Shown: positions 1 to 64,000 of the stretch, one piece after another
Layout: every line of letters begins with the position of its first letter
Position numbering within the stretch: the stretch's first letter is position 1
Assembly: GCA_017499595.2 (NCBI GenBank)
Contig: CM039006.1
Coordinates: 3,038,001 to 3,102,000, forward strand
Source: Psilocybe cubensis
Lineage: Eukaryota
DNA: 64,000 bases
Reading direction: 5' to 3'
Translations under genes and position numbers: made by a program
Notes under the pieces: generated by a model
What the model was told of the DNA's origin: nothing
What the model saw: only the letters and a program-made list of their open reading frames with translations
Databases searched by the model: none

Positions 1-960
1 ATTATATAGATGTGTAAGTAGAAGATGAGCAAGTATCCAGGGACCGACTAAAACGTACGCGAGAAAGTACATTGCGGAGTCGCGAGAGAGAACAGCAATT
101 AACTGTTTGCCGTCCCGGAAGAACAGGAATCCATTGGTGTTGCCTATGTCACCCACTGGCTTCGCCATATAAATGCCGCGAGCAACGGCTAGGATGCAAA
201 GCAGCGCCTCGAAGCAAAATATAGGTATCCAGAAAGAGTACAAATTTCCTGGAGGCTCAAGTGGTATACACGTCAATCCGATGGGGGTCGAAATTGCCTC
301 AGCTAATTAAGATAATGTAATCAGCTCTTGTGTGTGTAATATTGAAGGGGTATGCATTCAACGAGATGTACAGTTCACCTTGGAGATTGTGCAGCGAGAT
401 TGCCATGATCACGGCAGATGCTGTTGCCGAAAGGACGAAACACGGTAAGAGGATGGATAGCACCCGCTTGTCTCGGAGATACATGGCATATACCCTTATT
501 TGGAGTATTCCTGGGGCATCGAGGTTACTGGATAGTGTGCGAAGTTCTGCGGGGTCAAGAGGGTGTAACGCACCTTCACACATCATGCTGATTGCTAGGC
601 CACTCCATCCTTGCCATTGGAAGTAACTCAGAGACAGCTGGTCGTGGGTTCATGACACCGTAATGTAACACAATCTTAAAATGTACGGTCAATATGTCCG
701 CACGTATCGCCGTACCTCGCCGTTTCATTATGTGTTAATCTAGGAATAGTATGACTATCAGCTGCCCTAGGTAGAGTAATATGGGTTTGTTCAGGGCATC
801 TTGAGTCTAATCGAGGCTTTTGATGATGGCTACAAGGTGTTCCATACTCATCCGCAGCAACCTAATATTAATCATTAACGTGGAATTTCTTACCATTAAG
901 GTAAGTTTATAGCGACATCAACGCAAAGGTAAATTAAAATTTCAGCAGTCTCGAGTAAAT
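1..960 (-). CDS. Multi-exon membrane protein, DUF6533-like agaricomycete family (partial, possibly degenerate; runs off the window start)
   Basis: Exons encoding ILQIRVYAMYLRDKRVLSILL and YSFWIPIFCFEALLCILAVARG are paralogous to the genes at 1148-2847 and 22250-23720. Boundaries are approximate. Confidence 0.5.
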
Positions 961-1147
961 ATTCTGCATTATGTTCAAGCTGTGCTCTATGAATGGGGAA
1001 AGGTGGACACCGTGTCGCTAATCAGTTTAGTTTTTATTCCAGCTCGACAATCGCGGTGATAGATTGGTTACAATGAGCATTGATACTCCAGGAACTGATA
1101 CCTTTGGATACATAATAATTTGTTATACTGTGCTCAACAATGGCCCG

Positions 1148-2847
1148 TTAAAACAAGCTTTCATTGTGGTTGGATGCGCTACGAATGTTGAGAACGAGCC
1201 GACACGAAATTACGCAAGGGAATGCAATGCAAAATCCCAACGTAGCCTGATCCATTTCGCTGAACTGTGTTGCGAAAAAAATATAAAGCTGCTAAGTAGC
1301 ATCATCAAGCAAAAGATATAGGACCTACCGGGAAAGCGAACCATATTGATATTGTTATCATATACGTTGCTGTAATACTAATTTAAATGAATTAACTGTA
1401 TCAGTAGATGTTTCAGTGACATACAAAGTAGATAGGACGTACATTATAAAATAGATCGCAGAGCCTCGATAAAGCATATCAACCAGCTGTCTCCCCGATA
1501 CGTACACCAATGAGCGTGGTCCATGCCGCACATTTGCAATGGACCTAGACATCTGCACTCCTTTGACCAACGCTAAGATGCACAGCAATATCTCAAAGAG
1601 GAATATTGGCGCCCAGAAAGCGGAGAGGTATTGTGTGGATTTGAGCGGGATGCAGGATAGTCCTATGGGAGTCGCGAAGCCGTCGGCTAACACAATTTGT
1701 TGGTTAGATGTGAGGTGAGGTGCAAGTGGAGTGGGAGAGGATGAGGGTACCTTTTAGTTGGATAAGAGAGAGTTCTATGATTGTACCGGATGCGGTGGAC
1801 GAAAGGAGGAAGAGGAGTATAAGGGTGATTAAGAGCTTCTTGTTGAAGTACATGGCGTATAACCTGATTTGGAGTACCCCTGTAATGTTCCAACGCGTTG
1901 GCGTAGAATCTGTGGCACTGTGAGAAATAATATACCAACCTTCGCTCAGCATACTAATTGCTAATGCGGTCCATGCTTGCCATTTAAAGTAGGCCAGGCC
2001 TGTGTGGTGGTGGTGAGTGGGCAAAACCATTCGAGATAAAATATTTTTGTACTTACAGCTGTAATGCGTGAAAAATAATCAAACTTAAGATTCTTGTAAC
2101 TGAGAAGGAACAGACCTCTATATACCAAGAGTAACTACATGTGTAACATTTATCTAAAAGTATTTACTTACCGTGGTACTGATTGATAAAGGAAATAACA
2201 CTGATTCGTCCAAGTGATTAGATGAGTTTGAAATGTCGGAGTAACGATGAACAACGCACTGTAGGTATTGAAGCTTTACGGCCGTATTTCAGAGTTGATA
2301 ATGGTATGTTATTGACTGAAAGGATCAAGGTTGACTCACGCTATGCACGCCAGCGCGTAGTACCGAATCTGCCCGTCAAATGCAAGTCAACTTGCCACCC
2401 GATTGAAATGATTTTTGAGTCCGACTCACTGATAGGAAAAGGACCTTTACCGTGGACCAGGGGCCACTCTATGAAACTGTTTACGCTGCCTGAAGATGTA
2501 GATGAAAGTAGGGCAGTTACCCATATGTATTGGACCTAATAGTCGAGTAAACACTTTGTCTAGCCAATGATGACCCAAGCTCACCTCCTGGTCAAACGTT
2601 ATAACTATCCATCGTCGTATCATGAGCTAGTACAAGGGCGCCGTGAGCTGGTATATAACACACTATGGTCAAATAAAATGATCGATTGTGCTGATACTAG
2701 AGAGGATGTCAACGTGGATGGATTCAGTGTCGCGTTGTATGTGCCATCCCTAAAGGCGGTAAAAAGTAACACAGACGTACAGTGAGCATATTTGGTAATT
2801 TGAAGATCACTTAGAAGAGTGAAAACAGATGTAACACTCTCCGCCAT
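1148..2847 (-). CDS. Multi-exon membrane protein, DUF6533-like family
   Basis: Starts MAESVTSVFTLLSDLQITKYAH, followed by exons SIILFDH, YFKWQAWTALAISMLSE, VLQIRLYAMYFNKKLL, FWAPIFLFEILLCILALVKG and GFCIAFPCVISCRLVLNIR, with stop TAA at 1148-1150. The family call is from motif recall only. Confidence 0.65.
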
Positions 2848-3590
2848 TTGTGAATGCGTCTGTCAGAGAAAGGGGAAACACAGTAAATGGCAAACTATGC
2901 GTCGTATAGGTTCCTGTATATATACAGTACCATGTAAGCTCCCATCTCACAAGAGTCTCATTGCATTGCATTCTGGGCTAAAATGCTCAGCTGGGATCTC
3001 ACTCAACACGGCGTGGATATGATGGAGATCAAGTTCTTTTTCATTTGTGGTATTCGTTCTAAACTAATGACCATCTTAGTACTAGAAGAAAAATCAGAAG
3101 AATCTGCCGGAGCAGAGCAGTGTCTTACAAGATTTCGATAGCGAATTCCTCTGATGGACGAGTATAGGCTGGGAGTGGACACGATAGTGGACAAACTTGT
3201 ACCACAGTACAATGTAGAGTACGGTGACTATCCATGTGCATTGTTAGGTATCCCATTTCACTATGTCGCACTTCTATTCCACCCCAAATCTACCTGCTAC
3301 ATTAGACTTGTACTAGCTTTAGACTGTCATTCCGTCCATCATATGTTCCACATCAACACTTCCTTAGCTATTCTAAATCTGATATCTCATCAATTTGATG
3401 TATGAACGGGTGCTGGAGCAGGAAGAGGAGCAACCATGGGTGATTGGGATGGGAGTATTAGTTGAGAAAGAGCGGTGAGAAAATACTTGGGTACTACCCT
3501 TGATTGTATGAGTAGCATCTGGTTGTCATTTAGGACCCGTGAACTCAGCTTTGAATTTGAGCAATTCTGTGACAATGCTGTGACAAACTA

Positions 3591-3915
3591 TGAGGCGTGG
3601 GAATCACATCACATGATGTTCCAGACTTAGCCGAACCCGAACTTTTTTGCGTCTTTTTCTCACTCTAGTTGAGAAAAACGCCTATTGAGGGTATAGTCAA
3701 GCAGTAATGGCGTTGGAAGTGCGTCGAGAAGGAAGGACTGGCACTGTGACCGTCTCACTCACGCATTGTTCCACTCTCTTTCGATCGGAACCCCTGCCCT
3801 ATCGGTCCTCATTGTAGTTTCTGCACCACGCGAGACGTCATTAGGAGTCCCGAAGCTTGATTGGAGGAGCCATTGGTAGTCTGAAGTTGTTGAAGGAACC
3901 AAGAGCCTCTCCTAT
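3591..3915 (+). repeat. Dispersed repeat, copy 1 of 3
   Basis: TGAGGCGTGGGAA..ATCACATGAT..AGACTTAGCCGAACC..TTTTTTGCGTCT..CACTCTAGT is shared with 7477-7830 and 21294-21480. Confidence 0.75.
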
Positions 3916-5199
3916 ACCAGAGAAAGGTGTGTACAGATCTCTCTTCCAATCTCTCCCACTGATCTTCTTCCTCCTTCTTGGCCCTCTCCATCCCCAACCC
4001 TCATCGACATATCCTTTACTCCTTCCACCCACGTATGCCCCATCTCACCCTTCTGTCCGCCCCATCTCACTCTTCCGCTGCCCTTACACATTCTAACGCA
4101 TGTGATATGCTGCATACCTCTCCGCTCTTGGTCCAACAATTCACAGGTCCATAGTCCATGTCCGCCTGCATTTCGGATACGGACAGCTTGCTTTGGCACC
4201 GCGTACACTCCCGAATAACCCTCGTCCAGTCATATCGTACATGCTGGTAGTCGTCCTTTGGTTTACAGAACCCAACATCTTTAAATGTTGGAACCATCTG
4301 CATCGATAGGGAGACTGATTCGGTTACAAGTGGTGCATGTTCCTTTATCTCCTTCACTCATCCCGTAATAACATAAAATGCTTTAGAACAGCAAACCACA
4401 TCCGGTCATGTTGTGAACACTGCAGATATGATGTCTGGGTAAGTCAGTTACGCTGGTTGGGCAAGGTTTAATGCGCAGCAAGGCCATAGCGAAGAAGGAA
4501 AGACATATCGTCATCCGAACACTGCCATCCATTCGCATCGAGTAGGAAACTTCAGCAAGACATATGTAGTGGGATCTTTTACCAGCGTCGAGCGGCAGGA
4601 GTTAGAACCGCATATACCCTATGCAAGGTTCAACGACGATGGCTAGGTGAGTTGTGTTATATCTGTTTCTCGAGTTTCACGGTAAAGAGAAAGAAATAGG
4701 AAGCAGTGTGAAGGACATATCATAGCCCTACACTGCCTTTATCTTGGTATCTCCTGCAGAATATCTATACTGCGACCCTTTACCAGCATAGTCCTGACCT
4801 CTCACGCATCTCCGGATTAGAAGTTTGAAGCTAAGACAATAACTGGTAACAGTATCAACGTGAAGCAACAATCTGTGGGCGCGACAGCTGAAGCTTGAAG
4901 GCGAACGGTCGATGGGCAGGGGACTCTGATATATGCGTCAACGGTAATCATATTGCTTCGAACCATGCAGATAGTACGTGGAGCGAGATCAGAAGATGAT
5001 CGGTGAGCGCTGATCAGCAGCGGAGCATGATGACACTTGTGATGCGAACAAGATTGTCGAGCGTACTCCTCCAATTCGTGTATTAGAACCTTCCCACCCT
5101 ATACCTCCTTGTTTTCTACATCTTGTGTTATTGATGGAAAAGGTATATATGTATCCAGCATCGCAAGCTATCTCTCTATTGCCCCTACGCCTTCCTCAT

Positions 5200-5915
5200 T
5201 AGCCACGGCAGTATTGATAGGATGTAGCCAGTCTGCAGCTTTGAACTCGAATATGCTCTATAGCTTCCTGATGGGTAAGCACTTTCACAATATGCAGCGA
5301 GTTGGGAAATTAATACTGACTAAACTTAATTTTGGTAGGAATACAAACCGCGGTCTATCTTGCGACAATTTTTCTCAACAGTAGGTTTCTAACATGTTTA
5401 TTGGGTGGGCGAAGATAACGAAAAGAGATATGTGTATTCACTTTCCAAAATTTCAGGAAATTTTCGTTCAAAGGTGGTCATCACCTCGATTTCATCTTTA
5501 TACATTGTATCGTTGTTGGGGTTATTCTCTTATGCATCTATGCAAAGCGACAAATATCCACCAGTAATAATGAAGATCACCAATTTCTGTGCATTTTTTT
5601 CTGCACTCATTCTGGCGGACATATTGTTAGTGCGTATGGAACAACACACAGTTAGCGCCTTGATTAATGAAGAGAACAGCTCGTTTCAGTCTTACTTCCT
5701 CAGGCATACTCAGTAAACCGAACATCGTCTTTGGTGACACCAAAATGTGCGTGTGGCAGCAAGCCAATTTTTATGCTGAGATTTTGGTGGCTTTTACTGC
5801 AGTGCGTAACATGTCTGTTTATTTGTTGGGAAGGGCTATACTAACTGGTTTGGAGTGTACAGGGAATGTCTCCTATGATTCTTGTTGCTCGGATAACAGC
5901 TTCGCGCACGAATGA
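5200..5915 (+). pseudogene. Degenerate membrane-protein paralogue of the 'WRCYHVWG' family
   Basis: ALNSNMLYSFLMG|gtaagc and FSALILADILL match the exons of 6160-7211 and 19203-20447. The reading frames appear disrupted. Confidence 0.45.
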
Positions 5916-6159
5916 TTCGGATGTGTGCTCACTTACCAACACTTCGATTTTACATCCGAATAACAGAACTCAGGGGTCAGGGAGTGCTGAGATACAGACA
6001 GTTGATGTTTCGGATCTTCAGGCTAACGTTGCTTTGCCACCCGACATCCTGCCGTCGCCGACCCGATTACTCACTCAGGGAGTTACTGAATCAATGTGGG
6101 GTTTGGACGCCAACGCTAATTTCCTGCTCCTGACTTTGTCCCTGAAAGGCGAGGACGGA

Positions 6160-7211
6160 TAGATTGGTGAGTGAGGATACGATTGATATGTTTGCTTCAG
6201 CAACGACAACTCTCGCCACCAGGATGGTAGATGCCATTCCCTGTCATTATTTCGTCAGGTCATGAAAGAACTTAATCAAGTAACGTACGGTTACAAATAT
6301 GAGCAGCTCGGCCATGAATGTTTGCATAGCTGTGGTAATGGTCACCATATACAGTATCAGAGTGAGTATATAAGCGACTGCGGAGTCTGTTAAGACTCTC
6401 GGAAGATGGGAGAGGCGACCCTTTAACTTTTTGCTGGTTGCGGGAACATCATCGCCATTGATAAGAGGTTCAGGCACTACAACTCTGTAGAGTTTGTATT
6501 GGATCATTCCAAATGAGATGAAGGTGGTAAAAAGAGAGAAAAGGAGTGAGAGGATAATGAATGGCATGTTGGATTCGACGGCCACGGATAGGAAAGAGAA
6601 AACTGGAGGTATGTATATGTCAATTTCCCATTGACTCGGGTGTTGGAAGGTAGAACTTACTACACTGAAGAAAGTATACTGCTAACGGTGCTATTATATT
6701 ACGCATAGAAGCACCCCATACATGGTAACATCTCCATAACTATAATAATTGCGTTAAGGTTATAAGTATCAGCTGGAGTACAAATTATCTTACCATTAAT
6801 CCATCCCCTACCATTAAAATAGCAAAAAATAGAGCAATAGTAATCACTGGTCCTGTAATGTCGGTATCGCAGATGTCACTCTGCAAAGAAATCCACTGTT
6901 CGACCAGTATGACGACACTCATGGTGTACATCGCACCAATGGCCAGTAAAACGGTATTATGTCTGCATGTTCATTTTAGTGGTTGAACATTTTTTTAAAA
7001 AAGTATTCATACTTTGAAATAGAGCGACTGGACCTGCTGTACAGAAACATCGTGCCAGCGTAGCACGAAGTGTATAACCCTGAGTGCATTAATAATGTAA
7101 ATTCGATGGTTGTCCGGGAGTATGTTGTTTTACCGACTCACCGACTAGAAAAGAGTTGAATATAACAGAGCTAAGGTTTATGTTTGCAAATAGTGGATTG
7201 AGTTCAGACAT
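6160..7211 (-). CDS. Multi-exon, multi-pass membrane protein (agaricomycete 'WRCYHVWG' family); 3' end approximate
   Basis: ATG at 7211 (MSELNPLFANINLSSVIFNSFLVG), then exons ILMVGDGLM, LWRCYHVWGAS and VLTDSAVAYILTL, separated by GT-AG introns. Confidence 0.6.
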
Positions 7212-7476
7212 TGCCGGTGGATGAGCAAAGGGAAAGCGAAGGCTTTGGCTAAAGGCCCGATATATATTTCATCGGATACATGATGTTTGTTGTCCTTTCC
7301 TCTGACAACGCGACCCCTTACGACCCTAAAGATTTAAACGTCATTAATTTTTAGATTTACAAGCTGATAATATGGGAACCAACATTCTTTGTTGGTTGGT
7401 TAATATCAGAGTTGATCTGGTGGAGCACGACTGATAAAAGTCAAGTTTCAGGGCAATCAACGCGCCAGTGAGGTGA

Positions 7477-7830
7477 TGAGGCGTGGGAACCTCATCACAT
7501 GATGTTCTAGACTTAGCCGAACCTTGCCCGAACTTTTTTTGCGTCTCTTTTCTCACTCTAGTTCAGAAAAAACGGCTATTGAAAGTATATTCAACCAGTT
7601 ATGGCGTCACAGTCGCATTTAAGATGAAGGTCTGACTTCGTGACTGCGTCATTCAACCGTTTTTTCACTCTCTTTTTAGGGTAACCCTCTACTTTTCATT
7701 CTTGATTACAGTTCCTGCACCACGCGAGGCGTCATTGAGAGTCCCAAAGCTTCATTGAAGGAGGTCTTGGTGGTCTGTATTTGCTGGAAAGCCACTCACA
7801 TATCAGAGAAAGGTGCGCACAGATGTGATT
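7477..7830 (+). repeat. Dispersed repeat, copy 2 of 3
   Basis: Aligns with 3591-3915, including CTGCACCACGCGAG.CGTCATT and CAGAGAAAGGTG. Confidence 0.75.
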
Positions 7831-7940
7831 CGAGTCATGGTGGTGCTCAAGTCCACCATGATCCTTCGCTGTCCCAGCCCTATAGTGTGCTTTCCAATTG
7901 TTAGAATTGAAGTTATTGGTAATATACATATCCAAGACAT

Positions 7941-10900
7941 TGTGTTATCATTTTTGTCCCTCTTCTTACCGCCCAGCTGTCGATGTTGATCAAAAAGACG
8001 TGAACACGAAGTGCCGAAAGGCCGTTCGCAGCAATATGTCCCACGGTCACTGTGCGTCGTGATTATCTCGGAGATTTTAGCTCAATGAAAATCAAAGGGT
8101 TATCTGATCTCTTATCTTGCTCTGGGACGACGTCGCCTTTATGCTATCCCACCTACATCATGACAGTGTTAAAAGATACTCAAACTTATCAAGATATTCA
8201 GTGTCTCCCAAGGTATTTGTATACTTTTTCATTTTCTCAGATACTAACTACTTTCTGGTGGCTAGCATCAAACCGAGGTACTCCCCCCCTAGAGCCTCCT
8301 ATGGCCCTTGGGTAGGCCTCATCACCTGGAAGGTGACACCCCCCTCCTTCTTTCGGTGACGCTCACGCTTGTCTATCACCAGACGCCCCTGTGAGAATCC
8401 GTCAGCGAGACAGCGCGGTCGCGCTGGCTGCACCTGCGGCCTCACTGCGGGCTTCAGGGTCGCCGCAACCCTGCCTTCTCCCCTTTGGTTCCGAGGAACC
8501 TTGGTCTGCGCAGGGTCCTGTTGAGACCCTGTTCTCGGGCGTTTGGCCGTAGAGGTGGATTCGCGCCTGCATCATAGATGGAAGGGAGGAGATAGACTGT
8601 TAGACATTGAGAGGATTGGGAAAAGATGCGTTTGTACATACCTATCTCGGTCTACCCTCGACAGCCTCCGCTTCCTGGTGTGTCTGGAAGCGTTGGTGAC
8701 TCGGCTAATTTTTTAAGACACAGTCAGTTCTGCTGACGCTACGTGAAGGGAAGACCCTTACCTGTCGCCACCCTTCGTCGTTGAGGGATGGCCGACCATC
8801 CTGAAAATTGGCAAAACACATCATATCAATTCCACTCTGAAGATGAGAAAAGAAAACAGGTTATCATACCCTCCATCAGTGTGTCCATGCCTAGCAAGAG
8901 ACTCGACGGGGTCAGCCCCGGAGTTCTCTTCGCGGTTCAAATCCATCTGCATGGATTCTGTATAACTTTTTTTCTTTTCTCCGGCGCTGGAGTGCGAATA
9001 GCTGTCCAACGCTCTCTGCCATTCAAAAGGTGTCGTCGTATGCGGTACCTCGGATACTGTAACCTTTGTTTCAGCGATCTTCGGCATTAGAAAAATCTGG
9101 GAGCATAACTAACCACGAGCTTTCAGAGCCCCCAGACCCCTATCATTGACGTGCATTGGCACACGAGTACTTGGCTCAGGTGTACTGCACCAGTTTCCTC
9201 GATGAGCAATGTCGATGTATTGACATTGCTGTGCAGCTTCTTGGACATCTCCCCATGAAGATACTTTGGGGGTCAAATGATAATCTGCAAGCCTGACCAC
9301 CAATATTCATTAGTTTAAATTTATATCCTGTTGCAAACTCGGACGTACCTATTATCCTGGCTTCCAGATGTATCCGTCCACTGATTAGTCGTTGGTTGAG
9401 ATTGGTATCCGCCTAACGATGCCTCGAGGGAGGTGGATGGGTGGCCTGAAGCCCTGAAGAAATTCCCAGAGATGTCGGTGGGTTGTAGAAACAATGTACT
9501 GTCGTCTGGCGCATATGACGAATTCACATCTATAGAGGGGAACGTCGCTAGCGACGATCCCGAAAATACTGCTCAGGAGTGTATTGTTAGCTTGAAGTCG
9601 CGAGCGTGGAGTACCTCAGTTCTTACAGTGAACATTTTCAAATGGTTGAGAAGAATAAGATGGAGACGGGACCGTTGCAGACTCCTGGCGAAGTCGAATG
9701 TGTGATGAAGATGCTGTCGGTTGAGCACACTCTTGCGGAGAAGACTGAACAACTGAGTTGTAAAATGGTGTGTCTGACTGGGGGGCGGATCGGTATCCTT
9801 GGTTTGTCCCGGCATGCACATTTGACGTCCAAGTGAAGCTTTCTGCTTAATTTACAGTCAGCGTCAAATTTCGAATGTAGATTATCCCGTATCTTACTAT
9901 GCATATTGGCCGGACTTGGAAAAGAAGAGGATGAGGATGATGCGATATGCTCGACGGGCATATCGAAGTCGCTTGAAAATGAGCGCACGGTGTTTGCATG
10001 GCTGCCGACGCTTTCCCAAAGACCATCTCTCAGTGGATAGCCTTCCAGCAATGGTTGGGTATTCTCTAAGCACCGATTGAAGAATCGATAAGAAATTCAA
10101 CTTTATTAGAGGGGAGTGTACTCACCGTCCCATAGCTCAGAGAACAACGGATCATAGCCCAACTGAGGATAATCAAGAAAGCCAAAATCGTACGTATTGG
10201 TGGAATCCATTTGTGTGTTGGGTACTGGATTGGGGTAGCGATGTAGATGTGGGAGGGGGGAGAAAATGGTTTTTCACAAATCGAACAATGAACGGGTATT
10301 TCTCATGTTTTCGGCCCTTGTAAGGCTAGTGTACAATGAACTCTCCAACTCCTCGCCGTGTGTAAAATGACTCACCTCTTTTAGGAAAAAAAATAATCTT
10401 CCTTCCTGTGCATACACACAATCGGCGTGGTCCTACGCTTACAGCCGCATCATTTCCATGACGTGCCCAGAGAAATGACCCTTCATCCACCTCGTGTTCT
10501 GTTTCCACCACAGTGATTGGTTAATATGATATTTCTCACAGGTCTATTTTTAATGAATCACAGCAGGTTACATCGAGGTCAATATTCCTGCCTCGCGTTT
10601 AACCTATTAGTTGGACCTTAAATCATTTAAACGGAGGATAAGTGAGAGGAAGACGGGACACCCTCCATACGCATGTGTTCATTAACAATAATGAATATGA
10701 TGCAAAGAAACACTGGAAAAAGGTTCGAAACAGCTTTAAACGACTTACTTTCCCATCGCTTCCCAGTGTAGCCCAGAAGGTCCATCCATATACATGTGTT
10801 CATTAACAATATACACTCAGTGCACCTGGAATGATTTGGGAGAAAACTGCAGGTGATTCAGGGTATAAGAGACATATAGCATCAGGTGTATCCGTGCCAC

Positions 10901-11087
10901 CGTCGTAGGGTTATATTCTCATGAGTACTCACTCTCTTAATCTATCCTGCTACCCAGTAGTTAACATATGCAAGCAACCGTTATTATTTAACCATAGCAC
11001 ACATGAACAGCCGTCGATAACCCAACAATCTCTCCTTTCTCACTTGAGCGGGGTCAGGAGAGGCGAGGAGCATTACAGAACATGTCC
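7941..11087 (+). repeat. Inverted duplication block A (partner 44020-47232)
   Basis: Continuous reverse-complement similarity. Matching ORF-track peptides include MLMNTCIWMDLLGY (10627-10809 minus vs 44281-44463 plus) and MPKIAETKVT. Confidence 0.9.
8299..10210 (-). CDS. Lineage-specific multi-exon gene of unknown function, possibly a pseudogene; 3' end approximate
   Basis: ATG at 10210 (MDSTNTYDFGFLDY), then GG|gtgagt and further splice sites conserved with the copy at 44881. A TAA occurs near 8714 where the partner copy has TGC. Confidence 0.45.
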
Positions 11088-13385
11088 CATCGTTCCTTCC
11101 ACACGACCGCTGACGTATGATTCACTACACGTCCCGCTATCCTACATCGTATGTATCCCCTCTCAACCTTCCATCGACCTCCCAAAGCCAAGCCAATTGC
11201 AGGTGTGAGAACAAGCTACTGGAAAAAGGTAGTCGCGACAGGCGTTGTGGGTCTGATGGATGAAACAGACAAGCTGTGAGAGGAACTGCATGTTGCTGAT
11301 GTGTCTGAGATCAGCATGGTCGAAAGCTCGAAAGAGGTCACCCAAGTATCAGCACGAATAAAAAGAGCGAGACTACATCTTACGAGAGCCCCAAGAGTTT
11401 ATAAGGAACTGAACACAAAGTAGTCCCCACAGATCGAAGTACGCGCCGCAGGCGCATATATGTATCCAGGGTTACCGATGAACGTACACAAATGTGGAAT
11501 ATAAGTGTCAGCATTACCAGCATAATATCCGTGTGTCTCCTAAGCAGAACCTTTATAAGCAGCAGCGATAAAAAAAGCTGAGAAGTTGAATCATAGCATC
11601 GAGCCAGCCGTCTATCGGTCCATTGATTAGCGCTACAAACGGCACAAACCCCAGATTATGGCCTCCGTGTGACATCTTGACCCCCAAGGATTTGCACCAG
11701 GAGTATTCCAAAGCCACGCAGAAGAGCATGAACGCATACAGAGCAAGTAAAGACACTCTGCGCCTTTTCATCGAGAATTTTGTTACAGATTGATTGATCA
11801 GGAGACAAACTATCCGAATGTGCAGTTTACACGGTTTATTTGGGCAGGTGTGGAACAGATGGATTTAAGCGTCAGCGTCGGTGTACCCAGGACTGTCAGC
11901 TTGCGTGACAATTTTCGCGCGCATATAGCAAAGGAAACGGGGGCGGGTCGTCAGCCAGGGAGAATAAATTGAAGCTATGAGTAGTAAGGATGGAGATGAC
12001 ACAAAAAATACTGGAAAAAGACTCGAAAAGCTTTGAACGACTTACTTTCGCATCGTTTCCCAATGTCGCCCAGAAGGTACCCCCACGCACATACGCACGC
12101 ACCACAATCACCATTTTACAACACGATTTCCCTCCTTTATCAATACCTGCAGCTGTTCGGTCGACGCTAGATTGTTTCAGTCTATGTTCCGTGCCTTCGT
12201 CGTGAGCGTTATTGAACGAGCAGGTGGTGCAGGAAGAGTGTTGCTTTATTTGGTCTTGTTGTTTTGGGGATGGGGAATGAGATTGGCCGGGAAAAGCCGG
12301 GAACAAGATTCAGGGGCTCGTCGAGTTGGAGGTCACCGGTCAACTTGAACTGACAAGACTATGACATATTGCTCAATATAAATTCTTACACTTTCCACAA
12401 AATTCCGAGTTATAAAATATAATAAATGTAATACATCAACAACATTGTTAGTAATCTACAAGTCGTCCGCTATTTGCTCTCCTCTTGGATGTACCTCCAT
12501 AGCATTTCTGACTGCTCGGCGTGGAGAATGTCACTGGGAAGAACAGATATTAGCAAAAAAAATATAGATGATGTCAGCGGCCGAATACTCCGTTTACGGC
12601 TCGTACAATTGGCATGTATGACATTTCTCTGCAATCTACTCTGGCGAACAGCCTCTCTCAATTGCCCTGGATAGATGCCATCCAAAACCCGCATTAATTC
12701 CATTTGCGATAGGAATTACTGCTGCTCAAACATTGAGATAATGCAGCGTTGAATAATCAAATTTATATATGAAGCAAAAGAAAACATACCCTGATGCTTC
12801 TGATAGTCAGAGAAGAAGAGAAGAGTGTAGCAATAGACAGATAAGACAATGTGTTTGAGTCTGCGTGAGTCGAAGCATGGCGGTCACCGTGGATCGCATT
12901 GTTTTCTGCCACAATAGCTTTGGTGAAGACTGAAGAGTTGTGTAAAGCATTGGGGTGTTGGGATCTACGCAACGGTAACGTGTATGTATAAGTAATGCAA
13001 AGTGACAAAGTCTCTTTGTTTCCTATGGAGGCTGCGGAGATCCATTTGCTGCACAAAAATCCTTTTATTCGCTTACAATAAAACATTATCATGCAGAACC
13101 TTTTGATTGATCATAATCTCCAAAGAAATATGTGATTCTCCTGATTATCCCATGCGCCATTCACGACAGAGGTCACTATCATGTGTTATTTGCGCTTCGA
13201 TTCTCGCTATCTCTTTGACTGACTAACGATCTAAACGTTTTTTTACAAAGGCAATGTCAATCGCCTTTTGGACGCTATCCGGCAACAAAATTGACTCTGA
13301 AACGTATCCTACCTTTGTTTCTTAAGCAATCCATCCGATTCCTTTGTCTTACGTCTTGCTGGCGTTGTCAAATTTGGTTGAAGAC

Positions 13386-14605
13386 CGAACAAAGGACAAG
13401 TCGATTTCAATCTCCTCTCGAAACCACTCTGATCGTGAGTTCTTCCTTTTCTCACGCTCTCGTCCCTTTGTGTTCAATCGTTCAGACTCCATGGGCACTC
13501 TTGGATTATTGCTTATCTGAGATTCGCATTCGCTACAGGCCAATCCTGGGAGACGAGGATTCGGTGACGTAGCATGGCATGGTTAGAGGTGCGTAAGTCG
13601 ACGCTATCTCATTTTTGGCACCACATGATGATTCCACATTACTTTCTGCCGCTTTGTCCCCTTCGACCACCTTCTCTTCCTCATTCTAATCCCTGGACGA
13701 CAACTCAAGAAGAATGGCGCTTACAAATCAAGTCATCGACCATTTGTCCACGAACAGGGGACATACGTCAGGAGTTGGATGAGGGGACACGCTGTTGGTA
13801 AGGCATTACTTTCAGTCCCCCTTCCACTATCAAATTCCGAGGCGGCTCACGCACAGGAATGGTATCTCTCTTTTCACGCATTCCCCTTCTTTACTACTGC
13901 CTACACTTCCCATTGAGCCATTCTCCGCGTCATCAATGCTGCTTTCACTCCACTAAATCGACCCCCTCCTCCAGGCCTCCAGACCTTTCGATTACCTTCC
14001 TGCCAGGGTACAGCCTCCCTATTCAAAATCCTGGCTTCTAAGTTGGGCCGAAGGCACCGTTCCCGACCTTTCCTTGACGTTGATGCGCACCCACCTCTAG
14101 CCGATGTATCGTAAACTCGCACCCGCAACGTATAAACATAGTGAAAACTGACAGGAGATTGGCGGTACATTGCGGAACGGTTAGAGGTGCGTAATTGCTA
14201 CTGTATCTGCATCTCGGACTCCTAATGATTCGTTTTTTCACCAGATTCCCGCTCAGTGCTCACTTTCACCCACCGTCGGCTACCGCTCCGTCACCATGAA
14301 ACGATTCGGTAACATCCCACCGGCTGAAACCGAGCACAGAAACGAGTGTGAGGCATCTAATCACCAAAAGGACGGGGAGAATACACCTTTGTAAGTGTAC
14401 TGTATTCCTGTAATCTTCTCGCACAATACAATGGGTTCTGTAGAACTATCCTCTCAATATCACTTCCACCCGCTTCCCATATTACTAGTTCACGCTTTAG
14501 CAATGAAAGGTTTTGGTACGTCGCATGGAGCCGCTCCAATTTCACATTAATATCTCCCCGGGGCCCAGAGGCAATCTCACTCCCGCACATAATCGCCCCG
14601 CCTCT
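13386..14605 (+). repeat. Inverted duplication block B (partner 42717-43967)
   Basis: Reverse-complement match. Peptides such as MAWLEVRKS and STKSTPSSRPPDLSITFL appear in both copies. Confidence 0.9.
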
Positions 14606-15029
14606 TGATTTTGATTAATTCAAACCTTCATGAAGTCCAGCCGCTTTGGTTCGACTCCATGGGCTTGAGAGCGCTTGCGGATGCTAAAAAAGAGCTTACA
14701 GAAGCAACCGTATTGAGTCTGCCTCACGTACGACCTTAAAATTTGGCTGAAAGGATTTCATGTTTCCATTTCTTCTCTGCCTCTCCATGAATTCCCCTTT
14801 CTTCCATATTTATCTGACTTCCTCATACCTTGATGAAGAGCCCCGTGTACATGTAGTAACCTTGGAGATAAAGACGGGATACGCATTCATGAACCACAGC
14901 GCCAGTCGTTATGTTCTGGTGTCCATAGTTCTAACCGTCTATTGAATCATGTCGCTGAATTTGACGGGATACCTAATCTCAGTATCTATTCTTGATCGTC
15001 AGTGTCAAATACAGGATTCCTGGGCATAT

Positions 15030-15977
15030 CCTCAGGGATGGCGTGACAAAAATACAGAGGATTACTTCTGCATGCAGCGACGTACTGCCGATACCGCTTC
15101 TCAAAAGCTGAACATTTTTTTTGGTTTTGTCGGATGAAAAAAATGTTCGCCGAGTTAGACCGCAATGTCTTTGTCGTGTCGTGTACCCAGGATCTGGTCT
15201 TCCACGACTTGGGGTATCTATTTTCCATTAATCCAAATCTCGGGATGAATGTATGGGCTGAATGATGGCATATCTAGGTGATCTCCGGGTGGATTTTCCT
15301 CCTATATACTAGATAAAAATGTCAACGCAACTGGACAGGGCATATCACTTCCTGTGCAACAAGGAGGGCACGCGGTACCAACTGCTTTCAACCGACCTCA
15401 CGTATTTTGACCTTGGCCCAAATAGAGAACACACCGTCTCCCTCTATCCTCTCCCGCTGTATATCAAGTCCCGCGTTTTTGACCTCGTCCTCTTAGATGG
15501 ACATCATCTGCGCACCCAGACATCATCTCACCCTGGGGACAACGACAGGCTATTGATATTGCAGCTAATAATAGCATTAAAGGCAGTCAAACTCGGCGGT
15601 ACACTGGTCGTCAAACTCCCTCTCCCGCATCATCATTGCTCTGCACGAGTCATATTTGTCCTGCTCATCCTATCGACAAAGTTGGTGCGATGGAAGCCAC
15701 TTAGTATGCATGCCACCCGAGGACAGTTCTACGCTGTAGCGAAAGGTGTGGGCGAAGGTGCGTCGGGTGATATATTGTCTGCTATGGTCCACTTTAGCCT
15801 TTGGGGGAAAGGATAACATTGGGAGGGCAATCGTTCCGGAAGATCTTGATTTTATAATATCGATAGAAGATCGAGGATCCATCATCTGGAATGGCTGTTG
15901 GAGTATGGGAAACCATTGGGGAAAATTCAGGCCAATGCGATAGAAGACTTCATCAGGGAGAAAGGGATATTACAGTA
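15030..15977 (+). pseudogene. FtsJ/RrmJ-like SAM-dependent methyltransferase, probably frameshifted
   Basis: FHDLG|intron|SPGGFSSYI (SAM-binding-like), FDLVLLDGH, LIIALKAVKLGGTLVVKL and WKPLSMHATRGQFYAVAKG. Frame breaks occur near 15120, 15320 and 15790. Confidence 0.55.
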
Positions 15978-16049
15978 CCCAGATTGGTATTGGCACTCAG
16001 TCGTTGTACATTTAAATAGGTAAGGGAATGGCATTGAGAAGATCGAGCT

Positions 16050-18690
16050 CACATGCGTAAGCTGATAAGATTACCCTGATTACCCACGGATGTGCACACA
16101 ACAACGTAACCACACAGTGCTGGATGCTGTTATCAGATAGCGAAGATATTCTCGGACTTGTTGACGATGGGACAAACGCGTACTTGGCTGGTGAGGAAGA
16201 CTTGAGTCATGATCCAGTCTTTTGAAACACCCCGTAGAGAATTCATTACAATCTTTCAATAGTCAGAGATATCAGTATGAGATAAGCCATCAAACGAGGT
16301 CACATCGTTGCTTAAAACGAGGTTGACTGGAGGCTACTTTAAGTACGGACACGTGTATTGTACAAGGCTCTATACTCAGATCGCAGTGGCCAGTGCGCGC
16401 TGCGGTGTCCTGTGCGCCGGTAAAAGAAGAGTTCTGCATGGGAATCGATCATTAAATGTTGGTCATATCAACACGATGTTACACAAATCAGAGTCCTGTT
16501 TTCCGGATTAAAAGACGGAGCCTGGGATTTTCCATACACATATTAAAGAGCCATTGTTCTCTTTTGACAGATTATTCTTCCCCACTTCACTCATCTCACA
16601 ACCGCTCAACGTTCAATAATGCCATCTTCACTCCATTTGCCTGATCTCTACGTACCAGAAATCTCTCACAATACCAACCTCGGTGTGTTAAACGACGAGC
16701 CAAATAAAAATGCCCAATCAACACCCTTGGAAGCCGCAGGTGCTCATTTGGCTGGATCGTCTATCATTCCTTCCCAAGCCTCAAAATTTCACTTTTGTCC
16801 AAAGGTGCTGGCTAGCATAAAAAAACTCACTGAAGATGTGGAAGAAGAAATGGGTGTAAACTATCTCGACTTGGTTAAGATGCCAGAGGCGAGTGGCGCA
16901 GGCATCTACAATGCCTGGACATCAACCTCCCAGCCTGTCCCATTGGTACTACCTACCTCGAATTCAATACAACAGTCAATGCCCGAAGAAATTGAGGATT
17001 CATACGATCCTCGGAATGGATTTGAGCCACCAGCCGCCACAGCAGCGATACCTACACAGATGAGCACCTTCCCGGAGCTAATAAACTCGCACAATATGAC
17101 TTCTTTAAGTAGAAGACGTGATGTTGAAATGTCAGTCCTAAAACATAATACTTGATACCCCAATTGAAAGCTAATTATGCTTTTAGATCAGCGTCACTGT
17201 CGACGCCGGCAGGTCCCTCTCGTTGGCATCGAGAGGAAAGGGCATACGGTGAGCCGATCCAGCCATCGATTGACTGGAGTGAGTGGCTCGAACACGAAGT
17301 GGAGGGTACGTCTTGTGGAGACTTGTATTCTAAGCATGATTACCCATCGTTTCGATTTTATACAGCACCATCGTTGTATCCCAAACATTCAGAATTCACG
17401 GGCTTTCCTACCCACAATACACTATCTGACGCCTTCAATGGATCTTCTTATCAACGGAATAACGGGATGAATGATCTTGCTCCATGGTCAACCAAAAGAC
17501 CATTACCAATCTCATCATTCGCAAGCCTAATCCCTGAATTGAATACTGCGCCGATGCACAACGCGAATGGTGATGAAATGTGAGTCTTACCGGTATATTC
17601 ACTAAAATTTAGACTGAGAAAAAGCTTCATTTTCAGATCATCATCTCCAACTCCCTACGGGAGGACCGCTGATGCCGCCCAGTATCAGGGCATGTTTTAC
17701 GACCATGCTCAGCCATGGTTTCAGGCGGGTGAGGGTTCCAACACCCATCATCCATCAACGTCTTTCTCCTCAGAAAGAGAGAAGAAAGAGATAATCACAT
17801 CTGGATCGATCAAGGATGGACACGAAGAGCTTCGCTCCAGGCTCACAAGTGAGCCTGTAGAGCGTCAAGACATCAACGAAGCCCAAACAAATGATGGAGG
17901 GTATGAAATTTCTTCCTCCTCTCTTCCGAGTAGACACTGACATTGTTCTTTCTTCAATATAAGGTGCGGGGAGGGGGTAGAAGTAGGGCATGGCCAAACA
18001 ATTGGGAGGTTTGTTGATCAGTAATGAGTTAGAGACTAAGGACTCACAAGGGGAAAAATGCTTTTAGGGACAAGATCACGTCTCGAAAGAGGCGACGCGA
18101 GGACACGAACTCGGAGATCGAGTCCGCTGGAGACCCCCGGCTGCCCATAAAACCCAAGGTGCAGGAGTCCCGGGACACCGTGCCAGGAGACATTAGCACA
18201 GAGGTACAGGGCTCCCGGGGGAAGCCCAGAAAGTTGAACCCGAGGGCGCCAGCAATGATGAGGTCGTACACACACAACTTGACCCCGCTGACGACGCCTG
18301 AGGCAAAGGAAGGGGGCTTTGTCCCACTTGTAACTGCAGAGGAGAAAACAGCTGACAAGGAATTTGGTGACCACCAAATGCCCGTTAGCATGGACAATAT
18401 AACGATGGAGTAAGTGGCTTGTCATTCCGCATCGCTCAGATAAGATAAGAGACTTACATGCCGTAATCCCTGAAAGGACCGGCTGCCCCGATGCATCCAA
18501 AAAGAAAGGTGCCAGGAGAAGCAAAAGGTTGAAGGCCGCTTAGTGATACGATAGCGGGGACACCGTCTTGTACAATATTCAGTAGCTGGTAGAGCACGTC
18601 GTCAACAGCAGTGTAATGCCAAATTTTTTATCTCGTACCTTTTATCAGTCCCGCTCATCGATGGGCAGCTTTGATTTCTCGCGGCAAATT
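16050..18690 (+). repeat. Inverted duplication block C (partner 29800-32655)
   Basis: Reverse-complement match. VEEEMGVNYLDLVK and DHAQPWFQAGEGSNTHH are present in both copies. Confidence 0.9.
16619..18543 (+). CDS. Lineage-specific multi-exon protein, largely disordered, with a basic C-terminus
   Basis: ORFs are joined by introns (gtcagt 17131..ttttag 17187; gtgagt 17580..tttcag 17636; others). It ends KKKGARRSKRLKAA*, and the splice sites are kept in the partner copy. Confidence 0.55.
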
Positions 18691-19202
18691 CCCGCAACGA
18701 GGGGAGAGTAAAAGTCGCCACACGGTCATTCGGAATACGTTCGAGCACGAGAGTTTGCGTGGAAGGTCTGGTAATGAGATGCAAGATTCAGTGAGAAAGG
18801 CAGATGCGTGTTTGGTGCTGTTATTTGCAGCCACACGAAAGCGGTAAGCCGGCAGGAAAAGCCAGTAATGCAAACACCGCTTCATAGAGGCATGCACCCT
18901 CTCGCCATCATCAAAAATTATGACCACTTTGTTAATCTGGTATGCATCTCGAAAAGCCGATAATTCGTGCCATCTGGGAACTTGTAGGATATGATTCAAT
19001 GTAAGTTATTACCCATATTGTTCCAAAATTGGTGGTCAGCCGACGTCACCTTTCCGAACTAACTTCTGTTCCAATATTTTTTCTAAACTTTGGGATTTGG
19101 CACTTGGTTGAGATATGGAGAATTACCACCATCTCTACATCTATAGGGAGCCACAAAACTCCAGACAAATAGCATATTGAAGTGAGGAAAAATATCACCA
19201 CC

Positions 19203-20447
19203 TCACTTAACCTCCTCCAACACCCGGTTCACCACATGTATGTAAACATTCGAATCTTCCCCGGAGTTATTTATATTATGACTCCGCTCTGTGGGTTGCT
19301 GAACTGGTGGATCGAGACCAGATATGTGGGTGATTGTATCAGACTCGGCTTCGTGATCATTGACCATCGCCAACCTTGAAACCATTAGCGTTGGCCCGAT
19401 CCCCTTTCGTTGGTATGATTAATTTTATTGCGACTTACTGATGCTACAGACATCAAAACGCCGATGTAGTTCATTGATTGGCCCAAAGGGGACCATGCTT
19501 TTGTCTCTTTAGGTATGGCCAGCATCACCCCAAATATTAGCAAGAGCACTGAATATACTGCGGAGGATTCGATGATTATAGCCACAATGCGACGAAATCT
19601 CCCTTGCGATCGAGTAATACCGTGAAACAGTAAGAATATTCTGAGCGCAATGATAAACGTGGCTGTGACTGTGGTGCCTAGAAAGAGGAAAGCAGGGACC
19701 GTAGATATACTGGATGCCAGAATTAAAAAATTTGACTTGTTGATGAAAAGGTAAGGGTTCGCCACGAATAAGAGGTCCACTGTAATGACTCCTATAATAC
19801 ATTATTTTCATTCTGTAAACTATTCTCGGTAATGCCTCTCACCAAAATTGGTAGCCAGGAGCAAGGACGGAACCAAAATGGCCTTGAGAGACCCACCCCA
19901 CACATGGTAGCATCTCCAAATCTTTGGTGAGATGTATCAGAAACTCAGAAGGGTTGGACGAAGATATATCGATTCACCAATAGGCCATCGGATATAATCA
20001 ATGATGCAAAGCTAATAAAATTGCGTGTTGCTTCAAGCCATCGTGGTTCAGCCATAATAGCTTCAAAGACAGTGTCCGGCGTAATGTGCCGTACGTGGAG
20101 TGAACTATTGAGGAAACACTACGAAAAGATAGCTTCTGCGAGGCATACAATGTATAGTGCAGAAATTGCGATCAAAACAACCATAAAATTTGTGGTTGAT
20201 TTTGCCTTCGACACTGCAAAATAAAATGTCAGAATGTCACAATTGTCTTACAGTATCAATATACGGTATATTTGTACGGTCCATGCATAGACCATAGTGT
20301 AAACTCCTGTAACGTGTCGGTTATGCTTCAGCATAACATTAAAGGGATATAAACAATACCCATCAAACAAAGTTGGAACATGGTTCCGTTGAGATTCTGA
20401 CTGATTGCAGACTCCTCAACACGGAAAGGGAAGGGGGAAGTGGACAT
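19203..20447 (-). CDS. Multi-exon, multi-pass membrane protein ('WRCYHVWG' family)
   Basis: ATG at 20447 (MSTSPFPFRVEESAISQNLNGTMFQLCLMG), then IISDGLL, IWRCYHVWGGSLKAILVPSLLL and RRIVAIIIESSAVYS. Confidence 0.65.
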
Positions 20448-21293
20448 GACTGCGTGAGTCGAGCTTTACATTGAGCATTATATACAGATCAAGGTCCCAA
20501 TATGTTTCGCATCGTGATGTAGTCAGTTCGTTGGTATGTGGGTAGGTAGATAGAAACATGTATACAGTACTTATCAAGCTGACCTACATATTGTTTTCTA
20601 TATCCACCCCTTTCGGACTTCTTCTTTGAGTCACCGGCGCTTTATAGCCACCAATTAACCGTGCTGTTGTTAGCTTGCTAGAGCAACCTCAAATCAGCTT
20701 CAGCATAATTATCCGCTGCTCCACTATTGATAACAGCGACAATGATCCGTAAATGGCAGTGATACATCGACAACGTACCTATACTCAACAAAACTTCAAA
20801 TGAGAGTAATAGAAACCCTTTCAATGGAACGTCGAGGACTCTCTCCTCTTTAAAGACCTTGAAAGGTAAGGATTCCAGCGCATATGAGGTTTGCGAAAAG
20901 AGATGCACATCGTTCTGTAAATTATCTATATGAAGCCATTGAACGTGAACCATTCAACATATACCCACCTCGGGTTTCATGGCACAAATAATTGTTGATA
21001 TTACATTATGGACAACAACACTGATGTAGGGTATCATTGAAAATGTTTCTGTATGTAACGTGTTGTAGGATAACCAAAGGATGACTATCAAAATCTTCAG
21101 ATAAAATCAGATAAAATTACTGTAAATTTTTTTTTGCCATCCAACTCAATAGGAGGAGAAACTCGATCATCTACATCCCATAATTATGGCTCAATAAATG
21201 ATATTTAAGCAAGATAAACACTGATAAAGGATCAAAAGGTGAGTACTGGGTAAGTACCAGCGCAAGTTCGTGATGTCGATGGCAATGTCTGTG

Positions 21294-21480
21294 ATGAGGC
21301 GTGGGAACATTATCACATGATAGTCTACAGTTGGCCGAACCTTGCCAGACCTCGGCCGAACCCTTTTTCCGTCTTTCGCACTCTAGTCCAGGTAGCAGGG
21401 AAAGCCCCATTGAAGGTGTACTCTGGTGCAATCGACCAATGTCGGCGTCAAAATTGCACTGAGGATGAAGGTCTCACATA
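21294..21480 (+). repeat. Dispersed repeat, copy 3 of 3 (more diverged)
   Basis: GATGAGGCGTGGGAACATTATCACATGAT..GCCGAACCTTGCC..CACTCTAGT..GATGAAGGTCT matches 7477-7640. Confidence 0.65.
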
Positions 21481-22249
21481 ATTTTCCACTTCTTGGCGAT
21501 TCTCGCGTCAGCAAAGCGTGCACTTGATGCACCATGCATTCCTTATTTGCGGCGCCAACGCCGATTTTTTACATCCGAACCTGGTTCATTCACTTTCTAT
21601 GTCACCTGCCACATTTTTAACTTTGAGTGTCAATGGAACATTCTCGTGTTCCACCAACGACATTACCGACACAGCTTTCCTTCGTGTTGCAGGAGGTTTG
21701 GATATTATACAGTTTTCAGCGGATCCAACGGCATCATACCAAAGTACGGTCTGCACGCGTATCTCTTTTCTATTTGTCATTTGTAATCGGTACCCTTTCT
21801 CCTCGCTGTAGCTTCCTCTGCATCACCGGTGCGTGATATAACGTTGGCGAAAATCTAGTGTACGATGTCTGCCCTATCTGCACTTATAAGAAGATTTTTT
21901 TGGTTTAGAAGCTTTTTATGGGCAAGGAGGCACCTACTTGAAAAGTCCCCAGCGACGGAACACGGGGATCATGTCTAGATGAGTAGTGTCATGTTTTTGT
22001 ATTGGGTTCTTACGGCTAGCAAGGTGATAGGAAGAAAGTACGACACATACCAAATAAAACGCAGAAATTGTCACAACTGTACTCCAGGACACTCCCTTCG
22101 ACTAGCAATGGCGACAGCGTAGGTAAGATCTGCATACTTCGATCTTTCATTGGCGTCTTTTGCATAGAGATAGAGTCTCGATGATAACTATATGCCTTAT
22201 GAAATACCACATTTTATCAAATACATCGTACTTTCCTCGTATAACCCGC

Positions 22250-23720
22250 CTAACGATGCTCCCCGATTACTAGTATGGAATTCGGCTCAATAGGATGTCC
22301 GGTATTACCCACACTGTCTGGTGTCGGACCGACGCCGAGGGTAATTCTAATTCCAGTACCTGAATCGATTAAACTGTTGTTGGAAGCGTTACGGATGCTG
22401 AGGACAAGTCGGCAAGATATGACGCAAGGGAATGCAATGCAAAATCCCATCGGCGCTTGCACCAGTTCACTGTACTGCGCGAAACCAAAAGATTCCGTTA
22501 TAGAGTCGATTCACCAGCAGAAGAAAATGCGGAACCTACCGGAATACCGACCCAGACCAGTGCGAGGGTGATATATGTCACTCCAATTCTATATTTTATG
22601 AGTATAATAAAAGCACCATTTCACATTCAAATGCAGTGTCAAGTAGAATAAACACATACGTTAGGAAATATATGGCTGAGCCACGGTACAGAATATCAAC
22701 CAAGTGTTTTCCGCTCGCGGATCCTGGAGAGAATCCTTCTTGCCTCAGGTATGCAAAGGATCTCGAGAGCTTTACCCCTTTTATCAAAGCCAAAATACAC
22801 ATTATCGTCTCAAAAAAGAATAATGGTATCCAAAACGCAAAAAGCGCATGTGTTGACTTGAGTGGGATACAAGCTCTGCCGCCGGGAACTTGGACTACTT
22901 GGGCTAAAAAGAATATCTATCAGAGACGATAAACGGACCAAGAAGACAATGGAACCACCGTTCAAGATGGGAAGAGACACTCCTATCAATATACCAGATG
23001 CTGTAGACGAGATAACAAACAACACTAGCAGGATCGCTGCTAATTTCTTGTTAAAGTACATGGCGTATAACCTGATTTGGAGAATTCCTGTGATACCCAA
23101 CAATTGATACAAACTGTGTGCCAGTATAACATGTCATGTACAAACCTTGACACAACATATTAATTGCTAAAGAGGTCCATGCTTGCCATTTAAAGTAGAC
23201 CAGGCCTATAAAACCGTTGTCTCGTCAGAAACTTTGTCCTCATGTCGTATTTTCACTCACAGCTACATTATGAAAAAAATTAATGAGTCATAAAAGTTTG
23301 GAGAGTGAAAGGGACTCGCCTCTGAAGGTCGGGTAGATTTGAACAGAGTTAGTCATATCTTTTAGAATTCACTTACAACGCTAGTAGTATTGATTACAGG
23401 GAATAGCACTGATAGAGTAAATTACAGATAAAATTTTGAACCAGACTGTCAATATCAAATAACTCACTGTGGCTGTTGAAGCTTTAACCGCGTAATATTG
23501 CTGTTATTGACACGACACAGACCAGTGGATATTTTGCTTTCAGAGGCTAAACCTCTCGCCACAGGAATTTTAGACTACTATGGATGCCATTCTCTGTAAG
23601 CATTTTTCCAAACTTGCACACAAAATCGTCATCATCCAGCATATACGTAGCAATAACATTTCCATAACGATGACAATTACGGTAAATTTACAACTATTAT
23701 ATATTGGATTAGAGATGGAC
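22250..23720 (-). CDS. Multi-exon membrane protein, DUF6533-like family; 5' end uncertain
   Basis: Exons YFKWQAWTSLAINMLCQ, ILQIRLYAMYFNKKL, LVDILYRGSAIYFL and GFCIAFPCVISCRLVLSIR. It is a close paralogue of 1148-2847. Confidence 0.65.
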
Positions 23721-24401
23721 TTCCCACCTTATCATCAAAATTGCATCGAGTAGAATAGGCGCTGGAACCGGTGTATCGATGAATGAGGTGGCACAGTTCA
23801 CAACATGCATAGAGTTCGGCTGTATAAAAATCATTGTATAATTAACCAGTGTCCGTCGAAGACGTGGATTCGAAAAATCTAACTTTGCTTCTCCATAGAT
23901 CTAACACATATGCCACATGTACGCACCTTCCTGCATCGATCCTACCTCCGCAGCAATTTGCTTTGCCTCGACATCGAGTCATCTTGCTAACCCCCTTTGT
24001 AATCCTATGTTTATGTGCCCCTGCTCTGTGCGTGGGAACAGTCACACGTGGGGTATGTGACGAGTGTGACACAAGCGCCAGCGGTGACGAGGAGGGTCCG
24101 TGGCTCACACGCACGCACCATCACCATCACCTCCACGACTACCTCCGTCTCCGTCGTCTCCCTCTGTGCCTCGCCTCTGGTCCATCCGCCCACGACTTGA
24201 CCCTTTCTAGACGCATATTTTAACAGGCACTCTGTGGCCTCGGGTCTTCCACACACTACATCGCCACGAGACGATATTGAGGCCGGGTACGATAAGGACA
24301 AAGGAGAGCATATACGAGCGTCGCACAACCATTGAACAGTCTTTTTTTGTGGCCGCAACACCACCAACACCACCGCCACCTCACCCAAAAAAACATTATA
24401 A

Positions 24402-27400
24402 ATGCCTTCGGCACCCTTTTCCTCTGTCCAACACAACGCACACCCAGGGCTCACATCGACATCGACATCCACAACACCATCCATGTCGTCTTCCGGCCTA
24501 CCACCGTCCAACGCGCTCTTCCCGGCTCTCTACCTGTACCCTTTGAACGACACATGGGCACCCAAACACATTGCGCTGACGAGTATGCACACGAAAATTG
24601 GACGGCAGACGAGCAGCAAAACAGCGCCAGGCGAGCGGAATGGGTTTTTTGACAGCAAGGTGCTGAGCCGACAACACGCAGAAGTGTGGGAGGAGGGTGG
24701 AAAGGTGAGTATATGCGCGTATATGCATATATGCATCACATTCCGGCCGGATTCTGATTAATGTTTAGATATATATTAAAGATGTGAAGAGTTCGAATGG
24801 GACGTTTATCAATGGGGAGAGGCTCAGCAGCGAAGGACACGAATCGGAGCCATTCGAGCTCAAAAGCGACGACATCGTCGTATGTCCTTTCACCCCTCTT
24901 TTTTCGTACACTCACATTTTCTAGGAATTCGGTATCGACATCGTGGGCGAAGACAATAAGACGATCATCCATCACAAAGTCGCCGCGCGTGTTGTATGTG
25001 TGTTCACAGAACAGGATGCCCAGGTCGCTGCACGCGCCGAGCAGCATCAAGCTATGCAAGCACAACAGCAGGCCGCGCAGCATCAGCAGCAGCATCCACA
25101 GCAACATGGGCAGCACGGCCACCCGCAAGGTGCCGGAGGGTTCATGGGCGCTGGCCAGCAAGGCCTCGGGGGGCTAGGAGGGCAGGCGCATGGACTGGGC
25201 GGTCCAATGGGCCTTGGAGCAATGGGTGGCCAGCCACAGGGCGTGATGGGAGGACTGGGGGTGAATGGTGGACAGACGGGCCCGGGCGGTGGACAAGGTG
25301 CGCAGAATTTCCCCTTTGGACAGGGGCAGCCGGGTGCCAGGAGGCCACAGCTTGCGCAAGGCCTCGGTTCGATGGGTGGTATAGGCCTCAGGCCGCCAGG
25401 TAAAACCGGCCTGAGCTTCGACGTGATTCTGAGTCGCCTGCAAGGCGAGGTGCAGAAGAGTCGCGAGACAGGGGCAGAGTTGGGCAGTTTGACGAGCGCG
25501 ATGGGCGAAATTGGGGATGTGCTTGGGGGTGTCGGCGTGGTGAGCTTTGTATATCATTTGTAGGTCCAAATACTCAGTAATTATTGGTGCAGCCTGCAAA
25601 CCTTCCACCGTTCCCGGCACATCTACCCCCTGTGCGTGCGCCTCCACCGGAAGCGCAGCCATCCATACCTTTGCCGCCACCTCCTGCTGCTGTTTCTGCA
25701 CCTGCACCTGCACCTGCAGCCACGTCACCCAGCGCACCCAATGCCGCACCCGCATCAGCAGAGGCCGCATCGACATCGACATCGACATCAACATCCGCTA
25801 CCGCATCAACGTCGACATCAACCGACCAAACATCCACCTCATCTCCGCCTTCGACATCTGCGCAGCCTGCACCGTCCGGTCTATCCGCGACCCTCATCGC
25901 AGAACTACAGGCCCAGATCAGGGAGACGCAGAGCAGCCTCGCTGCCCACCATGACCGCGTCCGCCAACTCGAGGGCGCTCTCGAGGCGCAGGAAGGTTTA
26001 CGGCGTGAGGTTGTGGTGTTGCGAGAGCTTGTGATGCGTGGCGCGAGTTCATCAGGGACGTCCGGCGCGGGTTCGGGTGATTCAAGAGAGGTAAGGTTGG
26101 AGGAAGGGTCTCACGAAGAGGCAATGGGTGAAAGGCATCGTACGTGTGATGACGAGGACGAAGGCGGGGAGGGCCATGAAGATGACGACGAGGAAGAAGA
26201 AGATGACGACGACGATGCGCGTAGTGTGTCGACGATTATTCCGCACGAACTCGAGAGTGTCGAGGAGGAGGATGAGGAGGCCGTTGCGCGTGCTGAGCGT
26301 GGTGAAGATGGCGATGGCGATCCCGACCATGAGGCGCGTGATGCGCAGCATGGAGTTGAGGATACAGACCATTCTGTGTCTGAAGCTGTCGACCCTTCGA
26401 CTCTTGATCAGGAGCACGAGCACGAACAAAGGCATGAACATGGGTCGGAGGATGAGGCAGAGGCAGAGAAGCGGAAGCAGGAGGATCTCAAGGTCGGCAG
26501 GCCCCGTACACCGGAACCCTCGCTCCTGGGTATGGGTGAGCGCAGGGCATCACCGCTCGTCAGGCGACGCCCGCGCGACGCTGATGATGAAGCTGGGCAG
26601 CATCCTGAAGTCGACGAGGACGAGGAGGATGGCGAAGAAGATCATTTCAGACCTTCGTTACCGTCCTCTGTATCCGATGCCGACGACGACTCCGAAACGG
26701 AGGCGAATCCCGCCTCTAAATCCTCTGCAGTGTCCACCGAAACGAGCACGAGCGCAGAGGTGCTGGCGCAAGTCAGCAAGCTTTCGGCGCAGGTCTCCTC
26801 GGTCGTCGCATTGAGCGAGGCGCTGCATAGGCAGCACGCCGAGGCGCAGGGTACGATTCGAGCACTGGAGAAAAAGGTTGAAGGGTTGGAGGAGATGCTG
26901 AGAGCTGCTAGCGCTGCGAAGGAGGAAGAGGCTGCCGCTGTGGTGAAGGAGGAACCTGTGGATGACGTGCAGGTTAAAGCCGAGCCTGTAACGGAGGAAC
27001 CCTCTTCCACAGCTATCACGATAGCAGCGACTGTCGAATCGGCCCTCGCGGAGAAAATGGCTCTCTGGAAGAAGGCTGTCGAGGGTCAATGGAGCTCTGT
27101 CCGCGATGAGTGGCGTGACGAACGTGCGCGGCTTGAGAGGGCGAGAGAGGAGTGGGAGGCTAGGGTGCGGCTGGTTGAGTTTGGTCTTGAGAGAGTGCGT
27201 GATGCCGAACGCGAACGGGAAGGGGAGGTGACGAAGACTAGGGTGAATGGTGGTGGGAACGGTAATGCGAGGGGGGGTCTAGCGACGCCGCCGAGTCCAC
27301 GGTCGCAGAGCTCAGATTCAGGGAGGTATAGGAGACGGAAGAAGCGTGCGGCGCTCACTAACGCTGGTGCTACTTCAACATCCGCCGTGGAAGGCAGCTC

Positions 27401-28145
27401 TGGTGCGAGTGGTAGTGAGGACGAAGAAGACCGTGATTCGGGCGACGAAAAGGCACCGTCTGCGCAGAAGCTTGAAGGACGAAAGGGGGTCGAACTTGTA
27501 GATGACCCTACGCGAATGCTTGCTACGCCAGAACCGTCTGTCGTGTTCAAGCTCTCGGAGAGCGCTGTGTCGTCTCTCGACGGTGACCGGGATCAGGACG
27601 AATCTCATCTATCTGGGAAGACACGGACACACCCGCTTGCAGACTCGAGCGATGTGGACGCGGATGTGCTCTCACGTAGTTTCGACGAAGATTCTGTTGC
27701 TGGGCAATACGAACAATCAAGTGGAGAAGGGCTAGAAGGAGAAGGAATAGAAGGCGCTAGGGCGAGTCCATTTTCTTCCTCATCGACGTATGCGCGCGAC
27801 GCGTTGCTGATCCTTTTCTGGGTTTTTGTTTCTTGTGTGTTGGGTGTATTGGGTGTATTTGTGGGTCTTGCTATCTCTGTTTATTCATGGCTTGTGTCGG
27901 GCGTCGTTTGGATCTCTTCATCGTCGGTCGCGCGCTGGCTGTCGACTGTCGATCTTGATTCCTTGGCGGCTGCGCTTCCTGATACTCGGGTGTATGCTTG
28001 GGCTACACAGACGTTGCACCACCTGAACAAGGGCAAGGGCAAGGATAGCGCGGGAAACCCGAATATCAATGTCCAAACTGCGGTGGGCGTAGTGCTGCTC
28101 AGTGTTGCGGCTGCCGCTGTGTTTTGGAAGATCAAGCCCGAGTAG
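24402..28145 (+). CDS. FHA-domain, coiled-coil, C-terminally membrane-anchored STRIPAK subunit (Far9/Far10/Vps64, SLMAP, PRO45/HAM-4-like), about 1193 aa
   Basis: Exons 24402-24704, 24769-24879, 24925-25539 and 25593-28145 join in frame. FHA motifs [54 protein letters not shown]; coiled coils; hydrophobic tail [19 protein letters not shown]. Confidence 0.88.
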
Positions 28146-29939
28146 TTCGTCATTTTTACCGCCCAACGACGATGACCGCCACTGCCGACTATATCATTAT
28201 AACCACTCAAAATCCCTGATAACCGATTCCGACACTCAAAAAACTGGCCGATTACCGACAAGATTACAACCATAACCAAAGTGTCCCGTTGAGCCATCCC
28301 ACCCCATTTGGCTTGATGACACTCAAAAACTGGCTTTCAGGCCATTTGCCTTCAACTTTCGTCTTCGCCTCGCCTATTTCGTGTTCTATGATCATTTTTT
28401 ATTATTGTGTTCTTTTTCTTGATGATTCCCTGTGATGGTTTGGGTTGTTGATGTTCTAGAGGCGCGGTCGGAGGATTGTTTGATACACTACACTTATTTT
28501 TTCTTTTCTTTTCTTTTCTTTGCTCATCGTTTTGGCTTGTTTTCGCGGCGTCGTCGGCTGTTTCGATTTTTTTTTGCCGTTGTTCAGACCGTCTGCCTTC
28601 CCCGTCGTATAATCCCAAAGCCACGTCCGTTGTCGGCTATACACTCGTTTATTTTTCCATATCCAATCCATACACACACACACATCCGATACATACATCC
28701 ATACATACCTCGTTTAAACCCTTTTCTTGTAGCTCAGTTGCATTTTCTTTTCCCGAGTCGTCGTATATCCGTCTGTCCGTCCATGTCTTACGTCTATGTC
28801 CTTTTTTTTTCTTCTTTTTTTCTTGTTTCTTGTTCTATTGATCTCTACGTATTTAATAATGAACGACCTTTGCATGATTATTTAATTCAATTCGGATACA
28901 GGACGCGATTCGGATGAGAGAGGGAGCTATAGGGTTGTCATTCAGTGTGATGTTGTTGAAGGAGGGAAAAACATGCTTGACACTTGTGGGGTTTGATATA
29001 TGATACCTGTACGTGTGCAGATATTGACTCGCTACGTTTTCGTCGGGTTGAAGAGAGAGAAGTACTGGAGACGGAGCTTGGGAGTGTGTAAAAATGTGGA
29101 TCAAAAACATTTTCAAAATTGAATTGTAGGTAGGAATTAGGATATCGAGGTGTCGGTGTAGATTTAAACGATACTTGTGCACATAATGAGAATGGTGAAT
29201 GAAAACTGGGCCAGTGCTGGCGCTGAGTTATTGAAGCTCACCTCTATGCATGTATGTTGATTCATGTTCTTATAACGTGTTCCGCATATCAAATATCTGC
29301 CATATCGGTACAATGGCGGATTTGTGTTCCATTTGTGTTCGTTCCCATTGACTAGACCAGAAGGAAATCATAATTTTTCTCCTGAGCCAATTGTCCCGCA
29401 ACAAGTACATACGATTTTGGAGACTCAAAATCTCGCGGAGTTATCGAGACTTTTGTTAGGAATGTTAAAGATACATGAATCTTCCAATGTCCTAATCTCT
29501 GGATGTCTAACTCTTTGCACAGCCATAAACTCGTTGGATGTACAAATTAACTAATCAAAATTTTCATCACCTATATACTAGTGAAATATGCGACCGATTT
29601 TGTGCTTAAACTGCCCTGTAGTGCCCTCAAATCCCCGAGAAGTGGACAATGAAATCCTAATTTTTGGGCCTCAAATCCACTCACTTTGGAAATGCATATA
29701 GGGGTGATTCCCGGTGCATACCGCACCACAATAATCACCCAGGGAATGAGAGTTACTTAAATATTTTCTAGACTTCACAAAGAGCTGTGAAGTCGAATGC
29801 CGAAATTTACCGTGAGAAATCAAACCGGCCTATCGATGAGGAAGACTGATAAGATTAAAAAAATTCATTTCCACCACCGTCGACGACGTCCTCTACAGCC
29901 TACTGACTACCATACACAGTGGTATCCTCCGCTACCCCA

Positions 29940-31845
29940 TCATTGACTGGCCTTCAACTTTTTACGGCCTCTCGAGCCTTTCTTTTTGGTTGCATCGGGG
30001 AAACCGGTTCTTTGGGAATTACGGCACGTAAGTCACTATCTTATCCGAGCAATGTGGAATCAGAAAGCACTTACACCATTGTCATGCTGTCCATGTCGAC
30101 GGGCGTTTGGTCACCACCAAACACTGTGCTAGCTTCCTTTGTCCCTGCAGTGACGAGTGCAATGAACCCCCCTTCCTTTGCCTCAGGCGTCGTCAGCGGG
30201 GTCAAGGCGTGTGCGTACGACCTCATCATTGCTGGCGCCCTCGGGTTCAAGTTTCTGGGCTTCCCCCGGGAGCCCTGTACCTCTGTGTTAATGTTTCCTG
30301 GCACTGACTCCCGGGACTCCTGCACCTTGGGTTTTCTGGGCTGCCGGGGGCCTCCAGCGGACTCGATCTCCGAGTCCGTGTCCTCGCGTCGCCTCTTTCG
30401 AGACGCGATCTCGTCCCTAAAAGCATTTTTTCCCCTTGTGAGTCCTTAGTCTCTAACTCATTACTGATCAACAAACCTCCCAATTGTTTGGCCATGCCCT
30501 ACTTCTGCACCCTCCCCGCACCTGATATTGAAGAAAGAACAATGTCAGTGTCTACTCGGAAGAGAGGAGGAAGAAATTTCATACCCTCCATCATTTGTTT
30601 GGGCTTCGTTGATGTCTTGACGCTCTACAGGCTCATTTGTGAGCCTGGAGCGAAGTTCTTCGCGTCCATTCTTGATCGATCCCGTTGTGATAGTTTCTTT
30701 CTTCTCTCTTTCTGAGGAGAAAGACGTTGATGAATGATGGGTGTTGGAACCCTCACCCGCCTGAAACCATGGCTGAGCATGGTCGGAAAACATGCCCTGA
30801 TACTGGGCGGCATCAGCGGTCCTCCCGTAGGGAGTCGGAGATGATGATCTGAAAGTGAAGCTCTTTCTCAGTCTAAATTGTAGTGAATATACTGGTAAGA
30901 CTCACATTTCATCACCATTCGCGTTGAGGACGAGCGCCGTATCGTGGTCAAGCGGGAGGTCTGTGAATGATGAGATTGATAATAGTGATTATGTTAATAA
31001 CTGAACAAACGTACTCGTCCCGTTATCCGTATGATAAGAAGTACTGTTGACGACATCGAGTACTGCATTGTGGGCAGGAAGGCCCTTGCTTTCTGAATCC
31101 CCACAATTTGCAGGTGGTGCTATATGCGGACGAACCGATAAGTAATCATATTGAAAATATGATTCACCATGAAACGCACCCGCCATATCGTGCTCCTGCC
31201 ACACACTCCAGTCAATCGACGACGGGTCGAATTGCTCTTGGTGCCAACGAGACGGACCTGGCTGTCCCATTGCAGGCATTAAAGGTGATGATGTCCTGAA
31301 TGAGAAAGTTGTTGTCAATTGCGATATCACATATGGGAATTTAGGACTGACGGTTTAACATCATGCCGACTGCGTAACAAAGTTGCATCCCGAGAGTTGA
31401 TTAGCTCCGGTAAGGAGCTCATGTGTGTAGGTACTGCCGCTGGGGGCGGTACCGCATATTCAGTCCTGTTATACAATGACGGTGCATCACATATAGTATG
31501 AGCATCATACAAATCCTCGGGGACAGACTGGGAGGTTGATGTCCAGCCATTGTAGATGCCTGCGCCACTCGCCTCTGGCACCTTAACCAAGTCGAGATAG
31601 TTTACACCCATTTCTTCTTCCACCTCTTCAATAAGCCGTTTGATGCTAGCCAGCACCTCTGGGTCTAAACGGAGCCTGGAGGGTTGATGATGAATGCTAG
31701 GTGACCCAGTCAAAGGGGTATCTGCGGCTTCCAAAGGGGCCGGGTCGCCATTTGTATTTGACTCCTCGCACAAGGCGCCTGGGTTGGTGTTGTACGGAAT
31801 ATATTGTATGTAGTTTTGCAAATCAGAAAAATCGAGGGGATGCAT
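29940..31845 (-). CDS. Paralogue of the 16619-18543 gene
   Basis: Starts MHPLDFSDL, has the same exon pattern and ends KKKGSRGRKKLKASQ*. Confidence 0.55.
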
Positions 31846-32350
31846 TATTGGAATGTTGAGTGGATGGGCAATGGTGGAAGTGGGGAGGAATAATCTGTTG
31901 CCAGAGAACAGTGACATTCTAATGTGTGCATGCAAAATCCCAGGCTCTAGTTCTTAATCCGGAGAATTGGACTAACGCTTACAACGTGTAAATTCGACCC
32001 GAGATTTGATTATCATTTCCCATGCAGAACTCTTCTTTAACCGGAGCATAGGACATCAGAGGGTGCATTAGCAACTGCGCTCCGATTTTACAGCCCTGAA
32101 TTAATGCATATTTCCGTACTGAAGACCTCCAGTCAACCTCATTTCAAGCAATGAGGTCATCTTGTTTGATCACATATGTCATATTGCTGTCTATCATGAT
32201 TGTAGATTGTAATGCACTTACTACAGGGTGGTTTGTGTCGAAGGAGTGTGCCCTGACTCGAACCATCATCATCCACAGACGTACAGATTTGTCCCACTGT
32301 CAAAAAGCCTGAGAATATCTTCGGCATCTGATAACGACGTTGAATTCTGT

Positions 32351-32579
32351 CACTGCGGGCGATGACTGCTGTAAGTTGAACAAACAGCCATTGTTTTACA
32401 TGTTTTATGTAAGTTCAGCTGTAAGTTCAACATACAGTCTACTTACACTCAAATAATCGCCTTTTATGGAAATTATTTGAGTGTAAGTCATGATGTATGT
32501 CGAACTTACAGCTGAACATACATAAAACATGTAAAACAATGGCTGTTTGTTTAACTTACAGTAGTCGTCGCCAGCAGTG
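32351..32579. mobile_element. 229-bp foldback MITE, CACTA/CMC-EnSpm-type ends
   Basis: Termini CACTGCGGGCGA...TCGCCAGCAGTG, inverted arms of about 107 bp around a short spacer, and a TGT target-site duplication on both sides. The paralogous site near 16113 is empty. Confidence 0.85.
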
Positions 32580-34666
32580 TGTGCGGTTACGTTGTTGTGT
32601 GCACATCCGTGGGCAATCTGTATGATCTTATCAGGTCTTATCAGCTTGTACATGTAATCTCTGTCTTTCCCGTGTCGGTCCCCGTATCACTATCAGTTGA
32701 TGCCAACGTTGTGACGTGCTGCGACTCGGACGCGTCGTCCCTACACATCACATGATTCCCTTAATAGTAGAGCCATTCCATGGCATTTTCCTAAGCTCTC
32801 GACACTCATGGGTTTGTTTACTCCAGAAAACACTCCATTCGAGATGTTCCATCGAAATAGCTAAGTCTATGTCCTCAAGCACCAAGGATTTCCCCCACAT
32901 TACACCCCATCCGTCCGGCAAATCGTTCGCGCACAAACGTCAAAAGACCAGTAGACTGAGTTTCAAGATTGGCAAGAGTCCTACAAAACCGGTCGTGAAG
33001 ATAGTAGCCAGAAAATCGGCAGTCAACGATCAACGATCACTGATCGCCACTCGCTGATCATTTATTTTAATCTCCGACCCGGGAAAGACCGCTCATCATC
33101 CTAGGCCTGCCAAAGAGCTTGCAACGCTTTGGAGCTCACTATACCCAAGGAGTCAGCAATCATGTCAAGGATAGCTATAGGTTGGGTTAAGGTTTCCGGA
33201 TGACTCGATAACGTGAGATTTGGGTCCGATGCTAATTACTGTGAGTAATTTCCCACGTCATCGGGAGTCGAGGCATACCCACAACTCCTTTGAGAACATA
33301 GCCTTCTGATTTCTGGTCTCCTAGGCTTGTTGGGTGGCTCCACCGAGAAGCTGGAAGACAGCCTGAGTACGCTGTTGATGACCCATCTAAAGGTAACAAA
33401 AACAGTCTGTATAACATGTACATTTATTTCTAAAACTCACTGTCATTATTTCACAGCAACCTTAGAGAGATAATCGATAAGTAGCCAACCCGTCATCAAT
33501 CCGCGAAAATCCGAAGTATCATGACGGCCACTCCTCGAGGTGTCGCGGCCATGTTCTCCGAGAACCTTGCATGTCCTCAATGTCTCTGTGTCAATGAAGA
33601 TCCGTGAAACGAGCTGTACGGTTGCAGAGCGTTTAGATAAGACCCGATGTACAGGTACTTCAAAAAGGACTGGTGAAAAAAGAAGTCATTATACTTTTAT
33701 TGTCCGGAATCTCAGCTCAACGGACATTTTTCCAGCTCGCATGCTTTGCCAGCGCATGAATGGAGCGCTCCGGAATGCAATACTATTGGTGAATTTGGAG
33801 AAGGAACCCTGCACATGCCCTCAACCACGAAGAAGTTTCCCATTGGCAGTGGTCTGTGCGCAGGGACAGAACTAGCGGCTCCATTAGACGGAAGCCGACT
33901 GACTGGACCTGCCTATTTGAGATGGACGAAGATCAGGAGGCATGTAGCAGCGTGTAGCCAATCCTAATTTATTGGATATACGGCGGCGGTATTTCCCGGT
34001 GACTTGTTGTCGAGGAATTAGCGAATTTCTTCAGCTCGAACTACTTGTGCATGGGCGCTTAATTACAAGTAGGTTTACAATTAGGTATTGCAGTTTAAGT
34101 TGAAACTACCTCTCACAGAGGGGCTGTTATAATCGATATAACGAAAGATGTCTCGTAAACAATATACGATATCTAAATAAAACAGTCGACTTACATCACA
34201 TGCCGCGTGTTCTAGAAATGATTTGTGGGTCAACTACCGCCCTGGATAGATTGATAGCTGTACGTATTCTGAACTAGAATACACACGCTTAGAAGCTTGG
34301 TTTTCAGAGGCGTTCCTTTTTTCATGATGCCTTAGGATATGTCATTCAGCTATCTGATGATTGTGTCAACCTCCCCGCGGATGTCCCAAAGTCGCTCCAA
34401 GTCGCCACACGACTCATTTAATTCCCATAACAAGATTAGTCGTCTAATACTCTATAACTATTGTGCATTTTGGTGACCATTAATCTGGATGCTGACTGGG
34501 AGTTAGTCAGTATCTTTGTGAGAATTTTAGGCAGAGAACAATGAGCTTCCACGATTAACATGATAACGTTTAGGCTGCATGTTCGATGGGTCACGTATTA
34601 CTTTGATGGGAAACTATTTGATAGTCCGATGCATCTTATACAACCAGCGGCTCTGGAAAATTAAGG

Positions 34667-35776
34667 GCGCGCTATGGCTGTCCGTTTGCACATTTAATAC
34701 CAATCATTAAACTTTTTGTCCCATATTTAGAAGTCTTGGACTAAGTCTTCCAATAACTATATCTTATGGTGTCCGAAGATAGAGAAAAGGCTTCCAATCA
34801 TAAAGATCTCATATCCACACATTTGTATATTGCAACCTTAGGTACAACTTTGAGTACCATACATATAGTTTTGGAGCCCACATATATATATATTAGAATC
34901 CCTTACATAGGAAACCCATGCCGTTTCATACATTTTTTGCTCCCCCACATATATCTACTGGTTCCGGCAATCTTAGATTTTACCTGTCGTCGTCCCGAAG
35001 AAATACAGGTGATTTTCGGCATTCGTTCCTGCCGTGGCAAGCTTGCCTTCGTGCGAATTCGGCATATCTCGGCAATCAGCCAGACGAATCACAGCACATT
35101 GCTGTTTTTTCACCTTGACACAGGCAGAGTAAGCACTGACACAGTTTCAAATACTAACCGATTGTGAATGCTATAATGTAAGCTAAATACAGCATTATTG
35201 AGTGTTTTTTCTGAGCCAAGCGCTGTGATAACAGCCAGTAGCAGATATGTTAAGTTTGGTTAAGGTTAAATACACCTGAAGTTGAGGTTATAGGTGGTCA
35301 ATCTACTCAGGGTCAGCTATACGCACAGGTTTTGTGTTTCATCATCAAACTCGAAATTTTTAATGCATATCTGAACTTAAAGTATTCCCCTAGCTGCTTC
35401 AGGAGTAGCTATCCACCCCAAAGCGGGGTACAAATATAATTCCCACACGGATTCGGCAGTGCCGGCACGCAGGGTAGTCATCTTGACAACTCTATGTCTT
35501 TGGAAAAAATGTTAGATATATGGGGAGGGGATTACAAAGTATGGTACGGGATGTCATATATAGGGGTGAGATGTATATATGTATGTACCATTCATTAAAG
35601 TTGAAGATTCTGTAAATACAATTATCGGGATGATTTCCTCTATGCTCGGAAACTAGCTCTCTATGAGTGGGACATTAATATATATAGTGGGGATTGTATA
35701 AAACTGTTCTCTATATGTATGGGACAAAAAGTTTAATTATTGGTATTAAATGTGCAAACGGACAGCCATAGCGCGC
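34667..35776. mobile_element. Non-autonomous TIR element of about 1.1 kb
   Basis: 59-bp inverted repeats at 34667-34725 and 35718-35776 with one mismatch, and weaker inverted similarity further inward. No transposase ORF and no clear TSD. Confidence 0.6.
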
Positions 35777-35884
35777 ATCGTGTCCGTTCTATCCCTCTCT
35801 CTATCTCCCTCCCTGATTTGATCATTTCTTCTGCAATTCCCCGTTTTTTTCATATCCAAAACACCACATACACTGACAACGCCA

Positions 35885-37045
35885 ATGCAGTACTCACAGA
35901 CTTCCAGGAGAGAAGGTGGCCCCGCAAATAAGTATTCACCAGACTCAGACGCAGCGGTGGATCAGACCGAGACATGGTATAAGGAAATGGTGGGATACGT
36001 AAATTTTGACGACGAGTCCGAGTCCGAGTCGGGCAGTCTTAATGACAGCGCTGGTCCATCCCACTCAACCATCACAGCCTGTGTGCATTCTCAAGATCTG
36101 AGTTCTGACTCATCGGAAGAAGGACTAGAAGAAATAGAGGGGAGGAGGCGGCCAGTTGTGGATTCTCAACTTCGCAGCAAAGACATGAACAATGTACTTG
36201 CGCATTCAGAATGGAGGAGTCCCATGGTAGTGTTCCCTTAATTTTATTATTTATCAGACATCAACTGACTTTCCCAACTTGTGCCAGCCAACTATCCATA
36301 CGCCATGGCATAATTATACCCACTACCCGTACGATAGCTACTACCATGCCTCATATCGCTCATTCGGCGCCACATTTATACCCTCGGTCCAATTTGCCAC
36401 TTCGTCATCTTTATTTGTACCTCCTGAATCCAGCCTAGAAAATTCAAAAGCAAAGCAAGGCACACACCAATTGTCAAAGGTATGTGAGCTTTACATCTTA
36501 GGTCTTTTGCAAGAACTAACAAGTTGGTACATTGGCCAGGTTGGCCGTCGTAAACGGACACCTTCAAAATGCGTTACAAAGCGCGTTTCAGGCGGGACTG
36601 GGCGGCTAAGCCGTGAAGAAGAAGATTCATTGCCGTCGCGTGAGTACACGGAGAACGTCATTCGTGACATTCTCAACATACCCCCCGACGTTGCAATTAA
36701 AGATGCGTGGCCCACGGCTGTGACTCCATGGGTTCCGTATGGCAAAGTAAACGCCCTAATGCTGGTTCTCTGCTGCTCTGAGAATACTAGGGCAACAGTA
36801 AAGGAAATTCAGAAACTCCTGGTTGACAAGTATCCAGCACTTAAAAGTACACCGTCTAATCATGGATGGCGGGTAAGTAAATTATTGTATTTCGAGTGCT
36901 TTAATATTGATGATATTGTATTACTTAGCGAACACTTTGTGGATACCTCTCACATTTGCCTCAATTCAGGCGAATAGAACGTGAAGGGAATAAGGGGGAT
37001 TACTGGGTACTGAATGTGACGAAGATCTGTAACCGTAACAAGTGA
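35885..37045 (+). CDS. Divergent forkhead (winged-helix) domain protein, 4 exons
   Basis: The spliced C-terminus LMLVLCCSENTRATVKEIQKLLVDKYPALKSTPSNHGWR|RTLCGYLSHLPQFRRIEREGNKGDYWVL follows the forkhead pattern LTL.EIY..I...FPY....GW..SIRHNLS....F....R....KG.YW.L. Confidence 0.7.
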
Positions 37046-38771
37046 GGATGCATTTGCTTTTGTCGATTAAAACTTGCACAATGTCCCTGTTTTTTTTATT
37101 ATTTATTGCTCTCGTCAAACCTCGTTATCTTAATATTTTGTAGTATTTCTATACAATCAAGGACTTGCGGAAAGCTGTACTACCTATGATGTTCGCTATC
37201 CATTTTAATTTCATTATCAAACATACAATGGACATGTTTGGGGGCGCGTTCACTCTACAGAGCTTACCAGAGGTTGTAAATGAACAGTCAGTGAAATGAT
37301 TACAAAATTTAGGTAAGTCAATGTCAAGGTTTCAGACACTGCAAGCCGTATAACCACAAGCGACAAGGAAGCACGCTTTGACACTTTTGACATATCCAGA
37401 TTACCAATCCCACAGAGTATATCGACAAGACATACGGTGTCAGCCTTTCTATTATTGAAGCTGCCGGTCATTAAATTTCCTGTAACAAACATACATTATG
37501 CCCCGAGTAACGTTTACAGGCCGTACCAGGATTTTGTTCACCATGTCAAAACGGCTATCTGTACCGTCATCTCTCGATAGCTCTGTTTCTCTAACCATAT
37601 CTTCCTCAAAATTGTCCTTGTCGTCCACATTAGAGTCCAATAGTCCATTGTACACCAATAGTTTATTATAAATAAGTGTTTTTAATTCATCTGCCACATT
37701 CACAGATTGACAGATTGTGTCATTCATCAGGCCGCCCCACAAAACCAAGGTAGTACGTATGCGCACACATTTAAAACGACAATACCGAAAAATTTGTTGA
37801 TGGGATTTAGAGTTCGATACAAGGATACCATGCGTTTAACGGTAGCATCGGCAGGCTAAGGCCCATGAGGTTTCCCACGGTCTATGGCCTCTAGCATCTT
37901 CGACCTCAACTCCTCTTGTGAACACTTTCTTTGTACATATGAGTATTGCACAGTATTGCATCGGCCGAAGAAAATTGTCTGAGAATACTAAACGGATTCT
38001 CAGTATGAGCCTCGTGGTTCCGTGCCGGTACGAGCGTATATATCCATAGCCGGCTACAATTCGGTTGAAGGGCGTGGTGAGAGAAACACTCAAGGAGCTA
38101 TAGCAGCTTCGGATCGTATGGCACATGGACAATAGGGAGGTTTTATACCTGTAGTGAGATACTGTCATGTACACTAAGCAGAAAGAATATCAGTGATTGT
38201 TGATAAAGATTTCAGGCTGTGACTTTACACCAGCTGCACCCCATCGTCGCCGTTTAATGCTACACGCATAATGCTCGCTCTTAGTTTGGAACGCCTGACA
38301 TTGCACTTGTATCACACATCTTATTTTATCTGTCTATTGCTACACCTCAGTAACGCGAAATCAGGAGATGGAGCACTATGTAGATAATAAGGAGATTCAT
38401 CCATACAGCTTCCTACACCGAGACAGACACTCTGGCGGAAGTAGAGGTGCATATGCTGCTACGTTCACAGCTCAATTTATCACTGACAGTCCATTTCTTC
38501 ACCTCCTTTGACGCATCACACCCCTTCCCGAACTCGATATCCACCTATGATTGATTGGCTTGATAGCATGGAAAGCTACACCACCTCCTCCCAGACCTTG
38601 AGTGGTTGGGAATCGTCTAGTCGTTCAACCAGGGAACATGGTGATCTGACGATTCGGTAATCATTGTGTCCTTTTTGTCCATCTCGTCATTGTCCTTTCT
38701 GATTTGATCATTTCTCCTGCGCTTTCCCATTTTTTTGCATATCCAAAACACCGCATACAATGATGAAGCCA

Positions 38772-39713
38772 ATGCAGTGTTCGGATTCTTCACGGAGCCA
38801 AGGTGACCCTGTGATTGTACATTCACAAGACTCGGACGCAACAGAGGAGCAGATCGAACAGTGGTACCAATAAATGGACGGCTATGTGAATTTTGACCAC
38901 GAGTTCGAATTCGAGTCGGATAGTCTTAATCACAGCGCAAGTCAATTCCACTCCAACAACAAAACCTGTGTGCGCTCTCAAGATCTGAGGCTGGACTCAT
39001 CGGAAGAAGGACAGGAAGAAACAAAGTGAAGGCGGCGGCCAGTTGGAGACTCTCAACTTCGAAACAAAGACAACAGCAATGAATTTGCACATTCAGAATG
39101 GAGGAGTCCTGCGGTAATGTTCCCTCAATTGTATTATTTATCAGACCTCAACTAACTTTCCCAACTTGTGCCAGGCTAGTATCCATACGCCATGGTATAA
39201 TTATACCCACTACCCCTATGGTAGTTACTACCCTGCCTCTTATCGCTCATTCGGCGCCACATCCATACCCGCTGCCTCCTTCTCCCCTTACTCATCTTTC
39301 TGAGTACCATCGAGCTCTGTCTACAATCATCACGAAAAAAAATAGGCCCACAGCGCTCATCAAAAGTATGTCAACTTCACACCTTAGGTCTCGTCCAAAA
39401 ACTAATGAGTTGGTACATCGGCCAGGTCGGCCGTCGCTGTGACTCCATGGGTTCGGAATAGCAAAGTAACCACCCTAATGCTCATTCTCTGCTGCTCAGA
39501 GAATGTGCTAGCAAATACACAGACTCCTAATGTTGAATGGCGTGTAAGTACATTGATATTTTTTAAATGATTTAATATTGACCATATTGTTTTACTTAGG
39601 GAACACTTCGTGGGTACCTCACACATCTGCCTCAATTCAGGCGAATTGAGCGTGATGGGAAGAAGGGAGACTATTGGGTCCTCAACGTGACCAAGGTCCA
39701 TGGACACAGGTGA
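38772..39713 (+). pseudogene. Decayed tandem copy of the forkhead-like gene
   Basis: Part of a direct duplication (about 35777-37290 vs 38660-40200). It has a premature TAA near 38870 and internal deletions, while the last exon GTLRGYLTHLPQFRRIERDGKKGDYWVL is retained. Confidence 0.7.
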
Positions 39714-42700
39714 CAATGCATTCGTGTCTTGACAAGTGTTTGTATAATATTCCTTTTTAATTATGCTCACTGCTGTATCCTTATTTTCGTGCTTCGGGTT
39801 TGTTACAATACATTTTATTAAGTTTGTATCATTATCTCTTTTTTTGAGATTGAGTGCTAAAACCCCGTCAGATGGTAAGTATGTGTATGCTAAAAGTGAG
39901 TTGTGCATCAACTATTGCCCTGTATACGTCAACGGATAAACATGTACTGGGAAACAGTACACATGCATTGTCACTTTGAATTGCGCGGTATATACTATTT
40001 CTTGCTATTTTATGTCGTCGAATTAGTTGCTGATTGGTGTCCTGACCTCGCGACGTACACACCAAAGTTACTACAGCTTGCCGGTTATAAAATGTATTCC
40101 ACCTACAGCAACATTGGTTTCACACATACAATGGACATGTTTGGGGGAGCGTTTATCTCACAGAGCTTACCAGCGCTCGTGGATTTACAGTCCGAGAAAG
40201 TATTCCAGGAGTGAGGTATCCATGAAGTGAGACGCCTTGACGGGGCACGGGCGCAAAGAGAACTCGATTTAATCTCCGCTTTAAAAGACTTGGGGGATTG
40301 TGATGATTCGTGAACTCCCCTTGCTTGCGAGATCTCGATCAACCCGTCCTTGATCCTTTTAAATGTCATAGGACACCATCACTATTACTCGATAGAGATT
40401 GGAGGAGTGGGATGGTAATCTGGTGGTGTATTAAGCAATGGTTAAAGGTGTGTAATCGCTCTCTGAATTTTGTCCTCTTTTGATGATTCGAGTTTGCATG
40501 CCTGCGTCCCGTCCTCATTCACCGTCCTCACTTCCTCCACTGCTTGCACAATAACATTCACGGAGCACCCAGTATAATCGAAGCTGAAGACGGTTCATCA
40601 ATCTTCCAACATAGTGTTAGAACATGCGCTCAGTCCGGTCCGCCGCCATTACCAACTGCAAAGAGGGGGACCAATTTGAGGAGTCTGGTCGCAAAGTTGA
40701 CAGGGAGAACTCGATATTGGCAAGTGCTCTACGTCATGGTCTGTAACTGTCTCTCAAAATGCTTTCGCAGGTCAAAAATTGACGGTCTTGTTCTTTTTAA
40801 CAACATCACTACCACCGCCTGCCCGCCGCGCTGGCGCACACTTCAGTATATCAAAGGCACAGAAAAGAACGAGGGGGTATGCATCCGTGAGTAGCAAATT
40901 AACCTCTTCCTTTAGGAATGCTTCCAATTCATTGAAATTCAAGGAAATTTTGCATGGATCCTGTCCGATTCACCGTTCTTTTACCCTCATTTACCTCTGG
41001 TTCACGCATATCGAGAACCATCCACCCAATTTCGAGTCCCCTTGTGCTTTACTCGGATCCAGTCTACGCAGGGGGAGTAAACAAGCCTAACTGGCTCGTC
41101 TTCGGCTTGCATTTTGAGAATTCGGACAATATCAAGCGGAGGCTCTCAGACGTCTTGTATGAAATCAAATTGGCGGTGTTCCGTAAGTGAAGGAAGTTGT
41201 GTACTATGTCTGAGATCTCGGTGTAGCGAACGTTGTACCATGGACTGTGTTGAGGTGGAGTTCTTTCCTCACCTTTCAAGCCATTACATGCGTCTGAATT
41301 GATACCCTCCTTACAACATTTGAACCCTCGCAACCTGTCATATATACATTCGCCATTCAAAAATATTGAGTCTACTGGATGTCCGTTAATGTACAAATGT
41401 ATCGCCACGAGTAGGATGCGATGAGATAGGGAAAGTAAAAATCAAGCAGCGAGATACAAGTTTCAAGTCAGAAACGCATCTCAAGAACACATGGCAGAGA
41501 CGCAACGATACTAACGAGGATAATGTACCCAAAAGATCAACGAACCTACTATCATCCTCAAACCACCTCAAACACTGTTTTCGCCAGCTTAATCCCAAGC
41601 GCGCGTACATGTGTGTGGCAGTAATGTTCATGCGGGTATTCATGTTGATGTTGATGTATGCCATTGGGACAGTGAGGTTACTGAGGCGTATACCCATTGT
41701 CAATGTGTGGTGATGAATAGACGACAAAGAGTGTGCGTTCTGTATGTGACTTGGAAATGATCTTGTTGGTCAGCTGGTTGATGCGAAGCAGCGACAATAT
41801 TTCACATCTTTCCATTAAGAGGGTCCGGTGCACAGTGATCTGAAATATATTTAATTGTTACAGTCTACCAGTTTCGCTGCATAGAAGCGTGAAACGAAAG
41901 GCGTGTTGGTGTCGTAGCAAAATGAAATCCACCCAAAAAGAGCACGGCACTCACAATATTATGATACAAGATCAAGAGGCCGAACGATAGGCCGGCAGGC
42001 GAATTGAGTGACCTGGTGTCACCAGCTTCCTACGCACAGAAAACGGGACACGTGTTAGAGCGCCCGTCACTTGTGATTAACCGGGAGTCTGAAGCCAACG
42101 ATGTGAATGAGGAGGTACTTACTGGCTAGCGCGCAGTTTGCAGTGGCTTGACAAAACTGATGAGGTGGACGTGAGGATGTGGCAGTCGCGGGGAATGCGG
42201 GGGTGGTGGCGCTGGGGCGGGGGAAGCAACCAGAGAGACTGAGAGCTAATACACCCAGCTAGTGTACTCACTTTTAAAAAATTGAATATCCAAACGCAAC
42301 CACCACTCCGTCAACGCCAGAAGACATTACCAACCCCATCATCGTGACACTCAATTAAGACGCGTGGGATGAAATTGAGTACATATGCGACCGTGCAGGA
42401 CGTAGCCGACTGCTAACCTTTCCCCGACCCGCTCACCCTATTTGGGAGCTCGAGAGCGTAAGGAGCTGATATCCAGTTCAATTGCACCGCCGCCCGGGAA
42501 GCCGAACGATGGGGTCGAGCACAGAAGAGGGCGTCTGCATAAACTCCCGTCGCTTTCATCTGTGATTTCTCTGGATGATTCGCGCAGGAGGATGGTGCGT
42601 GATACTTATCAGTGGTATGCAGTGGGGAATATGTAGTACCTGTATGAAAAAGAGGAAAGGGTTTGTTTGTTTGTCAGACACGCAACTTGTCATACGCTAC

Positions 42701-42716
42701 TCGTCTTCGAACATCT

Positions 42717-43967
42717 CTAGGGGTGGGGTGATTATATGCGGGTGTGAGAGCATTTCTGGGGGGCATAGTGATGTAAAATTGGAGCGGCTCACTGCGAATC
42801 AGAGGTACCGAAACCCTTCATTGCTAAAGCGTACACCAGTAAAATGGGAAGCGGGTGGAAGTGATACTGAGGGGAGAGTTCGAGAGAAATCATTTTCTTG
42901 CACGAGAAGATTACAGGACATGGTCAATCCAATAGAGTAAACTTACCGAGGGTGTATTCTCCCCGTCATTTTGGTGATTATATACCTCACACTCGTTTCC
43001 GTGCTCGCGTTCAGCCGGTGGGATGTTACAAAATCGTTTCATGGGGACGGAGCGGTAGCCGACGGTGGGTGAAGGTGAGGACTGAGCAGGAATCTGGTGA
43101 CAAAACGAATCATTAGGAGTCCGAGATGCAGATACAGTAGCAATTACGCACCTCTAACCGTTCCGCAATGTACCATCAGTCTCCTGTCAGTTTTCCCTAT
43201 GTTTTATACCTCTGGAGTGCGAGTTTACGATACATCGGGCAGAGGTGGGTGCGCATAAACGTCAAGGAAAGGTCGAGAACGGCGCTGTAGGGCCTACTTG
43301 AAGGCCAGGATTTTGAATAGGGAGGCTGTACCCAGGATGACAGGAAGGTAATTGAAAGGTCTGGAGGCCTGGAGGAGGGGGTCGATTTAGTTGAGTGAAA
43401 ACAGTATTGATGATGCGGAGAATGGTTCAACGGGAGGTGTAGGCAGTAATAATGAAGGGAAGGGCCTGAAAAGAGAGATATCATTCCTGTGCGTGAGCCG
43501 CCTCGGAATTTGATAGTGCAAGGGGGACTGAAAGCAAAACACTTACCAAGAGTGTGTTCCACGCGCCGCATCTAACTCCTGACGGTTGTCCGTTGACCGC
43601 TTCCGGACGGTTGAAGACCTGTCACAGATTTGTAAGCCCCACTCTATGTGAGTTGTCGTCCATTGATTAGAAAGAGGAAGGGAAGGAGGCCGAAGGGGAC
43701 CAAGCGGCAGAAAGTAATGTCGAATCATCATGGGGTGCAGAAAATGAGATATTGACTTACGCACCTCTAACCATGCCATTCTACGTCACCGAATACTCTT
43801 CTCCCAAGATCGGCCTTTAGCGAATGCGAGTCTCAGATAAAGTAATAATCCAAGAGTACCCATGGAGTCTGAACGATTGAACACAAAGGGACGAGAGCGT
43901 GAGAAAAGGAAGAACTCGCGATCAGAGTGGTTTCGAGAGGAGATTGAAAAGACTTGTCTTTGTTCGC
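42717..43967 (-). repeat. Inverted duplication block B'
   Basis: Reverse complement of 13386-14605. Confidence 0.9.
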
Positions 43968-44019
43968 TTTTCACTAGGCTCCTACACCAGTCGTTTCTGA
44001 CTCAGCATATTTCGAGCTC

Positions 44020-47000
44020 CGGATATGTTCTTTAATGCTCCTCATCTCTCCTGACGCCGCTCAAGTGGGAAAGGAGAGATTGTTGGGTTATCGATGGCTG
44101 TTCATGTGTGCTATGGTTAAATAATAACGGTTGCTTGCATATGTTAACTACTGGGTAGCGAGTACTCATGAGAATATAACCCTACGACGGTGGCACGGAT
44201 ACACCTGATGCTATATGTCTCTTATACCCTGACGCACCCGCAGTTTTCTCCCAAATCATTCCAGCTGCACTGAGTTTATATTGTTAATGAACACATGTAT
44301 ATGGATGGACCTTCTGGGCTACACTAGGAAGCGAAGGGAAAGTAAGTCGTTTAAAGCTGTTTCGATCCTTTTTCCAGTGTTTCTTTGCGTCATAATCATT
44401 ATTGTTAATGAACACATGCGTATGGAGGGTGTCCCGTCCGCCTCTCACCTTTCTTCCATATAAATGATTTAAGGTCCAACTAATAGGTTGAACGCGAGGC
44501 AGAAACATCAACCTCGATGTAACCTGCCGTGATGTATTAAAAATAGTCCTGGGAGAAATGTCATATTAACCAATCACAGTTTCTGTGGTGGAAATAGAAC
44601 ATGAGGTGGATGACGGGTCATTTCTCTGGGCACGTCATGGAAATGATGCGGCTGTAAGCATAGAACCACGCCGAGTGTGTGTATTCACAGGAAGATTGTT
44701 TTTTTTTCCTAAAAGAGGTGAGTCATTTTACACACGAGGAGTTGGAGAGTTCATTGTACACTAGCCTTACAAGGCCGAAAACATGAGAAATACCCCTTCA
44801 TTGTTCGATTTGTGATAAACCATTCTCTCCCTCCTCCCACATCTACATCGCTACCCCAAGCCAGTAAATCCAACACAAAAATGGATTCCAGCAATACGTA
44901 CGATTATGGCTTTTTTGATTATTCTTTGGGCCATGATCTTTTATTCCCTGACTTATGGGTCGGTGAGTACACTCCCCTCTAATAAAGTTGAATTTCTTAT
45001 CGATTTTTCGACTGCTGCTTAGACAATACCGAACGACTATCTGATGGCTATCCCCTGACAGATGGTCTTCCGGTCAGCGTCGGCAGCCCTCCAAACACCA
45101 TGCCCTCATTTTCAAGCGACTTCGATATGCCCGTCGAGCATATCGCAACTTCCTCTTCCTCTTCTTTTCCAATTATGGCCAATATGCGTAGTAAGATACG
45201 GGATAATCTGCATTCGAAATTCGACGCTGACCGTAAATTAAGCAGAAAGGTTCAATTGGATGTCAAATGTGCATACCGGAACAAACGAAGGATACGCCGC
45301 ATCAGTCCCCAATTCACACACTGGCACATCATTTTACAATTCAGTTGTTCAGTTGTCTCCGCAACACTGCGCTCAACTGACAGCAGAGTCTTCATCACAC
45401 CCTCGACTTCGCCAGGAGCCTGCGACGGTCCCGACTCCCTCTTATCATTCTCAACCTTTTGAGAATGCTCACTGTAAGAACCAAAGTACTCCACGCTCGC
45501 AACTTCAAGCTAACAATACACTCCTGAGTAGTATTTTCCGGATCGTCGCTAGCGACGTTCCCCTCTATAGATGTGAATTCGGCATATGCGCCAGACGATA
45601 GCACAGCATTTATACAACCCACCGACATCTCTGGGGATTTCATCAGGTATTCAAGCCACCCACCCACCTCCTTTGAGGCGTCATTCTGCGGATACCAATC
45701 TCAACCGACCAGTAATCAGTGGGCGGATACATATGGGGGCCAGGATAATGAGTACGTCCGAACTTGCAATAGAATGTAAATTCAAACTGATATTGGCGGT
45801 CAGGCATTCAAATTATCATTTGACGCCCAAAGTATCTTTGTTGGGAGATAACCAAGAAGCTACACAGCAAAGTCGATACGTCGACATTGCTCATGCAGGA
45901 TTTTGGTGCAGTACGCCTGAGCCGATTACTCGTGTGAGGCACGTCAATGATAGGAGTTTGGGGGCTCTGAAATCTCGTGGTTAGTTATTCTCTCAGATTT
46001 TTCTAATGCCGAAGATCGCTGAAACAAAGGTCACAGCATCCCAGGTACCGTATACAACGACGCCTTGTGAATCGCAGAGAGAATTGAACCACCCAATGCT
46101 TTCAAGAACTCAGCAACTTGTTTCGTACTATCAGCCTGGGAGGCACGATAACCTCCCAGGCAATCTTGCCAACAGTTTTCACTCCAGCGCCGGAGAAAAG
46201 AAGTCATGTCATACAGGATCCATGCAGATGGATTTGAACAGCGAAGGAAGCTCCGGGGTTGACCCCGTCGAGCCTTTCGCTAGGCGTGGACACCATGATG
46301 GAGGGTATGATAACGTGCATTCTTTTCTCATATCCAGAGAGTGGAACTGATATATGTTTTGCCAATTTTTAGGATGGTTGACCGTCCCTCTACGAAGAAG
46401 GGTGGTGACAGGTAAGAGCCTTCCTTCACATAGTAAATGAACCCGTCAGCAGAACTGACTTTGTCTTGCAAAATTAGCCGAGTCACCAACGCTTCCAGAC
46501 ACTCCAGGAAGCGAAGGTTGTCGACGTCAGACCGAGATAGGTATGTACAAACGCACCTTTTACCAATCCTCTCAATGTCTAACAGTCTATCTCCTCCCTT
46601 CCATTTCTGATGCAGAGGCAAATCCGCTTCTACCGCCAAACGCCCGAGGACAGGGTCTCTACAGGACCCTGTGCAGACCAAAGAGGGAGAAGGCAGGGTT
46701 TCGGCGACCCTGAAGCCCGCAGTGAGGCCGCAGGTGGTGCAGCCAGCGCGACCGCGCTGTCTCGCTGACGGGTTCTCAGAGGGGCGTCTGGTGATAGAAA
46801 AGCGTGAGCGTCACCGAAAGAAGGAAGGGGGTTTCACCTTCCAGGTGATGAGGCCCACACAAGGGCCATAGGAGGCTCTAGGGGGGAGTACCTCGGTTTG
46901 ATGCTAGCCACCAGAAAGTAGTTAGTATCTGAGAAAATGAAAAAGTATACAAATACCTTGGGAGACACTGAATATCTTGATAAGTTTGAGTATCTTTTAA

Positions 47001-47232
47001 CACTGTCATAATGTAGGTGGGATAACATAAAGGCGACAGTCGTCCCAGAGCATGATAAGAAGAGATCAGATAACCCTTTGGTTTTCATTGAGCTAATATC
47101 TCCGAGATAATCACGACGCTCAGTGACCGTGGGACATATTGCTGCGAACGGCCTTTCGGCACTTTGTGTTCACGTCTTTTTGATCAACCTCGACAGTTGG
47201 GCGGTAAAAAGAGGAACGTCAATGATAACACA
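44020..47232 (-). repeat. Inverted duplication block A'
   Basis: Reverse complement of 7941-11087. Confidence 0.9.
44881..46871 (+). CDS. Paralogue of the 8299-10210 gene, function unknown; 3' end approximate
   Basis: ATG at 44881 (MDSSNTYDYGFFDY) with the same intron positions as its partner. Confidence 0.45.
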
Positions 47233-50200
47233 GACAATGAACCCATAATAAGTACATTTGTGCCATTATTCATGCGTTGACGAATTAAATATTTCAAGTG
47301 GAGCACTTCTAGATTGCACAGCACATAATCACTCATGCCGTACAAAGTTCACAAAAAAATTCTAGACAAAATCTCATACAGATGCACAGAGACAGAGACG
47401 CGTTTTATATCTCCCTCCAACAAGAATAGATTAACTATGAACAAGATTGCCGTTGTGCGAAAGATGTATAAGTACACGATGAGAACGGGAACTTTGCATC
47501 ACGATCAAATAATGAGTGTCCCATGAAACATACACCACCGCAGCCAACTGAGTCTTATATGCGTATTAGATTATGGATATACATACTCGAAATCGACTAA
47601 TCTCAACCTGATGTCATCCAATTCTACTTAGTACGCAAGTCAATCAACTCAACCTCATCGGCACACCCCATAAATCGCGATCGGAGATTCGAGACGTACA
47701 ACACTGAGAATGCGAATGGAGACTCTGATTTTCACGGAATATGCAAATTCATTCACAGTGGATGAACAGACCTCTTTGAGTTTTTTGGACCGCAACAGCG
47801 TCGCTGCTATCTCGTGTGCTCAGGCTACAGACGCTATGTATAGGTACAGTAAAGAAATTTTAGACTAGTTCGGACAGACTCTATGTAGAGGTGAAAGTTT
47901 GGAGTTGGTGGAATGGAGATGTTGGGGAGGAGGAAAAATTTCATGTCTGGGATGATTAGGAATGATTGTGGTGAGTGAGACGAATTGTAGGCAATAAATG
48001 ACGCTGTAACTCACTCTCTAATTACAGTTTACACATTTGTTAAGGTTTTTGGGTGTTTGTTGTGCGGTATTGGTGGATAATCAATGCGTTTGAGCGATTT
48101 TTGTGAATTTGGAGTTTATCTCAAACGTTCAGCTGGACTCAGATCCGTATACTCTACCACAATAGTACCGTATTTACCTTCATGCATTATGAATCCCAGG
48201 AGATAACGAATTCTAGGCAAATCACTGGTATTTTTCATCCTTCGGATATCGTATCACACACTCCAGTAACCCTCCAACTTTCATCGCAAATTTCAGCCCT
48301 CAAAGACGCAATTTGCAACTTGTAGCTTACCTATACATCCATTATCCATAATAAAACGACCCATATTGACACATAATATCGTGCCACATATCCAAAATGT
48401 TGAGAAACATCCCGTTGCACTTCGTATCCCAAATATCCTTGCACTAGAACGTGATGGCACGTTAGCTGAACCAAAGAGGGACGCGCTATGACTGCAACAG
48501 CATCTGGGAGTAAAGGAGACGGTGGAAATGAGGCTGACTTGTGACATGGGAGAATATCAGGAGGATTTGGGCATGATACATAATTTGTTTTGTTCGCGGT
48601 GAGGTTTCCGTTTGTCCATACGCAGGCTGCGATGTTGTGGGTTGACGGGATGTTTAGATCATTATGCGTGCTTGGGTGTTTGAGTGGGTAGGTACAGTCG
48701 ACGTACAGATGTGCGTTGTTGTCAATTGTTTCTCTGTTTTATTGCCCATGGTTGGATGAGCCCGGTATATCCTTAAGACCTTCATTTGTCAACTTTAGTT
48801 TAATCACACGACGTACGTCGATAGTTATAATACTTCTACTAAACCTGGCACTAGATGCTCAATCATCACTTCAGGAGTTGCATAATCAACGATATGGCAG
48901 TTTTCATAATATGCACACTAACCTGGATGCAGGAAACACGGTACAACCCTATCATATATATACGCGTCACAATTTGTCGAATATATGCGCAATTTGATGG
49001 AAATTTTCAAAGTGGCCCACAAGATTCATTATATTTGATCATCCGTACATCTATTTCACAAATAAAATGCGGATGGAAATTAAAACTGACCTTGACAAAG
49101 TCGATTGTGCGCTCTGAGTCAGGGAGATGGATATCGGCACTCCCGTTAGCGTTGCAGTTACCTTCAGCGAGCACAAAATCTGTCACGGCCATTTTGATTT
49201 GGCGGCACGGGTGAGGGATGTGGATAGGAAGGAACCGGAACATGAGTGAACAGTGGGTTATTCGCTGAGGAGACGGGGACACGATGAAATTGAGGTGGTC
49301 GGACCCCGGAGTTGTTGGCGAGAAGTAGTGTAGGTTGCGAGGTACGGAGAGGGAGAGACCAGCTTATACAGGCTGAGGCGGTCTCGGACAGGTGTCTGCA
49401 ACTTGGCTATGGTTTACGTGTGGCCTTCCAAAGATGCCAGTGTGCGAAGCGCGAATGATCCTGAGCGCTACTCTCCCAGAGCCACATTTGTTGCGGGTAA
49501 TCTCATTGATCCTAAGCAGAGACGCCGTCCGTTTTGTGTTGCACTATAATTGTATTGCTCAGAAATTTGCACCATTACAGTTAGAATTCGACGTACATAA
49601 GTGAAAATGACTGAGGTGTGCTACGCTACGTGATTCACGCGTTCGGGGTGAGTGAGATATCAGGTTCACCATTCGCAGCCTGCTTCGACGAGCATCGAGC
49701 GTTACAATATAGAAGTGGGAGGACACCGACACCGGAAAATGCGCTGCAGGTTGGCCACGCAGCGTACACGTCAACAATAGAGAGACGGTGGGGGCGGGGC
49801 TTTTCCCCAACAGGACCGCAGAGAAAGCCGTACACACGCGACATGTGTTTCTGCGATATGAACGGCAAGGACAAACAACCCTAGTCTCAGATTAGCGATT
49901 TCCGTCGAATGTTTACCCTGTTGTCGTCTGTAATACGTCTCCAAAGCAAGATTCGCTTTGTTAAGCACTGGGCAAGTAAGTTTTGCAGGTCTTTGATGAC
50001 GGGAGCATGGGAATGGGAGGAGGGGAACGAGAGCGTGTGGCGGGGTCCAAAAGACGAAGGTACTGTGTGTATGCGCCTACAAATATGCAGGCCCCGGGTG
50101 GTCGATAAGTGGTCGATGACGTGTCTCAACAGATAGAGATGCGAGGAGCATTCGGAGAATGAAGGGAGACGTAGCGTAGACCTGCCATTCCACTTTACTG

Positions 50201-53200
50201 ACGCTTTATGCACAACTGCGCTGCACACAGTATGTCAAGAGTCAGTTATTGACTGGGTGTAGCTGCCGCGGCGTCGATGTTTCGCATGCGCCAGTGCAGT
50301 GCTGACTAGGAAAATGATGGTGCCGGGTGTAAGCGACAGCAGAAAGACAGGAAAGGGTGGTGGTAGTTTCTGTGGTTCCATGTAAAAACGATGGAGAGCA
50401 TGTAAAGTACTCACCGAATTCCTCCTCATCGACATCTGAATCCATTGTCCCCTCCTCAAGGTCATACTGCTACGTAAGCCACAAGGTTCCCAGCATTTCT
50501 CAAATACACACAGCTGACCTTCCCTTCGAGTCATAGTACTTCGAGTGGCTGGAGTAGTCGATGGTGCGAGCCATAGCAGAGGGAGGGGAGAGGGTAGTGG
50601 TGGTTCCATGCGGGAACAAAGAAGAGAAAAATTAGAGCGCTCAGCGAAATCCTTGTCCAAGTCAACGCCTAAATGTCCCAAATACAGAGATAAACACCTC
50701 CATTCAAATCGTTGTCTTGGTTGGAGTAGAGCTGAGTGGAGATGGCAGTGGAAAAAAGAAAGGAAAGCAGTGAGGCTCGCATTGTTTGTCCTTGCTGTTG
50801 TCAAGAGCATTCAAACTCCGCTTGACTCCTGATGTGCACGCAAGGATGGGTCACAGCGACGATATGCGCCTCGATAGTCCTTCCATGCTTCTTTCTCGAG
50901 CGAGCTCTTGAAATGATATCGCATGAATGAATTAGATACTGTCAGTATGTGCGTCAACATAGTTTCTGGTCGGATTAGCCCCCCTATAGCTCTTATGTGA
51001 ATTATCATAGATGCGCGACTTGGAAGGGAGACGCCGCGCACAAAGTGTGTGTGTGAAGCCGATAGAGGGGGTGTTGAGTGATGAACCAGTTTGTTTTTGA
51101 CAGGGTGGTGTAGTGGTTGAAGAGGAAGAGGCGGTGGCAGTTGTAGAGATTGCGGAGTGGGGAGTCGGGTCTGTAGGGGCAGGTGTTGACCGTGATGATG
51201 ATTGTGGCGAGGTGCCAAAGAAGGTAATGGAGGAACAATATAGGGAGTATTTGAAAAGGTAAATGTACCACCTGATTGTGTACATCGACACACAAGCAAT
51301 TTCTGATCGACGTCAACGACGAGTGAAACAACTTCAATGATACGTGCTGATCAGGAGTGTTGTGGTACTTGCAATTGTACAAGCGATATGGATTGCTTGT
51401 AGCGGAGATCGTAAGTAAAACTCAGGACGTCGTGTAGCCCAACTGCACAATGGTGATATTGTGGAAAATTTGTAGGACAACATGGAATTCTAGATGGACT
51501 CCGAGCGGCATATTTACGAACTGCCAGCTCTGTGATGACCGCTTTTGCACATCCTTAAAGACTTATCCAGGCTTTTGCAGCTTTTATCTTTATGCAAGGC
51601 TGCATGCAATACCAGGATGTTGAGCGGCTGCCGAGAAGGAATGCGGATCCTCTGTGCGTGTAGAGGGTGTCAAATATGACCACGCTTTTCTGGTGGACCA
51701 GATAATGGACCGGCGACCCAAGGAGGACTCACTGTAGGAGACCGTTATCTGATTTCTTGTTTCCATTGGCTACAATTTGCGCATCATACAATTTTGGTTA
51801 TGCTAAAAGCACTGTATATTGAATAATATGGGTCTTTTCAAAGATATGTGGAGTGCAAATGAGACTTTTTTCAGCTCTGGAAACACCTCCGCCAATGTAG
51901 ATTTAAATGCGTTGTACTCCTGATGTGTTTGTATTTATTCCTCCGGACACTTCCATAAATAAATGTGTGCTTTTAATATGATAGATCATGCTTTCAGCAC
52001 CAACTTGAACTATATCGATTACTTTGAAGCAGATTCGTGGTCGGGTGTACTCCGAAAAGTCTGTGTCTCCACCTTGATCTGAACATCCCCCTAAGTGAGA
52101 TAAATTGCTTCAGTGTTTTGCCTATTAAAGAAAAACAGAAAATTACAACGCACATAATCGGTGTGATCTTTCCCGCAATCTCCGTTCAGAGCACACTGAG
52201 CCTGTATATTCTCAGTTGATGGCTGGCAGCAGTCGCCGTCTCTATCGCATTTTGTGTACGGAGATATTTCGATTTTGGAGGAAGAATGGTCTTTGCTATT
52301 GAGAGAAATACTGATATGTCCTTTGGATGGGCAAATTTCGGTCAGCATACGTTCACGTCGATCAAGAGAGGTGAGGAGACTGCATGCATAAACTATATAA
52401 AGGTATACAGCAGACAGAATAACATTAGTCAGAGTATGATATGCACGTTAAACACACGGACCATTGCTGAGGAAAAATAATGGACCTTCGTACGCTGGGG
52501 TACCGTTCATAAATATTTTCTGAGAAAGTCATTAGCGTGATCAAGTTATGCGGTGTTGTAAGGTGAGGCTTACAAGGAGCAGTGTAGTAAGGTTTATCAG
52601 CACTGTAAGAATGCCTGTAGCAACCGCATAGAACGTCAATGATTTCACAATGCATCTTGTTCTGCTATGATGTCAGAAAACAAGGAAAAACCAAGTTCTC
52701 ATGACGCACCGTTTGATTTGGGATTTCTTCTGCCAAAGAAGGACGCACAGAGTAGCCGCAATAGTTGAATCGGCTACAAATATTGAAATTAGGGTGGCGT
52801 ACAGTGGTCCCTGATTATTGATAATATCATAAATGTAGCTGAAATTATTATAGATGGAGTTTTGCTATTACAAACTCACTGTCATGTTCATGGCTTCGAT
52901 GCCATTTGCTCGATGACTAAGATAACAGCGCAATGTAAAAAATGCCCGTTCAAGCATTGTATACACGTACGACAAATATGACGCATCTGTATTTCAAAAA
53001 TAGACAGTGTTAGTCAATTATCATCACGTCGAGAAATACCACGGACATAATCCCGCCACTATTGCACTGATACTTGGTAATATCTGCAGTCCCGCATATG
53101 CAATCAGTAGGTATTTTCAGTCTTTTGTTAAGCCTCGTACCGATATCACCGTGAGGACCCGGCTACCACCGCTCACTAAGGGGAAAGAGGTGTTAGCAAT

Positions 53201-53289
53201 CAACATATGTTCCAAATCGTCATGTGAAAGTAGCGTACACAGCCAAATTTTGTAACAGTATAGTCTATGTTCACAACTTGTTTTAGTGG

Positions 53290-54026
53290 GCCACCGCGGA
53301 GCGTGGCATGACGAGTCTTTACGATTCAGCGTCACGCTTTGTAATAATATAATATATATATAATATAATATAAATATGTCCAACTTTGACGTGGATATCG
53401 GTGCAATGGACGAAGTGATATTCAGACTCCAAGGCATAGTTAGCGACAAGATGCTACCACCAATGGCAAAGCCTGCTTTGTACGTCCACTCCATTGAGGT
53501 GAATTAATTACAAATGAGGACTGTTACAGCCGCGACAGAACGGTCAAGCAACAACCATATTTACGTACCGCCATTGCTATCACGGGACTCGGAGACATTG
53601 TGTTCAATAAGGTGATGGAAAAGCTAGAAGAAGTTTTCCTCCGTTTTGCAAACAATTTTCCCGCGGACAGCGTCAGCGGCTATGACCCAGTTCTTCACAA
53701 AGACACGGGTTTCAATGTTTTCCATGCGCATAGCCAATATTTCACGAAGGTATCCGCATATCAAGACAAATCTGACAACATAGGTTTTCATCCCCTGGTC
53801 AACCCTGATAACGTGTTGGCGTCCATGGTAGGGGACAGTTTCATCCACGCAATCGATAACAAGGTACAGTTTCTTCGTCGGGAGATACTTCCTGACGGAA
53901 CAGCCAGGTATGTTTAGAAAATACCAACAACACATCACAACCAAACTAATATCATGTTGCAACAGATATTATTCTTATAATCCTGCCTCCATACGAATTG
54001 GAGACATTGTCGAGATCAGTGTTTAG
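53290..54026 (+). pseudogene. Multi-exon gene of unknown function, 3'-truncated by the retroelement array
   Basis: Exons DEVIFRLQGIVSDKMLPP, AITGLGDIVFNKVMEKL..FLRREILPDGTAR|YYSYNPASIRIGDIVEISV. The frame stops at GTT TAG exactly where the element sequence begins (54021). Confidence 0.55.
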
Positions 54027-54030
54027 GGGG

Positions 54031-54065
54031 GGAGCGAGCACCGAGCGAAGCGAGGTGCGAGCGAC
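54031..54065 (+). other. Hairpin with three tandem G.A pairs and a GCGAAGC cap (also at 58444, 59148 and 63551)
   Basis: G-GA-GC-GA-GCACC-GA-GC-GAA-GC-GA-GGTGC-GA-GC-GA-C is symmetric if GA:GA sheared pairs are allowed. Confidence 0.7.
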
Positions 54066-54095
54066 TAGTTTAAACTGGGAGTTAAAATGGAAAGA

Positions 54096-54160
54096 AGCCA
54101 GAGGGCTGTTGGGGGATCCCAACAACCAGCCCTTTCGTCTTTATAGACTCTTCAGTGGCT
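54096..54160 (-). ncRNA. Type I hammerhead ribozyme
   Basis: Minus strand reads AGCCA CUGAAGA GUCU-AUAA-AGAC GAAA GGGCUG..CAGCCC UC^ UGGCU. The catalytic core and stems I-III are complete, with predicted cleavage between 54101 and 54100. Confidence 0.92.
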
Positions 54161-54695
54161 ATTCTTAGAAGGAATGTTCTAGACATCCGATGACAGCGCG
54201 TGAAGTGATGCTGCGCAGCTGTCATGTATCTTACCGACTATCACAAATCTGTCAATGTTTATTGTCAAGTTAGACAGGTCTCTGATGAACAGAGTGTCAC
54301 GGGTCAATGTGGCACATGGTAACCTGTCAAAAGTGGATCCAACACTTTTGTTCTTTGACATCGTGGGTTATTGACTGTGATGTGAATCACATGGATATAG
54401 AGTACTCTGGTTACGTGGCTCCGAGTAACCGCGACATGGGAATATTCACATGTCTAGAGTATAAATAGCTTACCTGGGTCCTTACCTAACAATCAATTGA
54501 TTGATTGTTGTGAATCTTAATTGGACAGTTCATGATCCGGTCCATCAAAAATGTTTCCACGGTACTAAGGAACTTTTCCCGAGGTACTAAGTAACTTTTC
54601 CCATGTACTAAATTAGATCCGGCCCTTCACAATCACATGCCGTTCGGAAGTTCACACGCCTACCTTACTTCCTACTAAGGTTAGACTTAGTTAGC

Positions 54696-54756
54696 TTAGG
54701 GTTGGGGTTAGGTTAGGGCTTAGGGTTTAGGGTTTAGGGTTTAGGTTTAGGTTTAG
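54696..54756 (+). repeat. Telomere-like tract (TTAGGG/TTTAGGG/TTTAGG variants) in the element 3' UTR
   Basis: TTAGGGTTGGGGTTAGGTTAGGGCTTAGGGTTTAGGGTTTAGGGTTTAGGTTTAGGTTTAG. Confidence 0.9.
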
Positions 54757-54868
54757 CTATTTAATCCAATGTGTTGCTTGTAAGTAGATGTTTGTTACTT
54801 TGTAGCAAGGAATACTTACGGTTAGGGTTTTTTTCTAATGCTTTACGCCTTAAGCGCTAGTATTCTTT

Positions 54869-57800
54869 TCATCGGTTGTAAGATTTGGATATTCTGCCGA
54901 ATTCTGGATGTTCCCTCTCTTGTGAGATTGAACGTCTATGAAGTATTATCTCGTTATCACTTTCGATACTTATCTGCTCAGCAGCTTCAACTAGAGCAGA
55001 ATGATAAGTTTCATTAACGTTTTGAGTTTCGGGAACAACACCACCTTTTTCGGCAATGTCTTCATCCAGTTTACGAAAGACTGTTTTCTTCCACACATTT
55101 GCAAGGTCGAAAAGATTAGTATTGCGTTTTCGCGATACTATCCAACGACTTCCGAGTAGTCCTATCTTCCTCAAATCCGGTACGAACTCAGTTTCTCCGT
55201 CCACGAGGATCTGTGTGAACAGCTCCGGGCGAACATCATCGAGGTCGTGAACGTAATTTGGATCTGGTTTGATAAGGGGTCTGGACGAGTCTGCACTATA
55301 CAGACCTTTCTCGGCATGTTCATACCATGCCGACCAGTACTTGGTAACAGTTTTTCCAAGTTCAGCAGCTGAAAACCAATTCCATACCTGATCAAACCTG
55401 GTTTTAAGTACAAGAATGGATTCGTCGTGCTCTGCGACTCGTAAAGCGAATCGCTTTTTCCAACGTTCTTGTATATTCTTCTTACACCAAGACATGACTA
55501 GGTTTTCGGGATAACCGCGCATCAAATAGAGAGCGTTAAGGTCTCTAATTGCTCCAATGTAGATTTCCTTGGTACTACATAGCACGGCTAACCTGGATAA
55601 CTCTCCAATGTAGACGCCACGTTTGACGTCCAAAGGATGATGTGATACCCATGGAACTCGTTCTCGGTTGTTTCCTGTCTTGACAAATGGCTTCCAATGA
55701 AGTTTTCCAGACTCCTTGAATATGAAAGCATCGAGAAATTGACATCCCGACAAGGAAACAGCCCATTCGATAACACAACCATCGAACTTTATTGTTTCTT
55801 TAATAAGATTAAGTGCAAGTGCTTCGGACTCGGCGTAAACAATTGCGAAACAATCGTCGATGTACCTTCCATAGAAGGCCACATTTGGGTGGTCTAAGAT
55901 TTTTGACTTTATTTCAAAATGGGCTCCAAAGAGGTTAGCAAGGTCCGGAGAATCCGCGACGCCCATTGCGAGGCCATTTTTTTGTCTAAAATATCTAGAC
56001 CCATGTTGTGTTATCAATTGCGTATTGCCAATCTCGATAGCACGTTTAAAGATGCCCAATTTAACCAAGTTATTCTCTAACGAATTTGGATTAATATGGG
56101 CTAATGCAGTGTTTTCTTCCGAAGCGTTGAGTAACCATTCCTCGTACATACTACAAACGATTTCGATGCACAAGTCCAACGGAATATTGGGATAGAAAGC
56201 GACTACATCCCCGGTGACAAAATACCATTGTCGTTTGGGGTCTATACGCAATTGGCTTAATCTCGTAAAGAGATCCTTCGTTCCGTGAATGATTGAAGGA
56301 GTCGATTTAATAATCGGCTTAAGCTCTTTTGATACAAACTTGGCTGCAGGATTAAAAACTACAGAGTGACACGGAATTATGGGCCTAAATCCAGTAGGTT
56401 TCTTGTGGATTTTAGGTATACCATGAAATTGAGGATACTTGAACGATGATCCGTCTTCCGGTACATTCGATAGAAAGAATCGAGACAACCCAAGTTCAAA
56501 TAGAAACAGATGTTCATCTTCGACGGTACGTGCGAGAGTTTGCATCTGAATCATTTTGCTCTTCATAACTTCTTGCGCAACTTCGAATTCTAACTCTTCG
56601 TAGTTGCGTTCATCTTCAAGAAGATTGAGCTCATTCCTTAATATCCAGTCGCGTTCAGACACCGCGAGGCCAAGATTCTTATCTGTCATCGTAATAACAT
56701 AGTTGTTATCGATAAGAAACTTTTGGATCTTGTCCCTTTTAGGAGAGAACGCGTGCTTTCGCATCTCTTTAAGGGCTTCTTCCGGGATACTTGCGATCGT
56801 TTTAATAACGTACCGACGTCCCATTGAAAGGCCAAGTTCCATAAATTGCGGTAACATTGGAGGTTTCTCTTTCTTTTTAGAGCTTACTCCATAGTCTGGA
56901 TCGAAAGGTTTATTCATGCCTTCTTTAAACAAAAAATAGATACGCCATCTTATTCTTCGTTGAAAATCATTCCATGCTTGCATGATCAGACTTTTAGAAG
57001 GCAGTGTAAAAAACATATAATTGAGTCCAAGAGATAAATCATTTGCTACATCAACAGGGACCGAAACACCAGGACTACAGTGTACACTAGATCTATACTG
57101 GCCAGCCAATAAGAATGAAATCGGGGTATTGAGGTGTACAAAAGAAACTGCGTCTGTTTTAGTCATGGTGAGTATATCGTCAGGAATAGAGTTGGGGAAG
57201 GCGGGTCTCACCGACGTAAATGATGCTACAGTAGACCGCGCGTCTAGGCTCTTGCCTTTCCCTTTCCCTTTGGATCGTTGTTCTTGACGGGAGCTCTCCC
57301 CTTCCCTTTCTTCTTGTTGTCGACCTTGTTGGAAGCCTTGGTTTGAGGCTTCCTCTGCGAAGGCGTCGACGACGACTTGGGTTTCGAAGGGCCAGCTTTC
57401 CTGGCCTGAGGTTGAGGAGCCTTGGACGAATTCTGGCCAGACAAAGTCTGGGTAATTAGAGTAATAATTAGTGTCCAGAATTATGGGTGAAGGGTTACGA
57501 AAACTTGCCTTCTTGCCCACAGATCCAAGGTTGAGCTTTTTGAGACGTGCATTCAAGCCCTTATCAATAAGGGATTGAATCGATGGACCTGGTTTGGTCG
57601 CATCGGCCATCTCGACATCGGCTGTTGCCGCAGTCGTCCGCTTTTTCTCAATCTTAATTGCCAAGACGCGGTGGCGCATGTTGACAATCTGTTTGATATG
57701 AGAAAAGATCGCCGGCAGTATAGTTTGCAGCGCACTGCATTCGGCTTTCTTTTGCGGAGACACTACCCACTCTGCTATACGTCGAACTCCCTTGTTGTCT

Positions 57801-58402
57801 GTAGAGAAAACAGGGAGCTTGTAGCTGGATTTGCGATCATCGTAAGTTGCCTTAACGATGAGGGCAGCAGCTTCGTAGCAAGAGTTGAGCGCGCATTTAT
57901 CATCCCAAAAAGCCAGCTCGTCCTTTTTCGCCTGAACGGCGCCGTCGTTAATTGCCTTTTGGAAGGCATCACGAGCGGAAGAGAACGTAGTGGAGACTCG
58001 AAGAGCCTCCGCTGACCCGGCATCCGCGAATTCCTTCGTAAGTTGGAACTCGGGTGCCTTCACCTTAAGGCGATTGGGCGTGTTGCCTGCGCTAACGGCA
58101 GATTCAAGGCGCTCGAGGCTAGCCTTGACTGTTTCCCTCTTATCGCACCACGATGCGAGGTTGTGGAGAAACTCCCTAAGGGCAGCACGATAGTCAAAAA
58201 AGACGCAGTCTATGACTTGGTCAACGGAGCGGCACTCAGCTATTTTTTTGATGACCACAGTGGCCAGCTCGTCGATCAGAGCGTTATGGCGGCCTGCTTC
58301 ATCGTTGACGCCGAAGACGGTGTTGTTGACGACGGCCTGGGTGAGTGCGTCCAGGGTGGGGGACATGGCACGAGAGAAAGCAGCAGAATATTGGGATGAC
58401 AT
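54869..58402 (-). CDS. ORF1-reverse transcriptase fusion, Penelope-like class, 1177 aa, no recognisable GIY-YIG endonuclease
   Basis: Motifs GIPKIHK..FRPII, TGDVVAFYPNI, QKNGLAMG..SPDLANL, YGRYIDD and FLD, plus thumb PWVSHHPLDVKRGVYIGELSRL. Confidence 0.93.
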   Translation of the reverse strand: MSSQYSAAFSRAMSPTLDALTQAVVNNTVFGVNDEAGRHNALIDELATVVIKKIAECRSVDQVIDCVFFDYRAALREFLHNLASWCDKRETVKASLERLESAVSAGNTPNRLKVKAPEFQLTKEFADAGSAEALRVSTTFSSARDAFQKAINDGAVQAKKDELAFWDDKCALNSCYEAAALIVKATYDDRKSSYKLPVFSTDNKGVRRIAEWVVSPQKKAECSALQTILPAIFSHIKQIVNMRHRVLAIKIEKKRTTAATADVEMADATKPGPSIQSLIDKGLNARLKKLNLGSVGKKASFRNPSPIILDTNYYSNYPDFVWPEFVQGSSTSGQESWPFETQVVVDAFAEEASNQGFQQGRQQEEREGESSRQEQRSKGKGKGKSLDARSTVASFTSVRPAFPNSIPDDILTMTKTDAVSFVHLNTPISFLLAGQYRSSVHCSPGVSVPVDVANDLSLGLNYMFFTLPSKSLIMQAWNDFQRRIRWRIYFLFKEGMNKPFDPDYGVSSKKKEKPPMLPQFMELGLSMGRRYVIKTIASIPEEALKEMRKHAFSPKRDKIQKFLIDNNYVITMTDKNLGLAVSERDWILRNELNLLEDERNYEELEFEVAQEVMKSKMIQMQTLARTVEDEHLFLFELGLSRFFLSNVPEDGSSFKYPQFHGIPKIHKKPTGFRPIIPCHSVVFNPAAKFVSKELKPIIKSTPSIIHGTKDLFTRLSQLRIDPKRQWYFVTGDVVAFYPNIPLDLCIEIVCSMYEEWLLNASEENTALAHINPNSLENNLVKLGIFKRAIEIGNTQLITQHGSRYFRQKNGLAMGVADSPDLANLFGAHFEIKSKILDHPNVAFYGRYIDDCFAIVYAESEALALNLIKETIKFDGCVIEWAVSLSGCQFLDAFIFKESGKLHWKPFVKTGNNRERVPWVSHHPLDVKRGVYIGELSRLAVLCSTKEIYIGAIRDLNALYLMRGYPENLVMSWCKKNIQERWKKRFALRVAEHDESILVLKTRFDQVWNWFSAAELGKTVTKYWSAWYEHAEKGLYSADSSRPLIKPDPNYVHDLDDVRPELFTQILVDGETEFVPDLRKIGLLGSRWIVSRKRNTNLFDLANVWKKTVFRKLDEDIAEKGGVVPETQNVNETYHSALVEAAEQISIESDNEIILHRRSISQEREHPEFGRISKSYNR
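57244..58402 (-). CDS. Predicted spliced ORF1 protein (365 aa; exons 58402-57509 and 57447-57244) with a Lys-rich tail
   Basis: Intron 57448-57508: AAG|GCAAGT...CTAAT...CCCAG|ACT. Splicing joins VGKK in frame to TLSGQNSSKAP...KGKGKARA*. Confidence 0.65.
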
Positions 58403-58508
58403 AGTGGCTGATGGGTGATAGCAAAGTCGTTGGGTTTAGGGGGGGAGCGAGCACCGAGCGAAGCGAGGTGCGAGCGACTAGTTTAAACTGGGAGTTAAAA
58501 TGGAAAGA

Positions 58509-58573
58509 AGCCAGAGGGCTGTTGGGGGATCCCAACAACCAGCCCTTTCGTCTTTATAGACTCTTCAGTGGCT
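58509..58573 (-). ncRNA. Type I hammerhead ribozyme
   Basis: Identical to 54096-54160. The predicted cut is 111 nt upstream of the ATG at 58402. Confidence 0.92.
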
Positions 58574-59212
58574 ATTCTTAGAAGGAATGTTCTAGACATC
58601 CGATGACAGCGCGTGAAGTGATGCTGCGCAGCTGTCATGTATCTTACCGACTATCACAAATCTGTCAATGTTTATTGTCAAGTTAGACAGGTCTCTGATG
58701 AACAGAGTGTCACGGGTCAATGTGGCACATGGTAACCTGTCAAAAGTGGATCCAACACTTTTGTTCTTTGACATCGTGGGTTATTGACTGTGATGTGAAT
58801 CACATGGATATAGAGTACTCTGGTTACGTGGCTCCGAGTAACCGCGACATGGGAATATTCACATGTCTAGAGTATAAATAGCTTACCTGGGTCCTTACCT
58901 AACAATCAATTGATTGATTGTTGTGAATCTTAATTGGACAGTTCATGATCCGGTCCATCAAAAATGTTTCCACGGTACTAAGGAACTTTTCCCGAGGTAC
59001 TAAGTAACTTTTCCCATGTACTAAATTAGATCCGGCCCTTCACAATCACATGCCGTTCGGAAGTTCACACGCCTACCTTACTTCCTACTAAGGTTAGACT
59101 TAGTTAGCTTAGGGTTGGGGTTAGGTTAGGGCTTAGGGTTTAGGGGGGGAGCGAGCACCGAGCGAAGCGAGGTGCGAGCGACTTGTTTAAACTGTGAGTT
59201 AAATGGAAAGAA

Positions 59213-59277
59213 GGCCAGAGGGCTGTTGGGGGGTACCAACAACCAGCCCTTTCGTCTTTATAGACTCTTCAGTGGCT
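59213..59277 (-). ncRNA. Type I hammerhead ribozyme (variant B)
   Basis: Same core and stem II. Changes are confined to the stem III loop and the outer part of stem I. Confidence 0.9.
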
Positions 59278-59812
59278 ATTCTTAGAAGGAATGTTCTAGA
59301 CATCCGATGACAGCGCGTGAAGTGATGCTGTGCAGCTGTCATGTATCTTACCGACTATCACAAATCTGTCAATGTTTATTGTCAAGTTAGACAGGTCTCT
59401 GATGAACAGAGTGTCACGGGTCAATGTGGCACATGGTAACCTGTCAAAAGTGGATCCAACACTTTTGTTCTTTGACATCGTGGGTTATTGACTGTGATGT
59501 GAATCACATGGATATAGATTACTCTGGTTACGTGGCTCCGAGTAACCGCGACATGGGAATATTCACATGTCAAGAGTATAAATAGCTTACCTGGGTCCTT
59601 ACCTAACAATCAATTGATTGATTGTTGTGAATCTTAATTGGACAGTTCATGATCCGGTCCATCAAAAATGTTTCCACGGTACTAAGGAACTTTTCCCGAA
59701 GTACTAAGTAACTTTTCCCATGTACTAAATTAGATCCGGCCCTTCACAATCACATGCCGTTCGGAAGTTCACACGCCTACCTTACTTCCTACTAAGGTTA
59801 GACTTAGTTAGC

Positions 59813-59866
59813 TTAGGGTTGGGGTTAGGTTAGGGCTTAGGGTTTAGGGTTTAGGTTTAGGTTTAG
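59813..59866 (+). repeat. Telomere-like tract in copy 2
   Basis: Same as 54696-54756 with one TTTAGGG fewer. Confidence 0.9.
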
Positions 59867-59978
59867 CTATTTAATCCAATGTGTTGCTTGTAAGTAGATG
59901 TTTGTTACTTTATAGCAATGAATACTTACGGTTAGGGTTTTTTTCTAATGCTTTACGCCTTAAGCGCTAGTATTCTTT

Positions 59979-62900
59979 TCATCGGTTGTAAGATTTGGAT
60001 ATTCTGCCGAATTCTGGATGTTCCCTCTCTTGTGAGATTGAACGTCTATGAAGTATTATCTCGTTATCGCTTTCGATACTTATCTGTTCAGCAGCTTCAA
60101 CTAGAGCAGAATGATAAGTTTCATTAACGTTTTGAGTTTCGGGAACAACACCACCTTTTTCGGCAATGTCTTCATCCAGTTTACGAAAAACTGTTTTCTT
60201 CCACACATTTGCAAGGTCGAAAAGATTAGTATTGCGCTTTCGCGATACTATCCAACGACTTCCGAGTAGTCCTATCTTCCTCAAATCCGGTACGAACTCA
60301 GTTTCTCCGTCCACGAGGATCTGTGTGAACAGCTCCGGGCGAACATCATCGAGGTCGTGAACGTAATTTGGATCTGGTTTGATAAGGGGTCTGGACGAGT
60401 CTACACTATACAGACCTTTCTCGGCATGTTCATACCATGCCGACCAGTACTCGGTAACAGTTTTTCCAAGTTCAGCAGCTGAAAACCAATTCCATACCTG
60501 ATCAAACCTGGTTTTAAGTACAAGAATGGATTCGTCGTGCTCTGCGATTCGTAAAGCGAATCGCTTTTCCCAACGTTCTTGTATATTCTTCTTACACCAA
60601 GACATGACTAGGTTTTCGGGATAACCGCGCATCAAATAGAGAGCGTTAAGGTCTCTAATTGCTCCAATGTAGATTTCCTTGGTACTACATAGCACGGCTA
60701 ACCTGGATAACTCTCCAATGTAAACGCCACGTTTGACGTCTAAAGGATGATGTGATACCCATGGAACTCGTTCTCGGTTGTTTCCTGTCTTGACAAAAGG
60801 CTTCCAATGAAGTTTTCCAGACTCCTTGAATATGAAAGCATCGAGAAATTGACATCCCGACGAGGAAACAGCCCATTCGATAACACAACCATCGAACTTT
60901 ATTGTTTCTTTAATTAAATTAAGTGCAAGTGCTTCGGACTCGGCGTAAACAATTGCAAAACAATCGTCGATGTACCTTCCATAGAAGGCCACATTAGGGT
61001 GGTCTAAGATTTTTGACTTTATTTCAAAATGGGCTCCAAAGAGGTTAGCAAGGTCCGGAGAATCCGCGACGCCCATTGCGAGGCCATTTTTTTGTCTAAA
61101 ATATCTAGACCCATGTTGTGTTATCAATTGCGTATTGCCAATCTCGATAGCACGTTTAAAGATGCCCAATTTAACCAAGTTATTCTCTAACGAATTTGGA
61201 TTAATATGGGCTAATGCAGTGTTTTCTTCCGAAGCATTGAGTAACCATTCCTCGTACATACTACAAACGATTTCGATGCACAAGTCCAACGGAATATTGG
61301 GATAGAAAGCAACTACATCCCCGGTGACAAAATACCATTGTCGTTTGGGGTCTATACGCAATTGGCTTAATCTCGTAAAGAGATCCTTCGTTCCGTGAAT
61401 GATTGAAGGAGTCGATTTAATAATCGGCTTAAGCTCTTTTGATACAAACTTGGCTGCAGGATTAAATACTACAGAGTGACACGGAATTATGGGCCTAAAT
61501 CCAGTAGGTTTCTTGTGGATTTTAGGTATACCATGAAATTGAGGATACTTGAACGATGATCCGTCTTCCGGTACATTCGATAGAAAGAATCGAGACAACC
61601 CAAGTTCAAATAGAAACAGATGTTCATCTTCGACGGTACGTGCAAGAGTTTGCATCTGGATCATTTTGCTCTTCATTACTTCTTGCGCAACTTCGAATTC
61701 TAACTCTTCATAGTTACGTTCATCTTCAAGAAGATTGAGCTCATTCCTTAATATCCAGTCGCGTTCAGACACCGCGAGGCCAAGATTCTTATCTGTCATC
61801 GTAATAACATAGTTGTTATCGATAAGAAACTTACGGATCTTGTCCCTTTTAGGAGAGAACGCGTGCTTTCGCATCTCCGTAAGGGCTTCTTCCGGGATAC
61901 TTGCGATCGTGCGTTGCACGTACCGACGTCCCATCGAAAGGCCAAGTTCCATGTATTGCGGTAATACTGGAGGTTTCTCTTTCTTTTTTGAGCTTACTCC
62001 GTAATCTGGATCAAAAGGTTTGTTCATGCCTTCCTTAAACAAAAAATAGATACGCCATCTTATTCTTCGTTGAAAATCATTCCATGCTTGCATGATCAGA
62101 CTTTGAGAAGGCAGAGTAAAAAACATATAATTGAGTCCGAGCGACAAATCATTTGCTATATCTACAGGGACCACCACACCAGGACTACAGTGTACACTAC
62201 TACGATACTGGCCAGCCAACAAGAATGAGATCGGCGTATGTAAGTGTACAAAAGAAACTGCGTCTGTTTTAGTCATGGTGAGTATATCGTCAGGAATAGA
62301 GTTGGGGAAGGCGGGTCTTACCGACGTAAAAGGTACTACATTAGACCGCGCGTCTAGGCTCTTGCCTTTCCCTTTCCCTTTGGATCGTTCTTGACGGGAG
62401 CTCTCCCCTTCCCTTTCTTCTTGTTGTCGACCTTGTTGGAAGCCTTGGTTTGGGGCTTCTTCTGCGAAGGCGTCGACGAGGGTTTGAATTTCGAAGGGCC
62501 AGCTTTCTTGGCCTGAGGTTGAGGAGCCTTGGACGAATTCTGGCCAGACAAAGTCTGGGTAATTAGAATAGTAATTAGTATCCAGAATTATGGGTGAAGG
62601 GTTACGAGAACTTGCCTTCTTGCCCACAGATCCAAGGTTGAGCTTCTTGAGACGTGCATTCAAGCCCTTATCAATAAGGGATTGAATCGATGGACCTGGT
62701 TTGGTCGCATCGGCCATCTCGACATCGGCTGTTGCCGCAGTCGACCGCTTTTTCTCAATCTTGATTGCCAAAGCGCGGTGGCGCAAGTTGACAATCTGTT
62801 TGATATGAGAGAAGATGGCTGGCAAAATGGTTTGCAATGCGCTGCATTCAGCCTTCTTCTGCGGTGACACTACCCAATCTGTTATTCGACGAACTCCCTT

Positions 62901-63509
62901 GTTGTCTGTAGAGAAAACGGGGAGCTTATAGCTGGATTTGCGATCATCGTAAGTTGTCTTAACGATGAGGGCAGCAGCTTCATAACAGTTATTGAGTGCG
63001 CATTTATCATCCCAAAAGGCCAGTTCGTCCTTTTTCGCCTGAATGGCGCCGTCGTTGATTGCCTTTTGGAAGACATCACGAGCGGTGGAGAACGTAGAGG
63101 AAACTCGAAGAGCTTCCGCTGACCCGGCATCCGCGAATTCCTTCGTAAGTTGGAACTCGGGAGCCTTCACCCGAAGGCGATTGGGGGTGTTGCCTGCGCT
63201 AACGGCAAGTTCAAGGCGCTCGAGGCTAGCCTTGACTGTTTCCCTCTTATCGCACCACGATGCGAGGTTGAGGAGAAACTCCCTAAGGGCAGCACGATAG
63301 TCAAAAAAGACGCAGTCTACAATCTGGTCAATGGAGCGGCACTCAGCTATTTTCTTGATGACGACAGTGGCCAACTCGTCGATGAGGGCGTTGTGGCGGC
63401 CAGCTTCGTCGTTGACGCCAAAAACTGTGTTGTTGACGACAGCCTGGGTGAGTGCGTCCAGGGTGGGGGACATGGCACGAGAGAAGGCAGCAGAGTAAGT
63501 GGAAGACAT
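59979..63509 (-). CDS. ORF1-reverse transcriptase fusion, Penelope-like class, 1176 aa
   Basis: Intact ORF with the same RT motifs (YIDD). Confidence 0.93.
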   Translation of the reverse strand: MSSTYSAAFSRAMSPTLDALTQAVVNNTVFGVNDEAGRHNALIDELATVVIKKIAECRSIDQIVDCVFFDYRAALREFLLNLASWCDKRETVKASLERLELAVSAGNTPNRLRVKAPEFQLTKEFADAGSAEALRVSSTFSTARDVFQKAINDGAIQAKKDELAFWDDKCALNNCYEAAALIVKTTYDDRKSSYKLPVFSTDNKGVRRITDWVVSPQKKAECSALQTILPAIFSHIKQIVNLRHRALAIKIEKKRSTAATADVEMADATKPGPSIQSLIDKGLNARLKKLNLGSVGKKASSRNPSPIILDTNYYSNYPDFVWPEFVQGSSTSGQESWPFEIQTLVDAFAEEAPNQGFQQGRQQEEREGESSRQERSKGKGKGKSLDARSNVVPFTSVRPAFPNSIPDDILTMTKTDAVSFVHLHTPISFLLAGQYRSSVHCSPGVVVPVDIANDLSLGLNYMFFTLPSQSLIMQAWNDFQRRIRWRIYFLFKEGMNKPFDPDYGVSSKKKEKPPVLPQYMELGLSMGRRYVQRTIASIPEEALTEMRKHAFSPKRDKIRKFLIDNNYVITMTDKNLGLAVSERDWILRNELNLLEDERNYEELEFEVAQEVMKSKMIQMQTLARTVEDEHLFLFELGLSRFFLSNVPEDGSSFKYPQFHGIPKIHKKPTGFRPIIPCHSVVFNPAAKFVSKELKPIIKSTPSIIHGTKDLFTRLSQLRIDPKRQWYFVTGDVVAFYPNIPLDLCIEIVCSMYEEWLLNASEENTALAHINPNSLENNLVKLGIFKRAIEIGNTQLITQHGSRYFRQKNGLAMGVADSPDLANLFGAHFEIKSKILDHPNVAFYGRYIDDCFAIVYAESEALALNLIKETIKFDGCVIEWAVSSSGCQFLDAFIFKESGKLHWKPFVKTGNNRERVPWVSHHPLDVKRGVYIGELSRLAVLCSTKEIYIGAIRDLNALYLMRGYPENLVMSWCKKNIQERWEKRFALRIAEHDESILVLKTRFDQVWNWFSAAELGKTVTEYWSAWYEHAEKGLYSVDSSRPLIKPDPNYVHDLDDVRPELFTQILVDGETEFVPDLRKIGLLGSRWIVSRKRNTNLFDLANVWKKTVFRKLDEDIAEKGGVVPETQNVNETYHSALVEAAEQISIESDNEIILHRRSISQEREHPEFGRISKSYNR
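62354..63509 (-). CDS. Predicted spliced ORF1 protein (364 aa; intron 62555-62615)
   Basis: The GC donor, CTAAT branch sites, CAG acceptor and 61-nt length are all conserved with copy 1. Confidence 0.65.
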
Positions 63510-63615
63510 GGTAGCTGTTGGGTAATAGCAAAGTCGTTGGGTTTAGGGGGGGAGCGAGCACCGAGCGAAGCGAGGTGCGAGCGACTTGTTTAAACTGTGA
63601 GTTAAATGGAAAGAA

Positions 63616-63680
63616 GGCCAGAGGGCTGTTGGGGGGTACCAACAACCAGCCCTTTCGTCTTTATAGACTCTTCAGTGGCT
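63616..63680 (-). ncRNA. Type I hammerhead ribozyme (variant B)
   Basis: Identical to 59213-59277. The predicted cut is 111 nt upstream of the ATG at 63509. Confidence 0.9.
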
Positions 63681-64000
63681 ATTCTTAGAAGGAATGTTCT
63701 AGACATCCGATGACAGCGCGTGAAGTGATGCTGTGCAGCTGTCATGTATCTTACCGACTATCACAAATCTGTCAATGTTTATTGTCAAGTTAGACAGGTC
63801 TCTGATGAACAGAGTGTCACGGGTCAATGTGGCACATGGTAACCTGTCAAAAGTGGATCCAACACTTTTGTTCTTTGACATCGTGGGTTATTGACTGTGA
63901 TGTGAATCACATGGATATAGATTACTCTGGTTACGTGGCTCCGAGTAACCGCGACATGGGAATATTCACATGTCAAGAGTATAAATAGCTTACCTGGGTC

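Follow-up and report, generated by a model that had tools for sequence, protein, structure and literature searches.

Head-to-tail copies of a Coprina-type Penelope-like retroelement in Psilocybe cubensis: identical pseudo-LTRs within each copy point to re-use of one template sequence

Introduction

[quoted passage not shown]

The closest described relatives of the element analyzed here belong to the Coprina clade, whose endonuclease-deficient members occur in fungi and other hosts (Gladyshev and Arkhipova 2007, as relayed in PMC8557442 and PMC13159263). In the outline given by these sources, Coprina elements contain a single ORF encoding a reverse transcriptase with a DKN motif and a thumb and no endonuclease, are flanked by direct repeats, carry a hammerhead adjoining a reverse-complement telomeric tract, and occupy chromosome ends in head-to-tail arrays with the ORF directed inward. 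The Psilocybe element is alike in these respects and shows no essential difference from that outline; its start tract is cut down to a single CCCUAAAC after a C run. The Athena elements and Terminons of bdelloid rotifers are also endonuclease-less and telomere-attaching, with hammerheads and reverse-complement telomeric stretches, but according to PMC8557442 and PMC7761336 they have two or many ORFs, can grow to giant size, and represent a different clade in a different host.

The Poseidon element PAc of Anolis is the single Penelope-like element tested in vitro (PMC11167929). Its reverse transcription starts internally, by a stem-loop, and its pseudo-LTRs are those of partial tandems, as in the Psilocybe element. 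PAc differs in possessing a GIY-YIG endonuclease, in its AT-rich targets and in a start that lies in the ORF without primer homology (the cut is 26 nt and the start 111–118 nt into the ORF), whereas in the Psilocybe element the start lies in the 5′ leader and priming would occur by pairing to a telomere-type 3′ end. The main substrate in the PAc assays was unprocessed RNA, and hammerhead mutants were still inserted, with insertion unchanged (PMC11167929).

Retrozymes likewise carry a hammerhead in each flanking repeat, and their RNA is proposed to be cleaved, circularized and reverse transcribed into tandem or repeat-flanked DNA (PMC4918200, PMC7761336, bioRxiv 10.64898/2026.07.22.740005). In the accounts of PMC4918200 and PMC7761336 they have only ~150–700 nt between ribozymes, are non-coding and have yielded detected circles, whereas the Psilocybe element measures 4.4 kb, encodes its enzyme and has a circle proposed from DNA; plant retrozymes differ further in their type III hammerheads and LTR-type priming. 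A hammerhead is present in all four bounding repeats of the Psilocybe locus, as in retrozymes, but its intact ORF sets it apart from elements defined as non-autonomous and non-coding.

The idea of a circular template has been published previously (Cervera and de la Pena 2014, discussion of PMC4209133; Weinberg 2019, review PMC6765202), and neither the kind of element nor the idea is new here. A literature search turned up no title or abstract in which circular RNA was reported as detected for a Penelope-like element. Of 24 sequencing runs listed for the window, 17 contain part of the stretch; a single one is on record as RNA and contains 0.07 of the sampled words, a tally that bears on none of the readings.

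Results and discussion

Structure of the locus

The window (the whole 64,000-nt stretch of P. cubensis DNA that was analyzed) contains, from position 54021 to its last base, an array in which a Coprina-type Penelope-like retroelement without endonuclease is present as two head-to-tail copies (A and B); the best protein matches are from P. cubensis. Both copies have the order repeat-ORF-repeat and lie on the minus strand. The four repeats start at positions 54021, 58434, 59138 and 63541 (spacings of 4413, 704 and 4403 nt), and a 36-nt repeat word occurs four times where no occurrence is expected, which rules out chance.

Copy A consists of the proximal pseudo-LTR A1 (54021–54724), which would have been made first, an ORF (54869–58402) and the distal pseudo-LTR A2 (58434–59145), the presumed product of a second pass. 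An internal telomere-like tract (tract 1; 54690–54756), approx. 110 nt past the stop codon, forms the 5′ edge of the pseudo-LTR; A2 ends within the corresponding tract, and this position is also occupied in relatives. Copy B comprises pseudo-LTR B1 (59138–59834), whose start tract shares approx. 8 nt with the end of copy A, an ORF (59979–63509) and pseudo-LTR B2 (63541–64000), which is clipped by the end of the window.

In the host flank (53498–54020, plus strand), an open frame (53498–53917) is separated from a short second exon by an intron-like gap of the GT..AG type; the whole breaks off abruptly where the element begins, and a Pfam search of this flank returned no family. The position of the array is best explained as a chromosome end, to which each copy would have been added by its own telomerase-like reverse transcriptase.

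The encoded protein

Each copy contains a single ORF (1177 aa in A, 1176 aa in B), whose predicted product combines a telomerase-like reverse transcriptase with a helical N-terminal part. The two ORFs differ by 152 mismatches, 99 of them at the third codon position; the reading frame is intact and under purifying selection. Among 74 aligned relatives, the motifs T573-D574-K575-N576-L577-G578 and Y847-I848-D849-D850 vary little or not at all.

The predicted structure (mean pLDDT 75.5) retrieved telomerase catalytic subunits as the top 11 Foldseek matches in the PDB (E 7e-9 to 1e-6), and a PDB search with the ORF sequence gave only low-complexity matches and a bacterial reverse transcriptase at E 0.13. 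Pfam assigned no family to the window ORF and matched RVT_1 in three of ten relatives. No GIY-YIG domain was found by Pfam in the window ORF or in ten relatives, a result that carries little weight since Pfam was blank for the window ORF altogether. The likeness to telomerase extends to a G-strand 3′ end placed on a C-strand template tract with a helix just 5′ of it, but it is a likeness in working and not of membership: the "template" here runs on for 4.4 kb and encodes the enzyme.

A telomerase-related reverse transcriptase with the DKN/DKG motif, a single ORF in which no GIY-YIG was found, a reverse-complement telomeric tract at the 3′ boundary, attachment to a G-strand end, a hammerhead in the pseudo-LTR and pseudo-LTRs from partial tandem insertion are all features that the element shares with the Coprina (EN-minus) clade. 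By these features it is classified as a Psilocybe member of Coprina.

The hammerhead ribozyme

A motif parser identified a type I hammerhead in all four repeats, on the minus strand only, with N17 at 54101, 58514, 59218 and 63621. The ribozymes occupy positions 54095–54161 in A1 (81.7 bits with our covariance model), 58508–58574 in A2, 59212–59278 in B1 and 63615–63681 in B2, with predicted cuts at 54101/54100, 58514/58513, 59218/59217 and 63621/63620. The first two cuts and the 4413-nt monomer between them had been proposed in the first-pass annotation, and both were recovered by the parser and by the repeat spacing.

Rfam gave only a sub-threshold match in the window (RAGATH-1-hammerhead, E 0.2; 29.1 bits, where the gathering score is 56.3) and no match at the gathering score in 20 relatives. 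With a covariance model built in this study, 442,985 bases yielded 50 matches at E ≤ 0.01, every one on the sense strand of the element; ten seed sequences among this material match by construction. In these matches 92.7% of the cells were paired, compensatory changes were present in 14 of 16 pairs, and none of 500 shuffles reached the observed score. The core columns (CUGANGA ... GAAA ... UH) are invariant, and the compensatory changes occur in helices I, II and III; the G-C pair closing helix II and the A-U pair opening helix III never vary. Helix I ends open, as is typical of type I.

Judged by this pattern, the hammerhead is under selection and is predicted to self-cleave. PMC4209133 describes such fungal hammerheads, whose helix III is long, as stable active monomers and reports a kinetic assay of self-cleavage at 1 mM Mg2+ for a Serpula lacrymans example.

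Two other predictions were set aside: the minimum-energy fold of the ribozyme region did not adopt the hammerhead fold, and RNAalifold applied to a MAFFT alignment recovered helix II alone and was superseded by the covariance model.

Start and end of DNA synthesis

DNA synthesis starts at the CCCUAAAC tract, 72–80 nt 3′ of the hammerhead cut. The start tract of A1 (tract 2; 54021–54032), a C run followed by UAAAC in the RNA, abuts unrelated host sequence 80 nt 3′ of the cut, and position 54021 is the first base of the inserted DNA; since the primer would be a free chromosome end, the first copied base is unambiguous. The annotation had placed the start approx. 75–80 nt from the cut, close to what was measured; in PAc the distance is 85–92 nt (PMC11167929).

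A fixed start at the C-strand tract, as the annotation had supposed, was found at both junctions in the window and at approx. 17 junctions (16 distinct) in relatives, many of which are then followed by C-strand telomere repeats of the matching 6- or 7-nt type. The start tract follows 36 of 41 distinct hammerheads of the relatives, 47–86 nt from the cut (median 65), whereas 749 of 5000 random sequence windows of 115 nt contain the same motif. The longer internal tract was considered as a priming site and dropped, because both junctions in the P. cubensis window begin at the other tract.

As the start tract is located shortly 3′ of the cut, a processed linear monomer would have its sole priming site near its 5′ end and, if fully processed, could give only approx. 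80 nt of cDNA. We found no cDNA ends exactly at the hammerhead cut in 80 related loci and the window, and hence no trace of cleaved linear templates. The search revealed 26 extra occurrences of post-cut words, all but one of which were hammerheads missed by the parser or chance matches; the sole remaining candidate (L023:4722) proved to be a junction within helix III.

Copy A ends at 59137–59145, within the internal telomere-like tract, i.e. 704–712 nt beyond one full period. The over-run of about 710 nt proposed at first is thus correct as a length; it may not be a property of the enzyme, for the telomere-like end tract offers another cause, since an eroding chromosome end would be stabilized or re-primed at such a tract anyway. 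In Penelope and Chlamys, transcription start sites are reported within the pseudo-LTR (PMC8557442). A transcript begun inside the pseudo-LTR would be without tract 1, but the second pass of copy A reaches and includes this tract, which counts in favor of a circular template.

Folding predicts a hairpin (54034–54062, minus strand) in the segment that separates the hammerhead cut from the start tract. It is only modestly stable (z < −2 in 10 of 36 cases, and −1.1 in the window); among the relatives the stems differ and the loop is similar.

Identity of the repeats within each copy

Comparison of the repeats revealed that A1 (54021–54724) and A2 (58434–59137) are identical at all 704 positions and that B1 and B2 are identical over 460 of 460, the whole visible part of B2. 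Across the repeat, A and B differ by eight mismatches and three indels. The doubly covered stretch contains ten A/B differences, four of them in the segment from the start site to the hammerhead cut; all ten are concordant within each copy, and no within-copy difference was found, a comparison that rests on two copies, one of them over 460 nt only. The three variant pairs first noted from the sequence (GACTAG/GACTTG, CTGGGAG/CTGTGAG and a third) are all among the ten.

The combination of no within-copy differences and ten concordant A/B differences indicates that one template sequence served for both repeats of an insertion, as the first-pass annotation had argued; its counter-case, that repeats within a copy might be no more alike than repeats between copies, fails in the window (0 versus 10 differences). 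Separate inheritance of the upstream and downstream repeats would turn each A/B difference into a within-copy one, which rules out inheritance from a two-repeat parent. The locus thus excludes plain inheritance of two repeats and leaves, as the kind of mechanism, the repeated use of one template sequence. The extra length was probably made anew at each insertion in this way.

The repeats could instead have been made alike after insertion, by gene conversion, unequal sister exchange or break-induced copying, or the identity could be an artefact of assembly or polishing. Chromosome ends undergo frequent recombination, which lends this explanation some plausibility; the mosaic divergence of A and B described below could be gene conversion between neighbors, polishing could in principle erase small within-copy differences, and 13 of 80 related contigs self-close in assembly, which illustrates how easily repeats collapse. 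We nevertheless regard it as very improbable: A1 equals A2 and B1 equals B2 while A differs from B, although A2 adjoins B1 and conversion would ignore copy boundaries; these boundaries lie exactly at the priming tract; and partial tandems are described as class-wide in Penelope-like elements, also away from chromosome ends (PMC8557442).

Repeats that are not identical within a copy were found in relatives represented by metagenome assemblies of unknown age: L025 (98.6% over 493 nt), L038 (95.8%) and L045 (95–98%). In L038 the repeats flanking the ORF, at 95.8%, are still more alike than other repeat pairs of the same contig (88.7–91.9%), and in L056, also from a metagenome of unknown age, the upstream repeat is only approx. 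280 nt long and is without the hammerhead core.

How one template may be read twice

In the mechanism that we propose, a G-strand 3′ end would anneal to the element RNA at its CCCUAAAC tract, the primer being the broken host end for copy A and the telomere-like end of copy A for copy B. Synthesis would proceed toward the 5′ end of the RNA, across the cut site and through the pseudo-LTR body and the ORF, back to the start tract, and then a second time through the pseudo-LTR, to end in the internal telomere-like tract. Because the same RNA tract would be reached twice, both pseudo-LTRs of a copy would be read from one RNA sequence. Continuity over the cut could be provided by the rejoined ends of a hammerhead-processed 4.4-kb monomer, around which the enzyme would make approx. 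1.16 rounds; the join may be covalent, or the ends may be held by re-formed ribozyme helices.

That the template was hammerhead-cut RNA rejoined into a circle is our preferred but tentative reading, which we place somewhat short of an even chance; cleavage in vivo, rejoining and travel around the circle are all steps that we infer. In its favor count the single-template origin of the repeats, the selection on the hammerhead, the position of the start tract, the reach of the second pass and the telomerase-like enzyme; against it count the PAc results, the lack of cDNA ends at cut sites in the 80 loci and the window, the small sample of two copies and the non-identical repeats of some relatives. 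Of the original proposal of rolling-circle copying or an end-to-end jump, the single template and the fixed start stand, while the circle itself does not follow, as alternatives yield the same DNA: identical, seamless products are expected whether the template was a circle or an uncleaved concatemer, or the enzyme jumped end to end or re-primed at the start tract.

One such alternative involves two linear RNAs, or one used twice, with the nascent DNA end, once it has reached or passed the upstream start tract, shifting to the 3′ part of an RNA of the same sequence, (i) by an end-to-end jump at the hammerhead ends, (ii) by transfer through the 72–80 nt redundancy between cut and start, in the manner of an R region, or (iii) by telomerase-like re-alignment or re-priming. 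Arrays of this kind normally grow when cDNA ends made earlier are re-primed at the start tract, a process that would be scarless if exact and is exemplified by the A/B junction, by the solo pseudo-LTRs P3 and P4 of L038 and by mini-copies of approx. 30–50 nt in L024 and L015; moreover, the best structural matches of the enzyme are telomerases. Divergence between A and B at third codon positions is 3.1% in 54872–56620 and 13.6% in 56621–58402 (Fisher p = 2e-11; change point ~56721), so that the copies appear as mutual mosaics, as template switching would give.

This alternative would still require an RNA with an uncut 3′ hammerhead and, if two independent molecules were involved, the same variant twice running in both copies. 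Jumps by other reverse transcriptases often leave extra or missing bases, and the four window repeats show none, added or lost, where the cut site lies. We consider the use of linear RNAs possible but doubtful.

Alternatively, an uncleaved multi-unit read-through transcript may have served as the template, on which synthesis would initiate internally, at the start tract; the source would itself have been a young tandem, hence the identical repeats. This corresponds to the model for PAc, in which the mRNA is multi-copy, initiation is internal, the hammerhead is dispensable in vitro and no reads end at the cut (PMC11167929). The PAc result counts against the circle and favors such a transcript, and the head-to-tail arrangement makes read-through RNA plausible. 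On the other hand, the ten concordant A/B differences would stay unexplained, the problem being shifted to how the first identical tandem arose, and a strongly conserved hammerhead of the monomer type would have no part in template formation. In our view a read-through template is unlikely.

The circle reading can be extended to the proposal that this autonomous, telomere-healing retroelement can transpose only from a covalently closed, protein-coding hammerhead circle of 4.4 kb and that the cut-to-tract spacing is a class-wide device, which we judge rather unlikely in this strong form. If it were true, the placement of the priming tract would let only rejoined RNA be copied, and pseudo-LTRs would arise automatically.

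The retrovirus-type mechanism, with two jumps between LTRs, was discarded in view of the telomerase-like enzyme and chromosome-end priming.

With a chromosome-end primer, a monomer-type hammerhead and two copies of different lineage with internally identical repeats, the locus represents a clean natural experiment; the fungus is tractable, and the circle hypothesis could be put to a direct test there.

A priming tract 50–90 nt 3′ of the ribozyme cut was observed throughout the fungal family and is also present in the vertebrate Poseidon element.

Organization of the two element copies

A repeat of approx. 700 nt occurs four times between 54021 and 64000 (starts at 54021, 58434, 59138 and 63541; spacings of 4413, 704 and 4403 nt). 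The plus-strand order is host sequence, A1, ORF-A, A2, B1, ORF-B, B2 and the end of the window, where A1/A2 and B1/B2 are the pseudo-LTRs of two head-to-tail copies (A and B) of a Penelope-like retroelement. Both ORFs are antisense: ORF-A (54869-58402, minus strand, 1177 aa) lies between repeats 1 and 2, and ORF-B (59979-63509, minus strand, 1176 aa) between repeats 3 and 4. The observations of the first-pass annotation on the repeats, cuts and layout from 54021 onward were confirmed.

The first inserted base, 54021, abuts unrelated sequence resembling an interrupted host gene. The host reading frame (53498-54020, with an intron-like gap at 53918-53976), for which a Pfam search found no family, is broken off precisely at the element start, as would fit a broken chromosome end that was healed; the other side of the array falls beyond the window. 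Copy A runs to 59137-59145, within the element's own internal telomere-like tract, and this end is overlapped by approx. 8 nt by the start tract of copy B, i.e. the C-strand telomere-type tract at which inserted DNA begins.

The closest database relatives of the ORF are P. cubensis proteins (98-99% identity), followed by hundreds of proteins encoded on 4-5-kb soil contigs. The motifs TDKNLG and YIDD are invariant. A Pfam search of the window protein returned no family, and RVT_1 was found in 3 of 10 relatives. The 11 best PDB matches of an AlphaFold model (74-sequence input, mean pLDDT 75.5) are telomerase catalytic subunits (E 7e-9 to 1e-6). Residues 1-290 of the ORF-A product (54869-58402) are confidently predicted to form long helices, followed by a basic stretch predicted to be disordered (residues 284-394). 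These N-terminal helices resemble the helical dimerisation arm described for PAc, the Poseidon element of Anolis, which to our knowledge is the only Penelope-like element with biochemistry.

The single ORF directed away from the telomere-like side, the flanking repeats, the ribozyme adjoining a reverse-complement telomeric tract and the finding of no endonuclease identify a Coprina-type endonuclease-deficient Penelope-like element, an assignment made from descriptions in parts of PMC8557442 and PMC13159263. It adds a new member to a clade already known.

The hammerhead ribozyme

A motif parser detected a type I hammerhead in all four window repeats, exclusively on the minus strand (the sense strand of the element), with predicted cuts at 54101/54100, 58514/58513, 59218/59217 and 63621/63620. 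Among 80 related metagenome loci (handles of the type L001) it found 44 sense-strand hammerheads, in 39 loci, and no antisense ones. By itself, the Rfam evidence is not convincing: RAGATH-1-hammerhead scored 29.1 bits in the window, below the gathering score of 56.3, and 20 relatives gave no match at the gathering score.

A covariance model seeded with 10 of the family's hammerhead sequences, which match by construction, gave 50 matches at E <= 0.01 across 442,985 bases, all on the sense strand (4 in the window and 46 in 39 loci). In the model alignment 92.7% of the cells are paired, falling to 36-50% when partners are slid, and both-side changes occur at 14 of the 16 pairs, the only invariant ones being the closing G-C of helix II and the opening A-U of helix III. 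Compensatory cells number 182, against 61.6 in shuffles (none of 500 reached the observed value); a model-fitted alignment biases such counts towards the model, and the signal is nonetheless large. According to sections of PMC4209133, a long helix III of this kind goes with fungal hammerheads that are stable as monomers in the active conformation, and the self-cleavage kinetics of one from Serpula lacrymans were assayed at 1 mM Mg2+.

Start and end of the inserted DNA

Of 41 distinct complete hammerheads, 36 have the C-strand telomere-type tract 47-86 nt past the cut (median 65; 80 nt in the window); of 5000 random 115-nt segments drawn from the same loci, 749 contain the same motif. When hammerheads were sorted by our own rule (ORF next or no ORF next, with two more too close to a contig end), the tract accompanied 22 of the 24 followed by an ORF and 20 of the 22 others. 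Three of these 22 others really precede a broken ORF and two come from a long-leader subfamily; true element junctions in the relatives number approx. 17 (16 distinct). What lies beyond the tract at the junctions is either unrelated DNA, another element (its internal tract and repeat body) or a run of C-strand telomere repeats whose type, 6 or 7 nt, matches that of the tract. In the window, L010, L024, L038, L049 and L079, for which there is an internal comparator, similarity ends at the tract. The tract-bounded junctions in the window and its relatives therefore establish the fixed insertion start proposed earlier. In each relative, the start tract and the repeats beyond it are of the same type (6 or 7 nt).

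The other edge of the repeat is an internal C-strand tract approx. 110 nt past the stop codon; in L038 the end of an earlier element likewise lies within such a tract. The element end is variable, with a bias towards positions that give the new DNA a telomere-like end.

Solo pseudo-LTRs and mini-copies of approx. 30-50 nt (L038:5244-7850, L015:2666-2800 and L024:4450-4530) each begin at the start tract and abut the preceding end via a short telomere-like match; they look like frequent short or abortive additions. In L053 (1-126), 18 perfect 7-nt C-strand telomere repeats are fused straight to the ORF interior, and this is a 5'-truncated element with a telomere cap.

A hairpin precedes the start tract by a few bases on its 5' side (54034-54062, minus strand) and is found at the same place in L001, L004, L008-L010, L020, L034, L042, L056 and L079. 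Several lineages close a similar loop with differing stems, others have a CUUCGG-type loop, and stability is modest (z < -2 in 10 of 36). The hairpin recalls the stem-loop at the PAc start site and the template-boundary helix of telomerase. A TATA-like word occurs at 54461-54470 and at the equivalent site of the other repeats, approx. 290 nt upstream (sense) of the hammerhead; if it marks a promoter, primary transcripts would begin within the pseudo-LTR, without its 5' third.

Both repeats of an insertion probably derive from one template sequence

A1 and A2 are identical (704/704 positions), as are B1 and B2 over the whole part of B2 inside the window (460/460). Between the A and B repeats there are 8 mismatches and 3 indels. 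Ten of these differences fall in the doubly covered part, and all ten are concordant between the two repeats of a copy, including four within the 80 nt separating the start site from the ribozyme cut. The three variant pairs quoted in the first-pass annotation are among the ten.

If the two parental repeats were inherited separately via one long transcript, upstream and downstream repeats would be separate lineages, and each of the ten differences would be expected as a difference within A or within B; none is. It follows that a single template sequence supplied both repeats or that they were homogenised afterwards. Re-use of a single template sequence at each insertion is well supported in the two copies examined. 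The ORF-flanking repeats of L038 (95.8% alike, versus 88.7-91.9% for other repeat pairs) point the same way. As a caution against pressing this too far, repeats of relatives are sometimes non-identical (98.6% in L025, 95-98% in L045).

A further caution is the upstream repeat of L056, which is only approx. 280 nt long (L056:9235-9437 compared with L056:13822-14100). A deletion of 59 nt, flanked by short direct TAGGT repeats, has removed its ribozyme core, and one of 18 nt, likewise flanked by short repeats, has removed part of the hairpin. Apparently, copying passed over structured stretches of the RNA.

Nature of the template

Because the cut is located 5' of the start tract, cleavage at both ribozymes would leave an RNA whose sole priming site is only 72-80 nt away from the 5' end. 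Despite this, the inserted DNA continues past the cut site, where no bases were gained or lost in any of the four window repeats. Three kinds of template fit, all leaving identical seamless DNA.

The template may have been a circle formed from a rejoined monomer, a reading to which we give somewhat less than an even chance, though more than to any other single one. A DNA end would prime at the start tract and synthesis would cross the cut-site position of the monomer, whose ends would be rejoined covalently or kept together by the re-formed ribozyme. The strong conservation of the ribozyme and its monomer type speak for a circle, as does the second pass, which attains the far edge of the repeat, past the point where an internal promoter would begin transcription. 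Of the rolling-circle copying proposed in the first-pass annotation, the re-use of a single template stands; the circle itself is a reasonable, previously published and unproven reading. The discussion of PMC4209133 proposes that ribozyme-cut Penelope-like RNA ends are ligated into a circle and reverse transcribed to more than a unit, accounting for the head-to-tail arrangement; this is restated in part of the review PMC6765202. For the related non-coding retrozymes, rolling-circle mobilisation is the current model in passages of PMC7761336 and bioRxiv 10.64898/2026.07.22.740005. No title or abstract listed in the literature searches reports that a circle was detected for a coding Penelope-like element.

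Two molecules, used through an end-to-end jump, transfer via the shared 72-80 nt or re-priming at a copied start tract, form a possible though rather doubtful source. Arrays visibly grow through re-priming, and A and B are mutual mosaics. When A (54021-58433) is compared with B (59138-63540), the first 2700 nt contain 34 mismatches and the final 1713 nt contain 132; third-codon-position divergence is 3.1% in 54872-56620 versus 13.6% in 56621-58402 (p = 2e-11), and the change point is placed near 56721. Such a mosaic suggests that lineages have exchanged sequence, by recombination, template switching or gene conversion. The pseudo-LTRs, with 8 mismatches in approx. 695 nt, are far less diverged than the rest of the element, which has 159 in 3706.

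An uncut multi-unit transcript is an unlikely template: the model alone does not explain the concordant variants, although the biochemistry of PAc supports it (PMC11167929). PAc used unprocessed RNA in vitro, with the ribozyme dispensable, and among the RNA-seq reads its authors saw none that ended at the cut (PMC11167929). PAc reverse transcription begins internally, 85-92 nt 3' of the cut (PMC11167929). What is new here is a clean locus and a family-wide cut-to-start distance, which matches that of the vertebrate element.

A DNA-level cause (gene conversion, unequal exchange or break-induced copying) or an artefact could also have made the repeats alike; it is less likely than the template explanations, and indeed improbable, as the pattern keeps to copy boundaries though A2 and B1 adjoin, and partial tandems are seen throughout the class.

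Thirteen of the 80 related contigs (L002, L008, L016, L018, L019, L027, L028, L030, L033, L035, L037, L041 and L050) start and finish with the same 77-139 nt, the assembly self-closing at one unit (4.1-5.0 kb). This is expected of repeat-flanked or tandem units, and circular molecules would also fit.

Follow-up and report, generated by a model that had tools for sequence, protein, structure and literature searches.

A candidate facultative intron that may switch between ORF1 and ORF1-RT products in a Penelope-like retroelement of Psilocybe cubensis

Among retroelements, the Penelope-like elements stand closest to telomerase. The stretch of Psilocybe cubensis DNA analyzed here (64,000 nt; positions 3,038,001 to 3,102,000 of contig CM039006.1, assembly GCA_017499595.2), referred to as the window, contains two adjacent 5.1-kb copies of an element of this kind on its minus strand, which were delimited by repeat search and blastn and are 96% identical (Table 1). 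The locus raises the question whether the single long ORF of this element, in which an ORF1 domain is joined by a linker to a reverse transcriptase (RT), is read in one way only, or whether a short segment between ORF1 and the linker serves as an intron whose removal would yield an ORF1 protein without RT.

Table 1. Positions of the element copies and their features within the window (a slash marks a splice junction)
Feature	Positions	Strand	Basis
Copy 1, both flanking direct repeats (pseudo-LTRs) included	54018..59134	-	repeat search, blastn
Copy 2, 5′ flanking repeat cut by the window end	59135..64000	-	repeat search, blastn
Copy 1 single long ORF, 1177 aa (ORF1 domain, linker, RT; intron-retained reading)	54869..58402	-	translation
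Copy 2 single long ORF, 1176 aa	59979..63509	-	translation
ORF1 body (putative exon 1), 298 aa, C-terminal end ...LGSVGKK	57509..58402	-	sequence, related proteins
12 nt separating the upstream alternative GT donor from the GC donor	57509..57520	-	sequence
Candidate GC-AG intron, copy 1, 61 nt	57448..57508	-	AAG/GCAAGT donor, CAG acceptor
Candidate intron, copy 2, 61 nt, identical signals	62555..62615	-	copy alignment
Copy 1 dual-coding stretch: +1 frame, 67-aa Lys-rich tail and stop; RT frame, ORF1-RT linker	57244..57447	-	translation
Copy 2 tail/linker dual-coding stretch, 66 aa and stop	62354..62554	-	translation
Hammerhead-ribozyme-like motif, 3′ flanking repeat: CUGAAGAG-stem II-CGAAA-long helix III	54096..54180	-	Rfam
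Same hammerhead-like motif, copy 1 5′ flanking repeat	58509..58593	-	Rfam
CCCTAA-like (reverse-complement telomeric) repeats, copy 2 3′ end, just downstream of the hammerhead motif	59100..59150	-	ccccctaaaccctaagccctaacctaaccccaaccctaag

Both copies are located at the right edge of the window in the orientation expected for terminal addition, with the chromosome end lying outside the window, and the two flanking repeats of copy 1 are 100% identical to each other. The motifs ITMTDKNLG (DKN), GIPKIHKK and YIDD are visible in the translation of copy 1, and PKIHK is presumably typical of Penelope-like elements. The available text of PMC13159263 gives DKN as a motif of these elements. A Pfam search assigned RVT_1 to the RT of copy 1 with an E-value of 4.9e-6 and 26.8 bits, under the cut-off of 29.6, and the RT is counted as Penelope-like by its features (DKN upstream of the RT, RT core, thumb). 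A GIY-YIG endonuclease was not detected by Pfam (residues 560-1177 gave RVT_1 only, the whole protein none), and the ORF ends about 170 aa beyond the last conserved block of the RT region. Of the domains that characterize LTR retrotransposons, neither gag nor protease nor integrase was found by Pfam. For ORF1, searches yielded no Pfam family and no Foldseek match in the PDB at E <= 0.001; Protein Atlas gave weak leads only, below 0.85. A sequence search for solved structures had no hit. The AlphaFold model of P0123, which is 93% identical to ORF1, predicts a helical core with pLDDT >90.

The flanking repeats were also checked for RNA motifs and telomeric sequences. At the equivalent spot in both repeats of copy 1, sub-threshold matches to a hammerhead ribozyme were found, the RAGATH-1-hammerhead family scoring 29.1 bits versus a gathering score of 56.3 (E 0.013, 901-nt search). 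Rfam yielded nothing at the gathering score over the whole window, and no hammerhead at E<=1 when 14 related loci were searched jointly. Of the 33 related loci, 15 contain the core CUGAnGA...GAAA, combined with a stem II and a long helix III, as recognized by a regular expression, and so do both window copies; stem II shows compensatory changes in two of its three pairs (14 sequences) and was the sole structure recovered by RNAalifold from a MAFFT alignment. The flanking repeats are accordingly counted as carrying a hammerhead motif, with self-cleavage as a prediction. Short reverse-complement telomeric repeats are present at the 3′ end, and runs of the (CCCTAA) type occur in 19 of the 33 related loci; a (TTAGGG)3 array was not found in the window. 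Judged by these features, the element is an endonuclease-lacking Penelope-like retroelement of the Coprina type.

Between ORF1 and the linker, the minus strand reads ...GGC AAG AAG/GCAAGT...CTAAT..CTAAT TACCCAG/ACT TTG..., and in copy 1 the 3′ splice site follows the two CTAAT motifs at distances of 20 and 8 nt. This segment with its donor, branch motifs and acceptor had been singled out in the initial annotation, and its description was borne out by the sequence of both copies. In copy 1 it contains no stop codon in the RT frame, in which it would add 20 residues to the fusion form, with ASFRNPSPIILDTNYYSNYPDFVWPEF as the intron-encoded peptide, and a TAA in the +1 frame. When candidates were defined by a donor matching AAG/GTAAGT in at least 8 of 9 positions (GC allowed), an AG-free body, a CTNAY branch site and a YAG acceptor, this segment was the only one in the whole 3534-nt ORF, and none of 300 codon-shuffled ORFs contained any such candidate, so chance does not account for the intron-like signal. 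The GC donor of P. cubensis could be a decayed site, though an upstream alternative donor (TCT/GTGGGC) would give a 73-nt intron, which is likewise 3n+1 in length and would lead into the same frame. Four substitutions distinguish the introns of the two copies. As had been stated before, three of them are synonymous in the RT frame, where they occupy third positions; the fourth is non-synonymous (F/S).

Translation of both readings confirmed that the 1177-aa RT frame stays open when the segment is retained, and that its removal opens a 67-aa Lys-rich tail, which in copy 1 runs from TLSGQNSSK to KGKGKARA and ends at a stop codon at 57246-57244. Within the overlap, the copies differ by eight substitutions and one 3-nt indel. 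The two R/K swaps in the tail and the single indel reported in the initial annotation were recovered, but the tails also differ by P/F, S/P and one lost N. The eight substitutions are distributed over RT-frame codon positions 1, 2 and 3 as 3, 2 and 3, and the overlap comparison of the two window copies alone is uninformative. Openness of the tail frame was dropped as evidence, since these ORFs often have alternative-frame runs just as long, with 91-108 codons elsewhere in the same ORF and 70-170 codons in relatives; the +2 frame is also often open across the tail stretch. For the same reason, a single copy proves little.

The evidence comes from the family. Together with both window copies, 33 related loci from metagenomes, at 29-51% ORF1 identity, made up a set of 35 sequences, of which 26 (24 metagenomic ones and both window copies) have an intact fused ORF and represent 15 lineages at <70% ORF1 identity. 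In these 26 sequences, the RT frame is open from ORF1 through the intron and the overlap. With an unbiased rule, by which the best donor within a 140-nt span was paired with the first AG found 35 nt or more downstream, the donor was in phase 0 in all 26, and the length was 3n+1 in 25 of them and in 32 of all 35. The exception (L002) has an AG within the branch region, and its next AG gives 61 nt. Once the acceptor was constrained to 3n+1, introns of 49-61 nt were found in the same place in 26/26 loci, with a CTNAY branch site 8-22 nt from the acceptor in 25 and CTAAG at 20 nt in L002. The family intron generally consists of a phase-0 donor of the GTAAGT/GTGAGT type, a branch site and a YAG acceptor. 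Donor position +1 is G in 35/35 sequences, and position +2 is T in 33 and C in the two window copies. The GC donor is confined to Psilocybe. In the remaining 14 lineages the donor is GT throughout: 11 conform to GTRAGN or read GTTAGT, and the other three (GTGAAT, GTGCGC, GTACGC) are weaker. Relatives with GT donors also occur in Hypholoma sublateritium, Trametes versicolor, Plicaturopsis crispa and Mycena. The proposal that a weak donor sets the ratio of the two products does not describe a family feature and would hold for Psilocybe only.

Further observations concern the reading frames around the junction. The Ser codon after the junction is AGT or AGC, and never TCN, in every lineage with V-S at this place. 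A stop in the +1 frame is found inside the intron in 23/26 loci, and in 11/26, from 7 lineages, the +1 frame is closed immediately ahead of the tail by the acceptor, which reads TAG. This means that no frameshift upstream of the acceptor could lead into the tail. A direct joining of ORF1 to the tail, as expected after precise intron loss, was found in none of the 35 sequences. Since the intron is present in all genomic copies, reverse transcription must use an intron-containing RNA; the earlier suggestion that only unspliced RNA is retrotransposed fits these data.

Selection on the two frames was examined by codon position in eight disjoint pairs of related copies, which come from six lineages only. 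In RT-frame codon positions 1/2/3, substitutions are distributed as 111/56/332 in the ORF1 body, 17/10/30 in the intron (p = 0.004), 106/45/45 in the overlap (p = 6e-9) and 119/69/275 in the RT downstream of it. Since position 1 of the RT frame is position 3 of the tail frame, the pattern changes frame exactly at the boundaries of intron and overlap. A matching pattern was obtained with pooled within-lineage pairs, and all indels in the pairs, those in the intron included, are 3 or 6 nt long. The bias of intron substitutions toward RT-frame third positions indicates that the intron is translated when retained, and the bias in the overlap toward tail-frame third positions indicates that the tail is translated as well. 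Conservation of splice signals and both frames in relatives had been proposed as a check of the initial annotation, and signals, 3n+1 length, frame-switching substitution patterns and multiple-of-3 indels across 15 lineages all speak in its favor.

The tail is 51-98 codons long across the family and ends in a KGKG or KGKA run in 23/26 loci, mostly as KGKGKxxA followed by the stop; the tails of L019, L025 and L028 end in other basic runs. Sequence-order conservation across lineages, expressed against shuffles, was highest for the tail frame (mean z 3.0), followed by the RT frame (2.2) and the third frame (1.0). The tail scored above the RT frame in just 63 of 105 lineage pairs, and at deep divergence some conservation is also seen in the peptide that the overlap encodes in the RT frame. 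Nucleic-acid binding, which had been ascribed to the ORF1 product with this tail, is suggested by composition and predicted disorder alone and is not supported as originally stated.

Deposited proteins were also compared with the two readings. ORF1-only gene models of 330-400 aa with the tail exist for at least 10 Agaricomycete species, and several place the junction at the equivalent residue (Hypholoma GGKK/TSSGP, P. cf. subviscida VSKK/NSSGP). These models are predictions that use the same sequence signals, not transcript evidence. The NCBI models P0129 and P0141 use the junction of the upstream GT donor (LNLGS/TLSGQ), and the deposited P. cubensis models either take another donor or lose a conserved 96-aa stretch of the RT protein by excision. 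Where the tail is present, the entry is an NCBI or UniRef gene model, the exceptions being P0149 and P0158 (jgi), in which the intron is read through and tail-frame sequence is reached only further downstream. Among ORF1-length proteins whose sources do not model introns (ena, jgi, lgn; P0132, P0134, P0136, P0138, P0139, P0140, P0152, P0155, P0156, P0160), none has the junction of exon 1 to the tail. This is weak counter-evidence, as most of the contigs may be DNA.

Taken together, we consider it probable that the P. cubensis element contains a small, facultatively used spliceosomal intron in its 1177-aa ORF, which switches between ORF1-RT and ORF1 with a tail. When retained, the intron would be translated in frame and give the ORF1-linker-RT fusion. 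Its removal (61 nt, 3n+1) would shift translation into the +1 frame and to a stop after the disordered Lys-rich tail, giving an ORF1-only protein of about 364 aa, and because splicing would move the frame in this way, the roughly 200 nt after the intron would be dual-coding for tail and ORF1-RT linker. As with gag versus gag-pol, the likely purpose would be an excess of ORF1, as a structural or RNA-binding protein, over the enzyme from one transcription unit. The splice signals, their conservation and the selection on both frames are observed, and from them we infer splicing itself, as well as what might set the ratio and what the tail might do; the interpretation in the initial annotation is borne out in part, with strong comparative support for its core, the switch.

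The two products might also be obtained in other ways. If splicing were constitutive, ORF1 with the tail would be the main product and RT would depend on a -1 shift of the ribosome close to where the tail ends, as in retroviral gag-pol. The RT frame is indeed -1 relative to the tail frame, and in the window copy and four other lineages the KGKGK codons a short way ahead of the stop of the tail contain the canonical slippery heptamer G_GGA_AAG; in some Penelope-like elements ORF1 is separable by a frameshift with a pseudoknot, as stated in the legend to Fig. 1 in Craig et al. (2021; PMC8557442). However, the heptamer is missing in 10 of 15 lineages and is the chance outcome of KGK codon usage, and in the window the predicted folding of the 96 nt downstream does not surpass that of shuffled sequences (z = 0.07); neither a conserved slippery site in the 15 lineages nor a stimulatory structure in the window fold was found in the overlap. 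Moreover, a stop-free intron with an RT-frame substitution pattern would not be maintained under constitutive removal, and the RT frame is open throughout in 26/35 sequences. We therefore regard this explanation as quite improbable. Conversely, there might be no splicing at all, with the tail unexpressed or made by +1 ribosomal frameshifting on unspliced RNA and the signals arising incidentally from the residues encoded there (K-V-S ... A-N-D ... Q). Donor and branch motifs do coincide with conserved RT-frame residues (KVS; AND = GCTAATGAC), but the invariant donor G, the T at +2 in 33 sequences and the exclusive use of AGT or AGC for the Ser after the junction speak against this, as does the 3n+1 length in 25/26, which protein constraints alone do not require. 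The tail frame has a codon-position signature of its own, hence it is translated, and the TAG acceptors and +1 stops lie right before or upstream of the conserved tail start. This makes an unspliced origin very improbable.

The intron could also be real and serve something other than dosage, e.g., as an export mark, in EJC-dependent translation or in spliceosome-coupled small-RNA silencing by the host, with ORF1-only protein as a by-product. In line with this, the donor of P. cubensis is non-canonical, and transposon transcripts with suboptimal introns trigger small-RNA silencing in a basidiomycete yeast. A by-product, however, would not keep a tail of 51-98 codons open, with mostly KGKGK-type ends and third-position bias, in 15 lineages, and we judge such a role to be highly improbable. 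Chance resemblance in a low-complexity, stop-poor linker without any function is favored by the commonness of equally long alternative-frame runs in these ORFs and by the often open +2 frame. It is at odds with the outcome of the shuffling (0/300), with the conservation of position, phase and length class over 15 lineages and with the frame-specific substitution patterns, and appears extremely improbable.

For Agaricomycete Coprina-type elements in general, it seems about as likely as not that the retained coding intron is a selected switch, in which spliced RNA would be the messenger for ORF1 with its basic tail, and intron-containing RNA both the messenger for ORF1-RT and the sole template. 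If true, this would be the first functional reason for the keeping of introns in Penelope-like elements, and intron, linker and protein tail would all be encoded in the same 250 nt of one retroelement. The layout would give intron retention in a fungal telomere-associated clade a concrete function, namely the dosage of ORF1 versus ORF1-RT from a single ORF, and annotations would have to be corrected, as one-ORF Coprina elements would encode two proteins.

The Coprina clade of endonuclease-deficient Penelope-like elements was reportedly described by Gladyshev and Arkhipova in 2007. As far as the available text of PMC8557442 and PMC13159263 goes, the P. cubensis element shares with it an RT without GIY-YIG, one ORF with an N-terminal coiled-coil region, a fungal host, flanking direct repeats, a hammerhead motif and short reverse-complement telomeric repeats at the 3′ end. 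Penelope-like elements keep introns through retrotransposition, the significance of which is called unknown in the available text of Craig et al. (2021; PMC8557442). Conserved introns are mentioned in the legend to its Fig. 1, and the presence of introns in Coprina may already be on record. The same available texts describe Coprina as one-ORF elements, with an intron switch between ORF1 and ORF1-RT and a dual-coding tail unmentioned, and no account of such a switch in Coprina or other Penelope-like elements was found in the literature searched.

Among known systems, gag/gag-pol frameshifting is alike in that two products have a common N-terminal part and a frame overlap sets their ratio, but there the ribosome changes frame, whereas here splicing of the RNA would do so. 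In Drosophila copia and the shGAG of plant Ty1/Copia elements, alternative splicing generates a subgenomic RNA for the structural protein, which is made in excess over the enzymes (Oberlin et al., 2017, PMC5580714; PMC3735527). According to the available text of these sources, splicing either takes out much of pol or goes along with premature termination, without a dual-coding overlap, and the elements belong to a different retroelement class. The closest known mechanism is the facultative frameshifting intron of BARE1, a Copia-superfamily LTR retrotransposon of barley, in which splicing of a 104-nt intron was shown experimentally (Chang et al., 2013, PMC3735527). In both cases, a small alternative intron lies in a single ORF, a splice-induced frameshift leaves spliced RNA coding for the structural protein only, and, as described for BARE1 in the available text and as proposed here, only unspliced RNA is replicated. 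Unlike BARE1, with its LTRs, capsid, protease and integrase, the P. cubensis element is Penelope-like and lacks an endonuclease; the shifted frame of BARE1 is said there to end after three residues, whereas here it would continue into a conserved basic tail of 51-98 aa that overlaps the linker. In addition, the intron described here measures 49-61 nt and is itself under coding selection, and a facultative frameshifting intron that ends the structural protein within a single ORF is recognized in silico. The element would work like BARE1 without belonging to the BARE1 family, and, if the proposed switch is real, the same problem would have found the same solution independently in two kinds of retroelements.

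Two neighbouring Penelope-like element copies on the minus strand, 96% identical and adjoining, occupy the final 10 kb of the window. In the protein, a linker connects an N-terminal ORF1 region with a reverse transcriptase (RT); its top database matches are from Psilocybe cubensis (98-99% identity). The RT motifs DKN, GIPKIHKK and YIDD are present in the translation, the Pfam RVT_1 score (26.8 bits) lies slightly below the cut-off, and no endonuclease domain was found with Pfam. Direct repeats of ~704 bp flank each copy and contain a hammerhead-like motif (CUGAAGAG, stem II, CGAAA and a long helix III; Rfam score of 29.1 bits, under the gathering score), after which CCCTAA-like repeats come at the 3′ end of copy 2. 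Related loci share the hammerhead core, with compensatory stem II changes, and (CCCTAA)n runs. Since such features are given for endonuclease-deficient elements of the Athena/Coprina kind in the cited parts of PMC8557442, PMC13159263 and PMC4209133, the element may be termed Coprina-type, an assignment by features and not by RT phylogeny, with the chromosome end outside the window, and thus short of proven clade membership.

Positions in the window of the element copies and other features
Feature	Position	Strand	Remark
Copy 1	54018-59134	minus	~5.1-kb element
Copy 2	59135 to window end	minus	~5.1-kb element
Long ORF, copy 1	54869-58402	minus	1177 aa
Long ORF, copy 2	59979-63509	minus	1176 aa
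Flanking repeats, copy 1	54018-54721 and 58431-59134		
Candidate intron, copy 1	57508-57448	minus	61 nt
Candidate intron, copy 2	62615-62555	minus	61 nt
Overlap of tail frame and RT-frame linker, copy 1	57244-57447	minus	
AAAGGG hexamer repeat	57252-57275	minus	
Segment cut in two NCBI models	56923-57211	minus	288 nt
Reading in 5′ flanking repeat, copy 1	58646-58775	minus	42 aa
Open frame in GC-rich part	25584-28145	plus	853 codons

The flanking repeats of copy 1 match each other at 100% identity, whereas the two copies differ by 4%. At 59134/59135 the copies abut repeat to repeat and CCCTAA-like repeats mark the boundary; the orientation is that expected from successive additions to a chromosome end right of the window. 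Several metagenome contigs comprise almost exactly one unit with the hammerhead at both ends (e.g. L016, at 12 and 4612; L021, at 19 and 4394), a pattern that tandem units or a circular/concatemeric assembly would yield. A short reading (MSKNKSVGSTFDRLPCAT..RFVIV) in the 5′ flanking repeat of copy 1 starts with an ATG at ~58775 and ends at GTAAG; the P. cubensis gene models P0129, P0130 and P0141 begin with this peptide and then splice into ORF1. This could reflect a leader exon with its intron lying in the pseudo-LTR, for which Penelope and Chlamys elements provide described precedents, or an artefact of the predictor.

The DNA of both copies agrees with the initial annotation, which had described a stop-free GC-AG intron as a switch between ORF1 and ORF1-RT, followed by a dual-coding stretch. 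The donor AAG/GCAAGT lies at 57508, CTAAT occurs 20 and 8 nt ahead of the acceptor, and the segment ends in CAG without any stop in the RT frame. Its removal leads into the +1 frame and a Lys-rich tail of 67 aa (TLSGQNSSK...KGKGKARA, then stop), an arrangement found likewise in copy 2. Between the copies, the reported four intron substitutions, three at RT-frame third positions, and the sole overlap indel of 3 nt were found again, and the eight overlap substitutions (3/2/3 by RT-frame position) make a comparison too small to be informative. Both R/K swaps claimed for the tail are present, but so are P/F and S/P changes and the loss of one Asn. The AAAGGG repeat encodes Lys-Gly in the RT frame (KGKGKGK) as well as in the tail frame (KGKGK), and also yields G_GGA_AAG heptamers of the type used in -1 frameshifting, which lack conservation in 10/15 lineages.

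The deciding evidence comes from relatives: an ORF1 protein alignment was used to retrieve 33 related metagenome contigs (29-51% ORF1 identity). Of the 35 sequences obtained when both window copies are added, 26 have a fused ORF that is intact (~1110-1220 aa), the other nine being broken or cut by contig ends; the intact loci form 15 lineages with <70% ORF1 identity. Conservation of the splice signals and of both frames, to which the initial annotation had pointed as a check, was indeed observed, with a small intron-like segment at the homologous place in 26/26. Its donor (GTAAGT, GTGAGT, GTAAGA or GTTAGT, more rarely GTGCGC or GTACGC) comes after a conserved Lys, where the RT frame reads Val-Ser, Val-Arg or Val-Asn. 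The acceptor is YAG and is preceded at 8-22 nt by a CTNAY branch motif in 25/26 (CTAAG at 20 nt in the remaining locus, L002); lengths are 49, 52, 55, 58 or 61 nt. As the first search had imposed a length of 3n+1, it was rerun without this condition, taking the best donor in a 140-nt span and the nearest AG lying 35 nt or more downstream of it. In this rerun, 26/26 donors were in phase 0 and 25/26 lengths were 3n+1 (32/35 overall); at the lone exception among the 26, an AG falls within the branch region, and the next AG gives 61 nt.

Chance resemblance is one rival explanation. By fixed criteria, the splice-like signal is the sole candidate in the 3534-nt ORF, codon-shuffled ORFs gave none (0/300), and the signal exceeds chance. 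The open alternative frame by itself does not: runs elsewhere in the window ORF reach 91-108 codons, those in relatives 70-170 codons, and in the same purine-rich stretch the third frame, too, is frequently open. Alternatively, +1 frameshifting on unspliced RNA might lead to the tail. The conserved GT/AG and the 3n+1 length contradict this, as do the acceptors, which are TAG in 11/26 loci (7 lineages) and there close the +1 frame right before the tail. In addition, the GTAAG donor itself makes a TAA in the +1 frame, and 23/26 loci have a +1-frame stop within the intron. Because of these stops and TAG acceptors, a ribosome shifting frame upstream can hardly reach the tail, for which splicing would account simply.

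Selection on both frames was examined in 8 disjoint pairs of related copies, with substitutions counted by RT-frame position 1/2/3 and compared with a uniform distribution. The intron (17/10/30, p = 0.004) follows the coding pattern of the ORF1 body (111/56/332, p = 2e-56) and downstream RT (119/69/275, p = 3e-33), which indicates translation of the retained intron. In the overlap (106/45/45, p = 6e-9), the excess shifts to position 1, the third position of the tail frame, which indicates that the tail, too, is translated and imposes the main constraint on this stretch. Pooled within-lineage pairs gave the same pattern (rates of 0.30/0.14/0.13 in the overlap vs 0.15/0.09/0.36 in the ORF1 body), and all indels in all regions, intron included, are 3 or 6 nt. 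Across lineages, residue order is kept above shuffled controls (mean z of 3.0 for the tail, 2.2 for the RT-frame peptide and 1.0 for the third frame), with a modest margin of the tail over the RT frame (ahead in 63/105 pairs). In 23/26 loci a KGKG or KGKA run closes the tail, mostly as KGKGKxxA before the stop. Constitutive splicing followed by -1 frameshifting at G_GGA_AAG would also give both products; however, the heptamer occurs in only 5/15 lineages, no structure was found downstream of it, and the intron is under coding selection. A role of the intron other than dosage is a further alternative. We consider a switch between retention and splicing likely: the retained intron would give ORF1-linker-RT, the spliced RNA ORF1 with the basic tail, and the intron-bearing RNA would be the template copied, since all 35 sequences keep the intron.

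The donor is GT in all 14 other lineages with DNA examined, and Val stands at the junction in most additional full-length proteins (by eye, uncounted). Ala (GCN) is found in P. cubensis and, at protein level only, in P. cyanescens models (GKKAS in P0157). The suggestion that a weak donor sets the product ratio might therefore apply to Psilocybe at most and is not a family principle, also because AAG/GCAAGT departs from the donor consensus only in having GC for GT.

Deposited ORF1-only gene models of 330-400 aa carry the tail in P. cubensis, P. cyanescens, P. cf. subviscida, Hypholoma sublateritium, Trametes versicolor, T. sanguinea, Lenzites betulinus, Plicaturopsis crispa, Mucidula mucida, Mycena metata and M. 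maculata, several with the junction at the same residue; these models are predictions from the same signals, not RNA. Those of P. cubensis disagree among themselves. Some reach the tail via a GT donor 12 nt upstream (TCT/GTGGGC, 73 nt, also 3n+1), while the full-length NCBI models JR316_0013386 and JR316_0002860 (P0004, P0005) cut an in-frame 288-nt "intron" from GTGAGA (57211). The latter is probably an annotation artefact, since related loci have the 96 deleted residues (VRPAFPNS...YFLFK) in their RT frame, in the stretch aligned after the tail stop. The exon-1-to-tail junction was found in none of the database proteins from sources without intron modelling, which is weak evidence against abundant spliced RNA, or the contigs may simply be DNA. 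P0161 (P. cyanescens CVT25_006606, 135 aa), mostly the ORF1 C-terminus plus tail, is labelled 'Histone H1' in UniRef, evidently an automatic name from the Lys-rich tail.

In an AlphaFold model from 14 sequences, with P0123 (93% identical) first, residues 40-260 form a helical core with a single beta-hairpin, predicted with confidence (pLDDT ~90), and the tail at 291-361 is disordered (pLDDT ~35). Neither a similar solved structure (Foldseek) nor a Pfam family was found for ORF1; from its composition, the basic tail may bind nucleic acid or act as a nuclear signal. Elsewhere, the sole GC-rich region in the window (58% GC) holds an open frame rich in Ala/Ser/Pro and acidic residues, with a predicted coiled stretch, hydrophobic C-terminal segments and no Pfam family found; this frame probably represents a host gene.

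Penelope-like elements are known to retain introns, the significance of this being termed unknown in the cited part of PMC8557442, and Coprina is described as a one-ORF element in that of PMC13159263. No account of such an intron switch was found in the literature covered, which lacks the founding Coprina paper and figures, so that the bare intron may already be on record. The nearest known mechanism is that of barley BARE1, a single-ORF Copia element whose facultative 104-nt intron shifts the frame, so that translation stops 3 residues past Gag (PMC3735527); Gag-only spliced RNA is likewise reported for Drosophila copia and plant Ty1/Copia elements (PMC5580714). Compared with BARE1 and copia, the switch proposed here is read from sequence rather than proven by experiment, and the Psilocybe element differs in belonging to another class, in having a small coding intron and in carrying a long conserved tail in an overlapping frame.
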